From: an uncultured SAR86 cluster bacterium
GTDB taxonomy: Bacteria; Pseudomonadota; Gammaproteobacteria; Magnimaribacterales; TMED112
Direction: 5' to 3'
Length of the DNA stretch: 64,000 bases
Assembly (NCBI GenBank): GCA_902563885.1
Contig: CACEYZ010000001.1
Coordinates: 40,013-104,012 of the forward strand
Shown here: one piece after another, positions 1 through 64,000 of the stretch
How the letters are laid out: the number at the start of each line of letters is the position of its first letter
How positions within the stretch are numbered: the stretch's first letter is position 1
The notes under the pieces: generated by a model
Databases searched by the model: none
What the model saw: only the letters and a program-made list of their open reading frames with translations
What the model was told of the DNA's origin: nothing
Translations under genes and position numbers: made by a program

Positions 1-522
1 TACCAATTTTTAGATTACCAAAATAAATTAAAAAATGATGATGAGTTTAAAAAGCTTATTAGTTTTAATGAAAAAGTAATTATTGAAGAAACAGATTTTA
101 ATGAACTTATGGAGGAGTCGGAAAAATTCACAATTTTTGGTTATAAGCTTATTGTTAAGTCACTTTTAGCGCAAAAGGCAATCGAAAATGAAAACCTAAT
201 TAGTGCAAGAAATATTTACAATCAATTATATGTAGATGGTATGAGCTCAAATTTAGGAAGAGACAGCAGGTCTATTATTAATTCTGAGATAATTGAAAAT
301 ATAATTAGAATTAATATTCAATTAGATGATTTTGAAGAGGGGAAAAAGTTCATTAATTCATTAGAACAAAATCAAAGAAACTATGAATTGGAGGGAGATT
401 TTTATAAATATTTCAAACAATTCGACGAAGCAAACAACTCATATGATAAAGCTCTTGAAGAGGAAACTGATGAGGGCAAGGTTAATTTTATTAGATTAAA
501 AAAGGTTTACAGCAATGACTAA
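1..522 (+). CDS. YfgM-like TPR membrane protein, 5' end outside window
   Basis: Frame 1 is open from base 1, with no stop before the ATG at 109, so the gene is probably cut by the window edge. It sits directly upstream of bamB-der, as yfgM does in gammaproteobacteria. Helical-repeat-like C-terminus. Confidence 0.5.
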   Translation, partial: YQFLDYQNKLKNDDEFKKLISFNEKVIIEETDFNELMEESEKFTIFGYKLIVKSLLAQKAIENENLISARNIYNQLYVDGMSSNLGRDSRSIINSEIIENIIRINIQLDDFEEGKKFINSLEQNQRNYELEGDFYKYFKQFDEANNSYDKALEEETDEGKVNFIRLKKVYSND

Positions 523-1702
523 TTTCCTTAAGCACATTTTAATTATTTTTTTAATTACGAGTTGCCAATCATTAAATAATATAGGCAACAATATTGGCAG
601 CACTATTGGTTTTATAGAGGAAGATCCTTTTGCACCTACTAAGATCCAAACTGATTATGAAAATTTTCTCAAGAGTAATTGGATAAAGAAAAATACAAAC
701 TCATTTAAATTTTCTGAATTAGGAAAAAAACGCCCAGCAAAAAATCTTTTTTTCGCATCATCAGGCGATAGACTTTTTAATATATTTGATAATTTAGAAG
801 TTATTGATATCACTACTGGAGAAACATTAAAGGAAGTCTTAATTAATGAATCTGTTATGTCAGGTGTTGCAGCTGGTTATGGTGTTTTTGTATATGTAGG
901 GGAGAATGGAGAAATTTTTGTAAACAATATCGAGAGTGGAGAAAACAGATGGAGTGCAAAATTAAATGATCAAGTTTTATCTCCTGCACTAATTACTTCA
1001 AGATATATTCTTGTACAAACATCGTCAGATGTTTTGCATGTTTTTAATTTAAGTGATGGAGAAACTGTTTGGTCAAAAAAAGCACAACCATCGCTTTTAT
1101 CTATCAGAGGCACATCTTCGCCAATGCTTTATGAGGGCTTAGTTTTTACAAGTTTTTCAAATGGTAGGCTCTCAGCTAACAGAATCACAGATGGAATTCA
1201 GTTATGGGAAAGGCCAATTTCAGTAATCAAAGGTTCAACAGAGTTAGAAAAGCTTAAAGATTCTGATAGTCAAGCAATTGCTTTCGAAGAGAGTGTTTAT
1301 GCAGCTAATTTTAATGGTTCTCTCACACGATTTAATATTCGAGATGGAGAGAAGATATTTTCTGTTGATCTATCAACCTCTAAACCGTTATTAATGTGGA
1401 GAGATACACTGCTTTCAAGCAATACAGATGATGAGATAATTCAATTTGATGCCCTTAATGGTAATGAAAAATGGCGTAATTCTAGCTTTAAATATAGAAA
1501 ACTATCAAACCTTGTTATTCATGATGGAAATTTACTTTTCGGAGATTACGAAGGCTATATACATAAATTGAATCTTCAAAATGGAGAAATTTTAGGAATT
1601 TCAAAATCTAAATTAAATTCAATAAAAAATATTGCTGTAATTTCAAATGATTTAATTATCCAGGATGATTTGGGATCAATTGAGGTTCTAAGCATCTTTT
1701 GA
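515..1702 (+). CDS. bamB: outer membrane protein assembly factor BamB (lipoprotein, beta-propeller)
   Basis: N-terminal signal peptide with lipobox LITSC. Repeated WS/W-containing propeller blades. Position between yfgM-like gene and der. Confidence 0.8.
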   Translation: MTNFLKHILIIFLITSCQSLNNIGNNIGSTIGFIEEDPFAPTKIQTDYENFLKSNWIKKNTNSFKFSELGKKRPAKNLFFASSGDRLFNIFDNLEVIDITTGETLKEVLINESVMSGVAAGYGVFVYVGENGEIFVNNIESGENRWSAKLNDQVLSPALITSRYILVQTSSDVLHVFNLSDGETVWSKKAQPSLLSIRGTSSPMLYEGLVFTSFSNGRLSANRITDGIQLWERPISVIKGSTELEKLKDSDSQAIAFEESVYAANFNGSLTRFNIRDGEKIFSVDLSTSKPLLMWRDTLLSSNTDDEIIQFDALNGNEKWRNSSFKYRKLSNLVIHDGNLLFGDYEGYIHKLNLQNGEILGISKSKLNSIKNIAVISNDLIIQDDLGSIEVLSIF

Positions 1703-1705
1703 GCT

Positions 1706-3016
1706 ATGAAGACTTTAGCATTAGTTGGAAGAACTAATGTCGGTAAATCTACTATCTTCAATAGATTTGCTGGCTTCAAATCAGCAATTGTTTCAAACCA
1801 AGAGGCTCTCACTAGAGATAAAAAAGCTGTTGTAATAAAAAAAGAAAACAAAGTTTTCAATTTAATTGATACTGGAGGGTTTTTTCCATCGGAGAAAGGT
1901 AATTTTGATGAGTTAGTTTTTTTTAAAACCCAAGAGGCTATACAAAATGCAGATCTAATTTTATTTGTGGTAGATAAAAAATTTGGCTTATCACCTTTTG
2001 ATAGCGAGATCTCAAAAGTCTTAAGGAAATCAGAAAAAAAGGTATTTCTTCTTATAAATAAAATTGATTTTAAAGAGGGCAGTGTTGAGGATTTCAAAAA
2101 GCTTGGTTTTGAAAATGCTTTTGAGATTAGCGCTGAACATAACTTAGGCTTTGAAAAGCTGATAAAACGAATCTTGAAACATTTACCTGAAAATGAAACT
2201 CAAGAGGATATTAATCACCCAAAAATAACAATAATTGGGAAGCCAAATGTTGGAAAATCTTCACTCTTAAATGCTATATCAAAACAAGACTTAATGATAA
2301 CCTCGCCTGTTTCTGGCACAACCATTGATGCAGTAGAATTTGAGATAAATTACAAGGGAAAGAAGTACAGATTTGTTGATACTGCAGGCGTTAAGAAAAA
2401 ATCGAAAACGATACTTAAAGAAGAGAAGTTATCAACAAGTAAAAGTTTTAGCGCAATCGAATATGCTGATCTTTGTTTAATGGTTCTTGACGGGTCCGAT
2501 CAATTCAATGAGCAAGATTTGAAATTAATAAGCAAGATAAACGATGTGGGAAGGTCAATGATAATAGTGATTAATAAATTAGATTTATTCAAAGGAGAGG
2601 AGAAAAAAGTACTTGAAAGATTGGTATTAATGGCACCCTATCTTGATTCATACCCTAAAGTTTTTCTCTCAGCTTTGCAGGCCGAAGGATTAAAAAATTT
2701 ATTTAATCAAATCTATAGGGTTCAAGAAAATTCCGATAAAGACATTAAAACTAACAAGTTAAATGATTTATTACATGAAGCCTTAGAAAAGCAACCGCTA
2801 CCATATAAATCAAGTTTTAAGCCAAAAATTAGATTTGTACATCAAGGTGGTAAAAATCCACATATCATAACGATGCACGGCAATTCATTGAATAAAATTG
2901 ATGGCAGCTACAAAAGATACCTCATAAAGTTTTTTTCAAAAAAATTAAATCTTCTGGGTGTGAATATAAAATTGAAATTTTTAAATACTAAAAATCCTTT
3001 CAATACGAAAAAATAA
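1706..3016 (+). CDS. der: ribosome-associated GTPase Der/EngA
   Basis: Two tandem GTPase domains with P-loops GRTNVGKST and GKPNVGKSS, DTGG/DTAG and NKxD motifs, and a KH-like C-terminus. Confidence 0.93.
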   Translation: MKTLALVGRTNVGKSTIFNRFAGFKSAIVSNQEALTRDKKAVVIKKENKVFNLIDTGGFFPSEKGNFDELVFFKTQEAIQNADLILFVVDKKFGLSPFDSEISKVLRKSEKKVFLLINKIDFKEGSVEDFKKLGFENAFEISAEHNLGFEKLIKRILKHLPENETQEDINHPKITIIGKPNVGKSSLLNAISKQDLMITSPVSGTTIDAVEFEINYKGKKYRFVDTAGVKKKSKTILKEEKLSTSKSFSAIEYADLCLMVLDGSDQFNEQDLKLISKINDVGRSMIIVINKLDLFKGEEKKVLERLVLMAPYLDSYPKVFLSALQAEGLKNLFNQIYRVQENSDKDIKTNKLNDLLHEALEKQPLPYKSSFKPKIRFVHQGGKNPHIITMHGNSLNKIDGSYKRYLIKFFSKKLNLLGVNIKLKFLNTKNPFNTKK

Positions 3017-3055
3017 AGCAATTTATATTTAACTTTTCTATAATATTTACAAAGA

Positions 3056-3430
3056 ATGGCAAGGCGTCCCACATTTATAAATCTTTTGATAATTAAGCTT
3101 CCGCTTACTGCTATGTCTTCAATAAGTCATAGGTTGTCTGGAATTATAAATTTTTTTATTTTACTTCCCGTTTTCACTTTTATCTTCCTCACAGATTATC
3201 TTTCAAAAGGGAGTGGTTCCTGGGATATCGACAAATTTAATTTTGAAATAAAAATTTTAATTTCGTTAGCATTATTATCTGTTACATACCATATATTCTC
3301 TGGCATTAGACATATGATTGCTGATTTTACAAGTTATGGTCATGAACTCGATTCAGCACGATTAACTGCGATAATTTCTTTTTTACTTACATTTATCTTT
3401 TTTGTTTTAATTCTTTTTGAGGTTTGGTGA
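3056..3430 (+). CDS. sdhC: succinate dehydrogenase cytochrome b556 subunit
   Basis: Small three-TM protein with the SHRLSG-type motif (ISHRLSGI). First gene of an sdhCDAB block. Confidence 0.85.
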   Translation: MARRPTFINLLIIKLPLTAMSSISHRLSGIINFFILLPVFTFIFLTDYLSKGSGSWDIDKFNFEIKILISLALLSVTYHIFSGIRHMIADFTSYGHELDSARLTAIISFLLTFIFFVLILFEVW

Positions 3431-3431
3431 G

Positions 3432-3794
3432 ATGGGTACTTTATTGTGGTATTTTCAAAGGGTAAGTGCTTTGATAGTTTTTTCATACGTGCTAACAATA
3501 TTTTTTTCTTACATATTTTTCGATTTTAGTTCATATGAGCTTTGGAGAAATTTCATAACTACCCCAGAAATTAAGCTATATACGACGATCTTTTTATTGA
3601 TATCTTTTTCACATGGTGTTCAGGGTCTAAAGGCAGTTGAGGATGATTACTTATCTGAGAGAACCTTAGGGTTTTTATCTGCAAATATTGCAAAGCATTC
3701 TTCTCTAGCAAGATTGTTATATAGATTTGTAATTTTGTTGGTAATTTTTGTAACAAGTTACGTTTTTGTAATATATTATTTGGTCGATTTATAG
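3432..3794 (+). CDS. sdhD: succinate dehydrogenase hydrophobic membrane anchor subunit
   Basis: Small three-TM protein between sdhC and sdhA. The ATG at 3432, one nt after the sdhC stop, is preferred over the TTG at 3417 in the ORF track. Confidence 0.75.
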   Translation: MGTLLWYFQRVSALIVFSYVLTIFFSYIFFDFSSYELWRNFITTPEIKLYTTIFLLISFSHGVQGLKAVEDDYLSERTLGFLSANIAKHSSLARLLYRFVILLVIFVTSYVFVIYYLVDL

Positions 3795-3834
3795 ATAAAT
3801 AGTGTTTATAATCTGATATAATTGAAACTGATAA

Positions 3835-5607
3835 ATGAGTAAAATACCTTTTTCTGAAAAAACTTACGATGTAGTTATCATAGGCGGTGGAGGCTCAGGC
3901 CTCAGAGCCTCTCTTGAAATAGCAAAATCTGGTTTAGATGTTGCTGTAATCTCAAAGGTTTTTCCTACAAGATCACATACGGTTGCTGCACAAGGGGGGA
4001 TAACATGTGCTATAGCAAGCGCAGACCCTGATGACGATTGGAGATGGCATATGTTTGATACTGTTAAAGGTTCAGACTATATAGGCGATCAAGATGCCAT
4101 TGAATATATGTGTTCAGAGGGCCCAGAGACTGTATTTGAACTAGAACATATGGGTCTTCCTTTTTCAAGATTTGAAAACGGCAGAATATACCAAAGGCCT
4201 TTTGGGGGTCAATCAAAAGAATTTGGAGAAGGAGGTCAAGCGGCTAGAACATGTGCGGCTGCAGACAGAACAGGCCATGCTTTATTGCACACTCTTTATC
4301 AGGCTAATTTAAAGGCAGGAACAAACTTTTTAAATGAATGGTTTGCAGTTGATCTCATTGAAGGGAAGAGTGGTTGTATTGCAGGTGTAAGTTGTTTTGA
4401 TATGGAAACTGGAGAAGTTTCAATAATTAAAACTCAAGCAGTTGTTCTTGCAACAGGTGGTGCTGGGCAAGTATATGAGCAAAATACAACTTCGTTGATT
4501 TGTACTGGAGATGGTTTAGGAATGGTGCTTAGGAAGAACTTTGCATTACAAGATATGGAGATGTGGCAATTTCATCCTACAGGCCTCTATGGTAATGGTT
4601 CTCTAATGACAGAAGGATGCAGGGGTGAGGGAGGTTATCTCATCAACTCAGAGGGAGAGCGTTTCATGCCAACTTATGCACCTAAAGCTAAAGATCTAGC
4701 TTCGAGAGACGTAGTTTCGAGATGTATTATTCAAGAGATAATGGCAGGACGTGGCTGCGGTGATAAAAAAGATCATGTCCTTCTGAAAATCGATCACCTT
4801 GGAGATGAAGCAATTATGAAAAAGCTTCCTGAAATAAGAGAAATTTCAATGACATTTGCAAATGTAGATCCGATAAATGAACCAATTCCTGTAGTTCCTA
4901 CATGTCATTATATGATGGGCGGCATTCCAACAAACATCAATGGACAAGTAATTACTCAAGAGAACGGAAAGGATAAAGTTGTTGATGGTCTCTACTCAAT
5001 AGGTGAGGCTGCTAATGTTTCTGTACACGGAGCGAATAGACTTGGTGGAAACTCACTTCTTGATTTAGTAGTTTTTGGAAGGTCTGCAGGCAAACACATA
5101 AATAAACAGTTCAAAAAAGGGGAAGTGTTAGATATTTCAAATGCAGAAATTGAAAAATCATTATCAACACTACAAACACTTGAAGATACAAAGAAAGGTG
5201 AGACTGTTTATGCTCTTAGATCAGAAATGCAGAGCATAATGCAGAACTATTTTGGTGTTTATAGAAATGAAAAACTCATTAAAGAGGGAATTAAAAAGCT
5301 TGAGGATGTAAACGTTAGGACAAGGAATATTCATATGAATGACAAGTCAAAACAGTTTAACTCAGAGAAAGTTGAAATCTTGGAATATCTAAATTTAATA
5401 GAAATTGCAAATGCTACAGCCTACTCTGCACTTGAAAGAAAGGAAAGTAGAGGAGCTCATGCAAGAGAAGACTATCCTGAAAGGGATGATGCAAATTGGC
5501 TATGTCACTCTTTATTTTTCAAAGATGGTAACAAAGTTTCAAAAAGGGACGTAAACTTAAACCCTAAAGAAGTAGAGGCATTTAAACCAAAAGCCAGAGT
5601 TTATTAA
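3835..5607 (+). CDS. sdhA: succinate dehydrogenase flavoprotein subunit
   Basis: FAD-binding GGGGSGLRA motif, the SHTVAAQGG histidine site for covalent FAD, and an RGEGG motif. Length is typical, about 590 aa. Confidence 0.97.
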
Positions 5608-6320
5608 TGGAAAAGCTTAACCTGAGCATTTATAGGTATGATCCAAGCAAGGATCAACGACCTTATATGGCAGACTATAAAATTGAATCTGAATCAGTTG
5701 GAAATATGATGGTTATAGATGCTATTAGAAAAGCACAAGAATTAGATTCAACACTTACATTTAGAAGATCATGTGGACAAGGAGTATGTGGTTCAGATGG
5801 GGTTAATATGAATGGACAAAACGGATTGGCTTGTATAACGTCAGTATCTTCCGTATCAGTAATGAATAAACTTGAAATAAGACCATTACCGGGATTGCCG
5901 GTTATCAAAGACCTTATTGTAGACATGAAACCTTTCTATGATCAGTATGAAAAAATCAAACCATTTTTATCAAATGAGGAAGAGGTTGATACAGGCCATG
6001 AAAGACTTCAAAGCCCTGAGGAAAGAGAAAAATTAGATGGTTTATATGAATGCATATTGTGTGCGTGTTGCTCAACTAGTTGTCCTTCATTTTGGTGGAA
6101 CCCAGAAAAATTTGTAGGACCAGCTGCATTACTTCAAGCTTATAGATTCATAGCTGATACTAGAGACAAACAAAAAAAATCAAGACTAAAAAAATTAAAT
6201 GATGCATTTAGTGTTTACAGATGCCATGGAATAATGAATTGTACTTCAGTGTGCCCCAAAGGCTTAAACCCTTCGAAGGCAATAAATGAAATTAAAAAGG
6301 AGTTAAGAAAAATAGGATAG
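5607..6320 (+). CDS. sdhB: succinate dehydrogenase iron-sulfur subunit
   Basis: Cysteine clusters for 2Fe-2S (CGQGVCGSDG), 4Fe-4S (CILCACCSTSCP) and 3Fe-4S (CHGIMNCTSVCP). Confidence 0.97.
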   Translation: MEKLNLSIYRYDPSKDQRPYMADYKIESESVGNMMVIDAIRKAQELDSTLTFRRSCGQGVCGSDGVNMNGQNGLACITSVSSVSVMNKLEIRPLPGLPVIKDLIVDMKPFYDQYEKIKPFLSNEEEVDTGHERLQSPEEREKLDGLYECILCACCSTSCPSFWWNPEKFVGPAALLQAYRFIADTRDKQKKSRLKKLNDAFSVYRCHGIMNCTSVCPKGLNPSKAINEIKKELRKIG

Positions 6321-9103
6321 TGTCAAAGTCAATAGAGGAGAGGCTTAGAGAAAGTTTTAAATATGGGGGAAATTCAGAATTTCTAGAAACCCTTTACGAA
6401 GAATATCTAATAGATCCAGAGAATATAAAACCTGAGTGGAAGAATTATTTTGATTCAATTCAAAATGGAAAAAACGATGTAAGCCACAAATCAATCACAA
6501 AACAGTTCAGGAATTATAAAATTTCTAAGATTCCACAAGTAAATTCCAAGAGCTCTAAGTCTTCAGATGTTCAGAATCTAATCAATGCTTATAGAAGGCG
6601 AGGTCATGAAGTAGCAAAAATTGACCCATTGAATCTTAGAAAGGCTAAAGAAGTGCCTGACTTAAATTTAAATTTCCATGATCTTAATGAAGCCGATCTA
6701 GAGGAAAGTTTTTCAATTTCAAATTTTCTTGATTCAAAAACCATGAAACTTTCAGAAATAATTAGTTCGATATCTAAAAGCTATACTTCATCGTTGGGGT
6801 ATGAATTTATGCATATTATGAGCAGCAAAACAAGAGCTTGGTTTATAGATAAAATTGAAGGAAAAGATACACCATATGATTTTTCTAACCCAGAAAAAGA
6901 ACATATCCTTAAGAGAGTTGTAGACTCAGAAAGCTTAGAAAAATTTTTAGCAGCAAAATATCCAGGGGCAAAAAGATTTGGTCTTGAGGGGGGTGAATCA
7001 CTAGTTCCTCTTTTAGATACAGTTATTGAGGAGCTTGGCTCTAAAGGTGCTAAAGAACTTGTTATGGGAATGTCTCATAGAGGCAGATTAAATGTATTAA
7101 TCAATGTAATGGGTAAGAAGCCAAGTGAATTATTCACTGAGTTTGATGAAGATTTTGAACAAGATGATGCACACACAGGCGATGTTAAATATCATTTAGG
7201 ATATTCCTCAAATATCTTGACGAGTGGAGGACAGGTACATGTTGCTCTCGGCTCTAATCCTTCTCATTTGGAAGTAGTGAATTCTGTTGTTCTGGGCTCA
7301 GTCAGAGCAAGACAAGATAGAAGACAAGATAGTTCTATGACAAAAGTTGTTCCAATTCTTATGCATGGAGATGCATCGTTTTCAGCACAGGGTATTGTCA
7401 TGGAAATATTACAGCTTTCACAAACTAGAGCATTTGGAGTTGGCGGTACTATTCACGTTGTAATAAATAATCAAATAGGCTTCACAACAAGTGTAAAAGA
7501 GGATGCACGATCAACAGACTACTGTACAGACGTTGCAAAAATGATTGATGCTCCAATAATCCATGTTAATGGTGACGATCCAGAAGCATGCGTAATGGCT
7601 GCAAAGCTAGCTGTTGAATACAGACATGAATTTAAAAAAGATATTATTTTAGATTTTGTTTGCTATAGACGCAGAGGTCATAATGAAACTGATGAGCCAT
7701 TTGCTACTCAGCCTTTAATGTATAAGGAAATTACCTCCAAAGATTCTGTTACAGATTTATATTTCAAAAAATTATTAAGTAATGGAATAGTTGAAGAAGA
7801 TAAATATAAAGAATTCAAGAAAAATTACAGATCACATATGGAAAAAGGTGAAACTGTAGCAGAATCACTTGCTACAGACCCTGATGAATCAATCCATTTT
7901 GATTGGACTCCATATCTTGAACCAGACATGACCAAATCTTACCCAACAGCAGTTTCTAATGAATCTTTAAAAGAAACAATGAAAACCGTTCTTGCATTTG
8001 ATAAAGATTTTTTAATGCAGAAACAAGTTGGAAAGCTGTATGAGGAGAGAAATCACATGCTTTCTGGAGACCTTCCCTTAAATTGGGGATTTGCTGAAAT
8101 GGCTGCATACGCAACATTATTAAAAGATGGTTTCCCTGTGAGAGTTACAGGCCAAGATAGCAGAAGAGGGACTTTTTCCCATAGACATTTAGTAGTTAAA
8201 GATCAGAATACTGGAGAGGGTTTTGTACCATTATCAAAACTAAATAAAGGAAATAAGAAATTCGAAATTTTTGACTCATTGTTGTCTGAGGAAGCTGTTT
8301 TGGGTTTTGAATATGGTTATGCATCTACCTGGCCTGAGGGATTAGTTATTTGGGAGGCACAATTTGGAGATTTTGTTAATGTTGCTCAGGTAATAATAGA
8401 TCAATTTATTGTTAGTGCAGAGACTAAGTGGAATAGGCTATCTGGCTTAACTTTATTTCTACCTCATGGATATGAAGGCCAAGGCCCAGAACACAGTAGT
8501 TGTAGGCTTGAAAGATTTTTACAACTTTGCGCACACGATAATATTCAAATATGTATTCCAACTTTACCTGCACAAATTTTTCATTTACTTAGAAAACAGG
8601 CAATTAATCCATCCAGAAAGCCCCTGGTAGTTTTAACTCCTAAAAGCCTGTTAAGAAATCCTCAAGCAACTTCAAAGATCGAGGATTTAAGCAACGGTAC
8701 TTTTAGAAATATAATCATTAATAAGAGTAAGAATTTACCAAAAAGAGTAGTTTTTTGCTCTGGTAAAGTGTTCTTTGATTTACAAGATGAAATTAATAAA
8801 TTGAAGGTCAAGAATATTGAGCTGGTTAGGTTGGAGCAATTATATCCATTTCCAGAAAGCGAACTTAAAAGTTATACAAGAGATTTAAAATGTAAAGATT
8901 TCCTCTGGGTTCAAGAAGAGCCAAAAAATATGGGGGCTTGGTTTATGATAAGACACAGACTTGAGGAAATCCTAAATGAAACAAAAAAAGGATTTAAACT
9001 CAATGTTTTAGCGCGAAATTCATCAGCAGCCCCAGCAGGAGGATATCAAAAATATCACTTTAAACGTCAAAAAGAGATAGTTACTAAAGCTTTAGAGTTA
9101 TAG
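6320..9103 (+). CDS. sucA: 2-oxoglutarate dehydrogenase E1 component
   Basis: 927 aa. Conserved E1o blocks ([42 protein letters not shown]). GTG start overlaps the sdhB stop by 1 nt. Confidence 0.96.
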
Positions 9104-9113
9104 AATATTCAAA

Positions 9114-10343
9114 ATGGCTGAAGACATAAAATCACCACAATTTCCAGAATCAATTTTTGAAGGAACTCTATCTACTTGGCTTAAAAAAGAGGGCGATACA
9201 TTTGAACAAGATGATGTTTTGGCAGAAATTGAAACAGATAAAGTTGTAATAGAAGTAACTGCTCAAAGTGATGGGCAGTTAGAGAAAATTATTATTCCGG
9301 AGGGTTCAGTTATTAAAAGTCAGGAAACAATCGGAAATTATTCAAAAAAAATCACTAAAAAAGATAACAAAGACAAAACGAAACCAAAAGTTGAAGAAGT
9401 AAAAACAGCACAAACTGAAACGCAAGAGAAAGTAATGGAATCTCCAAAAATTACCTCAAAAAAAGAAGTTAAAGGAAAAATAGGACCAGCAGCAAAAAAA
9501 TTACTACAAGAAAAAAATTTAACAACTGAAAATATTACCCCAACAAGAAAGAAAGGAATCATAACTAAAGAAGATATCCTTAAAGCTGCTGAAAATAATC
9601 AGTCTGTTGAGCCTGAAAAAGTCACAGAAAAAATGGAAATTAAGGGCGATTCAAAAAGAGTGCCAATGTCACGACTTAGAAGTGTCGTAGCTAAGAGACT
9701 CTTGGAGTCACAAGCTCAAACAGCATCATTGACAACTTTTAATGAGGTGGATTTATTTGAAATAAAGAAACTTAGAGAAAAATATAGGGAAAGTTTTGAG
9801 AGTAAGTATGGCGTAAAGCTTGGGTTTATGGGTATGTTTATTAAAGCATCAAGCATTGCATTGCAGGATATGCCTATTGTAAACGCGTCTATTGATGGCG
9901 AAGATGTTGTATATCATGGATTCCAAGATATAGGTGTTGCAGTCTCGTCTGAAAGGGGATTGGTTGTGCCTGTAATAAAAAATGTTCAAGAATTGTCAAT
10001 TGCTGAAATAGAAAAGGAAGTAAGAGATTATTCAATAAAAGCAAGAGAAGGAAAACTAGAAATGGATGATATTACAGGAGGCACATTCACAATCTCAAAT
10101 GGTGGTGTGTTTGGCTCTCTTCTTTCAACACCAATATTAAATCCACCTCAGTCTGCAATTTTAGGGATGCATAAAATTCAAGATAGACCAATGGTTATAG
10201 AAGGAAAAGTTGAAATTAGGCCTATGATGTATCTTGCTTTAACATATGACCACAGATTATTAGATGGTAAGGATGCAGTATCATTCTTAGTAAAAATAAA
10301 AGAGTTATTAGAGTCACCAGAATCAATGATATTAGGAGTATAA
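9114..10343 (+). CDS. sucB: dihydrolipoyllysine-residue succinyltransferase (E2o)
   Basis: N-terminal lipoyl domain with ETDKV. Lys/Glu-rich linker, E3-binding segment, and catalytic domain ending in the DHRLLDG motif. Confidence 0.96.
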
Positions 10344-11762
10344 ATGGATTACGATGTAGTTATAATAGGAGGCGGCCCTGGTGGATACGTCGCTGCAATA
10401 AAATCAGCTCAGCTAGGAATGAAAGTTGCTTGCGTAGAGTATGACGAGGATTCAAATGGCAAACAAAAAATGGGTGGGACCTGCCTGAATGTAGGTTGTA
10501 TTCCATCAAAATCATTGCTAGATTCCTCTTATAAATTTAAACAAATTTCTGCAAGCTTACCTGAGCACGGCATCAACGTATCAAAAGCAAATTATGATCT
10601 ATCAAAAATGATGGATAGAAAGAACGAAATAATAAAAAAATTAACCTCAGGCGTATCACAACTTTTAAAACATAATAAAGTTGAGAGTATCTTTGGGAAG
10701 GGGAAATTAATTAGTAAAAATGAGATAGAGATATCTGATTCAAAAGGAAAGAAAAAAACACTTAAAGCAAAATATATTGTTTTAGCTACAGGATCTAGAC
10801 CAATTTATCTAGATTCAGTGCCTTGGAATGGAACAAATATTGTTGGAAGTGCTGGAGCTCTTGAGTTTAGCAAAACTCCAAAAAAACTGGCAATCATAGG
10901 GGCTGGAGTAATTGGTTTAGAACTAGGTAGTGTTTGGTCAAGACTTGGCTCAGAAGTTGAAATTTTCGAAGCAGAAAAAACCTTTTTACCAATGCTAGAT
11001 GATGATATATCAAGACTTATTGAACGAGAATTTAAAAACCAGAACGTAAATATTAATCTTGGTGCTATGGTTAAATCATCAAAAAACAACAGAAGTAGTG
11101 TCACTTTGGAGATTGATTTTGCTGGCCAGGTTGAAAAACGAAAGTTCGATAAAGTTATAGTTGCTGTTGGAAGAAAACCTTTTTCAGAAAATTTATTAGC
11201 GAAAGGATGTGGGCTTGATGTCGATGAGAAAGGCTTTATTGAGGTAAACAATTTTTGCCAAACCAAACTTGAGAATATTTATGCAATTGGAGATTTAGTG
11301 AGAGGACCAATGTTGGCTCACAAGGCAATGGAAGAGGGTGTAATGGCAGCTGAACGAATAGCAGGTAAAAAAATGGAAGTTAACTATGATCTAGTTCCAA
11401 GTGTAATATACACACACCCTGAAATTGCGTGGGTTGGAAAAACAGAAAAACAACTTAAGCAAGAGAATATAGAATTTAAAAAGGGTAGCTTTCCTTTTGC
11501 TGCAAGTGGAAGAGCCCTAGCGGCTGGAGACTCAGTTGGTGCAGTAAAAATTCTTGCAGATAAAGAAAGCGATCAAGTTTTAGGAGTTCAAATATTTGGA
11601 AATTCCGCGTCAGAAATATTACAACAAGGACTCATAGGGATGGAATTTTCAGCAAGTTCAGAAGATTTTGGGTTAACAATGTTCAGCCATCCTACTGTTT
11701 CTGAAGCATTGCACGAAGCTGCACTTGCAGTTAATAAGCAAGCAATTCACATAGGAAATTAA
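10344..11762 (+). CDS. lpdA: dihydrolipoyl dehydrogenase (E3)
   Basis: GGGPGGY FAD motif, redox-active GGTCLNVGCIPSK disulfide, second NAD-binding GAGVIGLE motif, and C-terminal HPT motif. Confidence 0.96.
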   Translation: MDYDVVIIGGGPGGYVAAIKSAQLGMKVACVEYDEDSNGKQKMGGTCLNVGCIPSKSLLDSSYKFKQISASLPEHGINVSKANYDLSKMMDRKNEIIKKLTSGVSQLLKHNKVESIFGKGKLISKNEIEISDSKGKKKTLKAKYIVLATGSRPIYLDSVPWNGTNIVGSAGALEFSKTPKKLAIIGAGVIGLELGSVWSRLGSEVEIFEAEKTFLPMLDDDISRLIEREFKNQNVNINLGAMVKSSKNNRSSVTLEIDFAGQVEKRKFDKVIVAVGRKPFSENLLAKGCGLDVDEKGFIEVNNFCQTKLENIYAIGDLVRGPMLAHKAMEEGVMAAERIAGKKMEVNYDLVPSVIYTHPEIAWVGKTEKQLKQENIEFKKGSFPFAASGRALAAGDSVGAVKILADKESDQVLGVQIFGNSASEILQQGLIGMEFSASSEDFGLTMFSHPTVSEALHEAALAVNKQAIHIGN

Positions 11763-12925
11763 TGAATTTGCATGAATTTCAAGCGAAAGAGTTTTTCGAA
11801 CTATACGATTTACCTGTCTCAAAAAGATCAATCATTACTAAAAAAGAGGATATTAAATCAGCATTTTCAGCTATTGATTCTTCTAAAGGCTGTGTAGCAA
11901 AGGTACAAGCACATACAGGTGGTCGTGGAAAAGTTGGTGGGGTAAAAGTTTGCAAAACAATTCATGAAGTTGAACTGTTTGTAGAAAAGTGGCTAGGGAA
12001 AAATATCATAACGATTCAGACAGGAGATTTAGGCTTGCCAGTTAATATTTTATCTCTGGAAGAATTAACAGATATTTCAAGAGAGATTTATTTTAGCTTA
12101 GTAGTAGATAGAGGAGAAAAAGCGATTTCCTTGATTGTTTCAGAGGCTGGCGGCATGAATATAGAGGAAGTTGCTGAAGAAACTCCTGAAAAAATTTTAA
12201 AAGCTAAGTTAGATGAAAATTTTGAGCTAGAAAATACAGAAATAATGAAAATATCTGATCTTCTTAACTTTAACGAGAAACAAAAAGATCAATTTAAAAC
12301 AATAGTTGAAGGGTCAGCTAAATTATTTAAAGAAAAAGACTTGAGTCTTTTAGAGATTAATCCTTTAGTAGTAATGGCCAATGGTGATCTTCTTTGTCTA
12401 GATGCAAAAATCAATGTAGATGAAAATGCTCTTTTTCGCCAAGAGGAAATTGAATTAAAAAGAGACTCAACTCAAGAAGATTCAAGAGAATATGAGGCGA
12501 AAGTAAATGATTTGAGTTATGTATCCCTAGAGGGAAATATTGGTTGTATGGTAAATGGAGCTGGTTTAGCTATGGGAACAATGGATACTATTAAGCTTTA
12601 TGACGGAGAGCCTGCAAATTTTTTGGATGTGGGCGGAACGGCAACGAAAGAGAGAGTATCAAAAGCACTTGAGCTTATTCTTTCAGATAAAAAAGTAAAA
12701 GGAATATTAGTCAATATTTTTGGTGGAATAGTAAGGTGTGATTTGATAGCACAAGGAATAATTGATGCCGTGGAGGAAATAAAAGTATCCATTCCGATGG
12801 TAATAAGGCTTCAAGGAAATAAAGCAGATGAGGGCAAGAGGCTTCTTAATGAATCGGGTTTAAATATTATTGGAGAGGACTCTTTACAAGAAGCTTCAAA
12901 AAAAATCGTGAACTTAGTCAAATGA
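11762..12925 (+). CDS. sucC: succinyl-CoA synthetase beta subunit
   Basis: [11 protein letters not shown]-terminus, ATP-grasp fold motifs, and the GGIVRCD motif. TAATG junction with lpdA. Confidence 0.96.
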
Positions 12926-13791
12926 GTGTACTTATTGATAATAATACTAAGGCAATCTTTCAAGGATTTACTGGCTCACAGGCAACTATGCATGCAGAAC
13001 AATGTATAGATTACGGAACAAATATAATTGGTGGTGTAACTCCTGGAAAAGGTGGTCAAGAACATCTAAACAAACCAGTTTTTGATTCGGTAAAAGATGC
13101 ATGTGCTTTTGACGAAATTGATACCTCAGTAATTTTTGTTCCAGCAAAGTTTACAAAATCTGCAATACTTGAAGCAGCTGAAAATGGTATAAATTTAATA
13201 ATTTGTATCACTGAAGGAGTCCCAGTCTTAGACATGATAGAAGTTACAAATATTTTAAAAAGTTTTCCGGGAACAAGACTTGTTGGACCAAATTGTCCAG
13301 GAGTTATTTCTCCAGGAAAGTCAAAACTTGGAATAATGCCTGCTTCCATCCATAAAGAAGGTAGTGTTGGAATAGTTTCAAGATCTGGAACACTTACTTA
13401 TGAAGCTGTAAAACAAACTTCAGATGTTGGTTTAGGGCAAAGTACATGCATTGGAATTGGTGGAGATCCAGTTAATGGCACTTCATTTATAGACTGTCTA
13501 AAAATGTTTGAGAATGATAATCAGACTGAATCCATAGTCATGGTTGGTGAAATCGGCGGCACAGCAGAAGAGGAAGCAGCTGAGTACATAAAATCAAATA
13601 TTTCAAAACCAGTTATCTCTTACATTGCTGGAGTAACTGCTCCGAAAGGAAAAAGAATGGGCCATGCAGGAGCAATTATTTCTGGTGGAAAAGGAACTGC
13701 ACAAGATAAATTCAAAGCATTAGAAAGTGCAGGAGTAAGAGTAGTTACAGACTTAAACCTCATTGGATCTAAGCTTAAAGAGCTGCTTTAA
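12922..13791 (+). CDS. sucD: succinyl-CoA synthetase alpha subunit
   Basis: CoA-binding N-terminus (QGFTGSQ), SRSGTLTYE motif, and phosphohistidine loop [12 protein letters not shown] junction with sucC. Confidence 0.96.
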
Positions 13792-15129
13792 TCTATTCTT
13801 TTTATATCTAAGTCGCATTGAATTTAATACAGCACTTATAATAATTCCAAAAATCATACCAATCCAAATTCCTTGTGCACCATCAGGAAATAAACCATTT
13901 GAATTGAAAGCTAAAAACATTCCTAATGGCAGTGCCACAAGCCAATATGAAATAATCATAATAACCATTGTTGCAAAAGTATCTTTGTGACCTCTCAATG
14001 AACCTATCGCACTAAAACCTATAGCATCAGGAATCTGAAATATTGCAGCTAACATTAATAAAGTTACAGCAATTTCAGCAACATCTATGTCTCTTGTATA
14101 CAAACCTACTAAAAAACTATGAAAAAATATAATTACGAGAAAGTTTATTAAAGCAAGAAAAAAGGAAATTCGCATAGAAAAATTTGCTGCATAATTTGCC
14201 TGAAGAAGTTTCTTTTCCCCAATTAAATTACCAACTCTGACAGCAGAACAAAGTCCAAGTGATAAAGGTATCATAAATAACAATCCAACGAGGTTAATTG
14301 CAACTGTATGAGCAGCAAGAGTGTTTGCACCAAAGAAAGATATTATTAAAGCCGCACCGCTAAACATGCTTAATTCAACAAAGATTCCAAAGCTTATTGG
14401 AATTCCAAGTTTTAAAAGTTCAATATTGCTTGATATATCTGGCCAAATAAATTTGCCATACAAACTAATTTTTTTATAAGTTTTTGAAAATTTTGTTATT
14501 AAAAAAAATATTATTAGTATTATCCAGGCAACTAAAGCAGTCGCAACACCACAACCTACGCCCCCAAGATCAAAGTAAAAAATAAATAAATAATTTAATG
14601 GAATGTTTAATAAAAATGCAAAAAGATTTAGAAAGAAAACTACCTTTGTTTTTGTTATCCCCTCACTATAGCCTCGAAGAGCTTGAAAAAGTGTCATTGG
14701 AATAGCGCCAAAGGATATTGCTGAAAGGTAGCCTGTACTTATTTCAAGCATATCTCTTTCAGATTCAAGAAAATCGAAAATAAAACCAGAGCTTCTTAAA
14801 AAAATGAAAAAGATCACTCCAACTATTAATGCCGTCCAAAGGAATTTTCTAGACTTAACTTTAATCAAGGCATAATCCTTTGCTCCGTATAGTTGCGCAA
14901 TAATTGGAGTTATTCCAAACATTACACCAGCTGATAAAAAAAATGCTGGATTAAAGATAGCTGCCGCAAGGCCTACCCCTGCTAAATCAGATGAGCTAGC
15001 ATATCCAGCCATAATATAGTCAGTTGTTGTCATGCCATACATCACAAGCTGACTGCCCAAAATAGGAAGGCCAATTTTTAAGAAAATTTCTCCTTCTTTA
15101 TTAAAATTAGTAAGATTTAGGCTGAACAT
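13753..15129 (-). CDS. MATE family multidrug efflux transporter (NorM-like)
   Basis: 458 aa, 12 predicted TM helices with the two-fold MATE repeat pattern. Its 3' end overlaps the sucD 3' end by 39 nt. Confidence 0.75.
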
Positions 15130-15220
15130 TGTAAGAATTTATTCTAGCCTATAATTTAATAAGGAGTGCTATATCAATACTGATAAAAGACCATTTTGGT
15201 TAAAGAGTTTTTTTAACTCT

Positions 15221-15886
15221 TTGAGCTCATTTTATATTCACTATTTCCTTAAACCAAAATTTAAAAAATTTGGAAAAGGTGTAATGATTTTAAAGCCACA
15301 ATACTTAAAAACTTTTGGAAAAAACATCACAATTGGTAATTTTGCAACATTGATATGTTCCTCTGATAAAAATATAGACTTAGCGACTTGGCAAACAGAT
15401 AAACTAAATGGTGAACTTCAAATAGGAAAATATGTTCTTATCTCACCAGGAACTAGTATTAGGGTAGCCAAAAAGGTCATCATTGATGATAGTGTTATGA
15501 TTGCATCGGATGTAACTATAACCGACTCTGACTGGCACGGTGTTTATGATAGAACTGATTATGTTGCTACCCCGAAACCAGTAATTATCAATAAAAATGC
15601 TTGGATTGGAGAAAGATCACTAATACTTAAAGGTAGTGAAATCGGAGAAAACAGTATTATTGGCGCTGGATCTGTAGTTTCTGGTGTTGTTCCGCCTAAT
15701 GTCGTGTATGCTGGTAATCCAGCTAAGAAAGTCAAAGATCTTGATAAATCAGATTTTAAATCAAGGGAACAGTTATTTTCTGAATCCTCAAGTTATCTCT
15801 CAGACATGATCAAAATTGATAAAAAAACTCTTGAGGGCAACACTTTTTTTAAGTGGCTTTTTTCAATCATATGGCCGAGAAAATGA
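15221..15886 (+). CDS. hexapeptide-repeat (LbH) acyl/acetyltransferase
   Basis: Left-handed beta-helix hexapeptide repeats (IGENSIIGAGSVVSGVVPPNVVYAGNPAK). The start is uncertain: the TTG at 15221 lies in a hairpin. Confidence 0.65.
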   Translation: MSSFYIHYFLKPKFKKFGKGVMILKPQYLKTFGKNITIGNFATLICSSDKNIDLATWQTDKLNGELQIGKYVLISPGTSIRVAKKVIIDDSVMIASDVTITDSDWHGVYDRTDYVATPKPVIINKNAWIGERSLILKGSEIGENSIIGAGSVVSGVVPPNVVYAGNPAKKVKDLDKSDFKSREQLFSESSSYLSDMIKIDKKTLEGNTFFKWLFSIIWPRK

Positions 15887-16980
15887 AATTATTTGTTGAT
15901 GAAAACATCGCCTACGCTAAGTTCTTCTTTGAAGATGTGCTTTTAAATCAATTTCCAAATTTTTTTGAACTAACCTTTTATAAGGATGATGAATTTGATT
16001 TGGAGAAAATAAGTGAAGATGCAGCTGTGATTATTAGATCAACTTATAAAACACATAACTTAAACGTGCCCGAATCAATAAAATTATTAAGTTCCGTTTC
16101 TACAGGGGAGGATCATGTCGATAAGAATTTTCTAGAAAAAAAGAATATTCCATACCATTTTGCAACTGGAGCAAATGCCAAAGCTGTAAGAGAATATTTT
16201 TATTCTTGTTTATCAATTCTATTAAAGGAGAAAAAATTCGATAAATCTGAGGATAAGATTTTGATTATAGGTCTGGGAAATATTGGACATGGTATAGCTA
16301 AAACTCTAGAAAACTTTAATTTTAGTTTTGAAACATATGACCCTTTTAAGTCCTCAACAATTGAGAGCCTTTCTAATCTGGAAGAATTTAAAATCATTAC
16401 TTTGCATGTACCTCTAACAAAAAATTCACCACATGAAACGTACAATTTTGTTGATAAAAATTTTTTAAATGAACTCAAAAATGAATCTATCATAATAAAT
16501 ACTTCAAGAGGTGGAGTGATCTCGGAATCAGATTTTTTAAAATTTGATAATTTGACAGTAATATCAGATGTGTTTTTAAACGAACCAAATATTGATAAAA
16601 ATTTTCATCAAAAAAACTTCATCTCAACACCACACATTGCTGGGCACACAAAATCTTCCAGGTTTGAGATGACGAAAATGTCTTTAGAAAAGCTTATAAA
16701 CTTTTTTTTCAATAAAAAGTTGAATGATTCATTAGTAAAAAAACCATACAAAAAAAAGAGCATTCATTTCTCCTTATCAGAAGTAGAGAATGATTTAAAT
16801 AGATACGGGTTTCCAGTATCACTTCTTTTACAAATTTATGATCCTAGAAATGATAAGTTTAATTTAGTTGATTTTGCTGATGTGAGAAATGCATACCATC
16901 ACAGATTAGGGTATGAAGATATTACTTCAAACAATGATTTAAATGTTTCAGAGTATCTTTTTGAATTAGGCATCGAGTAG
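15883..16980 (+). CDS. pdxB: erythronate-4-phosphate dehydrogenase
   Basis: N-terminus MKLFVDENIAYA matches the PdxB signature. Contains a D-2-hydroxyacid dehydrogenase NAD motif GLGNIGHG and a PdxB-type C-terminal dimerisation region. The ATG at 15883 forms an ATGA junction with the upstream stop, so the longer track ORF from 15853 was rejected. Confidence 0.8.
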   Translation: MKLFVDENIAYAKFFFEDVLLNQFPNFFELTFYKDDEFDLEKISEDAAVIIRSTYKTHNLNVPESIKLLSSVSTGEDHVDKNFLEKKNIPYHFATGANAKAVREYFYSCLSILLKEKKFDKSEDKILIIGLGNIGHGIAKTLENFNFSFETYDPFKSSTIESLSNLEEFKIITLHVPLTKNSPHETYNFVDKNFLNELKNESIIINTSRGGVISESDFLKFDNLTVISDVFLNEPNIDKNFHQKNFISTPHIAGHTKSSRFEMTKMSLEKLINFFFNKKLNDSLVKKPYKKKSIHFSLSEVENDLNRYGFPVSLLLQIYDPRNDKFNLVDFADVRNAYHHRLGYEDITSNNDLNVSEYLFELGIE

Positions 16981-17051
16981 TTGTTAGTAAATTAATAAAA
17001 GATTCTCCGTTTAATTCAAGTAAAAATAGTACAATTAGGTAATTAAGAGCA

Positions 17052-17438
17052 ATGAAAAAAGTTAATAAAAATCTAACATCTGAAGAAATTTTTATTCTTC
17101 GTGACAAAGGAACAGAGAGACCATTCTCTGGAAAATTTGACACTTTTTTTGAGGAAGGCGTCTACAAATGCAAAAACTGTAATGCAGAACTGTTTAGATC
17201 GGATAGCAAATATGATGCTGGTTGTGGTTGGCCAAGTTTTTTTGAGGCAATTGACGAAAAATCAATATTATACAAAGAGGATAATTCTATTTTTGGAAGG
17301 CCACGCACAGAGATTCTTTGTGCTAATTGCGGGGGGCATTTAGGGCACTTATTTGAGGATGGTCCTGTTGAAAAAACTGGTCTAAGATATTGTGTGAATT
17401 CAATTTCTTTAGACTTTGAATCGAAGAAAAATAATTGA
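17052..17438 (+). CDS. msrB: peptide-methionine (R)-S-oxide reductase
   Basis: Two CxxC zinc pairs (CKNCNAELF, CANCGGHLGHLF) and the catalytic RYCVNS motif. Confidence 0.93.
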   Translation: MKKVNKNLTSEEIFILRDKGTERPFSGKFDTFFEEGVYKCKNCNAELFRSDSKYDAGCGWPSFFEAIDEKSILYKEDNSIFGRPRTEILCANCGGHLGHLFEDGPVEKTGLRYCVNSISLDFESKKNN

Positions 17439-18739
17439 AAATATCAAATTTTTGGAAATCATCAGCTAGTTTCTCTCTATTAACACTTGTTTCACGTGTA
17501 TTTGGGTATGTAAGAGACTTAATTTTTACAAACTATTTAGGAGCAGGGAGTATTCATGATATTTTTGTAGTAATTTTCAAAATTCCAAATGTTTTTCGAA
17601 GTTTTTTTGGTGAAGGAGCTCTTTCTCAATCACTTACGCCAAGCATAATTGAAGCTAGAACAAAAACAAATAAATTCCTTAATCAAGTATTTACCATCTT
17701 ATTTATTTCTCTTGTTTTATTTGTATTTGTTGTTGAAATTTTTCCTCAATTTTTTGTGAGCATTTTTGCCCCTGGATTCTCTGCTAATGAACAAAAGTTT
17801 GATGAGGCTGTTGGGTTTCTTAGGTTAGTTTTTCCATATATCTTATTAATTTCTATAGTCGCTTTTTTTGGTGCAATACAAAATTCAAAAAAACACTTTA
17901 ATGTTGTTGCTGCAACCCCAATTCTTTTTAATTTATCTCTGATAGTATTTGCTGTTTTGAATAATCAATTAACTTTACAGGTAATAGGTATATCAATTTT
18001 GTGTGCAGGGATAATCCAATTAATGTTAAATGCATTTGTCACAATGAGGTTGAGTTATCTTCCAAAATTTGATTTTAATTTTGATAAAAAATTATTGAGC
18101 TCTTTTTTTTCTAGGTTGCTGCCAGCCGTATTTGCTGCAGGCATTTATCAATTAAATGTTTTAGTTGACACGATTTTTGCATCTTTTCTTTCAACCGGAA
18201 GTCCAACGTGGCTTTATCTTTCAGATAGATTAATTCAGTTTCCAATGGGTTTGTTCGGGGTTGCAATTGCATTAGTAGCGTTGCCTGATATAACTGAACT
18301 ATATATTAAAAAAGATAGTAAGAATTTTAATAAAACTTTTTTGAGAGGCTCGCTATCAACGCTAATACTTGGTTTAGCAACAATGATTTTTTACTTATTA
18401 TTTTCAACAGAAATAATTAGTCTTTTATTTAAAAGAGGAGAGTTTCAGGAATTTGATGTAGCTATGACTTCAGCCAGTTTGGTTGCATATGCTTATGCTC
18501 TTCCATTTTTATTAAATTCTAAATTTTTTAACAGCATTTTTTTTGCGACATCAAAAACTAAATTTGTCTTACTGTTAGGTATAGTCTCACTATTTATAAA
18601 TTTACTTTTAAACTACTTATTTATATTTATATTTGGAATGGGACATGTAGGCCTAGCTTTAGCAACTACTTGCGCAGCTTTAATAGTGTGGTTGCTTTCA
18701 ATTATATTTTTAATATATTTAAGGAAATCTTTAGCATGA
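17435..18739 (+). CDS. murJ: lipid II flippase MurJ (short, 434 aa)
   Basis: N-terminal SRVFGYVRDLIF...GAG...D.F.V.FKIPN..R..F.EGA.SQ signature of MviN/MurJ. Ends where E. coli MurJ TM12 ends. Confidence 0.85.
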   Translation: MKISNFWKSSASFSLLTLVSRVFGYVRDLIFTNYLGAGSIHDIFVVIFKIPNVFRSFFGEGALSQSLTPSIIEARTKTNKFLNQVFTILFISLVLFVFVVEIFPQFFVSIFAPGFSANEQKFDEAVGFLRLVFPYILLISIVAFFGAIQNSKKHFNVVAATPILFNLSLIVFAVLNNQLTLQVIGISILCAGIIQLMLNAFVTMRLSYLPKFDFNFDKKLLSSFFSRLLPAVFAAGIYQLNVLVDTIFASFLSTGSPTWLYLSDRLIQFPMGLFGVAIALVALPDITELYIKKDSKNFNKTFLRGSLSTLILGLATMIFYLLFSTEIISLLFKRGEFQEFDVAMTSASLVAYAYALPFLLNSKFFNSIFFATSKTKFVLLLGIVSLFINLLLNYLFIFIFGMGHVGLALATTCAALIVWLLSIIFLIYLRKSLA

Positions 18740-19620
18740 ATGTGAGCTTTAGCGCAGCAGTAGGAAATTTTGATGGGGTCCATAAAGGACACAAAAAATT
18801 ATTAGAAAAGGTGAAAAATGATGCTGATAAGAGTGGTTTGAAAACCAAAGTTTTAACCTTCAATCCTTATCCATTTGAGTTTTTTAAATGGCATAAAAAA
18901 AGAATTATTAATGAATTTGATAAAAAAGAAGTTTTAAAAGAAATAGGCATTGACGAGATTGTATCCATTAAATTTGATGAAAAATTTAGAAACCTTAAAG
19001 CAGAAGAGTTTTTCGAACTCTATATTAAGAAAGGAAAAATTAAGTCATTAACTGTTGGTAATGATTTTAAATTTGGTAAAGATAGGTCTGGTGATACAGA
19101 TTTATTAAGAAATTTATGTAAAAAAAATGATATTACCTTCTCTTTATTTGAAGATTTTAAAGTAGATGGTTTGAGGGTTAGCAGTTCGATAATTAGGGAG
19201 TACTTAGAAAAAGGAAAATTTGTTGATGCAGAGAAGTGCTTAGGAAGAAAACTAAAATTCACTGGTGATGTTATTCACGGAAAGAAATTTGGTACCAGAA
19301 TATCAACTCCTACAGCAAATATAGATCTTCAGAATAAAGAGTATTGCTTTAATGGTGTTTTTTTATGCTCTGTAATGGTCAATGATAAAAAATTTTTTGG
19401 GATTGCAAATTTTGGAACAAAGCCTACTTTCGATGATTTCAGACAATCATTAGAAGTCCATATTTTTGATTTTGGAGAAAATATTTACTATCAGTCATTA
19501 ACTATAGAATTTTTATGTAAAATTAGAGACCAAATAAAATTTGAATCAACAGATGATTTAAAAAATCAGATTCATAAGGATATAGATAAAGCAAAATCTC
19601 TAATCAAAGACTATGAGTAA
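18736..19620 (+). CDS. ribF: bifunctional riboflavin kinase / FMN adenylyltransferase
   Basis: GNFDGVHKGH motif near the N-terminus and a riboflavin kinase C-terminal domain. The ATG at 18736 makes an ATGA junction with the murJ stop. Synteny ribF-ileS-lspA. Confidence 0.92.
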   Translation: MNVSFSAAVGNFDGVHKGHKKLLEKVKNDADKSGLKTKVLTFNPYPFEFFKWHKKRIINEFDKKEVLKEIGIDEIVSIKFDEKFRNLKAEEFFELYIKKGKIKSLTVGNDFKFGKDRSGDTDLLRNLCKKNDITFSLFEDFKVDGLRVSSSIIREYLEKGKFVDAEKCLGRKLKFTGDVIHGKKFGTRISTPTANIDLQNKEYCFNGVFLCSVMVNDKKFFGIANFGTKPTFDDFRQSLEVHIFDFGENIYYQSLTIEFLCKIRDQIKFESTDDLKNQIHKDIDKAKSLIKDYE

Positions 19621-22348
19621 CGAAAAAGATCATAAATTAAATCTGCCTAAAACATCAATTCCTATGAAGGCTAATCTAAATCAACGAGAGCCTGAATTTT
19701 TAAAAGAGTGGGATAAGAGGAATGTATATAAAAAAATCAGAAAAAATAAAAAAGGAAAAAAAGCTTTTCACCTTCATGATGGCCCACCATATGCAAATGG
19801 AGAAATTCATCTTGGACATGCTGTCAATAAGGTTTTAAAAGATATTATTATTCGCTCAAAATCTTTAGAGGGTTTTGATTCCCCCTATATTCCAGGTTGG
19901 GATTGTCATGGACTTCCTATTGAGCATCAGGTTGAAAAAAAATTAGGAAAGAAAAGAAAGGAAATAAGTAAGTCTGAATTTAGAGACTTATGTAGGGAAT
20001 ACGCAAAAACACAGATTAAACTTCAAGAGAAAGATTTTGTCAGATTAGGTGTATTTGGAGATTGGAAGAATAGATATGCATCTCTGGATCAATCCTTTGA
20101 AGGTGAGGCTATCAATGCATTCTCAAGAATCTTTCATAATGGCCATGTTGAAAAGGGTCTCAAACCTGTCCATTGGTGTCTAGATTGCGGATCCTCTTTG
20201 GCTGAAGCGGAGGTTGATTACTTAGATAAAACATCAAGAGCTATTGATGTTAAATTTCGCATTGATGAGACTTTAGAGAAAAAATTCATAAAACAGAATA
20301 AATTGCCAGAACATAGTAAAGTTTTTGCAGTAATTTGGACAACTACACCATGGACTATTCCAGGCAATCAAGCAGTATGCCTAAATAAAGATATTGAATA
20401 CTCTTTGGTAGAAGTTACTAAAAATGAGATTTATATAATTGCATCTGAACTTGTTAAAACTTGTTTTGATAGATGGAGTTTGGAAGATTTTAAAATAATC
20501 AAAAAAATGAAAGGTACTGATTTAGACGGATTGCATTTCATTCACCCTCTCTATAACAGAACATCACCATTATTATTCAGCGAACACGTTACAACTGATA
20601 CTGGAACTGGATGTGTTCACTCTGCTCCTGCACATGGCCCAGAAGATTTTGAGACGTGCTCTGAGAATGGAATTGAATTAAAAAATCCAATCTCATCAAA
20701 TGGTTGTTTTAAAGATGATGTTAAACATTTTGGTGGACTACATGTAAGAAAATCAGAAGAGGAAATTATCAAAAAGTTAAAAGATGCCGATTCCTTACTA
20801 TGTAATGAAGATTTTCAGCATAGCTACCCTCATTGCTGGAGACATAAAACACCATTAATTTTTATGGCAACACCTCAATGGTTTATTTCAATGACTAAAT
20901 CAGGACTATTGGAGGGGGCTGAACATGGGATTGATAATGTTGAATTTACTCCTGCTTGGGGGAAAGAAAGAATGCAAATAATGCTTAAAGATAGACCAGA
21001 CTGGTGTATTTCAAGACAGAGAGATTGGGGAATACCAATACCATTGATTTTTGATAAAGAAACAGGAGAACCAACAAATGATATTGAAAAAGTTTTTAAC
21101 AAAGCATCTGAACAAATTAAAGAAAATGGGATCGACGCATGGAAAGAATTTGACTTTGGAGAAGACAAAGAAAAGTACGAGAAGTCTAGTGATATTTTCG
21201 ATGTTTGGTTTGACTCCGGAATAACCCATCATTGTGTAATGAATGAGCTTTATGGTAATGACGTAAAGGCTGATTTATATCTTGAGGGGAGCGATCAACA
21301 TCGTGGGTGGTTTCAGTCATCCTTGCTTACATCTGTAGCTATGAATGGAACTCCGCCATACAAAGGCGTATTAACTCATGGATTTGTAGTAGATGAAGAT
21401 GGTAGAAAGATGTCAAAATCAATTGGAAATGTTGTTGGGCCTCAGGAAATAATAAATAATTCTGGCGCAGATACATTACGTTTCTGGATAGCTGCTACTG
21501 ACTTCAGAGGTGAAATGGCTTTTTCAAAAGATATCTTTAATAGATCAGTAGATGGGTTCAGGAGAATAAGAAATACAATGCGTTTTATGATATCGAATCT
21601 CTATGATTATGATCAAAATGATCAAGTAACAAAAGTATTATTTCTTGATAAAGCGATAATTTCAAAAACAGCAAAATTACAAAACGAAATAAGAGAATTA
21701 TATAAAGAATTTAATTTCCATCAGGTCGTATCAAAGATTGTAAATTTTTGTGTAAATGATTTAGGCTCCCTATATCTAGATGTCATTAAAGATAGGCTCT
21801 ATACAATGAAGCCTGAATCAGAGGGAAGAAGATCTGCTCAATACGCGCTTTCAATAGTTTTAGATTTTCTGAATAAAGCTATCAGTCCAATACTTCCATT
21901 CACAGCTTATGAATTTTCTGAGAATTTATCTAATGGAAATGGAGATAAAATCTTTTACTCAGAATGGGAAGAGTACGAAAATAAACTGAATAAAGAAGAA
22001 GAAGAGGAATTTGAGCTTCTGGTACAGCTAAGGCAAAGAGCTTATCAGGAAATTGAAGAGGAAAGGAAAAAGAAAGATATAAAAAATGCATTAGATTGTG
22101 AAGTAGAAATTACACTGGAAAAGGAATTATTCGACAAAATTTCAAAATATTCTGATGAGATGAATAAAATTCTAATATGCTCAAGTTGCTCAATTTTTCT
22201 TGGCAAAGCAGAGAAAATTTTGGTAAAAAAATCTGTAAATGAAAAATGTACTCGTTGTTGGCATAAAGTAGAAGAATTAGAAAATGGAATCTGTAAGAGA
22301 TGTATTAATAATATGTCAGGAGAGGGAGAGGTAAGGAGATTTTTCTAA
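19613..22348 (+). CDS. ileS: isoleucine--tRNA ligase
   Basis: Class I HIGH (PYANGEIHLGH) and KMSKS motifs. C-terminal zinc-binding cysteine pairs. 911 aa. Confidence 0.97.
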   Translation: MSNEKDHKLNLPKTSIPMKANLNQREPEFLKEWDKRNVYKKIRKNKKGKKAFHLHDGPPYANGEIHLGHAVNKVLKDIIIRSKSLEGFDSPYIPGWDCHGLPIEHQVEKKLGKKRKEISKSEFRDLCREYAKTQIKLQEKDFVRLGVFGDWKNRYASLDQSFEGEAINAFSRIFHNGHVEKGLKPVHWCLDCGSSLAEAEVDYLDKTSRAIDVKFRIDETLEKKFIKQNKLPEHSKVFAVIWTTTPWTIPGNQAVCLNKDIEYSLVEVTKNEIYIIASELVKTCFDRWSLEDFKIIKKMKGTDLDGLHFIHPLYNRTSPLLFSEHVTTDTGTGCVHSAPAHGPEDFETCSENGIELKNPISSNGCFKDDVKHFGGLHVRKSEEEIIKKLKDADSLLCNEDFQHSYPHCWRHKTPLIFMATPQWFISMTKSGLLEGAEHGIDNVEFTPAWGKERMQIMLKDRPDWCISRQRDWGIPIPLIFDKETGEPTNDIEKVFNKASEQIKENGIDAWKEFDFGEDKEKYEKSSDIFDVWFDSGITHHCVMNELYGNDVKADLYLEGSDQHRGWFQSSLLTSVAMNGTPPYKGVLTHGFVVDEDGRKMSKSIGNVVGPQEIINNSGADTLRFWIAATDFRGEMAFSKDIFNRSVDGFRRIRNTMRFMISNLYDYDQNDQVTKVLFLDKAIISKTAKLQNEIRELYKEFNFHQVVSKIVNFCVNDLGSLYLDVIKDRLYTMKPESEGRRSAQYALSIVLDFLNKAISPILPFTAYEFSENLSNGNGDKIFYSEWEEYENKLNKEEEEEFELLVQLRQRAYQEIEEERKKKDIKNALDCEVEITLEKELFDKISKYSDEMNKILICSSCSIFLGKAEKILVKKSVNEKCTRCWHKVEELENGICKRCINNMSGEGEVRRFF

Positions 22349-22804
22349 TTGAAAGATTTTTCTCTTATTGCAATACTTACTTCAATAGATATTTACCTCA
22401 AATACTTCTTTTCAACATTTACATTGAAACCTTACTCTTTTCTTCCTTTCCTTGATCTGTATGTAACTGAAAATAGAGGCATTGCCCTGAGCATGCTTGA
22501 TGATTTGAATGATATGATGCAATTTGTTTTAACTTTGACAATTTTTTTTGTACTAGTTTTTTTAATTTCACAATACTTCAGAAGTGAAGGCAGATTCCAA
22601 AAATTTGCAATCATTATTATTTTTGCAGGAGGTTTAGGTAATTTTCTAGAAAGAATATATCACGGATATGTTACTGATTATCTACATTTACATATTAATA
22701 ATTATTCATTATTCGTTTTTAATTTTGCTGATGCCCTTATAACATTAGGGGCTATAATCATTGTTTTTACTATAGTCAACAATAATGAAAAAAGAACTAC
22801 ATAA
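22349..22804 (+). CDS. lspA: lipoprotein signal peptidase II
   Basis: Four-TM small protein with NRG and FNFAD catalytic aspartate motifs. TTG start immediately after the ileS stop. Confidence 0.88.
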   Translation: MKDFSLIAILTSIDIYLKYFFSTFTLKPYSFLPFLDLYVTENRGIALSMLDDLNDMMQFVLTLTIFFVLVFLISQYFRSEGRFQKFAIIIIFAGGLGNFLERIYHGYVTDYLHLHINNYSLFVFNFADALITLGAIIIVFTIVNNNEKRTT

Positions 22805-23735
22805 AGAGATTGTCTTAGCAAATCCAAGAGGTTTTTGTGCAGGCGTTGATAGAGCAATTGATATTGTAGAAAAATCTTTGGACAAATTTAAAGAGCCAGT
22901 GTACGTAAGACATCAAGTTGTACATAACAAAAAGGTAGTTGAAGACTTAGAGAAAAAGGGTGTTAAATTTGTAAAAGAAGTTTCAGAAATTCCTGATAAT
23001 GCAGTTGCAATATTTAGTGCACATGGAGTAAGTCAAAAAGTTGAGGATGAAGCCAAAAAAAGAAATTTCATGTATTTTGATGCCACTTGTCCTCTAGTTA
23101 CTAAAGTTCATTTGGAAGTACAAAAACATGCTCAAAAGGGTAGAGATATTATTTTAATTGGACATAAAGGACATCCTGAAGTAATTGGTACATTAGGCAG
23201 ACATCCATCTAATTCAAATACAAAAATTTACCTTGTAGAAAATAATGATGATATTAAAAAATTGGAGATAAGTTCTCCTGAAGTTGCTTATGTAACACAA
23301 ACAACACTTTCCGTAGATGAGACAAGGGAATTAATTAATTCGCTAAAAGAAAAATTTCCAGGCATTATTGGCCCGAGCGCTGATGATATTTGTTACGCAA
23401 CACAGAATCGACAAGATGCAGTGAAACAATTGTCGCTTGAATGTCAGATTGTGCTTGTTATAGGATCGCAGACAAGTTCTAATTCCAATAGATTAAAAGA
23501 GTTAGCTGAAAAATGTGGTACTAAATCATTTCTAATCGACGATAAAACAGATATAGATTTAAATTCTTTAAAAGACGCTACCTCTGTTGGAATTACTGCT
23601 GGAGCTTCAGCGCCAGAGGAAATTGTTCAAGAAGTAATTTCATTTCTTGTTCCCTTAGGATTTAAAACAGTAAGAAATTTGTCAGAAAATAATGAAAATA
23701 TGACCTTTAAATTGCCAAAGGAATTAACATCATGA
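22785..23735 (+). CDS. ispH: 4-hydroxy-3-methylbut-2-enyl diphosphate reductase
   Basis: PRGFCAGVDRAI N-terminus, conserved cysteines (ATCPLVTKVH, ICYATQNRQ), 316 aa. Follows lspA as in enterobacteria. Confidence 0.95.
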   Translation: MKKELHKEIVLANPRGFCAGVDRAIDIVEKSLDKFKEPVYVRHQVVHNKKVVEDLEKKGVKFVKEVSEIPDNAVAIFSAHGVSQKVEDEAKKRNFMYFDATCPLVTKVHLEVQKHAQKGRDIILIGHKGHPEVIGTLGRHPSNSNTKIYLVENNDDIKKLEISSPEVAYVTQTTLSVDETRELINSLKEKFPGIIGPSADDICYATQNRQDAVKQLSLECQIVLVIGSQTSSNSNRLKELAEKCGTKSFLIDDKTDIDLNSLKDATSVGITAGASAPEEIVQEVISFLVPLGFKTVRNLSENNENMTFKLPKELTS

Positions 23736-24964
23736 AAAAAAATGTTGCAGTTATAGGCGCAGGAGTTTTAGGAGTGAATACTGCCTATTTTTTGGCAAAG
23801 AAAAATCAAAATGTAACAGTTTTTGATACACATAAATATGCTGGAATGGAAACAAGTTACTCTAATGGCGCACAAATAAGTGTTTGTAATTCAGAAACAT
23901 GGACTCAGTGGGATAATGTAAAAAAAGGCATCCAGTGGATTTTCAAGGATGATGCACCGTTATTATTTAATCCAATGCCTAACCTATTTAGACCTTATGA
24001 CACTTATTCAAAATATATGTGGATGATTAATTTCTTCATTACTACAGCACTAGGAAAATACAAAAAAAATTCTGAGAATGCATTTGCAATATCCTTAAAA
24101 TCTAGAGACCTTTATTTCCAGATTGCCGATGAAGAGGGAATTGAATTTGATCTCATGAAAAAGGGAATTGTTCATTTTTATAACTCAAAAAGAGAGTTCG
24201 AAATTGCTGCTTCAAAAAAAGACTGGATTGAAGCAATGGGCTGTGAATGGGAAATAGTTGATCGCGACCAAATCTTTGAAATTGAGCCAGCTTTAAAAAA
24301 TAACCACAAAATAATTGGTGGTGTTTACACAAAATCCGATGCTACTGGAGACATTCATAAATATTGCTTTGAATTGGCTAAAGTATTAGAGAAAAAATAT
24401 GGAGTAGATTTTAAATTTTCTGAAACCATTCAAGATATTAAAAAATTAAATAAGCCGATATTACAAACGAATAAGAACGAATATGAGTTTGATGACATAA
24501 TTTTATGTACAGGGGTTGAAACAGAGAGATTTAGAAGAAAATTTGGTGATTCTTTTAGAATTTATCCTGTAAAGGGCTACTCAGTTACCGTAGATTTAGA
24601 AGATGACAAATCTAGAGAATCTGCACCAGTTGTTTCACTTTTAGATGACCCAAGCAAGCTTGTAGCTTCAAGACTTGGTAATAGACTAAGAGTTGCTGGT
24701 ACCGCAGAGCTTGCAGGTTATAACAAAGATATAAGAAGCAACAGAATAAAACCTCTATTAAAATGGATCAATGAACTTTTCCCGGAGGTTAATACAAAAA
24801 ATTACCTTCCGTGGACTGGATTAAGGCCAATGTCCTCTGATATGGTGCCGATTATCAAAGAATCTAAGAGAAAAAATGTTTTTTATAATTCTGGTCATGG
24901 TCATTTAGGCTGGACTATGGGAACGTACTCCGGAAAACTTGCTGCTGATCTTGTCGATCAGTAA
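23732..24964 (+). CDS. dadA: D-amino acid dehydrogenase, FAD-dependent
   Basis: GAGVLGV dinucleotide fold. Aligns by eye with E. coli DadA blocks (ETS.SNGAQIS, YPVKGYSVTV, WTGLRPMSSD, NSGHGHLGWTM). Confidence 0.8.
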   Translation: MKKNVAVIGAGVLGVNTAYFLAKKNQNVTVFDTHKYAGMETSYSNGAQISVCNSETWTQWDNVKKGIQWIFKDDAPLLFNPMPNLFRPYDTYSKYMWMINFFITTALGKYKKNSENAFAISLKSRDLYFQIADEEGIEFDLMKKGIVHFYNSKREFEIAASKKDWIEAMGCEWEIVDRDQIFEIEPALKNNHKIIGGVYTKSDATGDIHKYCFELAKVLEKKYGVDFKFSETIQDIKKLNKPILQTNKNEYEFDDIILCTGVETERFRRKFGDSFRIYPVKGYSVTVDLEDDKSRESAPVVSLLDDPSKLVASRLGNRLRVAGTAELAGYNKDIRSNRIKPLLKWINELFPEVNTKNYLPWTGLRPMSSDMVPIIKESKRKNVFYNSGHGHLGWTMGTYSGKLAADLVDQ

Positions 24965-25003
24965 TTCGTATCTTTAGTTATATCTGTTTAAAATAAATTC
25001 TTT

Positions 25004-25525
25004 ATGAGAATAAGAGACTCTTTTTTTATGGATGCAAAGAAAATTCTTTCACCAAACTTTTCTGAGCGTGAGAAGAATATTGATTTAATAGTTCTGCACT
25101 CCATCAGCCTTCCAGAGGGTGAATATGATAACGACAATGTTGAGGATCTTTTTACGAATAAATTGAATTTTGACTTACATAGCTCTTTCCAAGATTTAAG
25201 AAATGTAAAAGTCTCTGCTCACTTATACATAAAAAGAGATGGCACAATAATACAATTTGTTCCTTTTAATAAGTGCGCTTGGCACGCAGGAGAATCGATA
25301 TTTAAAGGACGAAAAAATTGCAATGAGTTTTCTATAGGAATAGAAATTCAAGGTAAAGTTGACGAAGAATATACTAAAGAGCAATACGAAAACCTTAAAA
25401 AAATAGTAGATGCTCTGAAAATTTTTTTTCAACTCGATGATGTTGTGGCACACTCAGAAATTTCGCCTGAAAGAAAAAAAGATCCAGGACCATTATTCGA
25501 CTGGAGTAAATTAGATGAAAACTAA
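25004..25525 (+). CDS. ampD: 1,6-anhydro-N-acetylmuramyl-L-alanine amidase AmpD
   Basis: Amidase_2 motifs: SPNF..R......IV+HSISLP, AWHAG.S, and EISP.RK.DPG.LFDW. The start could be the second Met at 25028. Confidence 0.88.
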   Translation: MRIRDSFFMDAKKILSPNFSEREKNIDLIVLHSISLPEGEYDNDNVEDLFTNKLNFDLHSSFQDLRNVKVSAHLYIKRDGTIIQFVPFNKCAWHAGESIFKGRKNCNEFSIGIEIQGKVDEEYTKEQYENLKKIVDALKIFFQLDDVVAHSEISPERKKDPGPLFDWSKLDEN

Positions 25526-27062
25526 TTTATCACAGTTCAATTTTATCTTTCTAGGTATATCTGCAGCAATTCCTACCTTTGCTCTTGGAATACCATTCGG
25601 TCTATGGCTGCTCTCAGCTGGAGTAAGTAAAGAAACCTTTGGTTTAATTACAGTCTCATCCTTAATTGTTGCATTAAATTTTTTGTGGTCTCCATTCATA
25701 AACAATATTAAGATTCCTGTACTTCATAAATTGCTTGGTTTGAGAAGATCTTGGCTTTTGCTTTCACAGGTTTCTCTATCAATATTGCTATTTACTTTGT
25801 CTATTCTTGATCCTTTGCAAAACATTACCTTAATAGTTTTAATTGCATGCTTGATTTACTTCTTCTCGTCAGTTCAAGATATTGCCCTAGATGCTTATAG
25901 GGTTGAATATGACAAGTTCTCTAGCCCTGAGAATCTCTCAACAATTTATCAACTGGGCTACAAAATAGGAGCTTTCTTAGTTGGCGCACAAGTATATTCG
26001 TTAATTGGTGAAGATAATTGGGGTTTTGTATATTTTTACTTAGCGTTTTTAATGTTAATTTTGCCCTTTTTCACCTTGATATCAAAAAAAGTAGATGAAT
26101 TAAATCTAAATCAATCAACATTAACAGCATTCAAGGAAGCTTTTAAAAATCTATTCCAGAAAAATAATGTTTTGGTCCTGTTAATTTTGATAGGAGTTTA
26201 TAAAATTTCTGACATAGTTTTAGGTCCGATGGCTGCTGCACTTTATAAAGAAACAGCACTTGATGATCCAAGCTTTCTCGAGATGAAGAGTTATTTTAAT
26301 TTCATTGCCACATTTGTTGGTGCGGGTATTGCATTGTTAAGTATTAAATACCTCAAAATTAATATCTCAATGCTTTTGGGAGCAATATTGGTTTTATCTA
26401 CAAACATACTTTTTTCTTATTTATATCTAAATCCAAGTTACTTGAATTTTATTTCAATTAATTTTTTAGATACTATCGCTCAATCATTTACGGCAGTTTG
26501 TTTTATAACATTTCTTGTTGATCTAATTGATCGTAAATTCACTGCTATACAATATGCATTCTTAGCTTCTCTTGTAATTGTTCCTGGAACAATTATAAAA
26601 GGTTCCTCAGGCTTTATTCTTGAGGGCTTTGGTTATTATAATTTTTTTATATTGATGGGTGTTTTAGCGATACCATCTGTTTGTCTTTGTTATTTGCTCC
26701 CTAGAAATTTAGAGCTAAATTTTGAAAATATTATGAAAATTATTTCAATAGCCTTAGCGCTCTCTATATTTTTAATTTCTATTTATGATTTTGACGAAAA
26801 TTTCTCTAACCTTGATGATAAGCTTTTGCATTTATTGATGTATGTATTTTTAGCTGCAATAACCTTTACAGCAAGTAAAAAAACAAATTTATACATTTTA
26901 TTTGCTGTTCTAATACTCATTGGAGTAGCCACAGAAGCTACACAAATGCTTTTCGGTTTGAGGAATTTCGAGTATATGGATATAATAGCCAACTCTTTAG
27001 GTGTTTTAATAGGATTTGTTTTTTATTATATTTCAGAGAAGTACTTGAAAAAAACTCAATAA
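25515..27062 (+). CDS. ampG: AmpG-type muropeptide MFS permease fused to a C-terminal VanZ-like domain
   Basis: Residues 1 to about 397 form a 12-TM MFS with AmpG-like features (LGLRRSW, QDIALDAYR) directly after ampD. Residues about 405-507 carry the VanZ-like signature DKLLH..Y, E.TQ......R.....D..AN.LG...G. No stop separates the two parts. Confidence 0.7.
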   Translation: MKTNLSQFNFIFLGISAAIPTFALGIPFGLWLLSAGVSKETFGLITVSSLIVALNFLWSPFINNIKIPVLHKLLGLRRSWLLLSQVSLSILLFTLSILDPLQNITLIVLIACLIYFFSSVQDIALDAYRVEYDKFSSPENLSTIYQLGYKIGAFLVGAQVYSLIGEDNWGFVYFYLAFLMLILPFFTLISKKVDELNLNQSTLTAFKEAFKNLFQKNNVLVLLILIGVYKISDIVLGPMAAALYKETALDDPSFLEMKSYFNFIATFVGAGIALLSIKYLKINISMLLGAILVLSTNILFSYLYLNPSYLNFISINFLDTIAQSFTAVCFITFLVDLIDRKFTAIQYAFLASLVIVPGTIIKGSSGFILEGFGYYNFFILMGVLAIPSVCLCYLLPRNLELNFENIMKIISIALALSIFLISIYDFDENFSNLDDKLLHLLMYVFLAAITFTASKKTNLYILFAVLILIGVATEATQMLFGLRNFEYMDIIANSLGVLIGFVFYYISEKYLKKTQ

Positions 27063-27072
27063 AACCCTAAAT
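27044..27072 (+). promoter_or_regulatory. candidate sigma-32 (RpoH) heat-shock promoter for groESL
   Basis: CTTGAAA (27044-27050), 14 nt spacer, then CCCTAAAT (27065-27072), compared with consensus CTTGAAA-N13/14-CCCCATNT. Lies in the last codons of ampG, 30 nt upstream of the groES ATG. Confidence 0.35.
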
Positions 27073-27101
27073 ATTTGCAAGTTATTGGAGGATAACAGAA
27101 T

Positions 27102-29041
<1,940 letters not shown>

Positions 29042-29060
29042 TTTGAATAAATTGCAACAA

Positions 29061-29088
29061 AAGGGAGCTTTAGGCTCCCTTTTTTTTG
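29061..29088 (+). terminator. rho-independent terminator after groEL
   Basis: 8-bp GC-containing stem AAGGGAGC/GCTCCCTT with loop TTTAG, followed by a run of seven T. It is the only clear canonical intrinsic terminator seen in the window. Confidence 0.85.
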
Positions 29089-29120
29089 TTTGTTAATTTA
29101 AAATAAATATAGGAGTTGTT

Positions 29121-29798
29121 ATGGGAGAGTATATTGCATATTACGAATACTGGTCACAAGTAAGTAGATTTTTACATGTTTTATTTGGCATTGCCTGGAT
29201 AGGTTTGCTTTATTATTTCAATTTTATTGGAGGTGGGTATTTAAAACAGGCATCTCCTGAAGCAAAGAAAGATATGCTTCAACTTCATCAGCCAAATGCA
29301 TTATGGTATTTTAGATGGGCTGCAATGTTCACATTCTTAACTGGGCTGTACCTCTTATATTATGTTTCAGAAATTCCAGGTGCTTATAATGTCGGTATTT
29401 CTTTAGGTGCAACAATGGCAACAATAATGTTCTTAAATGTTTGGTTAATTATTTGGCCAAATCAGAAGAAAGTAATTGCAGGAACTGAGGATGCGGCTGA
29501 TGCAGGTGCAAAGGCATTATTGGCCTCAAGAACTAATACTTTGTTCTCCTTTCCAATGCTTTATTTTATGATTTATTCTGCCCACATCAATAATGGTAAT
29601 GATCCACTTCTTTTAGGTGATAGTTATGGTCCTGGATGGGGAACTTTATCACTTTGGCTTGGAGCAGCAATAATTTTAGCAATAGAGCTAAATGCTGTAT
29701 TTGGCAAATTATGGAGATGGCTAGAATCTGTAAAGGCGGTAATACACTCAGGTCTCTTGCTTACAGTATTTTTTGCTTGGCTAGTTTGGTATAACTAA
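29121..29798 (+). CDS. integral membrane protein resembling the N-terminal membrane domain of urate hydroxylase PuuD (DUF989-like)
   Basis: About 5 TM helices. The N-terminal block W..VSRFLHVLFGIAWIGLLYYFNF resembles the PuuD/urate-oxidase-N family. No cytochrome c CxxCH motif is present. Confidence 0.35.
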   Translation: MGEYIAYYEYWSQVSRFLHVLFGIAWIGLLYYFNFIGGGYLKQASPEAKKDMLQLHQPNALWYFRWAAMFTFLTGLYLLYYVSEIPGAYNVGISLGATMATIMFLNVWLIIWPNQKKVIAGTEDAADAGAKALLASRTNTLFSFPMLYFMIYSAHINNGNDPLLLGDSYGPGWGTLSLWLGAAIILAIELNAVFGKLWRWLESVKAVIHSGLLLTVFFAWLVWYN

Positions 29799-29799
29799 T

Positions 29800-31017
29800 T
29801 TAAGCATTTTTAGAGATTTTAATTTCTTTAATAAGATTCCCTTCAATCTTTGAGGTCTCTATATTATAAGATTCAAGATTTATGCAAACATTTCCAGTTG
29901 GAATGGTATCAATTTGATCAATTACCAAACCACTTATTGTTTTCGCTGGCTCTTCGGGTAAGCTCCAGTCCATTTTTTTATTCAGCTCTCTTATTGTAAC
30001 TGAACCATCTACAGTTACACTGTTGTCTTCATTTATATTTATTCCAATTTCATCCTCATCAGGATCAAATCGCCCAAGAACTTGCTCAATCAAATCTTCT
30101 AAGGTAACTAAACCAGCAATGTCTCCATATTCATCAACAACTAATGCAACTTCTTTCCCATTCTTTTGAAAGTTTTTTAGTTGTGAAAAAAGATGTGTTT
30201 TTTCAGGCACATAATAGGGTTCTATCAAAAAATCGATATTATCACCTGAAAAATCATTAAATTGCTCTATCTCTTTTGAGTGTATGAAACCAAGTATTTC
30301 ATCAGAATTCCTCTTAACAACAGGCAAAAATATGTCCTTATCATTTGGAACATCATGGGATTTATTACCAATTTCCATCTTCAATACTTCATTTATTGGT
30401 ATGAGAATATCTTCAACAGTAAGATCTTTGAGTTCTAAAATAGATTTTAATGCTTCCATTTCCTCTTTATCTACTTCTTTGGTTTCTTTCTCAAGAACAG
30501 ATTTGAGCTCGTCTCGGTTTAAATTTTCAGAAAAGTAATTTTCATTATTTTTTATCCCAGTAAGAGAATTACTAATGTTAGTTAGTATCTCGGAGAAAGA
30601 TCCAAGATATTTTGTCAAAACTTTTAGGATTCTACTTGCTGGGTAGGCAATGGATTCTGGTCTTTTAGCTGCAAAACTTTTCGGAGCTATTTCTGCAAAA
30701 ATAATAATAAAGATTGTTAGTAATAAAGTTCCAATCCAGACATATTCGTCACCAAATTTTTTTATTACAAAGAAAGTTAGTAAGGCAGAAGCAGAAATAT
30801 TTACAAGATTATTACCTATAAGAATTACACCTAAAACTCTATTAATTTCTTTTCTTAAACTATTTATTATTTTTGCTGATTTATTACCCTGTTTTTCTGC
30901 GTTATCGAGCTTTATTTGATTAAGAGCCATTATCGAAGTCTCTGAACCAGAGAAAAAGGCAGACAATATGACAAGAATTAGTAAAACAACTACTAAAATT
31001 ATAGAAAAACTATCCAT
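29800..31017 (-). CDS. CNNM/CorB-type transporter (DUF21-CBS pair-CorC_HlyC)
   Basis: N-terminal 4-TM DUF21 with the GSETS motif, two CBS repeats, and a C-terminal CorC/HlyC transporter-associated domain. Confidence 0.8.
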   Translation of the reverse strand: MDSFSIILVVVLLILVILSAFFSGSETSIMALNQIKLDNAEKQGNKSAKIINSLRKEINRVLGVILIGNNLVNISASALLTFFVIKKFGDEYVWIGTLLLTIFIIIFAEIAPKSFAAKRPESIAYPASRILKVLTKYLGSFSEILTNISNSLTGIKNNENYFSENLNRDELKSVLEKETKEVDKEEMEALKSILELKDLTVEDILIPINEVLKMEIGNKSHDVPNDKDIFLPVVKRNSDEILGFIHSKEIEQFNDFSGDNIDFLIEPYYVPEKTHLFSQLKNFQKNGKEVALVVDEYGDIAGLVTLEDLIEQVLGRFDPDEDEIGININEDNSVTVDGSVTIRELNKKMDWSLPEEPAKTISGLVIDQIDTIPTGNVCINLESYNIETSKIEGNLIKEIKISKNA

Positions 31018-31117
31018 TTTGTTTATTTTTAAAATTAATCAAGAAAATCAAAGATTATTTGTGAATCTTTTATAGAAAAGGTGTAAAATTCCATTTTCAA
31101 ATATTATACAGAAAAAA

Positions 31118-31525
31118 ATGGTTGTTATAAGACTTTCAAGAACAGGGGCAAAAAAAAGGCCTTTCTATCATATTTGTGTAACTGACAGAAGAAAAAAAAG
31201 AGATGGTAATCATATTGAGAAATTAGGTTTCTTTAATCCAATAGCCAAAAAAGGAGAAGAAAAAATAAAACTTGATGTGGAGAGGTTTGACTATTGGACG
31301 TCCGTAGGAGCAATACCAAGCGATACAGTAATGACACTTTACAAAAGATCAAAGTTGAGTGAAGAGGATGTTGAAAAAATTGAAGAAAAAAAATTAGCAC
31401 AGAAACAAAGAAGAAAAGAACGAGATGTTCTGAAAAAACAAGAAGAGGCCGAAAAGGCAGCAGCTGAGGCACCAGCAGAAGAGGCAGCTCCAGCAGAAGA
31501 GAATCCCTCAGAAAAGAAGGATTAG
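31118..31525 (+). CDS. rpsP: 30S ribosomal protein S16 with a C-terminal Lys/Glu/Ala-rich extension
   Basis: [18 protein letters not shown]-terminus. The core of about 80 aa is followed by a low-complexity tail of about 55 aa. Confidence 0.95.
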
Positions 31526-31529
31526 TAGT

Positions 31530-32024
31530 CTGAACCTTCTAGTAATAGGAAAATTTGGTAAGACCCATGGTGTTACTGGACAGATCAAAGTCTATTCATT
31601 TACTGAACAAGAAAAAGATATCTTAAATTATTCTCATTTTTTTTATAAAGACGGCAGTGAAATGAATTTAAAAATATTTACTGATGGGTCTGGAAAAATT
31701 TTTGGTCAGATTTCAGGAATTGACTCCATTGAAGCTGCTAGAGAACTTACAAATAAAGAAATTTTTATTCATAAGGACATGCTTCCAGAATTAGGTGAAA
31801 AAGAGTATTACTGGGATGATTTAATAGGAGCAACTGTAAATAATTTAGAAGGGAATAAGTTAGGTATAGTCGCAAAAATAGAAAATCACGGCGCTTCAGA
31901 TTTAATTTTTATAGATAATAAAAAAGGTCAAGAAATTATAGTTCCTATTGAAAACGAATTTTTTCTAAAGTTTGAAAAGGATAATAATCTAATTATTGTA
32001 GATTGGGATATAGATGAAAATTAA
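31530..32024 (+). CDS. rimM: 16S rRNA processing protein RimM (non-AUG start, CTG proposed)
   Basis: The conserved RimM N-terminus LVIGKFGKTHGVTGQIKVYSFTE is encoded upstream of the first ATG (31662). That frame has no ATG, GTG or TTG between the stop at 31431-31433 and 31662. A CTG at 31530 lies 8 nt after an AAGGA Shine-Dalgarno and 5 nt after the rpsP stop. Confidence 0.7.
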   Translation: MNLLVIGKFGKTHGVTGQIKVYSFTEQEKDILNYSHFFYKDGSEMNLKIFTDGSGKIFGQISGIDSIEAARELTNKEIFIHKDMLPELGEKEYYWDDLIGATVNNLEGNKLGIVAKIENHGASDLIFIDNKKGQEIIVPIENEFFLKFEKDNNLIIVDWDIDEN

Positions 32025-32757
32025 TGTTCTTGCTGTTTTTCCTCAAATATTAGACTCCCTTAATTATGGGGTTACTGGGACAGCAATTGAAAAAAATATT
32101 TTAGAAATTCATAGGATTGATTTAAAAGATTATCCTTTGAATTCTTATGGATCTATTGATGATAAACCTTTTTCAGGTTCTGAAGGTATGATTATTTCAC
32201 CTATTCCAATTTCAAAAGCGATGAACTTAGTTAAAAGCAAAGGAAAAGTAATTTATCTTTCTCCTCAAGGTAAAACACTAAATCAAAAAAAGGTCAAAGA
32301 GCTAGCAACTTTAAATGATTTAACAATAATTTGTGGTAGATATGAGGGTATAGATCAGAGAATTATTGATGAATATGTCGATGAAGAAATTTCAATAGGA
32401 GATTATGTTTTAAGTGGTGGTGAAATTGCAGCTACGGTACTTATTGACTCAATTGTTAGAAATTTACCTGGCGCTCTTGGAAATGAAAAATCACTAACCA
32501 ATGACAGTTTTTCTGATGGCAGACTAAAAGGTCATTCATACACAAGACCAAGAGATTTTGAGGGAAGAAAAGTTCCAGATGAATTAGTTTCTGGAAATCA
32601 TGAATTAGTGAAAGAATGGAAAATAGCAAATAGTTTATGGGTTACGAAGCAAAAACGACCAGATTTATTTTCTAATCTGCAACTTTCTGAAAAAGAAATG
32701 ATATTATTACAAAAGTACGAATTAGCACAAAAAAATCTAAGGAAGGGAGATGGCTGA
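32014..32757 (+). CDS. trmD: tRNA (guanine37-N1)-methyltransferase
   Basis: TrmD blocks ([21 protein letters not shown]). Synteny rpsP-rimM-trmD-rplS. Confidence 0.96.
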
Positions 32758-33097
32758 AAATATTCTTGATAAGTTTGAAAAAGAGCAATTAAAAGAACAC
32801 CCAGAATTCAGAACTGGTGATACTGTAGTGGTTCAAGTAAAAGTAACTGAAGGAAAAAGGACAAGATTGCAAGCTTTCGAGGGTTTAGTAATAAGTAAGA
32901 AAAATAGAGGTTTAAATTCTTCCTTTATAGTGAGAAAGATTTCAAGTGGCGTAGGTGTTGAAAGAACATTTCAGACTCATAGCCCGTTAATAGATTCGAT
33001 TAAAGTAAAAAGAAAGGGTCTTGTGCGACAATCAAAAATTTACTACATAAGAGAAAGATCTGGCAAATCTGCAAGGATCAAAGAAAAAATTAATTAG
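32750..33097 (+). CDS. rplS: 50S ribosomal protein L19
   Basis: 115 aa with the [10 protein letters not shown]...EG.R.R.Q.FEG.VI motif. Confidence 0.97.
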
Positions 33098-33993
33098 TGC
33101 CTTCTGATTCAAAACTTCTTATTGAAAGCTTCTTAGATTCAATTTGGCTTGAAAAAAACGTATCACAGAACACTCTTCACTCTTACAGAAATGACTTGAT
33201 TAAATTTGAATCCTTTTTATCAAAAGGAGGCAAAACTGTTTTAAACGTTGATCATCTTACAATTCTTTCTTATTTAAGTAATCTCTTGGATAATGGATTT
33301 TCCTCAAAGACAATATCAAGAAATATTTCATCAATGAAATCATTTTTTAAATATTTAATAAGCTCAAAACATATTGATGTAAATCCCACAGCCAACATTG
33401 ATTCTCCTAAATCAGGTCTTTTTTTGCCAACAACCCTCGATGTCGACGAAGTTGATAAAATTTTAAATTCGCCTAAAGAAACTCATTACATCGAGTTAAG
33501 AGATAAGGCTATTTTATATATGCTTTATGCTACAGGTATGAGAATTAGTGAATTAGTAAATCTTGCTAAACATAATCTTGATTTAAATAGAGGGTCAGTA
33601 AAAGTTTTTGGTAAAGGTGGAAAAGAGAGATTAATTCCCTTATCAGAAAAATCAGTTGAAATGTTAAACAAATACTTATCTTCATCTAGGGATATCCTTT
33701 GTAAGGATAGAGATCACATAAATATATTTCTCTCAACTCATGGACGACAGATTACAAGACAAAGCATTTGGCACAGAATTAAGGTTTATATCAAGAGAGA
33801 GGGAATCAAGAAAGAGGTTTACCCACATACTCTAAGACATGCTTTTGCGACTCATATGCTTAATAATGGTGCAGATCTTAGGTCTGTACAGCTTCTTCTA
33901 GGCCATGCTGATTTATCTACCACCCAAATTTATACGCATGTTGCTCAATCTGAAATAAAAAATTTACATAAAAAGCATCACCCGAGGGGATAA
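33097..33993 (+). CDS. xerD: site-specific tyrosine recombinase XerD
   Basis: FLDSIWLEKNVSQNTL.SYRNDL N-terminus typical of XerD. Catalytic R..HxxR..Y residues (LRHAFATHML, LLGHADLSTTQIYTHV). GTG start overlaps the rplS stop. Confidence 0.92.
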   Translation: MPSDSKLLIESFLDSIWLEKNVSQNTLHSYRNDLIKFESFLSKGGKTVLNVDHLTILSYLSNLLDNGFSSKTISRNISSMKSFFKYLISSKHIDVNPTANIDSPKSGLFLPTTLDVDEVDKILNSPKETHYIELRDKAILYMLYATGMRISELVNLAKHNLDLNRGSVKVFGKGGKERLIPLSEKSVEMLNKYLSSSRDILCKDRDHINIFLSTHGRQITRQSIWHRIKVYIKREGIKKEVYPHTLRHAFATHMLNNGADLRSVQLLLGHADLSTTQIYTHVAQSEIKNLHKKHHPRG

Positions 33994-34703
33994 TGAGGCG
34001 CTACATTTTTATATTTACATCACTTTTTTTCTTAAATATTTTTTCTGATGAAGAAGTAGAGAAAAAGATAAAAGCGTTACTTCCAAATGATTTGACGATT
34101 AATTTTATAGATCAAGCAGAGCTAGATGGTTTTTTTGTTGTGAACGTAGACAATAATCAAATTCTATTTATTTCAAAAGATTTTGAATATTTTTTTGTTG
34201 GAGATCTACTAAAAAAAAGATTAGATCAGGGTTACGACTCCTTAAATATAAAGTACCGCTCATTATTTGCTCAAAACCTTATAAAGAAGATAAATGAAAG
34301 AGAATTTATACAATTTAAATCTCCGAAGGAGATTACTGAAATTACAGTTTTTACCGACGTTTCTTGTGCCTATTGCAGATTAATGCATAGCCAAATAGAT
34401 AATTATCTTGACTTGGGAATTACTGTAAATTATCTTGCATTTCCTCAAGATGGTCTTGTGGGAGAAGTATTTGAGGATATGCAGAAACTTTGGTGCAGTG
34501 ATAACAGGAATGTAGCTATTACTGAATTAAAGAAAGGGAATGATATTGAAGCAAACGCATGCACTAACCCTGTCGAAGACCATTTTAAAACTGGAAGATT
34601 GATTGGAGCTACAGGTACTCCTACAATAGTATTAAGCGATGGAAGAATAGTGCCTGGTTATATACCAGCAGAAGAATTGATAGAAATTATAATAAATGGA
34701 TAA
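33993..34703 (+). CDS. dsbC: thiol:disulfide interchange protein DsbC family
   Basis: Signal peptide, N-terminal dimerisation domain, and thioredoxin fold with active site CAYC. Follows xerD as in E. coli. Confidence 0.82.
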   Translation: MRRYIFIFTSLFFLNIFSDEEVEKKIKALLPNDLTINFIDQAELDGFFVVNVDNNQILFISKDFEYFFVGDLLKKRLDQGYDSLNIKYRSLFAQNLIKKINEREFIQFKSPKEITEITVFTDVSCAYCRLMHSQIDNYLDLGITVNYLAFPQDGLVGEVFEDMQKLWCSDNRNVAITELKKGNDIEANACTNPVEDHFKTGRLIGATGTPTIVLSDGRIVPGYIPAEELIEIIING

Positions 34704-35791
34704 ATCTGAGATTTTATTAGACTTAAATAAAATAGCTAAGAGAATTGGCGAACTCAGGGGGTTCCTTTGACCCTGATTCTCTTGTAGGGCAACTACAAAT
34801 TCTTAATCAAAAGTTAGAAGATCCTGAGATTTGGAAAGATCACATAAAAATAAGCAAGCTAAATAAAGAAAAAACCGAGAAAGAAACTAAACTTAGTGAA
34901 TTTAAAGGGATTGAAGAAAAATTTAATGATATAGAAGAGACGCTAAAAATATCATTTGAAATTAACGAAGAAGGTGAAATTCCAAAGCAGTTAAAAGCTC
35001 TAACTTTACTTGAATCTCAAATTGATGATCTTGAAACAAAAAGATACTTCTCTAAAAAAAATGATCTAGCAAATGCTTTTGTAGATATTCAATCTGGATC
35101 TGGCGGAACTGAGGCACAAGATTGGGCAGAAATGTTATATAGAATGTATACACGTTGGGCAGAGGATATGAATTTTGAAATAAAGGTCGAAGAATTTTCA
35201 CCTGGAGAAGTTGCTGGCATCAAAAGTGCAAGTATTAATATTTCTGGAAACTATGCCTACGGCTGGATGAGAACTGAGACCGGGATACATCGTTTAGTTA
35301 GAAAATCACCTTTTGATTCAGGAAGTAGGCGTCATACATCTTTTGCTGCTGTTTTTGTATCTCCAGAAATTGATGATGAAATAGATATTGAGCTTGATAT
35401 GTCAAAGGTCCGAATTGATACATACAGAGCATCTGGTGCTGGAGGCCAGCATGTCAATAAAACAGATTCTGCAGTGCGATTAACGCATGAACCAACTGGG
35501 CTAGTAGTTCAATGCCAATCACAAAGATCACAGCATCAAAATAAAGACAGGGCTATCAAGCAGCTAAAATCAAAGCTATATGAATTAGAAATTCAAAAAA
35601 AAGAACAGGAAATTCAAAAACTAGAGGATTCAAAGACAGACATAGGATGGGGGAATCAGATTAGGTCTTATGTTCTTGATCAGTCAAGAATTAAAGATAT
35701 AAGAACAAAGCATGAAGAAACAAATACCCAAGCAGTTTTAGATGGTAAAATTAATAACTTCATAAAGGCAAGTTTAAAAAATGGATTCTAA
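34696..35791 (+). CDS. prfB: peptide chain release factor 2 (programmed +1 frameshift at 34765-34771)
   Basis: The zero frame, MDKSEILLDLNKIAKRIGELRGFL, ends at an in-frame TGA (34768-34770). The +1 frame continues DPDSL... and contains the SPF and GGQ motifs. Coordinates are a join of 34696..34767 and 34769..35791. Confidence 0.95.
34756..34771 (+). promoter_or_regulatory. prfB autoregulatory +1 frameshift site
   Basis: AGGGGG TTC CTT TGA C: an internal Shine-Dalgarno-like AGGGGG three nt upstream of the slippery CTT-TGA-C. This is the classical RF2 recoding signal. Confidence 0.93.
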
Positions 35792-37247
35792 AGATTTAAC
35801 AAAGGTGCAAAAAGACAGAGAGGAAAAACTTAAAATTCTTAGAGAAAAAGGTTTTAATTATCCAAATAAATTTGAAAAGAAAGATTATCTAGGCGAGATT
35901 TCATCAAAATTTAGCAAAAGTTCAAAAAGCTCACTTGAGGATAAAAAAGTTTCCATATGCACAGCAGGCAGAATAGTTCTGAAACGTGTTATGGGTAACG
36001 CAGCTTTTATGACGCTAGAGGATAGTTCTGGAAGGTTACAGATTTTTTTATCTAGAAATAAACTAAATGAAAAATTAGATGAAGCCAAAGACTTAGATTT
36101 AGGCGATATCATTGGAGTTAAAGGTATTTTGTTTAGAACAAATACTGATGAACTTACAGTAGATCTTGATTCTTTCGAGCTGTTAACAAAATCACTTAAA
36201 CCAATGCCAGAAAAACATAAAGGATTAACAGATATAGAAACTATTTATCGTAAACGCTATTTGGACTTAATGAGCAATCCTGAATCAAGAGAAGTGTTTA
36301 TAAAAAGAAATAAAATTATTAAGTCTCTTCGAACAAATCTTGAATCTAACGGATTTTTAGAAGTTGAAACTCCAATGATGCATCCAATACCAGGAGGAGC
36401 AAATGCAAGACCTTTTGAAACTCATCATAATGCATTAGATAAAAAACTTTACCTTAGAGTAGCCCCAGAGCTATATTTAAAACGACTTCTTGTTGGAGGA
36501 TATGAAAAGGTTTTTGAAATCAATAGAAATTTCAGAAATGAAGGTATTTCGACAATTCATAACCCTGAATTTACTATGCTCGAATTCTATGAAGCATATG
36601 GAGATTTACAAACAACTGCAAAATTTATCCAGAAATTGATTCAAGATAGCATCCTTGCCGTCAATGATTCATTGAAAATTACTTATGATCAAAAAAATAT
36701 TAATTTTGAAAAAGACTTTGAAATAAGGTCACTCAAAGAGTTAGTTAAGGAAGAGCTAAATGTTGAATCTTTAGAGAATGAAGAGGATATATTTGATCTT
36801 GCAAAAAAGAAAAAAATAAAAATAGAAAAAAACTGGGGTTGGGGTAAAGTGCTTCTTGAGCTATTTGAAAAGTTTGTTGAGAAAAAATTATGGCAACCAA
36901 CTTTTGTTAAAGATTATCCTTTTGAGGTGTCTCCTTTATCTAGAAGAAAAGATGAAGAGAAAGAATTTACTGATAGAGTTGAGCTATTTATTGCAGGTAA
37001 AGAATTTGCAAACTTTTTTAATGAGTTGAATGATCCTCATGATCAAGAACAGAGATTCTTAGATCAAGTTAAACAAAAAGACTCAGGAGATGACGAGGCA
37101 ATGTTCTTTGATGATGACTATCTTGATGCTCTATACCATGGAATGCCTCCAGCAGTAGGTGTAGGTATCGGTATAGATAGATTGATTATGCTTGCAACTG
37201 ATAAGACATCAATTAGGGATGTAGTTTTTTTTCCTACTTTAAAGTAA
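35781..37247 (+). CDS. lysS: lysine--tRNA ligase, class II
   Basis: OB-fold anticodon-binding N-domain and class II motifs (FRNEG, GLGIGIDRL-like GVGIGIDRLIML). prfB-lysS synteny. Confidence 0.96.
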   Translation: MDSKDLTKVQKDREEKLKILREKGFNYPNKFEKKDYLGEISSKFSKSSKSSLEDKKVSICTAGRIVLKRVMGNAAFMTLEDSSGRLQIFLSRNKLNEKLDEAKDLDLGDIIGVKGILFRTNTDELTVDLDSFELLTKSLKPMPEKHKGLTDIETIYRKRYLDLMSNPESREVFIKRNKIIKSLRTNLESNGFLEVETPMMHPIPGGANARPFETHHNALDKKLYLRVAPELYLKRLLVGGYEKVFEINRNFRNEGISTIHNPEFTMLEFYEAYGDLQTTAKFIQKLIQDSILAVNDSLKITYDQKNINFEKDFEIRSLKELVKEELNVESLENEEDIFDLAKKKKIKIEKNWGWGKVLLELFEKFVEKKLWQPTFVKDYPFEVSPLSRRKDEEKEFTDRVELFIAGKEFANFFNELNDPHDQEQRFLDQVKQKDSGDDEAMFFDDDYLDALYHGMPPAVGVGIGIDRLIMLATDKTSIRDVVFFPTLK

Positions 37248-38225
37248 ATCTTTAACAAGCTCTCTTTCTTCAACTAATTCATTTGAAGTCAAGGCTATTC
37301 TTGATTTGGCAAATTCACTTAAAGAGAAATCTCTTACAATATTAATATTTCCCATGCCATCTGATGTAAGAGGGAATCCAGAAAAAACTCCTTCAGCTAC
37401 TCCATATGAACCATCACTAAGTATTGCAGCATTAAAAACATCACCAGATCTGGTTGGGTTCTCTACTGAAGAAACTGTTTCACATGCAGCTCGTGCAGCG
37501 GATGAGGCAGATGAGGCTCCTCGGGATTTTATAATTTCTGCACCCCTTTGCTGAATTTTTGGAAGGAACTTATGTTCAACCCAATCATGATCATTTATTT
37601 TTTTATAAATAATTTCTCCATCTAGCAAAGCATTCTCTAAATCTGGAAACATAGTAGGGCTATGATTACCAAAAATGGCAAGCCTATATATATCATCCAC
37701 ATGCACTTGAAGTTTCAAAGCAACTTGAGCTTTTGCTCTTAATGCATCGAGCATAGTCATTGCCATCCATTTTTGTGATGGATTATTTGCATTAGTGCAG
37801 CCAATAAGAGCATTTGTATTTGCTGGATTGCCAACAACAAGAATTTTACATGAATCTTTTGCTTTTGAACCTATAGCTTTTCCTTGTTCCGTAAAAATCC
37901 CTCCATTTATTTTTAGAAGATCTGCCCTTTCTTTTATCTCCTTACCATTTAGGACTATCCCTCTCGGAATTGAGCCAACAAGTAAACACCAATCAGCATC
38001 TTCAACTGCAGAGTTGATGTTGTCATGCACTGAAATGGAACTAATATTTGAATAAGCGGAGTCTTCAAGCTCTTTAACAAAACCTGATAGTTTCTCCATT
38101 GCTGAGGGAATTTCTACAAGTGAGAAGTCAATTTTCTCATTACTCTTAAAAATTCCATTTTCACAAAGAAACGGAATAAGTGAATAAGATATTTGTCCAG
38201 CAGCTCCTGTTACAACAACTTTCAT
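37239..38225 (-). CDS. mdh: malate dehydrogenase (LDH-like MDH type 2)
   Basis: MKVVVTGAAGQISYSL N-terminus, VGNPANTN, and the WGNHS-type FGNHSPTMFPD motif. 328 aa. Confidence 0.93.
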   Translation of the reverse strand: MKVVVTGAAGQISYSLIPFLCENGIFKSNEKIDFSLVEIPSAMEKLSGFVKELEDSAYSNISSISVHDNINSAVEDADWCLLVGSIPRGIVLNGKEIKERADLLKINGGIFTEQGKAIGSKAKDSCKILVVGNPANTNALIGCTNANNPSQKWMAMTMLDALRAKAQVALKLQVHVDDIYRLAIFGNHSPTMFPDLENALLDGEIIYKKINDHDWVEHKFLPKIQQRGAEIIKSRGASSASSAARAACETVSSVENPTRSGDVFNAAILSDGSYGVAEGVFSGFPLTSDGMGNINIVRDFSLSEFAKSRIALTSNELVEERELVKDLL

Positions 38226-38315
38226 AGATTAAAAATTATCTCTATTCTATGTTTACTTGTATCTTAATTCCATTAGAATTTACATTCTGAAGATAATTTT
38301 TTAAGGAGACAACTC

Positions 38316-39233
38316 ATGTCATTAGATTTCGAAGGTAAGGTAGCAATAGTAACAGGTTCCGGTGGCGGTATAGGAAAAGGATATGCACTAGAATTAGGAA
38401 AAAGAGGTGCAAAAGTAGTCGTTAACGATTTAGGAGGGGCTGTAGATGGTTCAGGGGGCTCTCTTACAGCTGCAGAAACTGTTGTAAAAGAAATTCAAGA
38501 TAACGGTGGAGATGCAATGGCAAATGGGGCTAATGTCTGTAATCAAGATGAAGTAAAGAATATGGTCGAACAAGCAATGGAAAAATGGGGCAGAGTGGAT
38601 GTTCTTGTGAATAATGCTGGAATTTTAAGAGATAAATCATTTGCAAAAATGCCTTGGGAAGATTTCGTAACAGTAGTGAACGTTCATTTACTTGGCTCAG
38701 CATTGTGCGCACATACAGTTTTTCCAATAATGAAAGAACAAGAGTATGGAAGAATAATTATGACTTCATCGTCTTCAGGATTATTCGGAAACTTTGGACA
38801 AACAAATTATGGTGCAGCAAAGATGGGTGTTGTTGGTTTAATGAATACATTAAAACTTGAGGGTGCAAAATATAATATACATACAAATGCTATAGCCCCT
38901 ACAGCTACAACAAGAATGACAGAAAGCCTTTTCCCTGATGATTTTAAAGATAAGCTTGATCCAAAATACATTATTCCTGCAGTTATTTTTCTCGCAAGTG
39001 AAAAAGCTCCTAATGGTGAAATTTTGCAAGCAGGAGCAGGTGTAATTGCTAATACATATATCATGGAAACTATGGGCAAGTATTTCGGTACTGATGAAAG
39101 TTTTAATGCTGAGTCAGTTGCAGAGCATTGGCTAGAAGTTTGCGATAATAAAGATGCAAGACGTCCACTTCAAGGAGGGGATGTAGCAATTAAGCATTTT
39201 GAAACAATTGGGAAAGCTGAACAAAATAAATAG
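38316..39233 (+). CDS. short-chain dehydrogenase/reductase, MFE-2-type 3-hydroxyacyl-CoA dehydrogenase-like
   Basis: TGSGGGIG cofactor motif, NNAG, and a catalytic S...YxxxK (YGAAK). VVVNDLGG..DG.G resembles the multifunctional enzyme type 2 dehydrogenase domain. Confidence 0.7.
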   Translation: MSLDFEGKVAIVTGSGGGIGKGYALELGKRGAKVVVNDLGGAVDGSGGSLTAAETVVKEIQDNGGDAMANGANVCNQDEVKNMVEQAMEKWGRVDVLVNNAGILRDKSFAKMPWEDFVTVVNVHLLGSALCAHTVFPIMKEQEYGRIIMTSSSSGLFGNFGQTNYGAAKMGVVGLMNTLKLEGAKYNIHTNAIAPTATTRMTESLFPDDFKDKLDPKYIIPAVIFLASEKAPNGEILQAGAGVIANTYIMETMGKYFGTDESFNAESVAEHWLEVCDNKDARRPLQGGDVAIKHFETIGKAEQNK

Positions 39234-39287
39234 TTTCCCAGAAAGCACCGCCATAGTTGCAGACCTACAGCAGTGCAAGCTTAGGAC

Positions 39288-40568
39288 TTAATCAAAATTA
39301 AGAGCACCACCGACCTGGTAATCGATTACTCTTGTTTCAAAGAAATTCTTTTCCTTTTTAAGGTCCATAATCTCAGACATCCACGGAAACGGATTTTCAA
39401 CCCCTGCATACTCTTCAGTAAGACCTATTTGTTGCAACCTACGGTTACAAATAAATTTTAGATACTCTTCCATAACTTTTGCATTCATTCCAAGAACACC
39501 CCTTGGCATAGTATCTCTAGCATATTCAATCTCGAGATTCGTACCTTCGACAATCATATCTTTTGCACGTTTTTTCATATCATCATCCCATAAGTGTGGA
39601 TTCTCGTTGATTATGGTATTTATCACATCAATCCCGAAGTTTACGTGCATAGACTCATCTCGCATAATGTATTGAAATTGTTCACTCACTCCTGTCATCT
39701 TATTCCTTCTTCCCATTGATAATATTTGTGAGAAGCCACAATAAAAAAACATTCCCTCGAGAACACAGTAATATGCAACCAAATTACTTAAGAACTCTTT
39801 ATCTTTTTCAGGGGTTCCAGTTTCAAAAGAAGGATCTTCAAGTTGTTTTGTATATTTCAAACCCCAAGATGCTTTCTTTTCTACACATGGAACTTCTCTA
39901 TACATATTAAAAATTTCTCCTTCATCCATTCCTAAAGACTCAACACAGTATTGATATGCATGTGTATGTATGGCCTCTTCAAAGGCTTGTCTGAGAAGAT
40001 ACTGCCTGCACTCTGGATTTGTGATTAGTCTGTAAACTGCTAAGACAATATTGTTTGCAACTAAGGAATCAGCAGTTGAAAAGAATCCTAAGCTTCTTTT
40101 TACAATCATTCTTTCATCATCTGTTAAGCCATCAGGATCCTTCCAAAGTGCAATATCGGCATTCATATTTACTTCTTGCGGCATCCAGTGATTGGCACTT
40201 CCATCCAAATACTTTTGCCAAGCCCACTTATATTTAAAGGGAACAAGTTGGTTGAGATCTGCCCTTGAATTAATCATGGCTTTTTGCCCAACTTGCACCC
40301 TGCCTTCTAGTACGTCTTGCATTTTTTGTTTTGCAATTTCTAAATCTTCTTCCGTTGGTTCTTTTTTGGTAATGTAATTTTCAAGATCCATCAGATCATT
40401 TGTAACTTCCGGTTTAGAGTTTATTTCTACTTTTGGTGCTGGTTCTACATTCTGAACTGCACTTTGAACTTGAACCTCATTATTCTGAGTTTCTGATACT
40501 TGAGGTTCAGTTTTTTTCTCCTGACTCTCAAGATTTTCGGTTTTTTCTGTGCTATCCCAATCTAACAT
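39288..40568 (-). CDS. nrdB: class Ia ribonucleotide reductase beta subunit with long acidic N-terminal extension
   Basis: [32 protein letters not shown] block, as in Pseudomonas-type NrdB. Di-iron ligands EE.IH and E..H, and a C-terminal tail. Confidence 0.94.
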
Positions 40569-40586
40569 AATATTCTCCTTAAAATT

Positions 40587-43412
40587 TTACTGACATGCCT
40601 CACAATCTGGATCCAGAATGCTACAAGCCTTTGGGGCTTGACTCGCTGCCATATTCTCCTCTCTGTTCGTTTCTACTGCATTTAAACTTCCTTTATCGAC
40701 AGTAGCCTTTTCTGTCGAAGTAGCTCCTATTGCTCTCAAGTAATATGTTGTTTTTAGTCCTTTGTACCATGCCATTTTGTAAGTGTTATCTAGTTTTTTC
40801 CCATCTACATTACTAATATATAGATTCAAAGACTGCGCTTGGTCGATCCACTTTTGTCGACGACTTGCTGATTCAACTATAAATTTTGGTTCAACCTCGA
40901 AAGCAGTTTGAAACATATTTTTTATATTTTTAGGAACCCTATTAATGCTTGCTAATGATCCCTCTGAGTACTTTAAATCTGCTATCATCACGTCGTCCCA
41001 AAGCTGTTCTTTTTTCAGCTCTTCAACAAGGTATGGATTAATAACAGTAAATTCTCCAGATAAATTGGATTTAACATATAAGTTTTGGTATGTAGGCTCA
41101 ATACACGGCGATACTCCAGTAATATTGGCTATTGTCGCAGTTGGAGCTATAGCCATTACATTTGAGTTTCTCATGCCATGTTTTTTTACCTGATCCCTAA
41201 CTTTCTTCCAATCAAGCTTGGCATCAGTATTTTGGTCAATAAAATCCGCACCTCTCTCTTCAGCAAGAATTTTTATCGAGTCTAATGGGAAAATTCCTTG
41301 ATCCCACAAAGACCCTGCATAACTTTCATATGTTCCTCTCTCTTCAGCTAGCTCGGCTGACGCCTGAATAGCAAAATAGCTTATAAGTTCCATAGACTCA
41401 TCAGCGAAATTAACAGCTTCTTCTGAATTGTATGGGATGTTTAGTTTGTACAGTGCATCTTGAAAGCCCATCATTCCCAACCCAATAGGACGATGTTTTT
41501 TATTTGAGTTTTCTGCTTGCGGTACTGGATAGTAATTAATATCTATCACGTTATCTAACATTCTTATTGCTGTTTTAACTGACGATTTCAATTGCTCGAC
41601 GTTAATTTTCCCATCTTGTATGTGTTGGGGCAAGTTAATGCTGCCTAAGTTGCAAACTGCAATTTCATCTTTATTTGTGTTCAGTGTTATTTCTGTACAA
41701 AGATTTGAGGAGTGTACTGTGCCAACATGCCCTTGTGGTGATCTTATATTGCATGGGTCTTTGAATGTAATCCATGGATGTCCAGTCTCAAAAAGCATTG
41801 TTAAGATTTTTCTCCATAAATCTTCTGCTTTGATTTTTTTGAAAAGCTTAATCTCACCTGAAGCGGCAAGTTTTTCATAGTCTTCATATTTCTTCTCAAA
41901 CTCTTTACCATACAAATCATGTAGTTCAGGTGCATCAGAAGGTGAAAATAGTGTCCATTCCTCATTTTTCATCAGCCTCTTCATGAATAAATCAGGAATC
42001 CAGTTTGCTGTATTCATATCATGAGTTCTTCTTCTGTCGTCTCCAGTATTTTTCCTTAATTCAAGAAACTCCTCTACATCTAGGTGCCAACATTCCAAAT
42101 AAGCACAAAAGGCGCCCTTTCTTTTACCACCTTGATTAACAGCAACAGCTGTATCATTTGATACCTTTAAGAAAGGAACAATGCCTTGGCTTTTCCCGTT
42201 AGTACCTTTGATTCTTGAACCGAGTGCTCTTACATTTGTCCAATCATTCCCTAAACCACCTGCCCATTTTGATAACATTGCGTTGTCGTGTATCGCACCA
42301 TAAATCCCACTTAAATCATCAGGAACAGTTGTTAGATAACATGAAGATAATTGTGGTCTTCTTGTACCGGAGTTAAACAATGTAGGAGTAGAACTCATGT
42401 AATCAAAACTTGAGAGTAATTTATAAAATTCCTCAGCTTTGTCGTTCTTATCTTTTTCATCTACAGAAAGACCCATAGCCACTCTCATCAAGAAAACCTG
42501 AGGCATTTCATATCTTGTATCCTCGTGGGTAATAAAATATCTATCGTAGAGAGTTTGTAGGCCTAAAAATGTAAAATTAAGATCATTTTCTGCTTTTATA
42601 CTTTTCCCCAGCCTGTCTAAATCAAAGTCTTTTAACCTTTCATCTAGGAACTCAAGCTCAATACCCCTTTCTATCGAGCCCACTAAGGCTTTTTGATACA
42701 TTTTTGATCTGTCCTTTTTTATTGATGTATCAATATCTAAAAAACGTAATACCTCATTTTCAATATCATCTAATAGCAGTCGAGCTGTTACAAAGGAGTA
42801 GTTTGGTTCTTTTTCTACAAAGGTTCTAGCTGCAATTAAAATGCAGTTTGAAAGATCTTCTTCTGATATTCCTTCGTATGCTGTAGCTCTAATAGCTTCA
42901 ATTAGCTCTTCTGGATTTACATCAACCAGCCCTTCGCAAGCTTTATGCACTTTGCTTTCGAACCCTTCGCTTACTTCATTATTTGAGCTTTCTTCATATT
43001 TTTGTGATGTAGTCTCACGTTTTAGCTGTTCCTCGTTTCTTTGATTTTTTCTTTCCTCTCTATAAAGAACATATGATCTTGCAACTTTTTGATGCTCATT
43101 TCTCATTAATTGCAACTCGACCTGATCTTGAATGTCTTCTATATGAAGTGACCCCCCAGAAGGCATTCTTCTTTCAAAAACAGAAACGACATCATCAGTA
43201 AGCTGTTCTACCTGATCATGTATTCTTGTTGAAGCAGCGGCAGAACTTCCCTCAACAGCTAGAAAAGCTTTCATAATTGCAACTTTGATTTTTTCTCTAT
43301 CAAAGGCAACAACTTTGCCGTTTCTTTTCATTACTCGCATCTTTCCAGGTTTGAGTGCGAAGTTAGGAGAAAGCTCTTCTTTTGTTCCTGTTTCTGTTAT
43401 CTGTTGTTCCAT
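40587..43412 (-). CDS. nrdA: class Ia ribonucleotide reductase alpha subunit
   Basis: ATP-cone N-terminus, catalytic NLCTEI and C-terminal CxxC (CEAC). The start is moved to MEQQITE (43412), because the 28 extra codons of the track ORF run through the NrdR operator boxes. Confidence 0.93.
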   Translation of the reverse strand: MEQQITETGTKEELSPNFALKPGKMRVMKRNGKVVAFDREKIKVAIMKAFLAVEGSSAAASTRIHDQVEQLTDDVVSVFERRMPSGGSLHIEDIQDQVELQLMRNEHQKVARSYVLYREERKNQRNEEQLKRETTSQKYEESSNNEVSEGFESKVHKACEGLVDVNPEELIEAIRATAYEGISEEDLSNCILIAARTFVEKEPNYSFVTARLLLDDIENEVLRFLDIDTSIKKDRSKMYQKALVGSIERGIELEFLDERLKDFDLDRLGKSIKAENDLNFTFLGLQTLYDRYFITHEDTRYEMPQVFLMRVAMGLSVDEKDKNDKAEEFYKLLSSFDYMSSTPTLFNSGTRRPQLSSCYLTTVPDDLSGIYGAIHDNAMLSKWAGGLGNDWTNVRALGSRIKGTNGKSQGIVPFLKVSNDTAVAVNQGGKRKGAFCAYLECWHLDVEEFLELRKNTGDDRRRTHDMNTANWIPDLFMKRLMKNEEWTLFSPSDAPELHDLYGKEFEKKYEDYEKLAASGEIKLFKKIKAEDLWRKILTMLFETGHPWITFKDPCNIRSPQGHVGTVHSSNLCTEITLNTNKDEIAVCNLGSINLPQHIQDGKINVEQLKSSVKTAIRMLDNVIDINYYPVPQAENSNKKHRPIGLGMMGFQDALYKLNIPYNSEEAVNFADESMELISYFAIQASAELAEERGTYESYAGSLWDQGIFPLDSIKILAEERGADFIDQNTDAKLDWKKVRDQVKKHGMRNSNVMAIAPTATIANITGVSPCIEPTYQNLYVKSNLSGEFTVINPYLVEELKKEQLWDDVMIADLKYSEGSLASINRVPKNIKNMFQTAFEVEPKFIVESASRRQKWIDQAQSLNLYISNVDGKKLDNTYKMAWYKGLKTTYYLRAIGATSTEKATVDKGSLNAVETNREENMAASQAPKACSILDPDCEACQ

Positions 43413-43459
43413 ACCACTATGTATTCTTCTATAGATATGATTTACATTCAAGTATTTCA

Positions 43460-43506
43460 ACACAATATGTTGTGTTATTTTTATATTCTTACACAATATG
43501 ATGGGG
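43460..43506 (-). promoter_or_regulatory. two NrdR boxes upstream of nrdA
   Basis: ACACAATATGTTGTGT (43460-43475, a perfect 16-bp palindromic NrdR-box type) and ACACAATATGATGGGG (43491-43506, half-site conserved). Centres are 31 bp apart, the typical tandem NrdR spacing. Confidence 0.75.
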
Positions 43507-43512
43507 TTTTTC

Positions 43513-43532
43513 TGTTGATAACTTATGGATAA
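43513..43532 (+). promoter_or_regulatory. two tandem DnaA-box-like 9-mers in the nrdA/serA divergent spacer
   Basis: TGTTGATAA (43513-43521) and TATGGATAA (43524-43532). Each matches 8 of 9 positions of TGTGGATAA, in the same orientation, 2 nt apart. Confidence 0.4.
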
Positions 43533-43603
43533 AATTTTAAATTTTAGCTGGGATGCCTTTGAAATCGTGACTTTAATGTGTATTCTTTAGTTTACAAAAT
43601 TTC

Positions 43604-44791
43604 ATGAAAATACAAGTTTTAAATAATATTTCGAAAGCTGGATTAGATATTCTTGAAGAGAATAAATTTGTTATTTGTGGGGAGAATGAAGAAGACTTTT
43701 CAGGAATCGTTTTAAGAAGTAAAAATATATTTGAAGCCAAATATGAAAGAAGTTTATTTGCAATTTCAAGAGCAGGAGCCGGAACAAATAATATAAATGT
43801 TCAAAACTGTTCAGAAAAAGGAATAGTTGTTTTTAATACTCCTGGAGCAAACGCAAATGCAGTAAAAGAAATGGTTATTTGTGCCTTAATTCTTGGAAAA
43901 AGAGATTTAGTAACGGGCAATAGAACTCTTGACTCTATTGATATTGATGACTTGAATGATGATGAAGTTGCTGTGGAAATAGAGAGTATGAAAAAACAAT
44001 TTGTTGGGCAAGAGGTAAGCGAGAAAAAATTATGTGTTTTGGGTCTGGGTGCAATTGGTTCCCTTGTCGCAAGCCAAGCAACGAGTCTAGGGATGCAAGT
44101 TCAGGGATATGATCCAGGGCTAACAGTCGATGTTGCTTTAGGCTTGCCATCAACTTTAATTAGATGCAACTCAATTGAAGAGGCTTTGAAAGACGCAGAT
44201 TACGTATCCTTACATATTCCACTAAATGGTGAAACCAAGGGAATGATAAATAAAAAAATCTTCAATTCTTTTAAAAAGGATTGTGTGCTTGTTAATTTTT
44301 CAAGAGGAGGCATAGTGCATGAGGAAGATCTGATTGATGCTCTCGAAAAAGAGCAAATTTATAAATACATAACAGATTTTCCTACTAAAAAACTTTTGCA
44401 AAGGTTGAAAAGTAAAAAAGATATTATTATTTTTCCTCATCTTGGAGCAAGCACAAAAGAAAGTGAAGAGAATTGTGCCAGGATGGCATGTATGCAAATA
44501 TCTAATTTTTTAAAATTTGGGAAAATAGAAAATAGTGTTAACTTTCCAAACATTAACTCTGATACTATTGCGAAGCATAGAATTTTCATAACGAATAAAA
44601 ATCATCCGGGCATTATTAGTCAAGTTGCTGAAACTCTAGCAAATGAAAAGATAAATATTCTAGAATTTGTGAACAAAAGCAGAGGAGAATTTGCTTGTAA
44701 TATTATCGACTCTGATGAAAAGTTCGACGATCAAACAATTTCTAAACTTCTTAACATAAACGGAGTTACAAATGCCAGAGTATGTTACTAA
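43604..44791 (+). CDS. serA: D-3-phosphoglycerate dehydrogenase (short type with C-terminal ACT domain)
   Basis: D-isomer 2-hydroxyacid dehydrogenase fold (GLGAIGS NAD motif, SRGG, HLGAST) plus an ACT-like regulatory domain of about 70 aa. Confidence 0.75.
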   Translation: MKIQVLNNISKAGLDILEENKFVICGENEEDFSGIVLRSKNIFEAKYERSLFAISRAGAGTNNINVQNCSEKGIVVFNTPGANANAVKEMVICALILGKRDLVTGNRTLDSIDIDDLNDDEVAVEIESMKKQFVGQEVSEKKLCVLGLGAIGSLVASQATSLGMQVQGYDPGLTVDVALGLPSTLIRCNSIEEALKDADYVSLHIPLNGETKGMINKKIFNSFKKDCVLVNFSRGGIVHEEDLIDALEKEQIYKYITDFPTKKLLQRLKSKKDIIIFPHLGASTKESEENCARMACMQISNFLKFGKIENSVNFPNINSDTIAKHRIFITNKNHPGIISQVAETLANEKINILEFVNKSRGEFACNIIDSDEKFDDQTISKLLNINGVTNARVCY

Positions 44792-45015
44792 AAAAACAGG
44801 GTTTTTTTTGTTAAAAACTGTTGATTTTCTCACAAGACCATAAACTGCCCTATTTTACAAAGGAAAATTGGAGTTAAGATATATTATTTTGATATGAAAT
44901 CTCTGAAAAGCCCATTTTAACTGGTTTTTTTTATATTGATTAAAAATTATACAAATTCATCAAAGCCTGTGCTTCATGAAGGGTTTATGAAATTTTCAGG
45001 CACTTTTCCCCAAAG

Positions 45016-45038
45016 TTATCCACAGTTTTTGTGGATAA
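45016..45038. promoter_or_regulatory. inverted pair of perfect consensus DnaA boxes
   Basis: TTATCCACA gtttt TGTGGATAA: two 9/9 consensus boxes forming a 23-bp palindrome, 25 nt upstream of the ung ATG. Confidence 0.5.
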
Positions 45039-45062
45039 AAAAAATGTGTTATTTTTAAGTAA

Positions 45063-45725
45063 ATGAATGACATTCTTTCTTGGCAAAATTTTATTAATCA
45101 AGAGACTAAAAAACCCTATTTCAAGGAAATTAAAACCTCTATAATTAAATCAAACAGGGCTGGCAATAATATATTTCCACCACCAAAAGATTTTTTCAAA
45201 GCTTTTGAAAAGTGTGATTATGAGACAACTAAAATTGTAATTATTGGGCAAGATCCATACCCAACAGTTGGCGTAGCTAATGGTTTGGCATTTTCTGTAA
45301 ATAAAAATATAAAAATACCTGCATCACTAAAAAATATATTTAAAGAAATCGAAGATGATTTAAAAATTGTGAATAATCATGGAGATTTAACATCATGGGC
45401 AGAGCAGGGAGTTCTTCTTCTTAATGTAAATTTGTCAGTAGTCGAAGGAAAGCCTGGCTCTCATTCAAAAATTGGATGGGAAAAATTCACCGATTTAGTA
45501 ATTTCAAAGATACAAAAGAAAGGCTCAATTATTTTTTTACTTTGGGGAAATTATGCAAAGACAAAAAAAAGTCTTATTGGCAAAAACAATTACATTCTCG
45601 AAGCAGCTCATCCTTCTCCATTGTCTGCACATAATGGCTTTTTTGGATGTAAGCACTTTTCAAAAGCAAATAAAATTTTACTGAATGAGGGAATTAAACC
45701 CATTGACTGGCAACTGGGAGAATAA
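45063..45725 (+). CDS. ung: uracil-DNA glycosylase
   Basis: GQDPYP water-activating loop, LLLN, and the HPSPLSA motif. 220 aa. Confidence 0.95.
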   Translation: MNDILSWQNFINQETKKPYFKEIKTSIIKSNRAGNNIFPPPKDFFKAFEKCDYETTKIVIIGQDPYPTVGVANGLAFSVNKNIKIPASLKNIFKEIEDDLKIVNNHGDLTSWAEQGVLLLNVNLSVVEGKPGSHSKIGWEKFTDLVISKIQKKGSIIFLLWGNYAKTKKSLIGKNNYILEAAHPSPLSAHNGFFGCKHFSKANKILLNEGIKPIDWQLGE

Positions 45726-46422
45726 TTTTATCTTTATGGTAAAAATTTAAATCTTCAACAAAAAATTGTACAAATTCCTCTTTTCCAAGTGTTTTTGTAA
45801 ATATTTTTTCTCCGATTTTTCTTCCATTTGAATCATTTAAAATTTCTAATTCCTTTTGCTTAAAAACAACACATTTCCTTTTAGTTTTTGCAAGATAATT
45901 AAGTCTTGATATTACTTCTTGACCTCTATAGCATCCTTTTTCAAATGAGACAAAATCTTTGAAGGTGTATCCAAGCTGTGTTGGTCTATGCTTGCAACTA
46001 ACTTGGCCATCAATATCAATACAAAAGTTAAAAATTTGCTCTCTATCCCACTCTTGTTGTGATAACAAGTCTTCTTTTTTACCTAAACATTTTTCAAAAA
46101 CTCTGTTTGAAATTTTCCCAAAAGCATGAGCTTTATCAGTTTTAATTGAACATTTATAAAATTTGCTATATTTCGATAGTTCATTCTCCAAAATTTTTGC
46201 TACATCATCTTTAATTAAAATTTTAATATTTTCCTCTAAAAAAAGTGTTGCATTTGTTATCACATAACCTTTTTCATCACAAAACAGGCCATCTATTTTT
46301 TCTCGTTGAGAGTTTATATCACATGAAACTTGGCCCTGAATAAACTCATAAGACCTTTCTCCTTTTACAGTCATAAGGCTATAATCTTTTAATTGATAGT
46401 ACTTTTCAGTTATGGAAGACAT
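45694..46422 (-). CDS. ygfZ: tRNA-modifying folate-binding protein YgfZ
   Basis: GERSYEFIQGQVSCDI near the N-terminus and the KGCYRGQE signature. Start set at MSSITEKYY (46422). The further 72 codons in the track ORF are antisense to sdhE. Confidence 0.8.
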   Translation of the reverse strand: MSSITEKYYQLKDYSLMTVKGERSYEFIQGQVSCDINSQREKIDGLFCDEKGYVITNATLFLEENIKILIKDDVAKILENELSKYSKFYKCSIKTDKAHAFGKISNRVFEKCLGKKEDLLSQQEWDREQIFNFCIDIDGQVSCKHRPTQLGYTFKDFVSFEKGCYRGQEVISRLNYLAKTKRKCVVFKQKELEILNDSNGRKIGEKIFTKTLGKEEFVQFFVEDLNFYHKDKIILPVASQWV

Positions 46423-46645
46423 GTTGTTCAAAAAACTAAATTTTAAATCAAGAAGAGGCATGAAGGAAACAACTGAAATTATAAAGAAGTTTCTATTGTC
46501 ATATGAACGTTTGAATATTGAACAAAAAAATGAACTAAGCGAATTAATAGAATTAGATGACCAAAAAATTTTTGACCTTTTTTTTATAAAAAAAAATGAG
46601 TTTGAACTAAAATATCCAAATCTTAAAAAAATGATCAATGATTGA
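46412..46645 (+). CDS. sdhE: FAD assembly factor SdhE (YgfY)
   Basis: 77 aa with the conserved RRGMKE motif and LIELDDQKIFD (the D.DL..W region). Divergent from ygfZ as in E. coli. The start is either 46412 or 46421. Confidence 0.8.
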   Translation: MEDMLFKKLNFKSRRGMKETTEIIKKFLLSYERLNIEQKNELSELIELDDQKIFDLFFIKKNEFELKYPNLKKMIND

Positions 46646-46670
46646 ACTTTTTAAGTAAATTACAATCAAA
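46643..46670 (+). promoter_or_regulatory. sigma-E (ECF) type promoter directly upstream of rpoE
   Basis: TGAACTT (46643-46649), 16 nt spacer, then TCAAA (46666-46670), compared with consensus GGAACTT-N16-TCAAA. The -10 element ends 7 nt before the rpoE ATG. Confidence 0.6.
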
Positions 46671-46677
46671 GCTTTAT

Positions 46678-47211
46678 ATGAAAAAAAATAATGTTGATAA
46701 TTTAGTCCAGCTTTCGAGAGAAGGCGATTCTGCGGCTTTTGAAATCCTGTTTTCAACTTTTAAAAGTAGGTTGCATAATTCTCTTTTTAAAATTCTCAGA
46801 AACTTCCATGAAACCGAGGATATTGTTCAGCAGTCTTTTATTCGTGCGTGGGAAAAGATCGAGACATTTAAAGGAAATTCAAATTTTTATACTTGGCTCT
46901 ATAGAATAGGGTTCAATCTTGCGATTACAAAAATAAATTCCTCGAAAGAAGTTCAAATTGATGAGGGTTTTGAAAGTACACTAAATTCTAACGAAAATAT
47001 AATCGAAGACTTCGAAACAAAAGAATTATCTCAACAAGTTCAACATCTTTTAAAGCAAATTCCAGAAGAGCAGAGGACAGCATATGTCTTGTGCGAAATT
47101 GATGATAAAAATTATGATGAAATAGCGTTAATTACTAATGTTCCAGTAGGGACAGTTAGGTCAAGAATCTTCAGGGCAAGGAAGTTTTTAATGGAGAATA
47201 TAAAAATATGA
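46678..47211 (+). CDS. rpoE: ECF RNA polymerase sigma factor RpoE/AlgU
   Basis: Aligns by eye with E. coli RpoE from the N-terminus (GDS.AF..L) through FYTWLYRI to PVGTVRSRIFRAR. The ATG at 46678 is preferred over the TTG at 46642. Confidence 0.9.
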   Translation: MKKNNVDNLVQLSREGDSAAFEILFSTFKSRLHNSLFKILRNFHETEDIVQQSFIRAWEKIETFKGNSNFYTWLYRIGFNLAITKINSSKEVQIDEGFESTLNSNENIIEDFETKELSQQVQHLLKQIPEEQRTAYVLCEIDDKNYDEIALITNVPVGTVRSRIFRARKFLMENIKI

Positions 47212-47951
47212 GTCAAGTAATAAGTGATTACCAATTAATGAAAATTTCCTCATTTATTGACGGTGAGCTTGAAACCAAAGAAATTAAGGAGCTTCTTCGC
47301 GAGATGGATAAAAATCCAAACTTGAAAGATGCTTATTTTAAGTTGTTTGATTTAAGCTTGGCTTCAAAAGAACTTACAAATACCAGTATTAAAAAAAACA
47401 TCAAAAATTTATCTATTTCTTCAATTATTTCTTACCTGAATCAAAGACTTGTTTTGCCCTTATCTGTTTTTTTTCTAGGTGTATTTTTAAGTTACACCGT
47501 CGTAGACAGAGCTATTAAACAAGAGGGCAACGATGAAGCATCGGCACTTATTGTCAAAGCAACAAAATCTATAGAAGCAAAACGTACTTTGGAAAATTTG
47601 CAGAACAATGAAATTTTGAGATTTGCAGCAAGGCACTATAGCCCTACACAGGGAGGTGCTGCAGAAATTACGATGCCTGTAAGCTATTCTCCAAATTGGG
47701 TACCTAATGGATTTAAAAATGATCCTTCATCAAAAAATAGATTCATCAACTCAGTAAAAAGAAAAGAATTTTCAATCTTTATAAACCTTCCTAGAAATTC
47801 ATCTTTACCAGATGGTGAATACAAAAGAGAAAACTTTGTTTTATTAAAGAAAACCTATGTACACAACAACAGAGCACACAGCATTGCAGTTTTTGGTGAC
47901 ATAGATATTGATTCTGGAAAGAAAATCCTTAACTCAATTCAAATTAATTAA
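47208..47951 (+). CDS. RseA/MucA-like anti-sigma-E factor with RseB/MucB C-terminal-like periplasmic domain
   Basis: N-terminal anti-sigma segment (ISSFIDGEL), one TM (residues about 81-99), and a periplasmic part. The last 90 aa or so resemble the RseB C-terminal domain (W.P.GF; FS.F.N; I...G.......K.I..SI). No separate rseB or rseC gene follows. Confidence 0.6.
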   Translation: MSQVISDYQLMKISSFIDGELETKEIKELLREMDKNPNLKDAYFKLFDLSLASKELTNTSIKKNIKNLSISSIISYLNQRLVLPLSVFFLGVFLSYTVVDRAIKQEGNDEASALIVKATKSIEAKRTLENLQNNEILRFAARHYSPTQGGAAEITMPVSYSPNWVPNGFKNDPSSKNRFINSVKRKEFSIFINLPRNSSLPDGEYKRENFVLLKKTYVHNNRAHSIAVFGDIDIDSGKKILNSIQIN

Positions 47952-47952
47952 A

Positions 47953-49344
47953 ATGAAAAAAGTATTTTTGCTTCTCGCATCCCTTCTATCGATATATGTT
48001 TTTTCAGATCGTCTTGATTTTTCTGAACTTGTTAAGAAACAATCAAATTCAGTAGTGAATATTCAGGCAACTAGAAAAGTCTACTCAAATCGAAGCTCAA
48101 TGGGTTCATTTCCTAACGATATTTTTAGAGAATTTGGTTTCCCACTTCCTGAATTTGAAGAACCTAGGAGGCAACCAAGAGAGGCTACTAGTTCGGGCTC
48201 AGGTTTTCTAATAGATAATGATGGATTTTTAATTACAAATTTTCATGTTGTTCAAGATGCAGACGAAGTTATAGTTAGATTTCTAGATAGAAGGGAGTTT
48301 ACAGCAGAGATCATTGGAACTGATGAATTAAGTGATATAGCTCTATTAAAAATATCGATAAACAATAGTTCTCCAGTTTTAATTGGTAACTCGGATAACG
48401 TTGAACAGGGAGATGGTGTAATTGCCATTGGTTCACCTTATAACTACGATTTTTCAGCCACATTTGGAATAATTAGTTCCACTAACAGAGGCATCTCTTC
48501 AAGAGCAGGAATTGGAGACTATGTTCCTTATTTCCAAACTGATGCTGCTGTTAATAGAGGAAATTCAGGAGGCCCATTATTCAATCTTGATGGTGAAGTA
48601 ATAGGTATTAATTCGCAAATATATTCAAGGTCTGGAGGCAATGAAGGTCTTGCTTTTGCCATACCAATTAATGTTGCTTTAGAGGTTGTAGATCAACTTA
48701 AAGCAAAAGGAAAGGTTTCGAGAGGATATTTAGGAGTACAAGGACAAGAGGTTTCAAGTGATCTTGCGGAAGCATTAGGAATGGATAAACCAATTGGCGC
48801 TCTTGTGAGTTTTGTTTTGGAGGGTGAAGCTGCTGAAAAGGCAGGAATTAGACCTGGAGACGTAATTGTAGAAATAGATAGAAAAGAAATTGTGTATTTC
48901 AAAGATTTACAGCACACAATTGGAAGAACTCAACCAGGATCTTCTGTAAGAGCAAAAATATTTAGAGATGGAAAATACAGGAACATCAATGTTAGAGTTG
49001 GTGAATTACCAGTTGATGAAGTTGAGCAGATTGAAGAAGAATCGCCTCAAAAACCTACATATCCTCTAGGAATTCGTCTTGGAGAGTTAGATAAAGATCA
49101 AACAGACACTGAATTGCCAGAAAATGGTGTCAGAGTCTTACAAGTGTATTTTAATTCACCTGCATATGGACAATTATTTAGAGGAGATGTAATTACTCAA
49201 ATTAAATATAAAGGCAAAACTTTTAAAATATCAAAAATAAGCGATTTTAGTGCTGCACTTGAATCATTTTCTAAAGGTGACAAAATAGCGGTGTTTGGAG
49301 TAAGAAATAGCTCAAACATTATTGTTTCCTTGACAGTTGAGTAA
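47953..49344 (+). CDS. periplasmic serine endoprotease DegP/MucD (HtrA family)
   Basis: Signal peptide, trypsin-like domain with GNSGGPL, and two PDZ domains. Position after rpoE-rseA matches algU-mucA-mucB-mucD. The ATG at 47953 is preferred. Confidence 0.9.
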
Positions 49345-51127
49345 TATAAGAAATTTTTCAATCATCGCCCATATTGATCATGGGAAATCTACTCTTTCAG
49401 ACAGAATAATCGAACTTTGTGGTGGTCTTTCAAAAAGAGAGATGAAATCACAAGTGTTGGATACGCTGGAACTTGAAAGAGAAAGAGGTATTACAATTAA
49501 GGCACAATCAGTTTCTTTGAAATATGAGTTCAGAGATCAGATTTATGAACTAAATCTTATTGATACACCTGGGCATGTTGATTTTTCATATGAAGTTTCT
49601 AGATCGCTTGCAGCATGCGAAGGTGCACTACTTGTTGTTGATGGGTCGCAGGGTGTTGAGGCGCAAACCTTATCAACTTGTTATAAAGCTATCGATTTAG
49701 GTTTGCAAGTAATACCAGTAATAAATAAAATTGATCTGCCTCAATCTGATCCAGAACAGGTGAAAAAAGAAATTGAAGAGATAATAGGAATTGATGCATC
49801 TGAAGCATTATCTGTGAGTGCGAAAGATGGAACTGGTCTTGAAGAATTACTGCAACAGATAGTTGAAGAAATTCCTGAGCCGAATGTTTTAAATGAGGAA
49901 AATCTACAGGCCTTGATTATTGACTCATGGTATGACAACTACTTAGGTGTTGTATCTTTAATTCGTATATTTAGCGGAAAGGTAAATAAAGGAGACAAAT
50001 TTATTGTTAAATCTACCGGGCAAACCTTTACTGCTGAAAGTCTTGGTAAATTTACACCAAAAGAGGAAGCAACCGATTATTTGTCAGAGGGAGAGGTTGG
50101 TTTTTTAATAGCAAATGTAAAAGATCTTAAATCAGTACCAGTAGGGGATACGTTAGTATTATCTAAATTTCCAGAGACCCATGCATTAGACGGTTTTGAA
50201 GAAGCTAAACCACAAGTATACGCTTCATTTTACCCAGTAGATTCAAATGAATATCAGTCCTTTAGAGAAGCTCTTCAAAAACTTAATCTTAATGACGCAG
50301 CTTTGACATTTGAGCCAGAAAGTTCAGATGTTCTAGGAAGTGGCTTTCGATGTGGTTTTCTAGGAAGTCTTCACATGGAAGTAATTAAGGAGCGATTAGA
50401 AAGAGAATACTCTTTAGAGCTTATAACAACAGCACCAAGTGTGTCGTATGAAATTCTAAAAACAAATGGTGAAGAAATAGAAGTTAATTCACCTTCTGAA
50501 CTTCCAACTCCTAATGAAATTTCTGAAATTAGGGAGCCAATAATTAAAACAACAATCTTATGTCCTGATAAATATGTTGGCGATATCATAGAGCTAGCAA
50601 TTTCTAAAAGAGGAGTTCAAAAAAATTTACAATATTTAGGTGGGCAGGTTTCAATAATTTTTGATCTTCCCTTGTCTGAAATAGTTATGGATTTTTTTGA
50701 TTTGCTTAAATCCAAAAGCCAAGGTTATGCATCTGTAGATTTTTCATTTGATAGATATGAAAAATCAGAGCTAGTAAAAATTGATGTTGCTGTAAATGGT
50801 GTAAAGGTTGATTCTCTTTCTTCAATTCTTCATAAAAATGATTCGCAAAGAAAAGGCAGAGATATAGCGAAAAGATTAAGAGAAGTTATTCCAAGACAAA
50901 TGTTTGAAATTCCAATACAGATAATGCAAGGTAGTAAGATTATAGCCAGAGAAAGTGTAAAAGCATTTAGAAAAAATGTAACTGCTAAGCTTTATGGTGG
51001 TGATGTCACCAGAAAAAAGAAATTGTTGGAAAAACAAAAAGCAGGAAAGAAAAAAATGAAGCATATTGGTAAAGTTGCACTTCCACAAGAAGCGTTTCTA
51101 AGCTTTCTTTCATCAGACAAAAAATAA
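49337..51127 (+). CDS. lepA: translation elongation factor 4 (LepA)
   Basis: [24 protein letters not shown] and NKID GTPase motifs, plus the LepA C-terminal domain. TTG start. Confidence 0.96.
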
Positions 51128-51129
51128 AA

Positions 51130-52038
51130 ATGAGCAGTATTTTTAGCATATTTGAACCAATATCCAACATATTCTTTTTTATATTATTTAATGGAGTTGT
51201 ATGCGGGATTTCAATTCATTGGGTTGTTTCAAAGCTCAATGGCACATTCAGCAAAAATCTTAATCGGATTTTTCAAAATTTAGCGCTAGTAGCATCTATT
51301 TTTGTAATTGCAATAATTTTCATAAAGCAATGGAATATTGGAGACTTATTGGCATTTTATGCGTTATTTTCAGCAGTATTATTTTCAGTATCTATTTATT
51401 TCGGCAATAAAGAAGTAATTAAAGAAACAAGAGGTTGGTTTATCAATATCTTTCTCATTTTTTTCATAAGGGGATATTTCTATGAGCCTTATCAAATTCC
51501 AAGTCAGTCAATGCGTCCCAATCTTAATGTTGGAGATTTTGTTCTTGTAAACCGTTTTGCTTATGGTTACGAAGTTCCCTTTACAAACAGATCTAAGGTA
51601 TTTCATAAAGATCCTGAAATAGGAGAAATTGTTGTTTTTTTTCCACCACATAAAACTAATACACCCTTTGTAAAAAGAGTAATAGCAAAAGGGGGCGATA
51701 CTGTAAAATATGTAAATAAAAAAATTTATATCAACGGTCTTCTGTATCAACAAGAAAATATTTCAAAGGACTTTGATGGCGCAAACATTTTTAATGAAAG
51801 TAACGGCTCTACCAATTACCTTATAAGAAAGTCAAATTCAAATTTGTCAAGAAACTCTGAATGGGTTGTTCCCGAAGGAAGTTTTTTTGTTGTTGGAGAT
51901 AATCGAGATAATTCAAGTGACAGCAGAGCATGGGGATTTGTTTCTGGAAAAAGTATTTGGGGCAGAGCAGATTATATCTGGTTAACTTGGGAAAGTTGGT
52001 CAGACATACCTAAATTAAAGTTTGAAGAGTTAAATTAA
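51130..52038 (+). CDS. lepB: signal peptidase I
   Basis: Catalytic SQSMRPNL serine box, the KRVIAKGGD lysine box, and GDNRDNSSDSR. Confidence 0.92.
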   Translation: MSSIFSIFEPISNIFFFILFNGVVCGISIHWVVSKLNGTFSKNLNRIFQNLALVASIFVIAIIFIKQWNIGDLLAFYALFSAVLFSVSIYFGNKEVIKETRGWFINIFLIFFIRGYFYEPYQIPSQSMRPNLNVGDFVLVNRFAYGYEVPFTNRSKVFHKDPEIGEIVVFFPPHKTNTPFVKRVIAKGGDTVKYVNKKIYINGLLYQQENISKDFDGANIFNESNGSTNYLIRKSNSNLSRNSEWVVPEGSFFVVGDNRDNSSDSRAWGFVSGKSIWGRADYIWLTWESWSDIPKLKFEELN

Positions 52039-52074
52039 TTTTTGATATAAATTTTTTTTGGGTATTATTTCCAA

Positions 52075-52965
52075 ATGAAAAGAAGTGGTTACATAGCTAT
52101 TATTGGCAAAACTAACGTTGGGAAATCAACGATACTCAACTCATTATCAGGAAAAAAAGTAACGATCACTTCAAAAAAACCACAAACTACCAGGTCAAAT
52201 ATTTTTTCTATGATCACGATAAATGACACTCAAATGGTTTTTATTGATACTCCAGGCTTGCATAAACAAAATAAAAAAAGATTGAATAAAGAATTAAGTA
52301 AAAGACCAAAGGAAGCCCTAGAAAATATAGATTTGGTGATTGCTGTTGTTGCAGGAACAAAATTTGATAAAACAGATAAAAAAGCTTTTGAAATAATAGA
52401 AAACGTAAATTCAAAAAAGATATTAGTAATTAACAAGATAGATTTGGTGAAGAATAAAAAAGATTTATTTCCTTTTACGGAAAAATTGAACGAAGAAATG
52501 CAATTTGACGCAATAGTACCTGTTTCAGCAACAAAAAATAATGGAGTAGAAATTCTTCTTAAAGAAATAAAGAATTATTTACCTGAGGGAGATTTTTTGT
52601 TTCCAGATGAGGGTTTTAATTTTCAATCAAAAGCATTTGAAATTTCAGAAATAATTAGAGAAAAGGTTATTAGACTTCTTGGTGATGAGCTTCCCTACGA
52701 GTCAGCTGTAATAGTTGATGAGATAGATGATCAAAAAGATTTGGTGAAACTAATTGGTTCAATAATTGTGGCTAAGAATTCTCAAAAAACAATTGTCATT
52801 GGAAAAAAAGGTGAAAAAATTAAAAGTATCAGCACTGCTGCAAGAAAAGAACTAGAGAATTATTTCGGGAAGAAAGTCTATCTAGAACTTTGGTGCAAAG
52901 TCCAAAAAAATTGGACAGATAATTCAAAAATTTTGGATGGTTTAGGAATTAAAAATAGGATATGA
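52075..52965 (+). CDS. era: GTPase Era
   Basis: GKTNVGKST P-loop, DTPG, NKID, and a C-terminal KH domain (VIGKKGEKIK). Confidence 0.94.
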   Translation: MKRSGYIAIIGKTNVGKSTILNSLSGKKVTITSKKPQTTRSNIFSMITINDTQMVFIDTPGLHKQNKKRLNKELSKRPKEALENIDLVIAVVAGTKFDKTDKKAFEIIENVNSKKILVINKIDLVKNKKDLFPFTEKLNEEMQFDAIVPVSATKNNGVEILLKEIKNYLPEGDFLFPDEGFNFQSKAFEISEIIREKVIRLLGDELPYESAVIVDEIDDQKDLVKLIGSIIVAKNSQKTIVIGKKGEKIKSISTAARKELENYFGKKVYLELWCKVQKNWTDNSKILDGLGIKNRI

Positions 52966-53636
52966 GGTTTGAAACTGATGCATTTATTATTCATACACGT
53001 CCGTATAAAGAGACTAGTTTGATAGTTTCTTTTTTTACAAAAGAATATGGAAATGTCTCGGCAATAGCTAAAGGAGCAAAAGGAAAAAAATCAAAATTTT
53101 CTGGAAACCTTGAGCCATTTCGTTTGATGAATATTGGTTTTGGAGGAAAAAGTAATTTAAAGAGTTTATTCTTTTCCGATTCTCTTGAAACGTATGATGA
53201 CTTTAAAGTAAAGAAAAATTTGTACTCTGCATTTTACATCAATGAATTAATTTATAGCCTTTTACCTCCAAATGAGAGGGAGTTAATAATATTTAATCAA
53301 TATCACAGCTCTATTAAAAAACTTAAAAAAAATGATAATACAGAAGAAATTTTACGAGAGTTCGAATATTTATTTTTAAAAGAAATCGGATATCAAATTG
53401 ATTTTGAAAATGAATATAGTTCTGGAGATGCAATAGAATCAAATTCTTTCTACGAATTTGCACCTCAGAGCGGTTTTAAACGTGCTGAAAAAGGTTTTTT
53501 AGGCAAAGATTTACAAGAAATAGCCAGAAAAGAATATAATCCTATTAATCTCAAAACATTCAAAGCAATAAACAGAAAGTCGTTTGAGTATTATTTTGAG
53601 GAACTTAATATTAAAAGCAGAGGTTTTTTTAAATGA
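52962..53636 (+). CDS. recO: DNA repair protein RecO
   Basis: N-terminal OB fold (AFIIHTRPYKETSLIVSFFTKEYG), 224 aa. era-recO synteny. Confidence 0.85.
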   Translation: MRFETDAFIIHTRPYKETSLIVSFFTKEYGNVSAIAKGAKGKKSKFSGNLEPFRLMNIGFGGKSNLKSLFFSDSLETYDDFKVKKNLYSAFYINELIYSLLPPNERELIIFNQYHSSIKKLKKNDNTEEILREFEYLFLKEIGYQIDFENEYSSGDAIESNSFYEFAPQSGFKRAEKGFLGKDLQEIARKEYNPINLKTFKAINRKSFEYYFEELNIKSRGFFK

Positions 53637-53989
53637 TTTTAGGTGTCGGTACTGATTTTATCGAAAAAAAAAGGGTAGAAAAGATCCTTAAAAAATATGG
53701 GGATAGATTTATTAATAAGATTCTTTCAGACAGCGAGAAAAAAAATTTCTCCTCCATTGATAAAACTAAAAAAGTTAATTTTTTAACTTCAGCATTTTCA
53801 TCTAAAGAATCTTTTGTAAAAGCTTTGGGAACTGGATTTAGAGAAATTTATCCAAGGGATATTTCAATTATAAAAAACAAATCAGGAAAACCATCAATCC
53901 AGTGCGATTTAATTCGTGACTATAAAGCTCATCTTTCAGTTACAAATGATGAGAAATATACACTTTCTATGGTAGTTATAGAAAAATGA
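53633..53989 (+). CDS. acpS: holo-[acyl-carrier-protein] synthase
   Basis: MILGVGTDFIE N-terminus, FS.KESF.KA motif, 118 aa. Confidence 0.9.
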   Translation: MILGVGTDFIEKKRVEKILKKYGDRFINKILSDSEKKNFSSIDKTKKVNFLTSAFSSKESFVKALGTGFREIYPRDISIIKNKSGKPSIQCDLIRDYKAHLSVTNDEKYTLSMVVIEK

Positions 53990-54621
53990 AGATTATCCTT
54001 TTGGGAATGCCGGGAGCAGGCAAGGGAACACAAGCTGAACTTATTAAAGTTAATTACAGCATTCCTAGCATATCTACAGGAGCAATTTTAAGAGACATAA
54101 GCAATACTAATTCAGATCTAGGAGCAAAAGTACAAAACTACTTACAGTCTGGAAGGCTAGTTCCAGATGAAATCATAATTGAAATATTGGTCAATAGAAT
54201 TAGTGAAGACGATTGTTCCAATGGATTCCTTTTAGATGGATTCCCAAGAAATATTGACCAAGCCAAAGCTCTTGAAAAAGCCAATATTGATATTGATTTT
54301 GTGGTTTTCTTAAATATTGAAGAGCAAGAAATAATTAAACGCATGTCTGGTAGAAGAATGCACTTAAAATCCGGCAGGTCTTATCACATAGACTTTAATC
54401 CACCAAAAAATTTTAATAAAGATGACCTCACAGGAGAGGATTTAATTCAAAGAGAAGATGATAAGCCAGAAGTCATAAAAAAAAGGTTAGAAGTTTACTA
54501 TAAGGAAACATTTCCACTTTTAGATTTTTATAGAAAAGAATCAAACAATTTTTTTGAAATAGATGGCTCGCTTCCGGTAGAGGAGGTTGCAAAAGCTATA
54601 GATCATATATTTTCCTCGTGA
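53986..54621 (+). CDS. adk: adenylate kinase
   Basis: GMPGAGKGTQA P-loop, LLDGFPR, and a long LID region without zinc cysteines. Confidence 0.95.
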   Translation: MKIILLGMPGAGKGTQAELIKVNYSIPSISTGAILRDISNTNSDLGAKVQNYLQSGRLVPDEIIIEILVNRISEDDCSNGFLLDGFPRNIDQAKALEKANIDIDFVVFLNIEEQEIIKRMSGRRMHLKSGRSYHIDFNPPKNFNKDDLTGEDLIQREDDKPEVIKKRLEVYYKETFPLLDFYRKESNNFFEIDGSLPVEEVAKAIDHIFSS

Positions 54622-55190
54622 ACATTCTTTCGGTAGATTTAACTAAAAACGAACACTTTATTGCATTAAATTATGAAAATAATGCGTATTGCTTTGAATT
54701 TCAAACAAACGATTGGTCAGAAAAAATTGATACTCTTCATAAAATAGAAAATTTTGATTTTAAAAAATTAGACTGTTCTGCTTATGCTGCTGGCCCTGGT
54801 TCATTCACTGGAGCGAGATTGGCATTTACTTTTCTCAACACACTAAAGTTTGTTTACGATGTAGAAATGTTTGCATTTTCAAATTTGGCGGCTATGAATT
54901 GGTTAAACGACGACAAAATCCCTTTAATCATCGGCAATAATAATGATTTTTACTACAGAGAAAACAAAACAGATTTTTATACTCAAGATTTAAAAAAAGT
55001 AGAATCTATTAAAAATAAATTAGTAATGATAGAGGGATCTAATGCTAATATCTCCCCAAAACATTTAATTCAAAGGAATCAAGTTGCAATAAATATCATA
55101 AATATGATCGCCAGTAAGTCTAATTCCAACTTGGATAGTAATGAACCAAATTATGTAAAGAGTCTAACTTACAGAAAAATAAATGAGTGA
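54618..55190 (+). CDS. tsaB: tRNA t6A37 biosynthesis protein TsaB (YeaZ)
   Basis: AAGPGSFTGARLAFTF motif, 190 aa. GTGA junction with adk. Confidence 0.8.
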   Translation: MNILSVDLTKNEHFIALNYENNAYCFEFQTNDWSEKIDTLHKIENFDFKKLDCSAYAAGPGSFTGARLAFTFLNTLKFVYDVEMFAFSNLAAMNWLNDDKIPLIIGNNNDFYYRENKTDFYTQDLKKVESIKNKLVMIEGSNANISPKHLIQRNQVAINIINMIASKSNSNLDSNEPNYVKSLTYRKINE

Positions 55191-55956
55191 ATTAAATTTC
55201 TTGCAAGCCATTATATTGTCTGTTATTCAAGCCATCACAGAATTTATTCCTGTTTCAAGTTCAGCACATTTATTGCTACCAAGTAAATTATTAGGCTGGC
55301 CAGATCAAGGTCAATTTTTTGATATAAGTGTTCATTTTGGGAGTCTAGTAGCAGTAATTTTACACTTCAGAGACTCATTACTCTCAAGAAACTTCTATAC
55401 TTCGAATTTTTTTTTATTACTGATTGTAGCAACCATACCAATTATCGCATTAACTCTAATTTTCAATGGAATTACAGACCTAAGGTGGTCTCTTACAAGC
55501 ATTGCAATATCAAATATTTTGTTTGCATTTCTGTTATTAATTAGCACAAAAATAAATGTTAAAAATACCAATAAAAAAGATATCAACCAATTAACTATAA
55601 ACGGAGCTTTAACAATTGGTCTCTGGCAAACTCTTAGTATAATTTCAGGCGCTTCTAGGTCTGGAACAGTTATTACTGGATCATTATTTTTAGGTTATAG
55701 GCCTGAAGATGCGGCAAAATTTTCTATTTATTTATCTATTCCAACACTTCTTGGAGCAATGTTTTTTGGAATTATTAAAAATGATATTTTAAAAGAAGAT
55801 GTTGACATTTTAATGACATTTAGCAGCATTTTAATATCATTTATAGTATCTTTCTTTACAATAAAATGGTTTTTATCGTTTGTAAAAAAAGTAGGATTTC
55901 TTCCATTTATCATTTACAGGCTATTTTTGGGAGTTTCGATTCTGTGGTTGATATAA
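55183..55956 (+). CDS. uppP: undecaprenyl-diphosphate phosphatase
   Basis: BacA motifs (QAITEFIPVSSSAHL, SGASRSGTVITG), 8 TM. Confidence 0.93.
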   Translation: MSELNFLQAIILSVIQAITEFIPVSSSAHLLLPSKLLGWPDQGQFFDISVHFGSLVAVILHFRDSLLSRNFYTSNFFLLLIVATIPIIALTLIFNGITDLRWSLTSIAISNILFAFLLLISTKINVKNTNKKDINQLTINGALTIGLWQTLSIISGASRSGTVITGSLFLGYRPEDAAKFSIYLSIPTLLGAMFFGIIKNDILKEDVDILMTFSSILISFIVSFFTIKWFLSFVKKVGFLPFIIYRLFLGVSILWLI

Positions 55957-56660
55957 AGGAGATTGTTTGTAGAGAAAAATCTTTTATTAGCGAAGCAGAA
56001 TACTATTCAAATAAGTATCAAATTCCTGTTAATTCGATTTCATCGGAAAATTGCTATATTGACTTAAGTTTAGAAAATTTTTTAGTTTTTAAGCAAAAGA
56101 GAATTTCAAACCTATTTCATAAAGATCCTTTTCTCAGAAGGGTTAAGAATTATCAAAGGGAAAATATGCTCAAAAAAGCGATTTCTTATCAGGCTGGCAA
56201 ACCAAAAAGTATTCTAGATGCTACAGCAGGTTTTGGGAGAGATGGTTTTATTTGTGCTTTACTTGGCCAAGAAGTCACTATGGTTGAGGAAAATAAAGGA
56301 ATGTGTATTCTCATTGAAAGTGCTTTGAAAAGATTGCCTAATAGATCATATTTTAATGATGCGAAAAATAGGATAAATGTCATTAATGCTGATTCATCAA
56401 AGATAAAACTGAACACTGAAGATTATGACACTATTTACTTAGACCCTATGTTTTCAACTCATAGCAAAAGCATGAGCAATAAGGAATTAACTTTTTTGAA
56501 AACATATATTGATCAAGAGCAAGATTTGGTGAATGCCTTTTTAAAAAAAAGATATAAAAGACTAGTCGTAAAAAGAGAAAAGAGCTTTAAATCTGAATCA
56601 ACTAAAAAAGAAAATATAATTTATAAGGGGAAAAGTATAAATTTTCATGTATTTATTTAA
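55944..56660 (+). CDS. rsmJ: 16S rRNA (guanine1516-N2)-methyltransferase RsmJ
   Basis: LDATAGFGRDGF and YLDPMF SAM-methyltransferase motifs typical of RsmJ. The start is uncertain: a GTG at 55944 is proposed, while the track ATG at 55866 would overlap uppP by 91 nt. Confidence 0.75.
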   Translation: MVDIKEIVCREKSFISEAEYYSNKYQIPVNSISSENCYIDLSLENFLVFKQKRISNLFHKDPFLRRVKNYQRENMLKKAISYQAGKPKSILDATAGFGRDGFICALLGQEVTMVEENKGMCILIESALKRLPNRSYFNDAKNRINVINADSSKIKLNTEDYDTIYLDPMFSTHSKSMSNKELTFLKTYIDQEQDLVNAFLKKRYKRLVVKREKSFKSESTKKENIIYKGKSINFHVFI

Positions 56661-56702
56661 TGCAGGGTAGTAATGATGTTCTTTCATATGTATGCTTAAA
56701 AT

Positions 56703-57221
56703 ATGAATTTCGGTGAAGCATTAGATTCAAGTTTGGTTAAAAAGTACAAAACTTTTGGTGGAAGAGCATGTAGGGCAGAGTGGTACTATTTTCAAATATT
56801 TTCCGTGCTTCTTTCTGTTATCGTAGCCTCTGTTACTGGAATTATCGCTGGAACAAGTATTGATCCTAATGCTATACGTGATCTTTCACAGGAAGAACTG
56901 ACAGATTATCTAGTGGATTCAGGATCTTTTAATGTAGTTATATACAGTACAGTAGCAATTTCAGCACTACTTTTTTTACCCTCAATTTCAGTAACTGTTA
57001 GACGTCTACAAGATCTAAACATTACTTATTTTTGGGCGCTGCCTTTTTTCATAACTTACATAATTGGTTTTTATGTAATTCTCAATCAAGGTGAAGATAA
57101 TGCTGAAAGGCTAAACTCAATTTCCTCATTAGTATTCATCGTTTATTTATTAGTTTTTGCAAAAAAAGGTGATTACAAAAAGAATAGATTCGGTGAGAAT
57201 CCTCTTGAAAAAGAATCTTAA
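56703..57221 (+). CDS. DUF805 family inner membrane protein
   Basis: F.GRA.R.E+W.F.+F N-terminal signature (FGGRACRAEWYYFQIF) and RRLQD in the loop, with 3-4 TM. Confidence 0.7.
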   Translation: MNFGEALDSSLVKKYKTFGGRACRAEWYYFQIFSVLLSVIVASVTGIIAGTSIDPNAIRDLSQEELTDYLVDSGSFNVVIYSTVAISALLFLPSISVTVRRLQDLNITYFWALPFFITYIIGFYVILNQGEDNAERLNSISSLVFIVYLLVFAKKGDYKKNRFGENPLEKES

Positions 57222-57264
57222 TAATCTTTATTTTCGCGATTAAAACCTTTAAAATTTTCATTTT

Positions 57265-57474
57265 ATGGCAGTACAGAAAAGTAAAAAAACACGCAGTAGA
57301 ATTGGAATGAGGCGGTCACATGATTCTCTCAAAGAAACATCTTTATCAACAGATCCTGTGTCTGGTGAAAGGCATATAAGACATAACTTAAGTGCAGATG
57401 GCTTTTATAAAGGAAGATTAGTAAAAGATCTTAAAAAGAAAGTTAAAGAAACAGAAGAAGAAATTTCACAATAA
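57265..57474 (+). CDS. rpmF: 50S ribosomal protein L32
   Basis: [12 protein letters not shown]...RRSHD N-terminus, 69 aa. Confidence 0.93.
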
Positions 57475-57478
57475 AATC

Positions 57479-58408
57479 ATGAGCTTTTCGTTAATGTTCC
57501 CTGGTCAGGGTTCTCAATATAATGGGATGTTTAAAGAGCATTTTTCTGAATTTATCGAATTTAAAGAAGCTATAGATATTGGAGAAAATTTTTATAAAGA
57601 AAATCTTTCGGAAATAATTTTTAATGATGACGAGAGAATATCTGATACCTTTTATACTCAACCTATATTGCTAATAACGAGCTATGCTTGTTTTAAAGTA
57701 TGGAAAAATAAAGGCTGTCCTGATCCTAAAGTTGCATTAGGGCATAGTTTAGGAGAAGTTTCAGCATACCTATGTTCTGGAGTTCTAAGTTTTGATGATG
57801 CACTAAAATTAATTAGATATAGAGCATCATTCATGATTGAGAGTAAAGGCAATACAAAGACTAAAATGTCCGCTGTTTTAGGTTTAGACCCAGATGAAAT
57901 TGATAAAATTTTGTTAGATAAGAAAAAAAATTTCTTAGAAGCAGTTAATTTTAATTCGCCTTCACAAACTGTAATCGTGGGAAATGCTGATGAAATTGAA
58001 TCCATTAAAGCTGTATTAATTGAAAATGGAGCAAAAAAAATTATAGATCTTTCAGTTTCTGTGCCATCACACTCATCTATGATGAACATGGCAAGCACAA
58101 AATTAAAATTAGCAATGGATGATATTAATTTTAAGAGTCAAAATTTTTCTGTAATAAATAATTTTGATGCAAAAGTATCTCTCACAGAGAGTGAAGTCAA
58201 AGATAAACTTGCAAAACAGATATCCAATCCTGTTCAATGGGTAGACTCTATGAAAAGATTGAAAAAATATAGCATCAAAACACATATTGAATTTGGACCA
58301 GGAAAAGTGTTATCAAGCTTAGCAAAGCATAACAGAGTTGAAGGAGAATTTAATTCTGTAGATAATCTAGAGTTGTTTTTGAAATTATTAGAAGAGTATG
58401 GAAGTTAA
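57479..58408 (+). CDS. fabD: malonyl CoA-ACP transacylase
   Basis: FPGQGSQ N-terminus, active-site GHSLGE, and QPIL motif. Confidence 0.94.
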
Positions 58409-59102
58409 GAAAGTTTTAGTCTCTGGCGGAACAAAAGGAATTGGAGGAGCAATAGTTACCAAATTGCTTGATGAAGGATACTCTGTTATTGCTACGACAA
58501 GAGATAAAACAAAAGCAAATATTCTTGAACATAAAAACTTAACAGTAGAAAACTTAGACTTATCATCTAAAGATTCTGTTTCAGAATTTCAAGAAAAGCT
58601 AGAAAGTTTCAAACCTTCTATTCTCATAAATAATGCGGGAGTTACTAAGGATAATTTATTTCTTCGAATGTCAGAAAATGATTGGACTGAAGTTATAGAA
58701 ACAAATTTAAATGGTACTTACAGGCTGACAAAAATATTTCTCAAAGACATGATTAAAAATAAATGGGGAAGAATAATAAATATTGGTTCTGTTTCAGGTT
58801 TAATGGGAAATCCAGGTCAAACAAATTACGCATCTTCAAAAGCGGCACTTGAGGGCTTTACAAGATCCCTTGCAAAAGAAATTGGATCTAGAAATATAAC
58901 TGTTAACTTAGTTTCTCCAGGATTTATAAATACTGATATGACAAGTGGTTTAACCATCGAAAAGCTTGAAAGCCAAATTCCTTTAGGAAGAATTGGAAAT
59001 CCTTCAGATGTTGCATCACTAGTGGCTTTTCTCGCGAGTGAGGGTGCGGGTTATATTACTGGACAAACATTAGTAGTTGATGGTGGTTTATTTATGCAGT
59101 AA
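58398..59102 (+). CDS. fabG: 3-oxoacyl-ACP reductase
   Basis: SDR motifs (GGTKGIG, NNAG, YASSKAA, PGFI.TDM). fabD-fabG-acpP synteny. Confidence 0.92.
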
Positions 59103-59135
59103 TGTATGCATTACTTAAATTGTTAAGGAGTATAT

Positions 59136-59369
59136 ATGAGTGATGTTCTTAATAAAGTTGTCGATATTGTTTGTGAACAACTAGGTGCAGATAAGGGAGA
59201 TGTAAAATCTGATTCATCTTTTGTTGAAGATCTAGGTGCTGATTCTTTAGATACTGTTGAATTAGTGATGGCATTTGAAGAAGAGTTTGGCCTTGATATT
59301 CCTGATGAAGAAGCAGAAAAAATTACCACAATCCAGAGTGCAGTCGATTGGATCGAAAGTAATAGTTAG
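59136..59369 (+). CDS. acpP: acyl carrier protein
   Basis: [15 protein letters not shown] phosphopantetheine attachment motif, 77 aa, strong AAGGAG Shine-Dalgarno. Confidence 0.97.
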
Positions 59370-60318
59370 AAGACTTCTCTTTTTCCTAACGCTTATTTTT
59401 CTTTTGGGGTTACCAGCCTCAATCAGACTTGTAGAAATTCAAAAAATACCAACTGGTAATAATTTAATTGTTGAAAAAGGGCATGGAATTAATTCAATCA
59501 TTGACAGCCTAAAAAATCGAAACAACAACAAATTTTTAACAATCTTAAAATTAAAATATTTATTTGAGTCTACAAATATTATTCCAGGGAGATACGAAAT
59601 TAAACCAAGCATGACTTATGCTGAATTAATAGAAGATATTTTTGAAGGTAATTTACAGCAATTTAGGTTTACTATTATCGAAGGAACAGTTGCTAAAGAT
59701 GCTTTAAAAAAACTTAGACAAATAATTAAAAACAACAATTTGAATTTCCAAATCTCATCAAAAACTTTAGAAATCTTTTCAAAAGAATCCTTGATATTGC
59801 CAGATACATATTTTTTTACTGATCGACAGCAACTTGAGAGGCTGATGATAAATCAAAAAATAAGATTAGATAATATTCTTACAAGATTATGGGAAAATAA
59901 ACCTAAAGATAATCCATTGAGGACCATGAATGAAGCCTTAGTGCTTGCTTCAATAGTCGAGAGAGAGGCTGCTGTTGAATGGGAGAGAGCACAAATATCA
60001 TCTGTTTTTTTATCAAGGATCAGAGACGGATGGAGACTAGATGCTGACCCAACATTAATTTATGGTTACTACGGTGATTTTTCAAAAAAAATTACAAAAG
60101 AAAATCTTAAGGCTGTCAAAGGGGATAATAACCCTTTCAACACATATAAAATTAAAGGATTACCTCCCAGACCTATTTGTTACCCCTCATTGAGCTCAAT
60201 AAAATCTGTGATAATGTCATCTCCAGGTGAATATTTTTTCTTTGTCGCAAAGGGCGATGGAACTCATATATTCTCAAAAACTTTGGATGAGCATAATAAA
60301 GCTGTAAATAACAGGTAA
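59305..60318 (+). CDS. mltG: endolytic murein transglycosylase MltG (YceG)
   Basis: N-terminal basic segment plus one TM, and the YceG domain ([41 protein letters not shown]). The start is uncertain: every canonical candidate (TTG 59275, ATG 59305, GTG 59338) lies inside acpP. Confidence 0.8.
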
Positions 60319-60338
60319 TTCGGTAAATAATATAAAAG

Positions 60339-60956
60339 ATGTTTATTACATTTGAAGGTATAGAGGGCTCTGGTAAATCTACCCAAATAAAAATGCTAAA
60401 GGAAGCTCTTCTTGGTAAGGGCCATGAAGTAATTGTTTTAAGAGAGCCCGGAGGAACAATTCTTGGTGAAAAGGTACGTGAAGCTTTTTTAGAAAAGACA
60501 ATTGAAAAAATTTCTGTTGAAACTGAAACCTTCCTTCTTTATGCCTCAAGAAAACATTTAGATCAAAATCTTCTTAAGCCTAGCCTAGCTGAAAAAAAAT
60601 TCGTCATTTGCGATAGATATTATGATGCAACTGAGGCTTATCAATGTTATGGAAAAGGCCTCTCCAATGATTTTTTTAAATCACTTAATAAAGTTTGTAA
60701 TTTATCAATACCTGAAATTACCTTCTATATTGATATTACGTCTGAAATCTCGAAGGAGAGAATATCAAACAGAGAAAGGGATAGAATGGAAGCAGAAGAG
60801 ATAGATTTTTTTAATAAAGTGAGGGAAGGATATCTAAAAATCGTTGAAGAGAATAGAGAAAGAATATATAAGGTTAATGGAATAGATACTATCGAAAATA
60901 TTCACAAAAGAATACTAGAACATGTAGGAGAAAAAATTGGTTCTTCCCTGGGATAA
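60339..60956 (+). CDS. tmk: thymidylate kinase
   Basis: FITFEGIEGSGKSTQ P-loop, REPGGT, and DRY motif. Confidence 0.94.
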   Translation: MFITFEGIEGSGKSTQIKMLKEALLGKGHEVIVLREPGGTILGEKVREAFLEKTIEKISVETETFLLYASRKHLDQNLLKPSLAEKKFVICDRYYDATEAYQCYGKGLSNDFFKSLNKVCNLSIPEITFYIDITSEISKERISNRERDRMEAEEIDFFNKVREGYLKIVEENRERIYKVNGIDTIENIHKRILEHVGEKIGSSLG

Positions 60957-61746
60957 AGATTTTTTGTCTTCGGAAACAGAATTAAGTTCAAAAACAATTC
61001 TCTACGCGTCTGAGGGACAAAATGTAAATAATGTATCTCGTTCTATTGTGAAAAAAATTCTTTGCAATATTGATTCAAAAGACTATTTGAACTTGCCTCT
61101 TGAGGAAATAGCATCACAAAATTTTATTTTTTTATATCCTAAAGATAAGTCTGTAATTGATATAGATCAGATTAGAGATTCTTTTAAATACCTTTTTTTG
61201 AAATCTAATTCGAAAAGGCTTTTGTACTTAGAAAATATAGAAAGAATTGAAACTAGAACTTTCAATACTTTACTTAAATTCTCAGAGGAGGCTGATAAAA
61301 ATATGATTATTTGTATGGCTACGAATAATATCAACATTGTTCCAAAAACAATTCTAAGCAGATTTCAAAAATTAAAAATACCAAAACCAAGTAATGAAAT
61401 TATAAAACAGCATTTAATTAATCTTGGCTTAAATTTTGATGAGCAGAAAAATGATTTTGTACTACAAAATCTTAACCTTCTTTCCGAAGATGAGGATAAA
61501 AATATAAATGAGTTATTTTTAAAATTTGATGAATATGAAGCAAAAAAAGAAATACCCACTAAAGATAAAGAAGAAATAAGATTATTTTTAGATTATCAAA
61601 TTCATAAAATTAAATTCAATATGCTAAAGCTTAAGTCAAATAACAAAGGAAAGCTTGACGAATTAAGGGATTTGAGGAAGCAAATCTTAATGCCACATAA
61701 TCTTAGTTTAGATATATTAAAGTCTAAGCTTTGTCTTTATATTTAG
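60937..61746 (+). CDS. holB: DNA polymerase III delta-prime subunit (short)
   Basis: LPWDKDF N-terminus and NTLLKFSEE....I.CMATNN...V.KTILSRFQ, the sensor and SRC-like block. tmk-holB synteny. TTG start overlaps tmk by 20 nt. Confidence 0.75.
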   Translation: MVLPWDKDFLSSETELSSKTILYASEGQNVNNVSRSIVKKILCNIDSKDYLNLPLEEIASQNFIFLYPKDKSVIDIDQIRDSFKYLFLKSNSKRLLYLENIERIETRTFNTLLKFSEEADKNMIICMATNNINIVPKTILSRFQKLKIPKPSNEIIKQHLINLGLNFDEQKNDFVLQNLNLLSEDEDKNINELFLKFDEYEAKKEIPTKDKEEIRLFLDYQIHKIKFNMLKLKSNNKGKLDELRDLRKQILMPHNLSLDILKSKLCLYI

Positions 61747-61753
61747 AAAGGAA

Positions 61754-61797
61754 GAGAAAACCAAAAACAAAGGGCTAGTTTTGTCTTTAGTTTTCTC
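61754..61797. terminator. long imperfect hairpin between convergent holB and amtB (candidate bidirectional terminator)
   Basis: 18-nt arms GAGAAAACCAAAAACAAA / TTTGTCTTTAGTTTTCTC pair at 16 of 18 positions, with an 8-nt loop. A/T-rich, with no clean trailing U-run on the plus strand. Confidence 0.45.
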
Positions 61798-61805
61798 AAA
61801 AAATT

Positions 61806-63026
61806 CTAGAATTCTGGGTATGCTTCGATACCAATCTCTTCGGCATCCAAACCCTTCTTCTGAATTTCATCTGAAGCTCTAACAGGGGTAATAAAGCTCA
61901 GTGCATATAAGAATGCAAAAGTTAAAATGAATCCCCATGCAAGAATAGAAACTACTCCTAGCGCTTGTGCACCAAAACTTGCCTCAGGATTGGTGAAAGG
62001 CACGACCAATACACCAAAAATTCCTGCTGTCCCGTGAGCAGAAATTGCTCCTACAGGGTCATCAACTTTTAAAACTTGCTCGAAAAATACAAGCGATCCA
62101 TAACATAGCAATCCACCAATTGCTCCAATAAGCGTAGCCTCATAGCCTGTTGGTGTATCTGGTGCTGCTGTGATAGCAACAAGACCAGAGATGGCACCAT
62201 TGAGTGCATATATTATGTTTGTTTTACCAAAAAATATTTTTGAAACAAGCAAACATGCAATTACACCGCCTCCGGCAGCCATATTAGTATTTAGGAAGAC
62301 TTGGGCAACAGCATTAGCATTGCTAGCATCATTAACAGCCAATTGAGATCCACCATTGAACCCAAACCAACCTAACCAAAGTATAAATGTACCTAATGCA
62401 GCTATTGGAATATTTGCTCCATAAAGTTTATTTACTTTACCATTAGCATATTTTCCGACTCTTGGACCAATAAATATTGCCGCGCCCAAGGCACACGCTG
62501 CACCAGCAAGGTGAACTGTACCTGATCCAGCAAAATCCGAATATCCTGCAGCATTTAAAAAGCCTGATCCCCAATTCCAAAAACCTTGAATAGGATATAT
62601 AACTCCTGCAATGAATGCTGCCAGAGCAAAGAAAGCCCACTGATTCATTCTTTCTGCAACCGCACCCGAAACTATTGATACTGCTGTGGCTACAAATACA
62701 ACCTGAAAGAAAAAATCAGCCGCATCAGCATAACCAAGATCAGTATTCATTCCAAAGTCTTCTTGTCCTTTAGATCCAAAGCCAAAATCATAAGGAGGAA
62801 TAATTCCACCTTCATTTGCTCCTGGATACATGACCATAAAGCCACATAAAAGATACATAAAGCATGCAATAGAATATAAACCTATATTCTTTGTAACAAT
62901 TTCTGCAGTATTTCTTCTTCTTACAAAACCTGCTTCAAGCATAGTGAAGCCTGCAGCCATCCACATGACAAGCGCACCTGTCATCAGTAGATAGAAGGTA
63001 TTTAAAGCGTAATCTATTTCAGCCAT
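61806..63026 (-). CDS. amtB: ammonium transporter AmtB
   Basis: 11-TM Amt family with conserved blocks (DFAGSGTVHLAGA, twin-His region AISAHGTAGI..., FGFNGGS). Starts 9 nt after the upstream porin gene. Confidence 0.95.
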   Translation of the reverse strand: MAEIDYALNTFYLLMTGALVMWMAAGFTMLEAGFVRRRNTAEIVTKNIGLYSIACFMYLLCGFMVMYPGANEGGIIPPYDFGFGSKGQEDFGMNTDLGYADAADFFFQVVFVATAVSIVSGAVAERMNQWAFFALAAFIAGVIYPIQGFWNWGSGFLNAAGYSDFAGSGTVHLAGAACALGAAIFIGPRVGKYANGKVNKLYGANIPIAALGTFILWLGWFGFNGGSQLAVNDASNANAVAQVFLNTNMAAGGGVIACLLVSKIFFGKTNIIYALNGAISGLVAITAAPDTPTGYEATLIGAIGGLLCYGSLVFFEQVLKVDDPVGAISAHGTAGIFGVLVVPFTNPEASFGAQALGVVSILAWGFILTFAFLYALSFITPVRASDEIQKKGLDAEEIGIEAYPEF

Positions 63027-63035
63027 TTTTACCCC

Positions 63036-63632
63036 TTAAAAAGATGCTCCGACTGTAAAGAACAGTCCATCCTCATCCTCTAATCCTGATGCAGCCTCTG
63101 CACTAAAAGAACTATAGCCAACTGAGGCATCATAATCGCCAAGTGAGAAACCATAACCTAGTAAGAAATTACTTCCAGTATCCTCATAGTCACCATAGGA
63201 AACAGAAAAATCACCAAAACCGTATGAAACGTCATAGTAATCTCCAAACTCATCTCCGATGTAATAAGAGAAACCTAAACCTTCATATGAAAAGGCTAAA
63301 TAAACTTCTGAAAAGTCAGCATCGTCTACTTCCGGATAACCGTAATTTATGTAGCCGATATCGTAACCAAGGCCACCTTCACTCTCACCAGAATAGCCAA
63401 AGTATGTATCGAGCTCTAAACCTGCTCCACCGAACGAAACATTTGATCCCCAAGTGCCAGCATAAAAGCCGCTCTCAGAGCTATAATCAAAACCACCACT
63501 GTAGCCGGGAGAATCCATTGTTTGTGTCATCCCTCGCCAGATGTAGTTTGATGAAAAAGTAAAGTTTGAAGATACCTCTCCAAACACATAAGTAGTCAGA
63601 AATAAGACTATAGTCATTATTCCTTTTTTCAT
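63036..63632 (-). CDS. TorF / TIGR02001 (Gcw_chp) family putative outer-membrane beta-barrel
   Basis: Signal peptide, then SSNYIWRGMTQT...P..SGGFDY...GFYAGTWGSNV...ELD.YFGY typical of this uncharacterised family. Ends in an aromatic residue (F). The second ATG (63632) is preferred, because the AAGGAG Shine-Dalgarno abuts the first. Confidence 0.75.
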   Translation of the reverse strand: MKKGIMTIVLFLTTYVFGEVSSNFTFSSNYIWRGMTQTMDSPGYSGGFDYSSESGFYAGTWGSNVSFGGAGLELDTYFGYSGESEGGLGYDIGYINYGYPEVDDADFSEVYLAFSYEGLGFSYYIGDEFGDYYDVSYGFGDFSVSYGDYEDTGSNFLLGYGFSLGDYDASVGYSSFSAEAASGLEDEDGLFFTVGASF

Positions 63633-63700
63633 AAACATCTCCTTACAAAATATAAGTGTGTTAAGAATCTAAAGGGTCAAACCTTCATAGTGTATTGGTG

Positions 63701-63747
63701 CGCGTTCCTTCAGCTTTCACTTACTTCCGTCCCCTAAGGGATGAACG
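63701..63747 (-). promoter_or_regulatory. glutamine-I riboswitch aptamer (glnA RNA motif)
   Basis: The minus strand reads CGUUCAUCCCUUAGGGGACGGAAGUAAGUGAAAGCUGAAGGAACGCG. It shows P1 CGUUC/GAACG, hairpin UCCC-UUA-GGGA, and the conserved ACGGAAGUA and CUGAAGGAACGCG segments of the glnA motif. It lies 68 nt upstream of the porin start codon. Confidence 0.8.
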
Positions 63748-63770
63748 ATTAAGACGCTGCTCCTTTATTA

Positions 63771-63836
63771 CCATGGAGTATGGTTTAACTTTTAACCCAT
63801 GTTATATGGGCTCCTTTTAACCCATGGAGTATGGGG
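63771..63836. repeat. array of three near-identical CCAT-N5-ATGG hairpins/palindromes
   Basis: CCATGGAGTATGG (63771-63783), CCCATGTTATATGGG (63796-63810) and CCCATGGAGTATGGG (63821-63835). Centres are 26 and 25 bp apart. A flanking direct repeat TTTTAACCCATG occurs at 63790 and 63815. Confidence 0.6.
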
Positions 63837-63883
63837 ATGTAAACATCTTCTTTATAAACACAATTTATAAATTAACATTCTCA

Positions 63884-63912
63884 AATTTAATATCTTATAA
63901 AATATTTGTCAA
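63884..63912 (-). promoter_or_regulatory. candidate sigma-70 promoter for the riboswitch-porin-amtB transcript
   Basis: On the minus strand: TTGACA (63912-63907), 17 nt spacer, then TAAATT (63889-63884). Confidence is weak because the background is AT-rich. Confidence 0.3.
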
Positions 63913-63952
63913 TGCAAAATAATGAAATATCTAGTAGTATTAATACATAGGA

Positions 63953-64000
63953 ATGTTTTCAGAAGATTCACATAAAGATAGTTGTGGAACAGGTATATTA
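63953..64000 (+). CDS. gltB: glutamate synthase large subunit, first 16 codons only
   Basis: MFSEDSHKDSCGTGIL resembles the GltB N-terminus, with a short propeptide followed by the catalytic Cys in a D.CG.G motif. Preceded by a GGA Shine-Dalgarno. Only 48 nt are visible. Confidence 0.5.
   Translation, partial: MFSEDSHKDSCGTGIL

What the first reader, a model, noticed from the sequence alone, without database searches (positions are those of the whole stretch)
61806..63632. TorF/TIGR02001 beta-barrel of unknown function co-transcribed with amtB under glutamine control, without glnK
A 198-aa signal-peptide protein of the uncharacterised Gcw_chp/TorF-like family ends 9 nt before amtB. The amtB Shine-Dalgarno overlaps its stop codon, so the two genes form one unit behind the glutamine riboswitch. 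The usual amtB partner glnK is not adjacent.

This arrangement suggests a dedicated outer-membrane conduit feeding the inner-membrane Amt channel. That is a testable functional assignment for a family with no established role. The riboswitch may replace the GlnK plug as the feedback device.
Basis: inference. Interest (0 to 1): 0.55.

Follow-up and report, generated by a model that had tools for sequence, protein, structure and literature searches.

The report
Riboswitch-controlled porin–ammonium transporter operon
A marine SAR86 bacterium makes a very acidic outer-membrane barrel and an ammonium transporter from one message controlled by a glutamine-sensing RNA, where most of its relatives use a sigma-54 promoter and the GlnK protein instead.

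Summary
On the minus strand lie a sigma-70-like promoter, a structured leader with one glutamine riboswitch (RF01739, 65 bits), a 198-aa TorF/Gcw_chp protein, a 9-nt gap, a marine-subtype Amt and a terminator hairpin. There is no glnK here or anywhere in the 64-kb window.

TorF is modelled confidently as a 12-stranded barrel. The mature protein has 0 Lys, 1 Arg and 29 Asp+Glu.

In 80 SAR86 species genomes, 70 torF genes sit directly upstream of amt:
- 50 have a sigma-54 promoter and torF-glnK-amt, with no riboswitch.
- 18 have the riboswitch, with no glnK and no sigma-54 promoter.
- One has the riboswitch plus glnK.
- One is cut off upstream.

Outside SAR86, 7 of 12 sampled family members lie within two genes of an Amt gene.

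The porin–Amt link is therefore real and general, and the regulatory swap is clean. Three points remain inference: that the barrel conducts ammonium, that glutamine turns the switch off, and that these genomes lack PII altogether.

Riboswitch-controlled amt was already known. An orf–glnK–amtB operon (nlmA) is also described in Herbaspirillum, but I did not test its family. I class this as a new variant of a known kind, of moderate interest.

The parts
63884..63912 (-). Sigma-70-like promoter: TTGACA, 17 nt, TAAATT
   Evidence: One search gives 10 of 12 matches. The TTGAC box is conserved at the same place in clade-A SAR86 loci. There is no sigma-54 consensus here; the best match is 7 of 11.
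63760..63835 (-). Conserved leader modules of unknown role. They are CCCATACTCCATGGG (63835..63821) with GGAG (63814..63811), CCCATATAACATGGG (63810..63796), and CCATACTCCATGG (63783..63771) with GGAG (63763..63760).
   Evidence: Nearly invariant across L001-L016, with one module in L019. No Rfam family matches. The CUCC loops and downstream GGAG have pseudoknot geometry; that reading is my inference.
63782..63789 (-). 5' strand (GUUAAACC) of the predicted long-range helix P0 that encloses the aptamer
   Evidence: RNAalifold pairs it with 63683..63676. All 12 sequences keep the pairs, with wobble changes only. The helix is in the unconstrained MFE of 5 of 6 leaders.
63699..63749 (-). Glutamine riboswitch aptamer (RF01739)
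   Evidence: Searches give 65.2 bits against a gathering score of 35. My own model gives 71 bits. P2 and P3 show compensatory changes in 8 of 13 pairs across 22 SAR86 aptamers, and 95.5% of cells are paired.
63671..63685 (-). Candidate expression platform. AAGG-UUUGAC-CCUU can form a local hairpin. GGUUUGAC (63683..63676) is the 3' strand of P0. CCUU can instead pair with the Shine-Dalgarno sequence.
   Evidence: Searches give the alternative consensus structures. The segment is conserved in all clade-A leaders. The mechanism is inferred.
63639..63644 (-). Shine-Dalgarno AAGGAG of torF
   Evidence: Read from the sequence. It lies 6 nt before the ATG at 63632.
63036..63632 (-). torF-family gene: a 198-aa outer-membrane 12-stranded beta-barrel. 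The signal peptide covers about residues 1-18 or 1-19. The protein ends in Phe.
   Evidence: Searches give the family scores. One search gives the AF2 model (pLDDT 88, 12 strands). One search gives the nearest folds (NanC, VhGalP, PcoB; TM 0.53-0.55). Searches give the composition (0 K, 1 R, 29 D+E).
63032..63037 (-). Shine-Dalgarno AAGGGG of amt, overlapping the torF stop codon
   Evidence: Read from the sequence.
61806..63026 (-). amt: a 406-aa ammonium transporter of the marine subtype (TIGR03644)
   Evidence: Searches give the family scores. One search shows the closest solved relatives are 6eu6 and 8qj3. That alignment shows His in the motifs GSGTVH and AISAHG and the Asp in DFAG. From memory of E. 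coli AmtB numbering, these correspond to the twin His and Asp160.
61754..61797 (-). Terminator-like hairpin after amt
   Evidence: an 18-pair stem followed by a T-rich tail.

Best explanation
This is the nitrogen-scavenging operon of a streamlined SAR86 lineage.

**Layout.** A sigma-70-type promoter drives one transcript. Its roughly 250-nt leader contains a glutamine riboswitch. The transcript encodes two proteins:
- a small, extremely acidic 12-stranded outer-membrane barrel of the TorF/Gcw_chp family;
- a high-affinity 'marine subtype' Amt in the inner membrane, whose translation probably begins right after TorF translation ends.

**Proposed function of TorF (inferred).** The barrel is a cation-selective outer-membrane channel. 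It admits, and electrostatically concentrates, NH4+ and perhaps methylated ammonium at the periplasmic face of Amt. It is also built to cost almost no side-chain nitrogen.

**Proposed regulation (inferred).** When intracellular glutamine is high, the bound aptamer stabilises an enclosing helix, P0. This frees a CCUU tract to mask the ribosome-binding region, and expression falls. When glutamine is low, the operon is expressed.

**Evolution.** Most SAR86 species carry torF-glnK-amt behind a sigma-54 promoter, which I take to be the ancestral form. In at least two lineages the sigma-54 promoter and glnK are gone and one to three glutamine aptamers stand in their place. One RNA sensor thus replaces the protein-based expression control, and the GlnK plug is dispensed with.
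For: **Shown**
- Gene order, spacing and family memberships.
- The aptamer is real, with compensatory changes in P2 and P3.
- A confident 12-stranded barrel model with a signal helix and a C-terminal Phe. The nearest solved folds are 12-stranded monomeric channels.
- The mature protein has net charge -28 with 0 Lys, 1 Arg and 0 His. Side-chain nitrogen is 6.1 per 100 aa, against 31.3 +/- 7.5 for ORFs of the window.
- The inferred lumen face carries 10 acidic and 0 basic residues.
- Synteny: amt follows torF in 70 of 80 SAR86 species genomes. Outside SAR86, 7 of 12 sampled members are within two genes of Amt, five of them in the order Gcw_chp-PII-Amt.
- Regulatory swap: 50 loci have sigma-54 plus glnK without a riboswitch. 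Eighteen have the riboswitch without glnK or sigma-54. One is intermediate.
- Riboswitch loci fall in at least two separate groups on the Amt tree and have two different leader architectures.
- P0 is predicted independently by RNAalifold and is present around both single and tandem aptamers.

**Literature context**
- Glutamine riboswitches precede amt genes (PMC2864571).
- SAR11 lacks PII and NtrBC, and riboswitch control of its Amt paralogues has been proposed (PMC3870248).
- nlmA-glnK-amtB is NtrC-dependent and induced by nitrogen limitation, and NlmA is found in membrane extracts (PMC3023670).
Against: - There is no functional evidence that any TorF-family protein conducts ammonium.
- The whole family is acidic, including members not linked to Amt. 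Charge therefore does not single out ammonium.
- Other family members sit beside unrelated genes such as metal efflux, ETF and glycolysis.
- I had no access to model coordinates, so an open pore was not verified.
- Folding energies do not discriminate ON from OFF. The Shine-Dalgarno region is predicted paired under every constraint I tried.
- P0 is supported only by wobble-type changes, not by true compensatory ones.
- The characterised cyanobacterial glutamine riboswitch is an ON switch (my recollection of PMC6212724; I did not read the paper).
- I could not scan the whole genome, so a PII protein encoded elsewhere is not excluded.
- The Amt C-terminal tail is as conserved in the glnK-less loci as in the glnK-containing ones.
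- The loci are phylogenetically related, so the Fisher p of 4e-15 overstates independence. There are probably only two or three evolutionary events.
Confidence: 0.6

Rival explanations
1. TorF is a nitrogen-sparing general porin, not an ammonium-specific conduit. Under nitrogen limitation the cell would swap in or add a cheap outer-membrane pore with almost no Lys, Arg or His. This would raise overall small-solute permeability. Co-transcription with amt would reflect shared regulation only.
For: - Side-chain nitrogen is extremely low, 6.1 against 31.3 per 100 aa.
- Family members occur in many unrelated contexts and as tandem paralogue arrays without amt.
- SAR11 raises a general porin, OmpU, under nitrogen limitation (PMC3870248).
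Against: - The tight gene order torF-(glnK)-amt is kept across SAR86 and in distant Gammaproteobacteria. That is stronger than co-regulation alone would require.
- A 12-stranded barrel with an all-acidic lining is a poor general pore for anionic or large nutrients.
Confidence: 0.2
2. The pair imports methylated amines or another small cationic nitrogen compound rather than ammonium itself. TorF would be the outer-membrane channel and the marine-subtype Amt the inner-membrane carrier.
For: - From memory, not tested here: the family is named after a Shewanella gene linked to TMAO reduction, whose product trimethylamine is a cation at seawater pH.
- Transport of methylated amines by SAR11 Amt paralogues has been speculated (PMC3870248).
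- This Amt is nearer to atypical or sensor-type Amts (6eu6, 8qj3) than to E. coli AmtB.
Against: - The Amt keeps the conserved His residues and the Asp seen in the alignment to solved ammonium transporters.
- It scores above the cutoff of an ammonium-transporter equivalog-type model.
- Glutamine control and replacement of glnK fit ammonium assimilation.
Confidence: 0.12
3. The riboswitch adds a layer of control but does not replace PII. GlnK or GlnB would be encoded elsewhere in the genome and still plug this Amt. Only the gene position and the promoter type would have changed.
For: - The Amt C-terminal tail is equally conserved with and without adjacent glnK. From memory, this region takes part in GlnK docking.
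- Locus L019 shows that the riboswitch and glnK can coexist.
- Only 64 kb of this genome was inspected.
Against: - The exclusion is clean. All 18 scorable glnK-less loci carry the riboswitch, and none of the 50 sigma-54 loci does.
- The precedent of PII-free streamlined SAR11 (PMC3870248).
Confidence: 0.3
4. Glutamine switches the operon ON, as in cyanobacteria. The Amt would then act in ammonium release or in sensing under nitrogen excess.
For: - From memory: the only experimentally dissected glutamine riboswitch activates translation.
- Folding does not settle the direction.
Against: - In sister lineages the orthologous operon sits behind a sigma-54 promoter with glnK, the classic nitrogen-limitation-induced arrangement (PMC3023670).
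- The nitrogen-sparing composition of TorF argues for expression when nitrogen is scarce.
Confidence: 0.1

Closest known systems
glnK-amtB operons under NtrC/sigma-54 control, including nlmA-glnK-amtB of Herbaspirillum seropedicae (PMC3023670)
   Same: An Amt gene is co-transcribed with an upstream gene for an envelope protein with a signal peptide, and the unit is tied to nitrogen status. Most SAR86 relatives have exactly torF-glnK-amt behind a TGGCAC-N5-TTGCA promoter.
   Different: Here glnK and the sigma-54 promoter are absent, and a glutamine riboswitch behind a sigma-70-like promoter takes their place. I did not test whether NlmA belongs to PF09694.
Glutamine riboswitch (glnA RNA, RF01739) of cyanobacteria and marine metagenomes (PMC2864571)
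   Same: The aptamer has the same fold and core nucleotides. Tandem copies occur in relatives. Association with ammonium transporter genes was already reported.
   Different: The host is a heterotrophic gammaproteobacterium. The first regulated gene is an outer-membrane barrel. The aptamer is enclosed by an extra long-range helix and preceded by conserved pseudoknot-like modules. The expected logic is OFF rather than ON, which is an inference.
12-stranded monomeric outer-membrane channels of the KdgM family: NanC (2wjq) and VhGalP (8xua)
   Same: Similar size of about 200 aa, a 12-stranded barrel, and the best structural matches at TM 0.53-0.55.
   Different: There is no sequence relationship. 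About 10-15% identity is seen in the structural alignments, the query gave no Pfam KdgM hit, and an alignment of 32 family members (A3) gave no PDB hit. From memory, KdgM-family pores are lined with basic residues and take acidic sugars. This barrel is lined with acidic residues.
PII-Amt-OmpL-like porin clusters of Flavobacteriales and marine viruses (PMC8115048)
   Same: A porin gene is physically linked to glnK-amt, which suggests a coupled outer-membrane and inner-membrane ammonium path.
   Different: The porin family, gene order (porin downstream) and phylum all differ.
PII-independent nitrogen response of SAR11 (PMC3870248)
   Same: A streamlined marine oligotroph lacking GlnK at amt, with RNA elements in amt leaders proposed to take over regulation.
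   Different: In SAR86 both states coexist within one clade, protein-based and RNA-based, and an intermediate exists. The replacement can therefore be traced.

Membership tests
TorF / Gcw_chp (PF09694, TIGR02001) | Profile score above the curated cutoffs | tested here: met
   PF09694 scores 70.2 bits against a cutoff of 24. TIGR02001 scores 97.8 bits against 47.15.
TorF / Gcw_chp (PF09694, TIGR02001) | Secreted outer-membrane beta-barrel of about 200-250 aa, with an N-terminal signal peptide and a C-terminal aromatic residue | tested here: met
   The AF2 model has a helix at residues 2-17 followed by 12 strands, pLDDT 88. The N-terminus reads MKKGIMTIVLFLTTYVFG and the C-terminus ends ...GASF. 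At 198 aa it is at the short end of the range.
TorF / Gcw_chp (PF09694, TIGR02001) | Family-invariant motifs: Y-x-W-R-G near the N-terminus and W-G-S | tested here: met
   Invariant columns are seen both in the SAR86 alignment and in the family-wide alignment.
Glutamine riboswitch RF01739 | Covariance-model score above the gathering threshold | tested here: met
   65.2 bits against 35, covering model positions 1-53 of 53.
Glutamine riboswitch RF01739 | P1, P2 and P3 helices maintained by compensatory changes | tested here: met
   Across 22 SAR86 aptamers, 95.5% of cells are paired. Eight of 13 pairs have changes on both sides. P1 is invariant. No shuffle out of 500 reached the observed values.
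Glutamine riboswitch RF01739 | Selective binding of L-glutamine and ligand-dependent gene control | not testable with these tools
   This needs in-line probing or ITC and reporter assays.
Ammonium transporter, marine subtype (TIGR03644) / Amt (PF00909) | Profile scores above the cutoffs | tested here: met
   TIGR03644 scores 543.1 bits against 514. PF00909 scores 293 bits.
Ammonium transporter, marine subtype (TIGR03644) / Amt (PF00909) | Conserved pore residues: the twin histidines and the Asp of the D-F-A-G motif | tested here: met
   GSGTVH, AISAHG and DFAGSG align to the same positions of 6eu6. Their assignment as the twin His and Asp160 rests on my memory of E. coli AmtB.
Canonical GlnK-AmtB pair | A glnK (PII) gene adjacent to and co-transcribed with amt | tested here: not met
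   There is no PII homologue between torF and amt or anywhere in the window. It is present in 51 of the 70 Amt-linked SAR86 loci.
NtrC/sigma-54-dependent nitrogen operon | A -24/-12 promoter, TGGCAC-N5-TTGCA, upstream | tested here: not met
   The best match in riboswitch-type leaders is 5-8 of 11, and it lies inside the pseudoknot-like module. All 50 sigma-54 loci score 9-11 of 11.
KdgM/NanC oligogalacturonate-porin family | Sequence membership in the Pfam KdgM family | tested here: not met
   Only PF09694 is hit. The resemblance is in fold only, at TM 0.53-0.55.
NlmA (Herbaspirillum orf1 of nlmA-glnK-amtB) | Sequence homology of NlmA to PF09694 | not tested
   The NlmA sequence could not be reached with the tools. 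The only similarity is positional (PMC3023670).

The most novel reading that the evidence does not exclude
The TorF/Gcw_chp family contains more than 6,000 clusters at 50% identity and has no solved structure or tested function. On this reading it would be, in large part, a family of dedicated cation-selective outer-membrane channels for ammonium and methylammonium. These channels would work as the outer half of a two-membrane uptake path with Amt. In streamlined SAR86 lineages, the whole protein-based Ntr control of that path (sigma-54 promoter, NtrC input, GlnK plug) would have been replaced by a composite RNA leader. That leader comprises the glutamine aptamer or aptamers, an enclosing helix, and previously undescribed pseudoknot-like modules that might sense a second signal.
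Probability: 0.3. Interest if true: 0.8.

Novelty: new variant of a known kind. Interest (0 to 1): 0.58.

Why it matters
Ammonium in the open ocean is at nanomolar levels, and outer-membrane passage is usually assumed to be unspecific.

- **A testable function for an uncharacterised family.** A conserved operon joins an all-acidic mini-barrel to a high-affinity Amt in one of the most abundant marine heterotrophs. This gives a large uncharacterised family a concrete function that can be tested.
- **A cheap, highly expressed protein.** The near absence of nitrogen-containing side chains suggests the protein is made in quantity when nitrogen is scarce.
- **A traceable regulatory replacement.** Within one bacterial order the comparison shows 50 protein-regulated loci, 18 RNA-regulated loci and one intermediate. 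It is a rare traceable case of a riboswitch taking over from a sigma-54/PII regulatory module during genome streamlining.
- **Practical use.** The result would improve annotation and the interpretation of marine metatranscriptomes.

Tried and rejected
1. **Known RNA family for the upstream leader.** A permissive Rfam search of 63600..63920 found only the glutamine aptamer plus chance-level hits. The glutamine-II hit merely overlaps the same aptamer at 14.9 bits.
2. **Intrinsic terminator as the expression platform.** The AAGG/CCUU hairpin has only 4 pairs. It is the sole downstream helix in the short alignment, but it is replaced by P0 plus Shine-Dalgarno pairing in the longer one. Constrained folding did not separate ON from OFF. 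I therefore do not claim a mechanism as shown.
3. **Plasmid copies of the family as a context sample.** Of the three annotated plasmid or chromid copies, none was next to amt. tblastn found no amt or glnK in any of the five fetched loci, including the two unannotated ones. This shows that the family as a whole is not dedicated to Amt.
4. **torF as a common glutamine-riboswitch target elsewhere.** I sampled 120 metagenomic aptamer loci:
   - 4 have the riboswitch directly before amt;
   - 1 has the riboswitch before glnK-amt;
   - 7 have a PII gene just upstream of the aptamer;
   - none has torF directly downstream.
   Inclusion of torF therefore looks specific to SAR86.
5. **Decay of the Amt C-terminal tail in glnK-less loci.** None was seen.
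6. **Literature search for TorF, Gcw_chp and TIGR02001.** One unrelated mention turned up. A search for SAR86 plus riboswitch found only a structural-variant survey listing RF01739 in SAR86 deletions.
7. **Taxonomy from cluster names.** This was uninformative.
Full report
**1. What is in the sequence**

All features lie on the minus strand.

- **Promoter.** A sigma-70-like promoter (TTGACA, 17 nt, TAAATT) is at 63912..63884.
- **Riboswitch.** Rfam finds one glutamine riboswitch aptamer at 63749..63699, with 65.2 bits against a gathering score of 35.
- **torF.** The next ORF is listed as 63638..63036. The Shine-Dalgarno AAGGAG (63644..63639) abuts the first ATG and lies 6 nt before the second, and homologues begin MKKG.
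- **torF family.** The protein passes Pfam Gcw_chp (70 bits against 24) and NCBIfam TIGR02001 'TorF family putative porin' (97.8 bits against 47).
- **Junction.** The stop TAA (63038..63036) is followed by 9 nt and the amt ATG at 63026. The amt Shine-Dalgarno AAGGGG overlaps the stop codon.
- **amt.** The 406-aa Amt (63026..61806) passes TIGR03644, the marine subtype, at 543 bits against 514.
- **Terminator.** An 18-pair terminator-like hairpin follows at 61797..61754.
- **No PII.** No PII homologue occurs anywhere in the 64-kb window.
- **Source.** The window is from a SAR86 cluster bacterium. The MED-G79 MAG gives 99% TorF and 100% Amt identity.

**2. The TorF protein**

With a 29-sequence alignment, AlphaFold2 gives mean pLDDT 88.4. 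The model has a signal helix at residues 2-17 and 12 strands.

Foldseek against the PDB finds only remote matches. The best by TM-score (0.53-0.55) are 12-stranded monomeric channels: NanC, the KdgM-family VhGalP, and PcoB. A family profile finds no solved relative by sequence.

The composition of the mature protein is striking:

| Property | TorF (mature) | ORFs of the window |
|---|---|---|
| Lys / Arg / His | 0 / 1 / 0 | – |
| Asp + Glu | 29 (net charge -28) | – |
| Side-chain N atoms per 100 aa | 6.1 | 31.3 +/- 7.5 |

The single Arg is the family-invariant W-R-G.

I assigned strand faces by hydrophobic alternation. The inferred lumen face is made of Gly, Ser, Thr, Tyr, Asp and Glu, with 10 acidic and no basic residues. 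The loops add 18 acidic residues and 1 basic residue.

The protein ends in Phe. From general knowledge of outer-membrane protein assembly, this is the usual signature.

This pattern is what one expects of a cation-selective pore that is cheap in nitrogen. I had no coordinates, so I could not verify an open lumen.

**3. Is the family enriched next to amt?**

Yes.

*Within SAR86.* A scan of one genome per GTDB species returned 80 SAR86 loci. In 70 of them an Amt gene follows torF within 1.3 kb. The other 10 are paralogues. Eight of these are arrays of three tandem torF genes.

The results were:
- five in the order Gcw_chp-PII-Amt: Candidatus Venteria ishoeyi plus gammaproteobacterial and unnamed MAGs;
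- two in the order Amt, unknown 241-245-aa protein, Gcw_chp;
- five elsewhere.

*On plasmids.* None of five plasmid-borne copies was near amt.

The link is therefore a property of a large part of the family, not of all of it. The profile search found 6,398 cluster representatives at E <= 0.001.

**4. The regulatory swap**

I built a covariance model from 22 SAR86 aptamers. P2 and P3 show compensatory changes, 95.5% of cells are paired, and none of 500 shuffles reached the observed values. I then searched all 80 loci and the whole window.

| State of the locus | Loci | Source |
|---|---|---|
| Sigma-54 promoter + torF-glnK-amt, no riboswitch | 50 | |
| Riboswitch, no glnK, no sigma-54 promoter | 18 | |
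| Riboswitch + glnK, no sigma-54 promoter (L019) | 1 | |
| Cut off 95 nt upstream of torF (L015) | 1 | |

- Aptamers occur only in L001-L014, L016-L019 and L021. There is one copy in L001-L016 and three in L017 and L018. L019 has two. L021 shows at least one; its contig starts inside the leader.
- All 50 loci with glnK and no riboswitch carry a near-consensus sigma-54 promoter (TGGCAC-N5-TTGCA, 9-11 of 11 positions). It lies 43-114 nt upstream of the start of the torF match. No riboswitch locus has one.
- L015 still shows GTAGGAACGC, which resembles the 3' end of an aptamer.

On a neighbour-joining tree of the Amt proteins, the riboswitch loci form at least two groups: clade A, and L017/L018/L021 nested among glnK loci. 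L019 branches at the base of the second clade. The tree has no bootstrap support. The two groups also have different leader architectures.

The exclusion is striking (Fisher p = 4e-15). It reflects only a few evolutionary events, so that p-value overstates independence.

My reading is that the riboswitch replaced the sigma-54 (NtrC-type) expression control, and that the GlnK plug was lost with it. The Amt C-terminal tail is equally conserved in both states. I could not scan whole genomes for PII, so a trans-encoded PII remains possible.

**5. How the switch may work (inference)**

RNAalifold on 12 full leaders predicts a long-range helix, P0, between GUUAAACC (63789..63782) and GGUUUGAC (63683..63676). 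It encloses the aptamer. All sequences keep the pairs, but only through wobble-type changes.

An equivalent pairing, AGUUAAA with UUUGACU, brackets the two or three tandem aptamers of the other leader type. P0 appears in the unconstrained minimum-energy fold of 5 of 6 leaders.

Directly 3' of P0, a CCUU tract has two possible partners:
- the Shine-Dalgarno AAGG;
- the AAGG that forms the 5' end of the P0 3' strand, giving a local hairpin.

A glutamine-bound compact aptamer would favour P0. That would free CCUU to mask the ribosome-binding region, which would switch expression off.

This fits two facts. The orthologous operons are driven by a sigma-54 promoter with glnK, the classic nitrogen-limitation arrangement. 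TorF also has a nitrogen-sparing composition. However, constrained folding does not separate the states energetically, and the dissected cyanobacterial example is, from memory, an ON switch. The direction therefore needs an experiment.

**6. Comparison with what is known**

- Glutamine riboswitches upstream of ammonium transporter genes, and tandem copies, were reported in 2010 (PMC2864571).
- SAR11 lacks PII and NtrBC, and riboswitch-like control of its Amt paralogues has been proposed (PMC3870248).
- Herbaspirillum has an NtrC-dependent nlmA-glnK-amtB operon induced by nitrogen limitation. Its first product is a membrane-fraction protein of unknown function (PMC3023670). I could not test whether NlmA is a PF09694 member.
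- A different porin family is linked to PII-Amt in Flavobacteriales and in viruses (PMC8115048).
- A long-read survey listed RF01739 within SAR86 deletions, and described a porin plus glutamine riboswitch deletion in a Pelagibacter MAG, without further analysis (PMC12379486).
- I found no paper in the held library that discusses the TorF/Gcw_chp family in connection with Amt.

In 120 arbitrary metagenomic aptamer loci, amt is a recurrent direct target (four loci, plus one with glnK-amt). torF was never the first gene. The riboswitch seems to have been placed in front of a torF-amt unit that already existed in SAR86.

**7. Verdict**

*Established:*
- the operon anatomy;
- the family memberships;
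- the barrel fold (as a prediction);
- the strong and widespread torF-amt synteny;
- the clean exchange of 'sigma-54 promoter + glnK' for a glutamine riboswitch within SAR86.

*Inferred:*
- the substrate and selectivity of the barrel;
- the OFF logic and the role of P0;
- genome-wide loss of PII.

Each component belongs to a known kind. The combination and the traceable replacement are a new variant. I score interest at about 0.58.

Noticed in passing
window 63760..63835 (minus strand); also L001-L016 about 5790-5890, and L019 5690-5740: Three conserved hairpin-forming inverted repeats lie upstream of the aptamer. Two have a CUCC loop and are followed by an A-rich linker and GGAG, which gives H-type pseudoknot geometry. 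They are nearly invariant across clade-A SAR86 leaders, have no Rfam match, and occur nowhere else in the window or in the 80 loci. They could be an RNA element or three 15-bp protein operators spaced 25-26 bp apart.
   Followed up: partly
window 63849..63869 (minus strand): Two copies of the palindrome TTTATAAA, 5 nt apart, lie just downstream of the -10 box. They are conserved in clade-A leaders. They may be an operator or a transcript 5' hairpin.
   Followed up: no
L064-L066, L072-L075, L077: Other SAR86 genomes carry arrays of three tandem torF paralogues, 24-48% identical to the window protein. These arrays have no amt, glnK, riboswitch or sigma-54 promoter nearby.
   Followed up: partly
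L020, L024, L026, L029, L032, L034 and many other glnK-type SAR86 loci, about 8400-10100: In 29 of the 80 SAR86 loci, a second Amt of the classical AmtB type (26-31% identical to the window Amt) follows the marine-subtype Amt. In some of these loci it has its own glnK. In six further loci the classical-type Amt is the only Amt after torF-glnK.
   Followed up: no
L217 876-3714; L219 802-3669: A variant arrangement occurs outside SAR86: Amt, then a 241-245-aa protein with no Pfam hit, then Gcw_chp, all on one strand.
   Followed up: no
L106, L148, L149, L159, L161, L193, L215 (metagenome contigs): In 7 of 120 metagenomic glutamine-riboswitch loci, a PII gene ends 45-100 nt upstream of the aptamer or aptamers on the same strand. 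The riboswitch therefore sits between PII and the next gene.
   Followed up: no
window 61806..63026: The nearest solved relatives of this marine-subtype Amt are 6eu6 and the 644-661-aa Amt fusion proteins 8qj3 and 8qpf (E = 6e-60 to 2e-55). E. coli AmtB is far more distant (about 1e-26). From memory, the closer ones are sensor-type Amts.
   Followed up: no
L070 6612-8029: In this SAR86 locus the glnK match is truncated (residues 1-104) and only a fragment of amt (residues 152-351, 31% identity) follows. The operon may be decaying.
   Followed up: no
L017, L018, L021, about 5860-5960: In the tandem-aptamer leaders, each aptamer's 3' AACG is followed by CGTT, which could compete with P1. A long A/U-rich stem (CTGCAGAAAAAAAATGC paired with GCATTTTTTGTTTGCAG) lies between the last aptamer and torF. 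This is a different expression platform from the one in the window.
   Followed up: no

Follow-up and report, generated by a model that had tools for sequence, protein, structure and literature searches.

The leader of a porin-amtB operon in a SAR86 cluster bacterium carries what is, by family match, a canonical type 1 (glnA-motif) glutamine-binding aptamer (63749-63699, minus strand), and this aptamer is preceded by a conserved array of three predicted pseudoknots and followed by a conserved element that is complementary to strands of two of them. We lean towards reading the whole leader, approximately 245 nt long, as a cis-acting glutamine OFF switch in which the aptamer toggles two folds, and the array and the complementary element probably form part of that switch. 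Glutamine riboswitches demonstrated so far come from cyanobacteria only, where they are ON switches for glutamine synthetase inactivating factors. A copy in SAR86 suggests that a major uncultured heterotroph, with an AT-rich, streamlined genome, may sense nitrogen by means of RNA. All positions refer to the window, the 64,000-nt stretch of DNA that was analysed, and the features are collected in Table 1.

The original prediction of a glnA-motif glutamine aptamer on the minus strand was borne out by covariance-model search. When the whole 64 kb window was run through Rfam cmscan, RF01739 ("Glutamine") matched with 65.2 bits, well over its gathering score of 35 (E-value 3.5e-12), was covered end to end (model positions 1-53 of 53), and was the sole Rfam family at or above its gathering score. 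All upper-case consensus positions of RF01739 are matched in the window aptamer (AUCGUUCAUCCCUUAGGGGACGGAAGUAAGUGAAAGCUGAAGGAACGCGCA). Helix P1 (CGUUC, 63747-63743, with GAACG, 63707-63703) closes a three-way arrangement with two hairpins, UCCC-UUAG-GGGA (63741-63730) and AGU-GAAA-GCU (63721-63712), and with conserved junction strands (CGUUCA, ACGGAAGUA, and GAAGGAACGC) that are invariant in 20 homologous leaders. P1 and the UCCC/GGGA stem had thus been described correctly, while the loop of that stem is UUAG, one base longer than the UUA proposed. The spacing of 68 nt to the gene was also right, since the start codon at 63632 lies 68 nt past the aptamer end then given; counted from the end of the Rfam match, the porin start codon is 66 nt away on the same strand. 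C63702 is the counterpart of the conserved C beside P1, which in this class pairs long-range upon glutamine binding (PMC6212724). We infer that the window copy binds L-glutamine.

Comparison among homologues adds to the family match. The aptamer is kept at the same position in 35 homologous loci from genomes and metagenomes and is present in every fetched locus of the window's lineage; in L001 and L007, for example, the RF01739 element scores 58.9-66.4 bits. In the second hairpin each of the three pairs covaries (AU/GU/GC, GC/AU, and CG/UG/UA), and one of them is seen as U.G, C-G, and U-A inside a single population. The first hairpin is variable in length and sequence and retains UCC...GGA, and P1 is invariant and hence uninformative on covariation.

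Table 1. Positions and basis of the features of the porin-amtB leader and the neighbouring genes
Feature	Position	Strand	Basis or detail
Divergent gltB start (glutamate synthase large subunit), MFSEDSHKDSCGTGIL...	63953..64000	plus	translation; cut by window end
Predicted sigma-70-like promoter, TTGACA-17 nt-TAAATT	63884..63912	minus	consensus scan, 10/12 matches
AT-rich conserved block, TTTATAAA-TTGTG-TTTATAAA	63851..63871	minus	two self-complementary octamers between predicted -10 and pseudoknot 1
Predicted pseudoknot unit 1, CCCAU-A-CUCC-AUGGG-UUAAAA-GGAG	63811..63835	minus	sequence, unit alignment
Predicted pseudoknot unit 2, CCCAU-A-UAAC-AUGGG-UUAAAA-GUUA	63786..63810	minus	sequence, unit alignment
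Predicted pseudoknot unit 3, ACCAU-A-CUCC-AUGGU-AAUAAA-GGAG	63760..63784	minus	sequence, unit alignment
Glutamine riboswitch aptamer type 1 (glnA motif, RF01739)	63699..63749	minus	Rfam cmscan, 65.2 bits
Conserved 3' element	63671..63690	minus	CUAUG (63690-63686), variable 2-5 nt, GGUUUGAC (63683-63676), CCUUU (63675-63671)
Shine-Dalgarno AAGGAG of porin gene	63639..63644	minus	start codon 63632-63630
TorF/Gcw_chp family putative outer-membrane porin, 198 aa, signal peptide	63036..63632	minus	TIGR02001, PF09694
Ammonium transporter AmtB, marine subtype, 406 aa	61806..63026	minus	TIGR03644, PF00909
Terminator-like hairpin closing porin-amtB unit	61754..61797	minus	

The location of the aptamer in a porin-amtB leader held good, as the TIGR02001 and TIGR03644 genes lie directly downstream. 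The porin gene product scores 97.8 bits with TIGR02001 (cut-off 47.15) and 70.2 bits with PF09694 (cut-off 24), and public gene calls also give a 198-aa porin starting at the ATG at 63632. The amtB product scores 543.1 bits with TIGR03644, against an equivalog cut-off of 514, and 293 bits with PF00909. At the site equivalent to the divergent gltB, full-length GltB (GATase_2, Glu_syn_central, Glu_synthase, GXGXG) is found in L097, L099, L137, and L143-L152. In one locus (L084) the porin is missing and the same leader lies immediately before amtB, so the leader goes with amtB. The gammaproteobacterial host that had been proposed is a member of the SAR86 cluster (Gammaproteobacteria), because the closest genome matches are SAR86 cluster genomes and single-cell assemblies, and because the synteny amtB-holB-tmk-mltG-acpP-fabG is conserved with SAR86 loci. 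Other SAR86 lineages have glnK directly upstream of amtB and lack the leader (in L002, for example, PII is detected at 92.5 bits), whereas the window's lineage has the porin gene and the riboswitch leader there, that is, in the position held by glnK in its sister lineages. If the leader is indeed the bistable expression platform considered below, ammonium uptake in SAR86, a heterotrophic clade that ranks among the most abundant in surface seawater, would be under a PII-independent, RNA-only nitrogen sensor.

Neither the ammonium-transporter setting nor the occurrence in SAR86 is new in itself, and the novelty at first implied for them was overstated. Ammonium transporters were already listed among the genes associated with glnA RNAs in marine metagenomes when the motif was first described in 2010 (PMC2864571); the genes that follow the marine glnA RNAs of Weinberg et al. 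2010 include those for ammonium transporters, PII, glutamate synthase, and glnA (PMC2864571), and RF01739 in SAR86 MAGs was mentioned in 2025 (PMC12379486). The aptamer therefore adds taxonomic information and is not a new class. The key paper on glutamine riboswitches describes the class as exclusive to cyanobacterial genomes, and Klaehn et al. 2018 stated the taxonomic affiliation and the polarity of the marine-metagenome glnA RNAs as unknown. Like the marine reads of Weinberg et al. 2010, the window element is marine, amt-linked, and adjoins glutamate synthase, and it very likely belongs to the same population as their amt-linked glnA RNAs. Those reads came without a host, whereas the host lineage, the operon structure, and the extended leader are defined here, so that, among the orphan marine copies, at least the group linked to amt and carrying this leader now has a host. 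What is newly described is the leader around the aptamer, whose array makes a tangible candidate for a new type of expression platform.

Among the closest known systems is the leader of Synechocystis gifB, a cyanobacterial type 1 riboswitch (RF01739) that shares the aptamer family and the cis position in the 5' leader of a nitrogen gene. However, the host here is a heterotrophic gammaproteobacterium, the genes encode a porin and AmtB, not a glutamine synthetase inactivating factor, and the polarity that we would expect is OFF, whereas gifB is ON (PMC6212724). The window aptamer also differs from the glnA motif as described in being flanked by the three-pseudoknot array and the complementary 3' element. 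The type 2 glutamine riboswitch (Downstream-peptide, RF01704) begins with the same CGUUCA-hairpin and has the same ligand; RF01704 reaches 14.9 bits against a gathering score of 33 and aligns over its first 26 model positions only, so the window aptamer is not a member of that family.

From the promoter-like site, transcription is predicted to start near 63877, approximately 40 nt upstream of pseudoknot 1, which would give the leader its length of approximately 245 nt and place the beginning of the aptamer approximately 135 nt into it. TTGAC and the -10 region hold their position in L001 and L007. Between the -10 region and the array, the AT-rich block may be an operator common with the divergent gltB, or may mark the 5' end of the leader. 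At the other end, the porin Shine-Dalgarno is invariant in the leader alignments. As had been noted from the start, no canonical terminator separates the aptamer from the porin gene in the window, and an intrinsic terminator was rejected as a general read-out: a run of U (8-9 nt, following GGUUUGACCC) occurs in L007-type leaders only and is not conserved. Two segments had been put forward as competitors for the Shine-Dalgarno. The UCCCUU of the aptamer cannot be a conserved anti-Shine-Dalgarno element, because it is not conserved (relatives have UCC-AAUAC-GGA and other variants). The downstream CCCUU holds up, being conserved as a portion of GGUUUGACCCUUU.

While the original prediction recognized the aptamer, it overlooked the array upstream and the complementarity between the array and the 3' element. 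The array (63835-63760) consists of three tandem 25-nt predicted H-type pseudoknots of common geometry: 5 bp, 1 nt, 4 bp, 0 nt, and an A-rich 6-nt loop. In unit 1, the loop of the 5-bp stem 1 contains CUCC, which pairs with the downstream GGAG, and the A-rich 6-nt loop crosses stem 1. Unit 2 repeats this geometry with UAAC:GUUA in place of CUCC:GGAG as stem 2. Pseudoknot pairing is predicted chiefly from this compensatory change relative to units 1 and 3; the covariation is between paralogous units, the orthologues being invariant. In the unit alignment, 98.5% of cells are paired and four of the nine pairs have two-sided changes between units; the pairing score was reached by none of 500 shuffles, and slid controls were 25-44% paired. 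The pseudoknot stems do not vary in the 20 leaders. Across lineages the array is 95-99% identical, a conservation that exceeds the aptamer's (66-92% in the same comparison; the HolB protein, 33-38%). A generic scan gave no other chains of adjacent units in the window or in 40 shuffles and, among the matches listed, no further chain in 1.15 Mb of other loci, and two pattern scans of viral contigs for pseudoknot units gave chance matches and no array. Rfam 15 holds no credible match to 63760-63835 at E ≤ 10, the best being the viral UPD pseudoknot with 13.4 bits against 38.

On the DNA level, the same CCCAT-N5-ATGGG hairpins could be read as operators for a dimeric transcription factor acting on the gltB and porin-amtB promoters, and not as RNA structure. 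They form three 15-bp palindromes approximately 25 bp apart in a 315-bp divergent intergenic region, which separates two nitrogen-assimilation transcription units, and the pseudoknot stems have no G.U pairs, so that they read the same on both strands. However, a DNA operator leaves unexplained both the complementarity of each loop to 4 nt lying exactly 6 nt past each hairpin and the switch of pairing in unit 2 from CUCC/GGAG to UAAC/GUUA. The loop lengths (1 nt, and the A-rich 6 nt) suit an H-type pseudoknot on the porin-sense strand only, and the array lies downstream of the conserved promoter-like site. Given the pairing changes between units and the loop geometry, we judge the operator reading very unlikely.

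The predicted RNA pseudoknots have well-known counterparts in shape. PreQ1-I, SAM-II, and SAM-V are small H-type pseudoknot riboswitch aptamers or platforms, and the units are like them in being compact H-type pseudoknots with an A-rich loop and a stem 2 that involves a Shine-Dalgarno-like GGAG. By analogy, the A-rich loop of each unit could lie in the groove of stem 1. The likeness is one of shape only, as the array has no inter-stem loop for a ligand pocket and comes as three tandem units.

Downstream of the aptamer, the 3' element (CUAUG...GGUUUGACCCUUU) is complementary to strands of pseudoknots 2 and 3. Its GGUUUGAC is complementary to GUUAAACC (63789-63782), giving helix P0, and its CUAUG to CAUGG (63775-63771), giving helix P0'. 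The 3' strand GUUA of unit 2 doubles as part of this alternative long-range pairing, and the strands ACC (63784-63782) and CAUGG of unit 3 are also in P0 and P0'. The remaining CCUUU is able to pair with AAAGG in the first porin codons or in the Shine-Dalgarno region. In every leader, P0 (and P0') is predicted independently by RNAalifold and by RNAfold minimum-free-energy folding, and 99.6% of cells are paired over the 20 leaders, with all six varying pairs changed on one side and the pairing kept. The substitutions comprise GA>AG facing UU, C>U facing G, and three cases of A>G facing U, and leader length changes are confined to predicted internal loops. The G.U pairs of P0 and P0' exist on the porin-sense strand only. 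Segments with dual use (UUAAAA-GUUA in unit 2 and the CCAU/CUCC/AUGG cores in unit 3) never vary, and the matching loop positions of unit 1 do vary. A change of GGUUUGAC to GGAAAGAC would be expected to break P0.

Several points bear on how this pairing should be read. As no P0/P0' pair has a two-sided change in the 20 leaders, its support is compatibility and not covariation. Part of the invariance of the 3' element is by construction, since the metagenome search pattern demanded GGTTTGACC; the bias-free loci are the protein-anchored L137, L141, and L142. A second register, GGGUUAAA with UUUGACCC, fits as well as P0/P0'. An extension of P0 by CAUA:UAUG was dropped, as RNAfold gives CAUGG with CUAUG instead, and a pairing of the 3' flank of P1 with GGAG of unit 3 (plus linker), found in every leader type, is no better than with shuffled flanks (p = 0.07-0.55).

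Could the conservation of CUAUG reflect translation? A short upstream ORF from its AUG (63688; AUG AAG GUU UGA) might open the porin start region when translated; 20 of the 20 leaders have AUG or GUG there, and the GA-to-AG swap in L137 converts the in-frame UGA to UAG. However, there is no Shine-Dalgarno within 15 nt upstream, and P0' pairing accounts for the same conservation. Lineages differ by insertions of 1, 2, or 3 nt between the AUG and GGUUUGA, which change the frame and leave both the peptide and the place of the stop unconserved; with the frame not conserved we rejected this ORF, which we give hardly any chance.

A more serious contender, though in our view an unlikely one, is that the riboswitch is real and the array a separate module whose complementarity to the 3' element is incidental. 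The module could serve as a platform for a protein or the 30S subunit, CUCC masking two decoy AAAGGAG sites, or it could stabilise the 5' end against RNases. Unit 1 lies outside P0 and P0' and is equally invariant, CUCC:GGAG resembles an anti-Shine-Dalgarno:Shine-Dalgarno helix, double compensation is missing from P0 and P0', and sequence invariance above the aptamer's is typical of sites read by proteins or ribosomes. Against this, units 2 and 3 contain strands that are exact complements of CUAUG..GGUUUGAC, the leader's only other invariant block, and five of five observed substitution types keep the P0/P0' pairs. In addition, an array without an aptamer was never found in the 1.15 Mb of loci (among the matches listed) or in viral contigs.

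Since the 3' element can pair with strands that pseudoknots 2 and 3 also use, two alternative folds are open to the leader, each precluding the other. In state A the three pseudoknots would be formed and the 3' element free; in state B, P0 and P0' would be formed around the aptamer, with pseudoknots 2 and 3 undone. Both folds are compatible with all 20 aligned leader variants. We propose that at low glutamine the long-range stack would hold the 3' element and continue toward a short helix beside P1, leaving the ribosome-binding region usable, so that porin and AmtB would be made. With glutamine bound, the conserved C beside P1 would be drawn into the aptamer core and the P1-proximal helix would melt; the stack would then unzip and its 5' strands snap into pseudoknots 2 and 3. 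The freed pyrimidine-rich tail CCCUUU could pair with the Shine-Dalgarno and first codons, and less translation would follow.

The OFF polarity of this model has two sources. Judging from Ntr/PII control of glnK-amtB, a cell rich in nitrogen should have its ammonium uptake genes turned off. In this riboswitch class, glutamine binding is reported to melt the helix attached to P1 (PMC6212724). The repressing polarity put forward in the original prediction is thus a reasonable candidate. The read-out, too, we infer to be translational, as opposed to termination or decay.

The same functional aptamer might instead work with opposite polarity, with glutamine switching translation of porin-amtB ON in the manner of cyanobacterial gifB. 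The CCCUUU tail could, for instance, be bound by the A-rich and GGAG strands of unit 3 once these are free, which would open the ribosome-binding hairpin. Glutamine riboswitches of measured polarity, namely the cyanobacterial gifB type 1 and the Prochlorococcus type 2, are all ON switches (PMC6212724). In the minimum-free-energy folds of both states, CCCUUU and the start region form a hairpin, which something must then open, and when the start region is left out of the construct, CCUUU pairs with AAAGG of unit 1. However, modelling shows no accessibility difference either way, which tells against the OFF model as well: in constrained ViennaRNA folding of 15-16 leaders, with models that cannot score pseudoknot stem 2, accessibility of the Shine-Dalgarno and start codon did not change consistently between states A and B or between P1 forced and not. 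An importer of ammonium made at high glutamine also contradicts the known nitrogen control of amtB; production of AmtB under such conditions would, to our knowledge, be contrary to all known nitrogen control. We therefore consider an ON switch quite improbable and retain OFF as the working polarity. The nested fold of the leader is not unusually stable (z = -1.5 sense, -1.0 antisense).

If the OFF switch works, its output would be that of NtrC/PII (glnK-amtB), in which amtB expression is tied to the nitrogen status reported by glutamine. NtrC/PII control is protein-based, whereas the candidate control here is RNA-based. We more tentatively suggest, at clearly short of even chances, that the array and the 3' element are an undescribed expression platform in which glutamine chooses between the pseudoknot-array fold and the long-range-helix fold, and that this would be the first glutamine OFF switch. 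In a bolder version, the array would itself sense a further ligand or the ribosome and, with the glutamine aptamer, make up a two-input gate. A compact, defined construct of 190 nt is offered for asking whether this aptamer class can repress.

Elsewhere in SAR86, a second copy of the glutamine riboswitch precedes the gene for a DUF4278 (IF17-like) small protein, which hints at parts of the cyanobacterial glutamine regulon in these heterotrophs.

The leader upstream of the porin and amtB genes combines a known glutamine riboswitch aptamer with surroundings that make its architecture a new variant. The aptamer matches RF01739 (glutamine riboswitch aptamer, glnA leader) at 65.2 bits against a gathering score of 35 (E = 3.5e-12, Rfam 15 cmscan), with 53 of 53 model positions and every consensus nucleotide matched, and RF01739 is the only family above its gathering score in the whole window. 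The Glutamine-II model remained below threshold on the aptamer (14.9 bits, gathering score 33). The aptamer is an ordinary RF01739 member, and a new, well-placed copy of a known class. The glnA-motif identification in the original prediction, made from sequence alone, is borne out by this score and by coverage of the full model, the covariance-model search that it had proposed having come out above the gathering score; its coordinates and strand agree with the sequence and the match, and the distance of 68 nt from aptamer to first gene is right. Its helices are also right, except that the first hairpin loop is UUAG rather than UUA. In the work of Weinberg et al. (2010, PMC2864571) that first described the motif, marine metagenome copies were already linked to ammonium transporter genes. 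Klaehn et al. 2018 (PMC6212724) describe glutamine riboswitches as occurring "exclusively" in the genomes of cyanobacteria; elsewhere they list only sequences from marine metagenomes, whose taxonomic affiliation and regulatory sign they call unknown. A 2025 long-read study mentions RF01739 without analysis within deletions in SAR86 MAGs (PMC12379486), and copies are reported from pelagiphage and OM43 phage genomes (PMC9004378). The rarity outside cyanobacteria that had been supposed is partly outdated. For the pseudoknot array and the extended leader, we found no prior description in the open-access full-text literature.

Features of the leader and its operon (window coordinates)
Feature	Position	Strand	Sequence or basis
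Sigma-70-like site, strong, predicted	63912-63884	-	TTGACA-17 nt-TAAATT; position conserved in relatives
Array unit 1	63835-63811	-	CCCAU-A-CUCC-AUGGG-UUAAAA-GGAG
Array unit 2	63810-63786	-	CCCAU-A-UAAC-AUGGG-UUAAAA-GUUA
Array unit 3	63784-63760	-	ACCAU-A-CUCC-AUGGU-AAUAAA-GGAG
Aptamer	63749-63699	-	AUCGUUCAUCCCUUAGGGGACGGAAGUAAGUGAAAGCUGAAGGAACGCGCA
Shine-Dalgarno of porin gene	63644-63639	-	AAGGAG; sequence; downstream of aptamer
Porin start ATG	63632	-	sequence
Gene 1, TorF/Gcw_chp family putative porin	63632-63036	-	TIGR02001 97.8 bits, PF09694 70.2 bits
Gene 2, "marine subtype" ammonium transporter (amtB)	63026-61806	-	TIGR03644 543 bits vs cut-off 514
Polymorphic sites of 11 copies	63714, 63719, 63737, 63880, 63897, 63928

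The two genes are followed by a terminator-like hairpin 3' of amtB. The divergent upstream gene is gltB, of which the first 16 codons lie at the window end, and a full-length glutamate synthase occupies this position in every related contig. Because of the sigma-70-like site in the gltB-porin intergenic region (about 315 nt), the leader is predicted to be ~245 nt long, with the aptamer starting ~130 nt into it. Between the predicted -10 and pseudoknot 1, in the region common with the divergent gltB promoter, an AT-rich conserved block contains two self-complementary octamers (TTTATAAA-TTGTG-TTTATAAA, 63851-63871, minus strand), and may be an operator or a structured 5' end of the leader.

In leader alignments A1, A2 and A4, conservation is highest not in the aptamer but in the 76-nt stretch just upstream of it (63835-63760). 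This array is 95-99% identical in lineages in which the aptamer is 66-92% identical, and in which the proteins HolB and Tmk are 33-38% and 51-57% identical, respectively. It consists of three 25-nt units arranged head-to-tail, each of which can fold as an H-type pseudoknot. The first stem has 5 bp and the first loop 1 nt; the hairpin loop pairs with the 3' flank in a second stem of 4 bp, and a further, A-rich loop has 6 nt. Across 15 distinct aligned unit sequences, 98.5% of cells are paired, and four of the nine pairs show two-sided changes (CUCC/GGAG vs UAAC/GUUA, and C-G vs A-U in stem 1). This level of covariation was not reached in any of 500 shuffles, and slid controls paired at 25-44%. 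The positions that vary among orthologues are exactly the unpaired ones, namely the first loop nucleotide, nucleotides 1-2 of the unit 1 A-rich loop, and the spacer that separates unit 2 from unit 3. Pseudoknot pairing of the units, judged from these patterns of substitution, is well supported. A scan for the generic geometry returned single chance units elsewhere; neither the window, 40 shuffles nor the other 1.15 Mb of loci gave a further chain of adjacent units. No Rfam family matched the array by cmscan, and pattern scans found no such arrangement in viral contigs. The only model touching it at E <= 10 was RF01108 (63784-63813, minus strand), the plant-virus "upstream pseudoknot domain" pseudoknot. 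The viral domain is, like the array, a run of tandem pseudoknots; as an identity for the array, RF01108 was rejected as a chance-level match (13.4 bits vs 38, E = 5.3).

A second conserved block lies downstream of the aptamer. This 3' element (63690-63671) reads CUAUG, 2-5 variable nucleotides, and then GGUUUGAC-CCUUU. RNAalifold on 18 leaders, and single-sequence minimum-free-energy folds of six representatives covering each leader type, predict two long-range helices. In P0, GGUUUGAC pairs with GUUAAACC (63789-63782), which comprises the 3' strand of the unit 2 second stem and the 5' strand of the unit 3 first stem; in P0', CUAUG pairs with CAUGG (63775-63771), the 3' strand of the unit 3 first stem. 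Together they would enclose the aptamer and be mutually exclusive with pseudoknots 2 and 3. Their 13 pairs are 99.6% paired over 20 leaders. Six of these pairs vary, always on one side and with the pair kept (GA to AG opposite UU in homologous locus L137, C to U opposite G in L142, and A to G opposite U in L141 and in L083/L088), and no two-sided change occurs among the 20 leaders. P0 and P0' contain G.U pairs, which exist on the porin-sense strand only, and length changes fall only within the predicted internal loop. Segments serving both folds are invariant, while the equivalent loop positions vary in unit 1, which has no second partner. A shifted register, GGGUUAAA with UUUGACCC, fits as well as P0, and the stability of the nested fold is not unusual (z = -1.5). 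Part of the invariance of the 3' element is also built in, since the metagenome scan selected leaders for GGTTTGACC. From these comparisons, P0/P0' is plausible but unproven.

Structural work on this class, reviewed in Klaehn et al. 2018, shows that glutamine binding forms a long-range G-C pair through the conserved C immediately 3' of P1, and that a short helix adjoining P1 melts. For Synechocystis gifB, the proposed consequence is a freed ribosome-binding site and so an ON switch (PMC6212724). In the window, the conserved C is C63702. Directly 3' of P1, the nucleotides CGC... are able to pair with the unit 3 linker and GGAG (GAGCG with CGCUU in the L007 type of leader, GG.GC with GC.CC in the window), and these short duplexes are no better than shuffled controls; such pairing would extend the P0/P0' stack up to P1. 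The best model would be a bistable leader. At low glutamine, the 3' element would be held in the long-range stack and translation permitted; at high glutamine, C63702 would be captured, the stack would unzip from its P1 end, and the 5' strands would collapse into pseudoknots 2 and 3, locking the decision. The released tail CCCUUU could then pair with the start region, with repression by glutamine as the net outcome. Every minimum-free-energy fold has CCCUUU paired to AAAGG(G/A) of porin codons 2-4; constrained folding gave no consistent accessibility difference between the two leader states, and the model assigns pseudoknot 1 no role. For an ammonium importer, nitrogen physiology demands repression by glutamine. 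Where polarity has been measured, in gifB type 1 and in the type 2 of Prochlorococcus, the switch is ON in each case (PMC6212724). On this model the SAR86-borne copy, set in an invariant triple-pseudoknot platform, is likely OFF-acting, and the question of polarity becomes directly testable with a ~250-nt construct.

The host lineage is seen in the AmtB protein scan (one genome per GTDB species), in which the top two matches were a "Gammaproteobacteria bacterium" MAG (L001, 77%) and SAR86 cluster bacterium AG-349-I13 (L007, 69%), with further SAR86 genomes at about 60%; NCBI files the SAR86 cluster under Gammaproteobacteria. The gene order amtB-(amidase)-holB-tmk-mltG-acpP-fabG is common to the window and the best-matching genomes. 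Among the best 80 AmtB loci of GTDB genomes, the aptamer stands upstream of amtB only in L001 and L007. A metagenome pattern scan requiring GGTTTGACC in each leader gave 16 more leader loci, and AmtB-anchored look-ups added L097-L099, L137, L138, L141 and L142. In L101, L102, L139 and L140 (AmtB 73-76% identity, different synteny), the leader is absent or cut off at the contig end, L102 having an ordinary 60-nt spacer upstream of amtB. More distant SAR86 genomes carry glnK-amtB without the leader, such as L002 (PII 92.5 bits). In the metagenomic lineage L084 (L084:1967-2198 and downstream), the porin gene is missing and a complete leader (pseudoknots, aptamer and 3' element) runs directly into amtB, and therefore the leader goes with amtB. 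Its 3'-element tail is changed to CCUUUC, in which CUUUC is able to pair with GGAAG where amtB begins.

An AmtB protein identical to the window's is present in 96 blocks of public assemblies, with many Tara Oceans metagenomes and NCBI GCA_902601425.1 among them, and therefore belongs to a widespread population. Across the 330-nt intergenic region, 11 near-identical copies of the locus, taken from different samples, differ at just six sites: three belong to the promoter region, one to the loop of the first aptamer hairpin, and two form both sides of one second-hairpin base pair (U.G, C-G, U-A). The pseudoknot array, 3' element and ribosome-binding region are free of polymorphism.

Several further observations concern the surroundings of these loci. 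A second SAR86 glutamine riboswitch context occurs in the uncultured single-cell genome AG-914-F13 (L002:5318-5677, CACIUX010000011.1), where it lies 3' of glnK-amtB, beyond a terminator and a TATAAT box; it matches RF01739 at 39.4 bits with a ~90-nt insertion in the second hairpin. It is followed by a 53-aa ORF (MTTYYRGVEV...YRG...YRG). DUF4278, the IF17/gifB-like family under glutamine riboswitch control in cyanobacteria, is matched along its entire length by this ORF, whose score of 24.0 bits (E = 5e-5) narrowly misses the 25.3 cut-off. In some lineages, amtB and holB are separated by a same-strand amidase gene (PF01425; L097:4346-5845, L137:3866-5374), which may be a third gene under the porin-amtB leader. 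L099 is near-identical to the window in its leader, with porin 97% and HolB 96% identical, but AmtB only 79%, pointing to recombination or an allelic replacement that affected amtB alone. The window has a G+C content of 32.9% and tightly packed genes. Its fab cluster (57265-60318, plus strand), named from ORF translations and Pfam labels on homologous contigs, has the order rpmF-fabD-fabG-acpP-mltG, lacking plsX and fabH after rpmF and fabF after acpP, a reduced version of the usual gammaproteobacterial cluster that is consistent with a streamlined genome.

Follow-up and report, generated by a model that had tools for sequence, protein, structure and literature searches.

The window analysed here is a 64,000-base stretch of DNA from a SAR86 gammaproteobacterium. 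It carries on the minus strand a TorF-family putative porin gene and the gene for an ammonium transporter (amtB) of the marine subtype; the divergent gene is gltB, as assigned on the 99%-identical locus L001. The porin-amtB leader is about 250 nt long and untranslated. Within it, an array of three similar inverted repeats lies on the minus strand between a sigma70-like promoter and a glutamine riboswitch aptamer, as shown in Table 1: the 3′ end of the array is 10 nt from the aptamer, and the predicted promoter is about 50 nt upstream of the array. The placement of the array between the riboswitch and gltB, made in an initial annotation of this DNA, is borne out by the RF01739 match and the gltB assignment. 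The same annotation described the spacer as the longest in the window. At 314 nt it is certainly large, but an ORF-free gap at 27063-27397 (335 nt, by a crude measure) is of similar size.

Table 1. Features of the porin-amtB leader and operon; positions are those of the window
Feature	Position	Strand	Basis or description
Predicted -35 hexamer TTGACA, porin-amtB leader promoter	63907..63912	-	Promoter scan
Predicted -10 hexamer TAAATT, spacer 17 nt	63884..63889	-	Promoter scan; position conserved in alignment
AU-rich conserved 5′ leader segment	63836..63883	-	Pairwise identity 74-97%
Pseudoknot unit 1 (predicted)	63811..63835	-	CCCAU-A-CUCC-AUGGG-UUAAAA-GGAG
Pseudoknot unit 2 (predicted)	63786..63810	-	CCCAU-A-UAAC-AUGGG-UUAAAA-GUUA
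Pseudoknot unit 3 (predicted)	63760..63784	-	ACCAU-A-CUCC-AUGGU-AAUAAA-GGAG
Glutamine riboswitch aptamer RF01739	63699..63749	-	65.2 bits vs gathering score 35
Post-aptamer hairpin CUAUGAAGG-UUUGAC-CCUUUAG, conserved loop	63669..63690	-	Leader alignment
Shine-Dalgarno AAGGAG of porin gene	63639..63644	-	Sequence; invariant in alignment
TorF-family putative porin gene	63036..63638	-	TIGR02001, E = 6.9e-28
Ammonium transporter (amtB), marine subtype	61806..63026	-	TIGR03644, 543 bits

The predicted promoter, identified by consensus match alone, agrees with the consensus at 10 of 12 positions, and the TTGAC of its -35 hexamer is invariant in 12 aligned leaders. The AU-rich segment that follows it contains an invariant ATG (63876-63878) and the sequence UGUGUU (63857-63862), which RNAalifold pairs with AACACA (63657-63662), with compensatory changes in two of the pairs. 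A leaderless mini-ORF beginning at the invariant ATG was considered and rejected: its stop codon varies (5-8 codons), the substitutions are all non-synonymous, and we found no evidence of a conserved peptide. Downstream of the aptamer, the conserved hairpin is a candidate expression-platform element and, on modelling, a possible long-range partner of the array. The start codon of the porin gene is likely to be the second ATG, at 63630-63632.

The repeat units and their predicted fold

The initial annotation reported a triple CCAT-N5-ATGG inverted repeat in a GC-richer island, together with a flanking direct repeat, and our analysis confirms all three. There are CCATGGAGTATGG dyads at 63771-63783 and 63822-63834 and a CCATGTTATATGG dyad at 63797-63809, which are the only CCAT-N5-ATGG matches in the whole window; dinucleotide shuffles of the window contained 0.64 such matches on average and reached three or more in 1 of 100. 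The GC content is 0.42 over 63771-63836, compared with 0.33 for the window and 0.18 for the rest of the spacer to gltB, and the direct repeat CTTTTAACCCATG is found in the array region. Tandem Repeats Finder gives a period of 25 nt with 3.0 copies at 63759-63835, and the minus-strand units listed in Table 1 extend beyond the interval first annotated.

Judged from their sequences, the hairpins are most likely three tiny RNA pseudoknots in the leader of the SAR86 ammonium-uptake operon. On the minus strand, each unit has the potential to form a stem of 5 bp, a loop of 0-1 nt and a second stem of 4 bp, with an A-rich linker of 6 nt. Stem 1 would consist of CCCAU/AUGGG in units 1 and 2 and of ACCAU/AUGGU in unit 3, its 5′ strand being followed by a one-nucleotide loop 1. 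Stem 2 would be formed by the last four bases of the hairpin loop (CUCC or UAAC) and the GGAG or GUUA beyond the linker, and the linker would follow the minor groove of stem 1. Units 1 and 3 share the second stem CUCC/GGAG; that of unit 2, UAAC/GUUA, differs in sequence and nonetheless keeps the complementarity. The pairing of ACUCC with GGAG, first noticed in hairpins 1 and 3, therefore extends to unit 2, whose UAAC and GUUA are complementary and equally far apart. The fold of units 1 and 3 would lock the Shine-Dalgarno-like AAGGAG onto the anti-Shine-Dalgarno-like CUCC.

All units in 13 species and in three glnII leaders (described below) have the dimensions predicted for an H-type pseudoknot (S1 5 bp, L1 0-1 nt, S2 4 bp, L3 6 nt), a term that we use for a structural class, defined by loop-downstream pairing with sterically compatible loop lengths, and which implies no homologous family. 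Over 13 distinct units, 99% of the cells can pair, compared with 25-44% in slid controls, and four of the nine pairs show changes on both sides; these compensatory differences represent few independent events, since they separate types of unit and not many lineages. The nucleotide of loop 1 is A or U, or is deleted. In the unit of locus L091, GGAG is replaced by GGGG, a change that permits a U·G pair in minus-strand RNA, where plus-strand RNA would have a C·A mismatch. In H-type pseudoknots such as those of BWYV and preQ1-I, a 1-nt loop spans the deep groove and a 6-nt A-rich loop spans the shallow groove. The loop lengths of the units suit such a classical arrangement on the minus strand only: in the mirror-image fold on the plus strand, one nucleotide would have to span the minor groove of a 4-bp stem.

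A generic pseudoknot scan of 679 kb on both strands gave just about 30 unrelated chance matches. Nearest-neighbour folding of single units was not better than that of shuffled sequences, using a program that cannot score pseudoknots. The unit of locus L116 keeps the CCAU/AUGG stem and has lost both CUCC and GGAG, implying that stem 2 is dispensable in at least one lineage. We note that kept arms around a free spacer, as in L116, are also the pattern expected of a DNA dyad.

Conservation and genomic contexts

The array is kept in 12 other SAR86 genomes or contigs (L001-L011 and L108), with porin identity down to 63%. The array itself is 92-100% identical (mean 96%), compared with 81% for the aptamer and about 54% for synonymous third positions in the adjacent porin gene, which are saturated. 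Only eight array columns vary across the 13 species, and seven of these are predicted to be unpaired; that is, 7 of 22 unpaired columns vary versus 1 of 54 paired columns (Fisher p = 5e-4). No unit shows any change in the four core pairs of stem 1, whereas aptamer stems in these leaders co-vary. The conservation is also asymmetric, with the conserved flank (the A-rich tract and GGAG/GUUA) on one side of the dyads only. An indel of 1 nt occurs in unit 3, and indels of 1, 4, 6 and 7 nt adjoin it. The possibility that the array codes for protein was rejected, as the indels among relatives break the frame and the 41-aa and 32-aa plus-strand ORFs cannot be conserved.

The initial annotation took the identity of the stems to favour either a repeated protein-binding site or a recent duplication. 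The invariance of the stems is borne out and suggests sequence-specific recognition, but a recent duplication of the units is refuted by the retention of the array across species with saturated synonymous sites. The array is kept in relatives and Rfam has no match to it, so that the conditions named in the initial annotation as refuting the finding turned out in its favour.

A single unit is also found before glutamine riboswitches upstream of GlnII-type glutamine synthetase genes. In L085, L091-93 and L100, one unit lies approximately 10-17 nt past the predicted promoter and is followed by one or two RF01739 aptamers and then by the GlnII-like gene. The unit is on the sense strand, and is the first structured element after the predicted transcription start site; these loci have no divergent gene, and their neighbours are co-directional. 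In both contexts, every unit points the same way with respect to the gene downstream. The unit 3 version also occurs in the glnII leaders of L085, L091 and L100, and the tail of unit 2, AAAGUUAAA, is the homologue of an element that stands before the aptamers in glnII leaders. We note that the GUUA of unit 2 is part of this ancestral AAAGUUAAA element, which also occurs where the preceding hairpin loop is non-complementary (L085, L091 and L100). A pattern scan of metagenomes, with a pattern built to leave out the amtB array, found five stretches, comprising three chance matches in coding DNA (L081-L083) and the glnII leader (L084 and L085). In certain SAR86 lineages, the unit appears to be an accessory module of the leaders that carry glutamine riboswitches, with three copies for porin-amtB and one copy for glnII, and it may have further gene contexts.

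Homologous RF01739 aptamers are present in L002, L007, L010, L012, L013, L080, L084 and L085, and relatives carry one to three aptamers at the same leader position. Sister lineages have sigma54-type promoters or three tandem aptamers instead. Within one clade, the same porin-amtB operon is therefore found with three solutions: a sigma54-type promoter, three tandem aptamers, or one aptamer and three predicted pseudoknots. In the sigma54-type solution ntrBC adjoins glnII, and in the three-aptamer leaders a plain 5′ hairpin stands in place of the unit. The lineages that bear the unit appear to regulate porin-amtB and glnII by riboswitch rather than by sigma54/NtrBC. The sequence TGCACCA, which precedes the unit in glnII leaders, was considered as an NtrC box and rejected; the spacing of the half-sites is wrong, and we judge it to be a coincidence or a relic.

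Possible functions of the array

The explanation that we favour, at slightly less than an even chance, is that the array is a minus-strand RNA element of the porin-amtB leader, consisting of tandem pseudoknots that are recognized by a trans-acting factor. Of the readings in the initial annotation, it is the leader RNA with pseudoknots that is favoured by the loop lengths, the U·G pair in L091 and the conserved upstream promoter. The array would be transcribed from the conserved sigma70-type promoter approximately 50 nt upstream, stem 2 would form in vivo, and the pseudoknots would act as repeated sequence-specific recognition sites for an RNA-binding protein or for the 30S subunit. Recognition by a trans-acting factor is, we infer, the most likely function, because the core pairs of stem 1 never vary whereas the aptamer stems co-vary, and because one sequence is common to two unlinked nitrogen operons. 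Binding would provide a second post-transcriptional input, on stability or translation, to nitrogen-assimilation mRNAs beside glutamine sensing. The analysis identified no candidate for the binding factor.

Two other explanations also treat the array as leader RNA. As stable, compact structures near the 5′ end, the pseudoknots may simply be a passive barrier that keeps RNase E from entering or scanning the leader and Rho from loading on it, so that lineages lacking NtrC activation would express their nitrogen-assimilation mRNAs more strongly. In E. coli, 5′ structures are known to protect ompA mRNA, and the idea fits a long untranslated leader, the position of the unit as the first structured element in glnII leaders, and the plain 5′ hairpin at that place in three-aptamer leaders. 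We consider it somewhat unlikely: a barrier requires structure rather than sequence, so that total invariance of the stem bases without covariation is unexpected, and in the window roughly 45 nt of AU-rich single-stranded sequence precede unit 1. It is also rather improbable, in our view, that the array is half of an expression platform, in which two stretches of the array, AAAAGG (from the linker and GG of unit 1) and GUUAAACC (where units 2 and 3 meet), would form with the post-aptamer sequence GGUUUGAC-CCUUUU a long-range helix enclosing the aptamer. This helix could not coexist with pseudoknots 2 and 3 or with the post-aptamer hairpin, and glutamine binding would shift the balance of folds. 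The helix is predicted by RNAalifold from 11 leaders and also appears, for three leaders out of four, when single sequences are folded by MFE; 97-100% of cells pair, and all four variable positions stay paired by wobble. Furthermore, glnII-type and three-aptamer leaders have GUUAAAC right after the last aptamer, complementary to the conserved hairpin loop GUUU(G/A)AC, and leaders of the type in the window lack it there, their sole GUUAAAC being inside the array. However, the changes in the helix are one-sided, with no compensatory pair, and the duplex and cofold energies of the array with the post-aptamer region are not better than those of dinucleotide shuffles (p about 0.03-0.5 by species). 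A long-range helix also leaves unexplained the CUCC/GGAG of units 1 and 3, and the unit of the glnII leaders, where a local partner exists.

That the dyads are DNA operators was suggested in the initial annotation and is now disfavoured; we regard it as unlikely. Such sites, downstream of the promoter, would bind a repressor or activator of nitrogen-assimilation genes and might also serve the divergent gltB. In keeping with an operator, the arms are invariant in every unit while the spacer occurs in three versions (ACTCC, ATAAC and, in L116, ATTTT), and the motif is common to two nitrogen operons and lies here within a divergent promoter region. Yet the A-rich tract and GGAG/GUUA are conserved on one side only, the spacer co-varies with this flank and is complementary to it in each version, and the GGGG variant wobbles on one strand only. 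The single orientation toward the downstream gene in both contexts and the absence of a divergent gene at glnII loci also argue against an operator, as does the fact that adjacent sites, being 25-26 bp apart, lie on different faces of the helix. Very unlikely is the proposal that the unit or the array is a minimal aptamer of a new class, sensing a further small molecule or ion that signals nitrogen status (2-oxoglutarate, ammonium or another metabolite) and acting singly or as a cooperative triple; with the glutamine aptamer it would make a two-input riboswitch that replaces the entire NtrBC/sigma54 circuit in streamlined SAR86 lineages. The sequence conservation is extreme, above that of the neighbouring validated aptamer, the association with riboswitch-regulated nitrogen genes is exclusive, and the repeated small hairpins of mini-ykkC are a precedent. 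A unit of just 25 nt has, however, no conserved unpaired base to form a pocket (loop 1 may be A, U or missing, there is no loop 2, and the linker varies in its 5′ part), and L116 lacks stem 2. The last reading, in which the array acts as plus-strand RNA, either as a gltB leader or as CsrA/RsmA hairpins with GGA in the loops, can hardly be correct. The plus-strand loops of units 1 and 3 are GGAGU and the hairpins gain a G·U pair, but there is no plus-strand promoter-like site to the left of the array, which lies beyond the divergent promoter, and no more than about 40 nt separate the gltB start from the -35 hexamer of the minus strand. In addition, the loop of unit 2 has no GGA, in glnII contexts the unit is in sense orientation and its neighbours are co-directional, the GGGG variant breaks the pairing, and the pseudoknot geometry is infeasible. 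We therefore reject it.

Glutamine riboswitches of marine heterotrophs, associated with glutamine synthetase and ammonium transporter genes, are known from sequence only, and the mechanism by which they control expression has been stated to be unknown (PMC6212724). The array is a concrete lead on this question, because it is more conserved than the aptamer, is always on the same strand just upstream of it, and is found in two operons for nitrogen assimilation. It could supply a piece that the expression platform has so far lacked, or bind a new post-transcriptional regulator. Because SAR86 ranks among the most abundant bacteria in the sea, the regulatory turnover seen within this clade bears on how streamlined genomes replace protein regulators by RNA. 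The element is small and so far confined to one clade, and its function is inferred.

Comparison with known RNA elements

Rfam was scanned over the whole window at gathering thresholds and over 63400-64000 at E <= 10. Only the glutamine aptamer was found, with 63699-63749 the sole region matched; the array was unmatched and no family explains it. Literature searches gave no description of the motif, or of an accessory pseudoknot upstream of a glutamine aptamer. The array motif is thus absent from Rfam and, as far as searched, from the literature. It has no dispersed REP- or MITE-like copies elsewhere in the 64-kb window or in approximately 615 kb of related loci. A phage origin was rejected, the two matches in a scan of viral contigs being chance ones within GC-rich coding DNA.

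The array is not itself a glutamine aptamer. RF01739 is recognized by P1 CGUUC/GAACG, a GGAAGUA/GAAGGAAC E-loop and two hairpins; the cmscan search gave no RF01739 match on 63760-63835, and the units have none of the conserved aptamer features (CGUUCA, GGAAGUA or E-loop). The context and RNA strand are those of RF01739 leaders, and the array lies in the same leader as a bona fide aptamer. The marine metagenomic glnA RNAs are likewise associated with amtB and glutamine synthetase (PMC2864571; PMC6212724). For RF01704 (glutamine-II), whose model includes a 3′ tail that forms a pseudoknot, there was a partial 14.9-bit match on the RF01739 aptamer only, with the array unmatched.

In size and topology, the units resemble pseudoknots of the preQ1-I and BWYV type. 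In the preQ1-I and luteovirus frameshift pseudoknots, stem 1 has 5 bp and stem 2 has 3-4 bp, loop 1 is very short, and an A-rich loop 3 of 6-7 nt lies in the minor groove of stem 1; stem 2 of preQ1-I also includes a Shine-Dalgarno-like sequence. In contrast, the units have neither a loop 2 nor a conserved unpaired base that a ligand could contact, are present threefold, and are separated from the regulated start codon by more than 120 nt. They are not preQ1-I riboswitches, in which a conserved loop cytidine and nucleotides of L2 form the ligand pocket: there is no match at E <= 10, the units have no L2, and their L1 varies or is deleted. Frameshifting, as in luteoviruses, is inapplicable because the units are outside ORFs.

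The mini-ykkC/guanidine-II, ANTAR and CsrA hairpins are likewise short, highly conserved and repeated in a 5′ leader, and several such types of motif are linked to nitrogen metabolism. The array differs from them in having pentaloops, ACUCC and AUAAC, that are predicted to pair with a downstream tetranucleotide. ANTAR targets consist of two hairpins whose hexaloops conserve A1 and G4, with a terminator that overlaps the second hairpin; the loops here are of 4-5 nt and another sequence, with no overlapping terminator. CsrA/RsmA sites show GGA in the loops of several short hairpins of the transcribed strand, one of which overlaps the Shine-Dalgarno sequence. They are improbable on the minus strand, where the loops are ACUCC and AUAAC and GGA is present only in the predicted linker/stem 2 of units 1 and 3. 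The mini-ykkC hairpins were eventually identified as the guanidine-II riboswitch; the ACGR tetraloops of its two hairpins differ from the loops found here, and Rfam gives no match. They had at first been ascribed to protein binding (PMC2864571).

The array is also similar to other systems in being composed of head-to-tail repeats that are each a predicted pseudoknot. Such repeats occur as protein-binding modules in ToxI, from type III toxin-antitoxin systems, and in the upstream pseudoknot domain of TMV. The repeat of the array differs in length, at 25 nt compared with about 36 nt, and has no adjacent toxin gene; the array is located in a bacterial mRNA leader beside a riboswitch.

The repeat array and its setting

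The dyad array described in the initial annotation was confirmed, with CCATGGAGTATGG at 63771–63783 and 63822–63834 and CCATGTTATATGG at 63797–63809. The CCAT-N5-ATGG pattern occurs nowhere else in the window; shuffled sequence gave a mean of 0.64, and three matches were reached in 1 of 100 shuffles. Tandem Repeats Finder identified a 25-nt period with 3.0 copies (63759–63835), and the GC content is 0.42 in the array vs 0.33 in the window. In the whole window, no Rfam family other than the glutamine riboswitch reached its gathering score. The features are listed in the table, where L numbers denote comparison loci from related genomes and metagenomes; L001 (MAG MED-G79) is 99% identical to the window locus. 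Relatives of the porin assign the window to the SAR86 cluster. In the porin ORF, the first ATG (63636–63638) directly adjoins the Shine-Dalgarno sequence AAGGAG, and the second (63630–63632), 6 nt downstream, is a more plausible start. Other stretches of the window without an ORF of at least 100 codons are 27063–27397, 44792–45062 and 57222–57478 (257–335 nt).

Features of the array-bearing locus and of comparison loci (window positions unless a locus is named)
Feature	Position	Strand	Sequence or remark
Unit 1	63835–63811	minus	CCCAU-A-CUCC-AUGGG-UUAAAA-GGAG
Unit 2	63810–63786	minus	CCCAU-A-UAAC-AUGGG-UUAAAA-GUUA
Unit 3	63784–63760	minus	ACCAU-A-CUCC-AUGGU-AAUAAA-GGAG
Predicted promoter	TTGACA 63912–63907; TAAATT ending 63884	minus	sigma70-like, 17-nt spacer
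Glutamine riboswitch aptamer	63699–63749	minus	RF01739, 65.2 bits
Post-aptamer hairpin	63669–63690	minus	CUAUGAAGG-UUUGAC-CCUUUAG, conserved loop
TorF-family porin gene	63036–63638	minus	
Ammonium transporter gene (amtB)	61806–63026	minus	marine subtype
gltB, divergent	start 63953	plus	confirmed on L001
Sigma54-type promoter, porin-amtB loci	L014–L068 ~2900–2990, e.g. L014 2940–2960		
Three tandem RF01739 aptamers before porin-(glnK)-amtB	L012 2682–2856; L013 2683–2858; L080 2641–2815; L111 ~890–1070		

Promoter prediction over 63500–64000 returned one sigma70-like site, on the minus strand, and no plus-strand promoter-like site. Only about 40 nt separate its −35 hexamer from the gltB start. 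Since the sole predicted promoter is on the minus strand and its TTGAC is unchanged across all aligned relatives, the array would belong to the leader transcript of porin-amtB, about 50 nt into it and with 10 nt between array and aptamer.

On the minus strand, the predicted −10 hexamer is separated from unit 1 by an AU-rich sequence (63836–63883) that is 74–97% conserved. An invariant ATG at 63876–63878, near the expected transcription start, could open a leaderless mini-ORF, which in the window reads MLIYKLCL; a conserved peptide is improbable, because the stop position varies and the changes are all non-synonymous. RNAalifold pairs UGUGUU (63857–63862, minus strand) with AACACA (63657–63662), just upstream of the Shine-Dalgarno sequence, with compensatory changes in two pairs among 11 species; this helix would make the entire leader a single closed domain.

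Predicted fold and conservation

In every unit a 6-nt A-rich linker leads to four bases that are complementary to the last four of the loop, and each unit is therefore predicted to form an H-type pseudoknot, with a 5-bp stem 1, a 1-nt loop 1, no loop 2, a 4-bp stem 2 and a 6-nt loop 3. The initial annotation, which offered a minus-strand leader RNA with such pseudoknots as one reading, was essentially right: the pairing that it proposed for units 1 and 3 is supported (CUCC/GGAG), placing a Shine-Dalgarno-like AAGGAG opposite an anti-Shine-Dalgarno-like CUCC, and can be extended to unit 2, where the stem-2 sequence differs and its two strands are complementary as well (UAAC/GUUA). The alternation of stem-2 sequences may keep the GGAG of one unit from pairing with the loop of the next.

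Among 80 genome loci encoding porin relatives, the array followed by one aptamer is found in L001–L011, and the same combination is present on one further metagenome contig (L108). Porin identity within this set is as low as 63%, and identity at the third positions of shared codons is down to about 54%, a saturated level. Array identity is nevertheless 92–100% (mean 96%), higher than that of the aptamer (81%), the promoter (70%) or the post-aptamer region (68%). The recent duplication suggested earlier is thus ruled out. Across 13 species, 8 of the 76 array columns vary: seven are predicted to be unpaired (loop 1, the 5′ part of loop 3 and the inter-unit linker) and one belongs to the terminal pair of unit 3, so that variation affects 7/22 unpaired vs 1/54 paired columns (Fisher p = 5e-4). 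In the 13 distinct unit sequences, standard pairs occupy 99% of cells (25–44% in slid controls), and four of the nine pairs show changes on both sides; these compensatory differences lie between unit types and therefore represent few independent events.

Related leaders in SAR86

A metagenome pattern scan designed to leave out the amtB array identified a second context. In L084 and L085, the unit ACCAUACUCCAUGGU-UAAAAA-GGAG lies about 10–17 nt downstream of a sigma70-like promoter. After the unit come a small hairpin, two RF01739 aptamers and a gene for a GlnII-like glutamine synthetase. The surroundings of homologous GlnII genes supplied further cases. L100 carries the same unit with two aptamers, while L091–L093 have one aptamer and a CUCC/GGGG stem 2, which gives a U·G pair on the unit's strand vs a C·A mismatch on the opposite strand. 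Stem 2 is not universal, since L116 keeps ACCAU...AUGGG with the loop AUUUU and has lost GGAG. In L116 (2476–5393), glnII is joined head to tail with the porin gene and amtB in a single apparent operon, preceded by a degenerate unit and two aptamers. The small hairpin and AAAGUUAAA before the aptamers of glnII leaders are homologues of the window's unit 2, whose GUUA is therefore ancestral; a loop complementary to it occurs only in the amtB-type array, not in glnII leaders.

Most other SAR86 porin-amtB loci (L014–L068) have a sigma54-type promoter, TGGCAC-N5-TTGC, and no riboswitch. Four loci have three tandem aptamers and a plain 5′ hairpin, with no pseudoknot. With sigma54-type promoters in place of the riboswitch leader in most loci, this one clade thus regulates the same operon in three different ways. 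Where ntrB-ntrC follow a GlnII gene, neither riboswitch nor pseudoknot is present; a sigma54-type promoter accompanied by NtrC-like TGCAC-N7-GTGCA boxes occurs in at least L086 (~2380–2470). Riboswitch-type GlnII loci have no ntrBC downstream. Among the loci compared, the pseudoknot unit never occurs without a glutamine riboswitch.

In the three-aptamer leaders, CGUU after each aptamer is a candidate anti-P1 element that could pair with the P1 3′ strand, and CGUUAAAC...GAG-UUUGAC-UUC lies past the last aptamer. L013 also carries an IMES-1 RNA motif (RF02034, 199.8 bits; 5002–5190, minus strand), about 1.4 kb past the end of the porin gene.

Function of the array

No Rfam family matches the array. 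A dispersed repeat is ruled out by the absence of further copies in the window and elsewhere in the related loci, coding sequence by frame-breaking indels, and CsrA, ANTAR and guanidine-II hairpins by differing loop features; phage origin is also ruled out, the viral matches being due to chance. We conclude that the finding is real and that no curated family explains it.

The array is quite probably a strand-specific leader RNA of tandem H-type pseudoknots. DNA dyad operators are a rival reading: the invariant arms speak for it, and the asymmetric conservation, complementary to the spacer, speaks against it. As RNA, it could be part of the riboswitch expression platform: in RNAalifold and single-sequence folding, AAAAGG (unit 1) and GUUAAACC (unit 2/3 junction) pair with GGUUUGAC-CCUUUU of the post-aptamer hairpin. 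This pairing is preserved in all species, and the same conserved hairpin loop is the partner of a GUUAAAC adjoining the last aptamer in glnII-type leaders; however, the energy of the array pairing is no better than that of shuffles, and compensatory changes are absent. The hairpin itself is probably the core of the expression platform. Its outer stem co-varies (CUA/UAG vs AAU/AUU in L003), and the loop UUU(G/A)AC recurs past the aptamers of glnII-type and three-aptamer leaders. The array might instead act passively, as a barrier to RNase E or Rho. With no conserved unpaired base to offer, it is unlikely to be a minimal aptamer that senses a second signal.

Given an RNA, we tentatively regard recognition by a trans-acting factor as the most likely mechanism: the repeated units would be sites for an RNA-binding protein or the 30S subunit. 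This fits best because the core stem-1 pairs never vary, while aptamer stems co-vary in the same leaders, and because the unit sequence is common to two unlinked nitrogen operons in a copy number of one to three.

We found no description in the literature of a pseudoknot accompanying glutamine riboswitches. The array is a new accessory motif of these leaders in a SAR86 subclade, of interest to specialists in RNA regulation and marine microbiology, although it is small, limited to one clade, and has a function that we infer. Its predicted geometry agrees with that of known pseudoknots. A single nucleotide can bridge the deep groove when stem 2 is short, and the shallow groove of a 5-bp stem 1 is bridged by about 6 nt of A-rich loop; in the mirror-image plus-strand fold one nucleotide would have to cross the minor groove, and this is not feasible. 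In preQ1-I and BWYV-type pseudoknots, an A-rich loop likewise lies across the shallow groove of stem 1.
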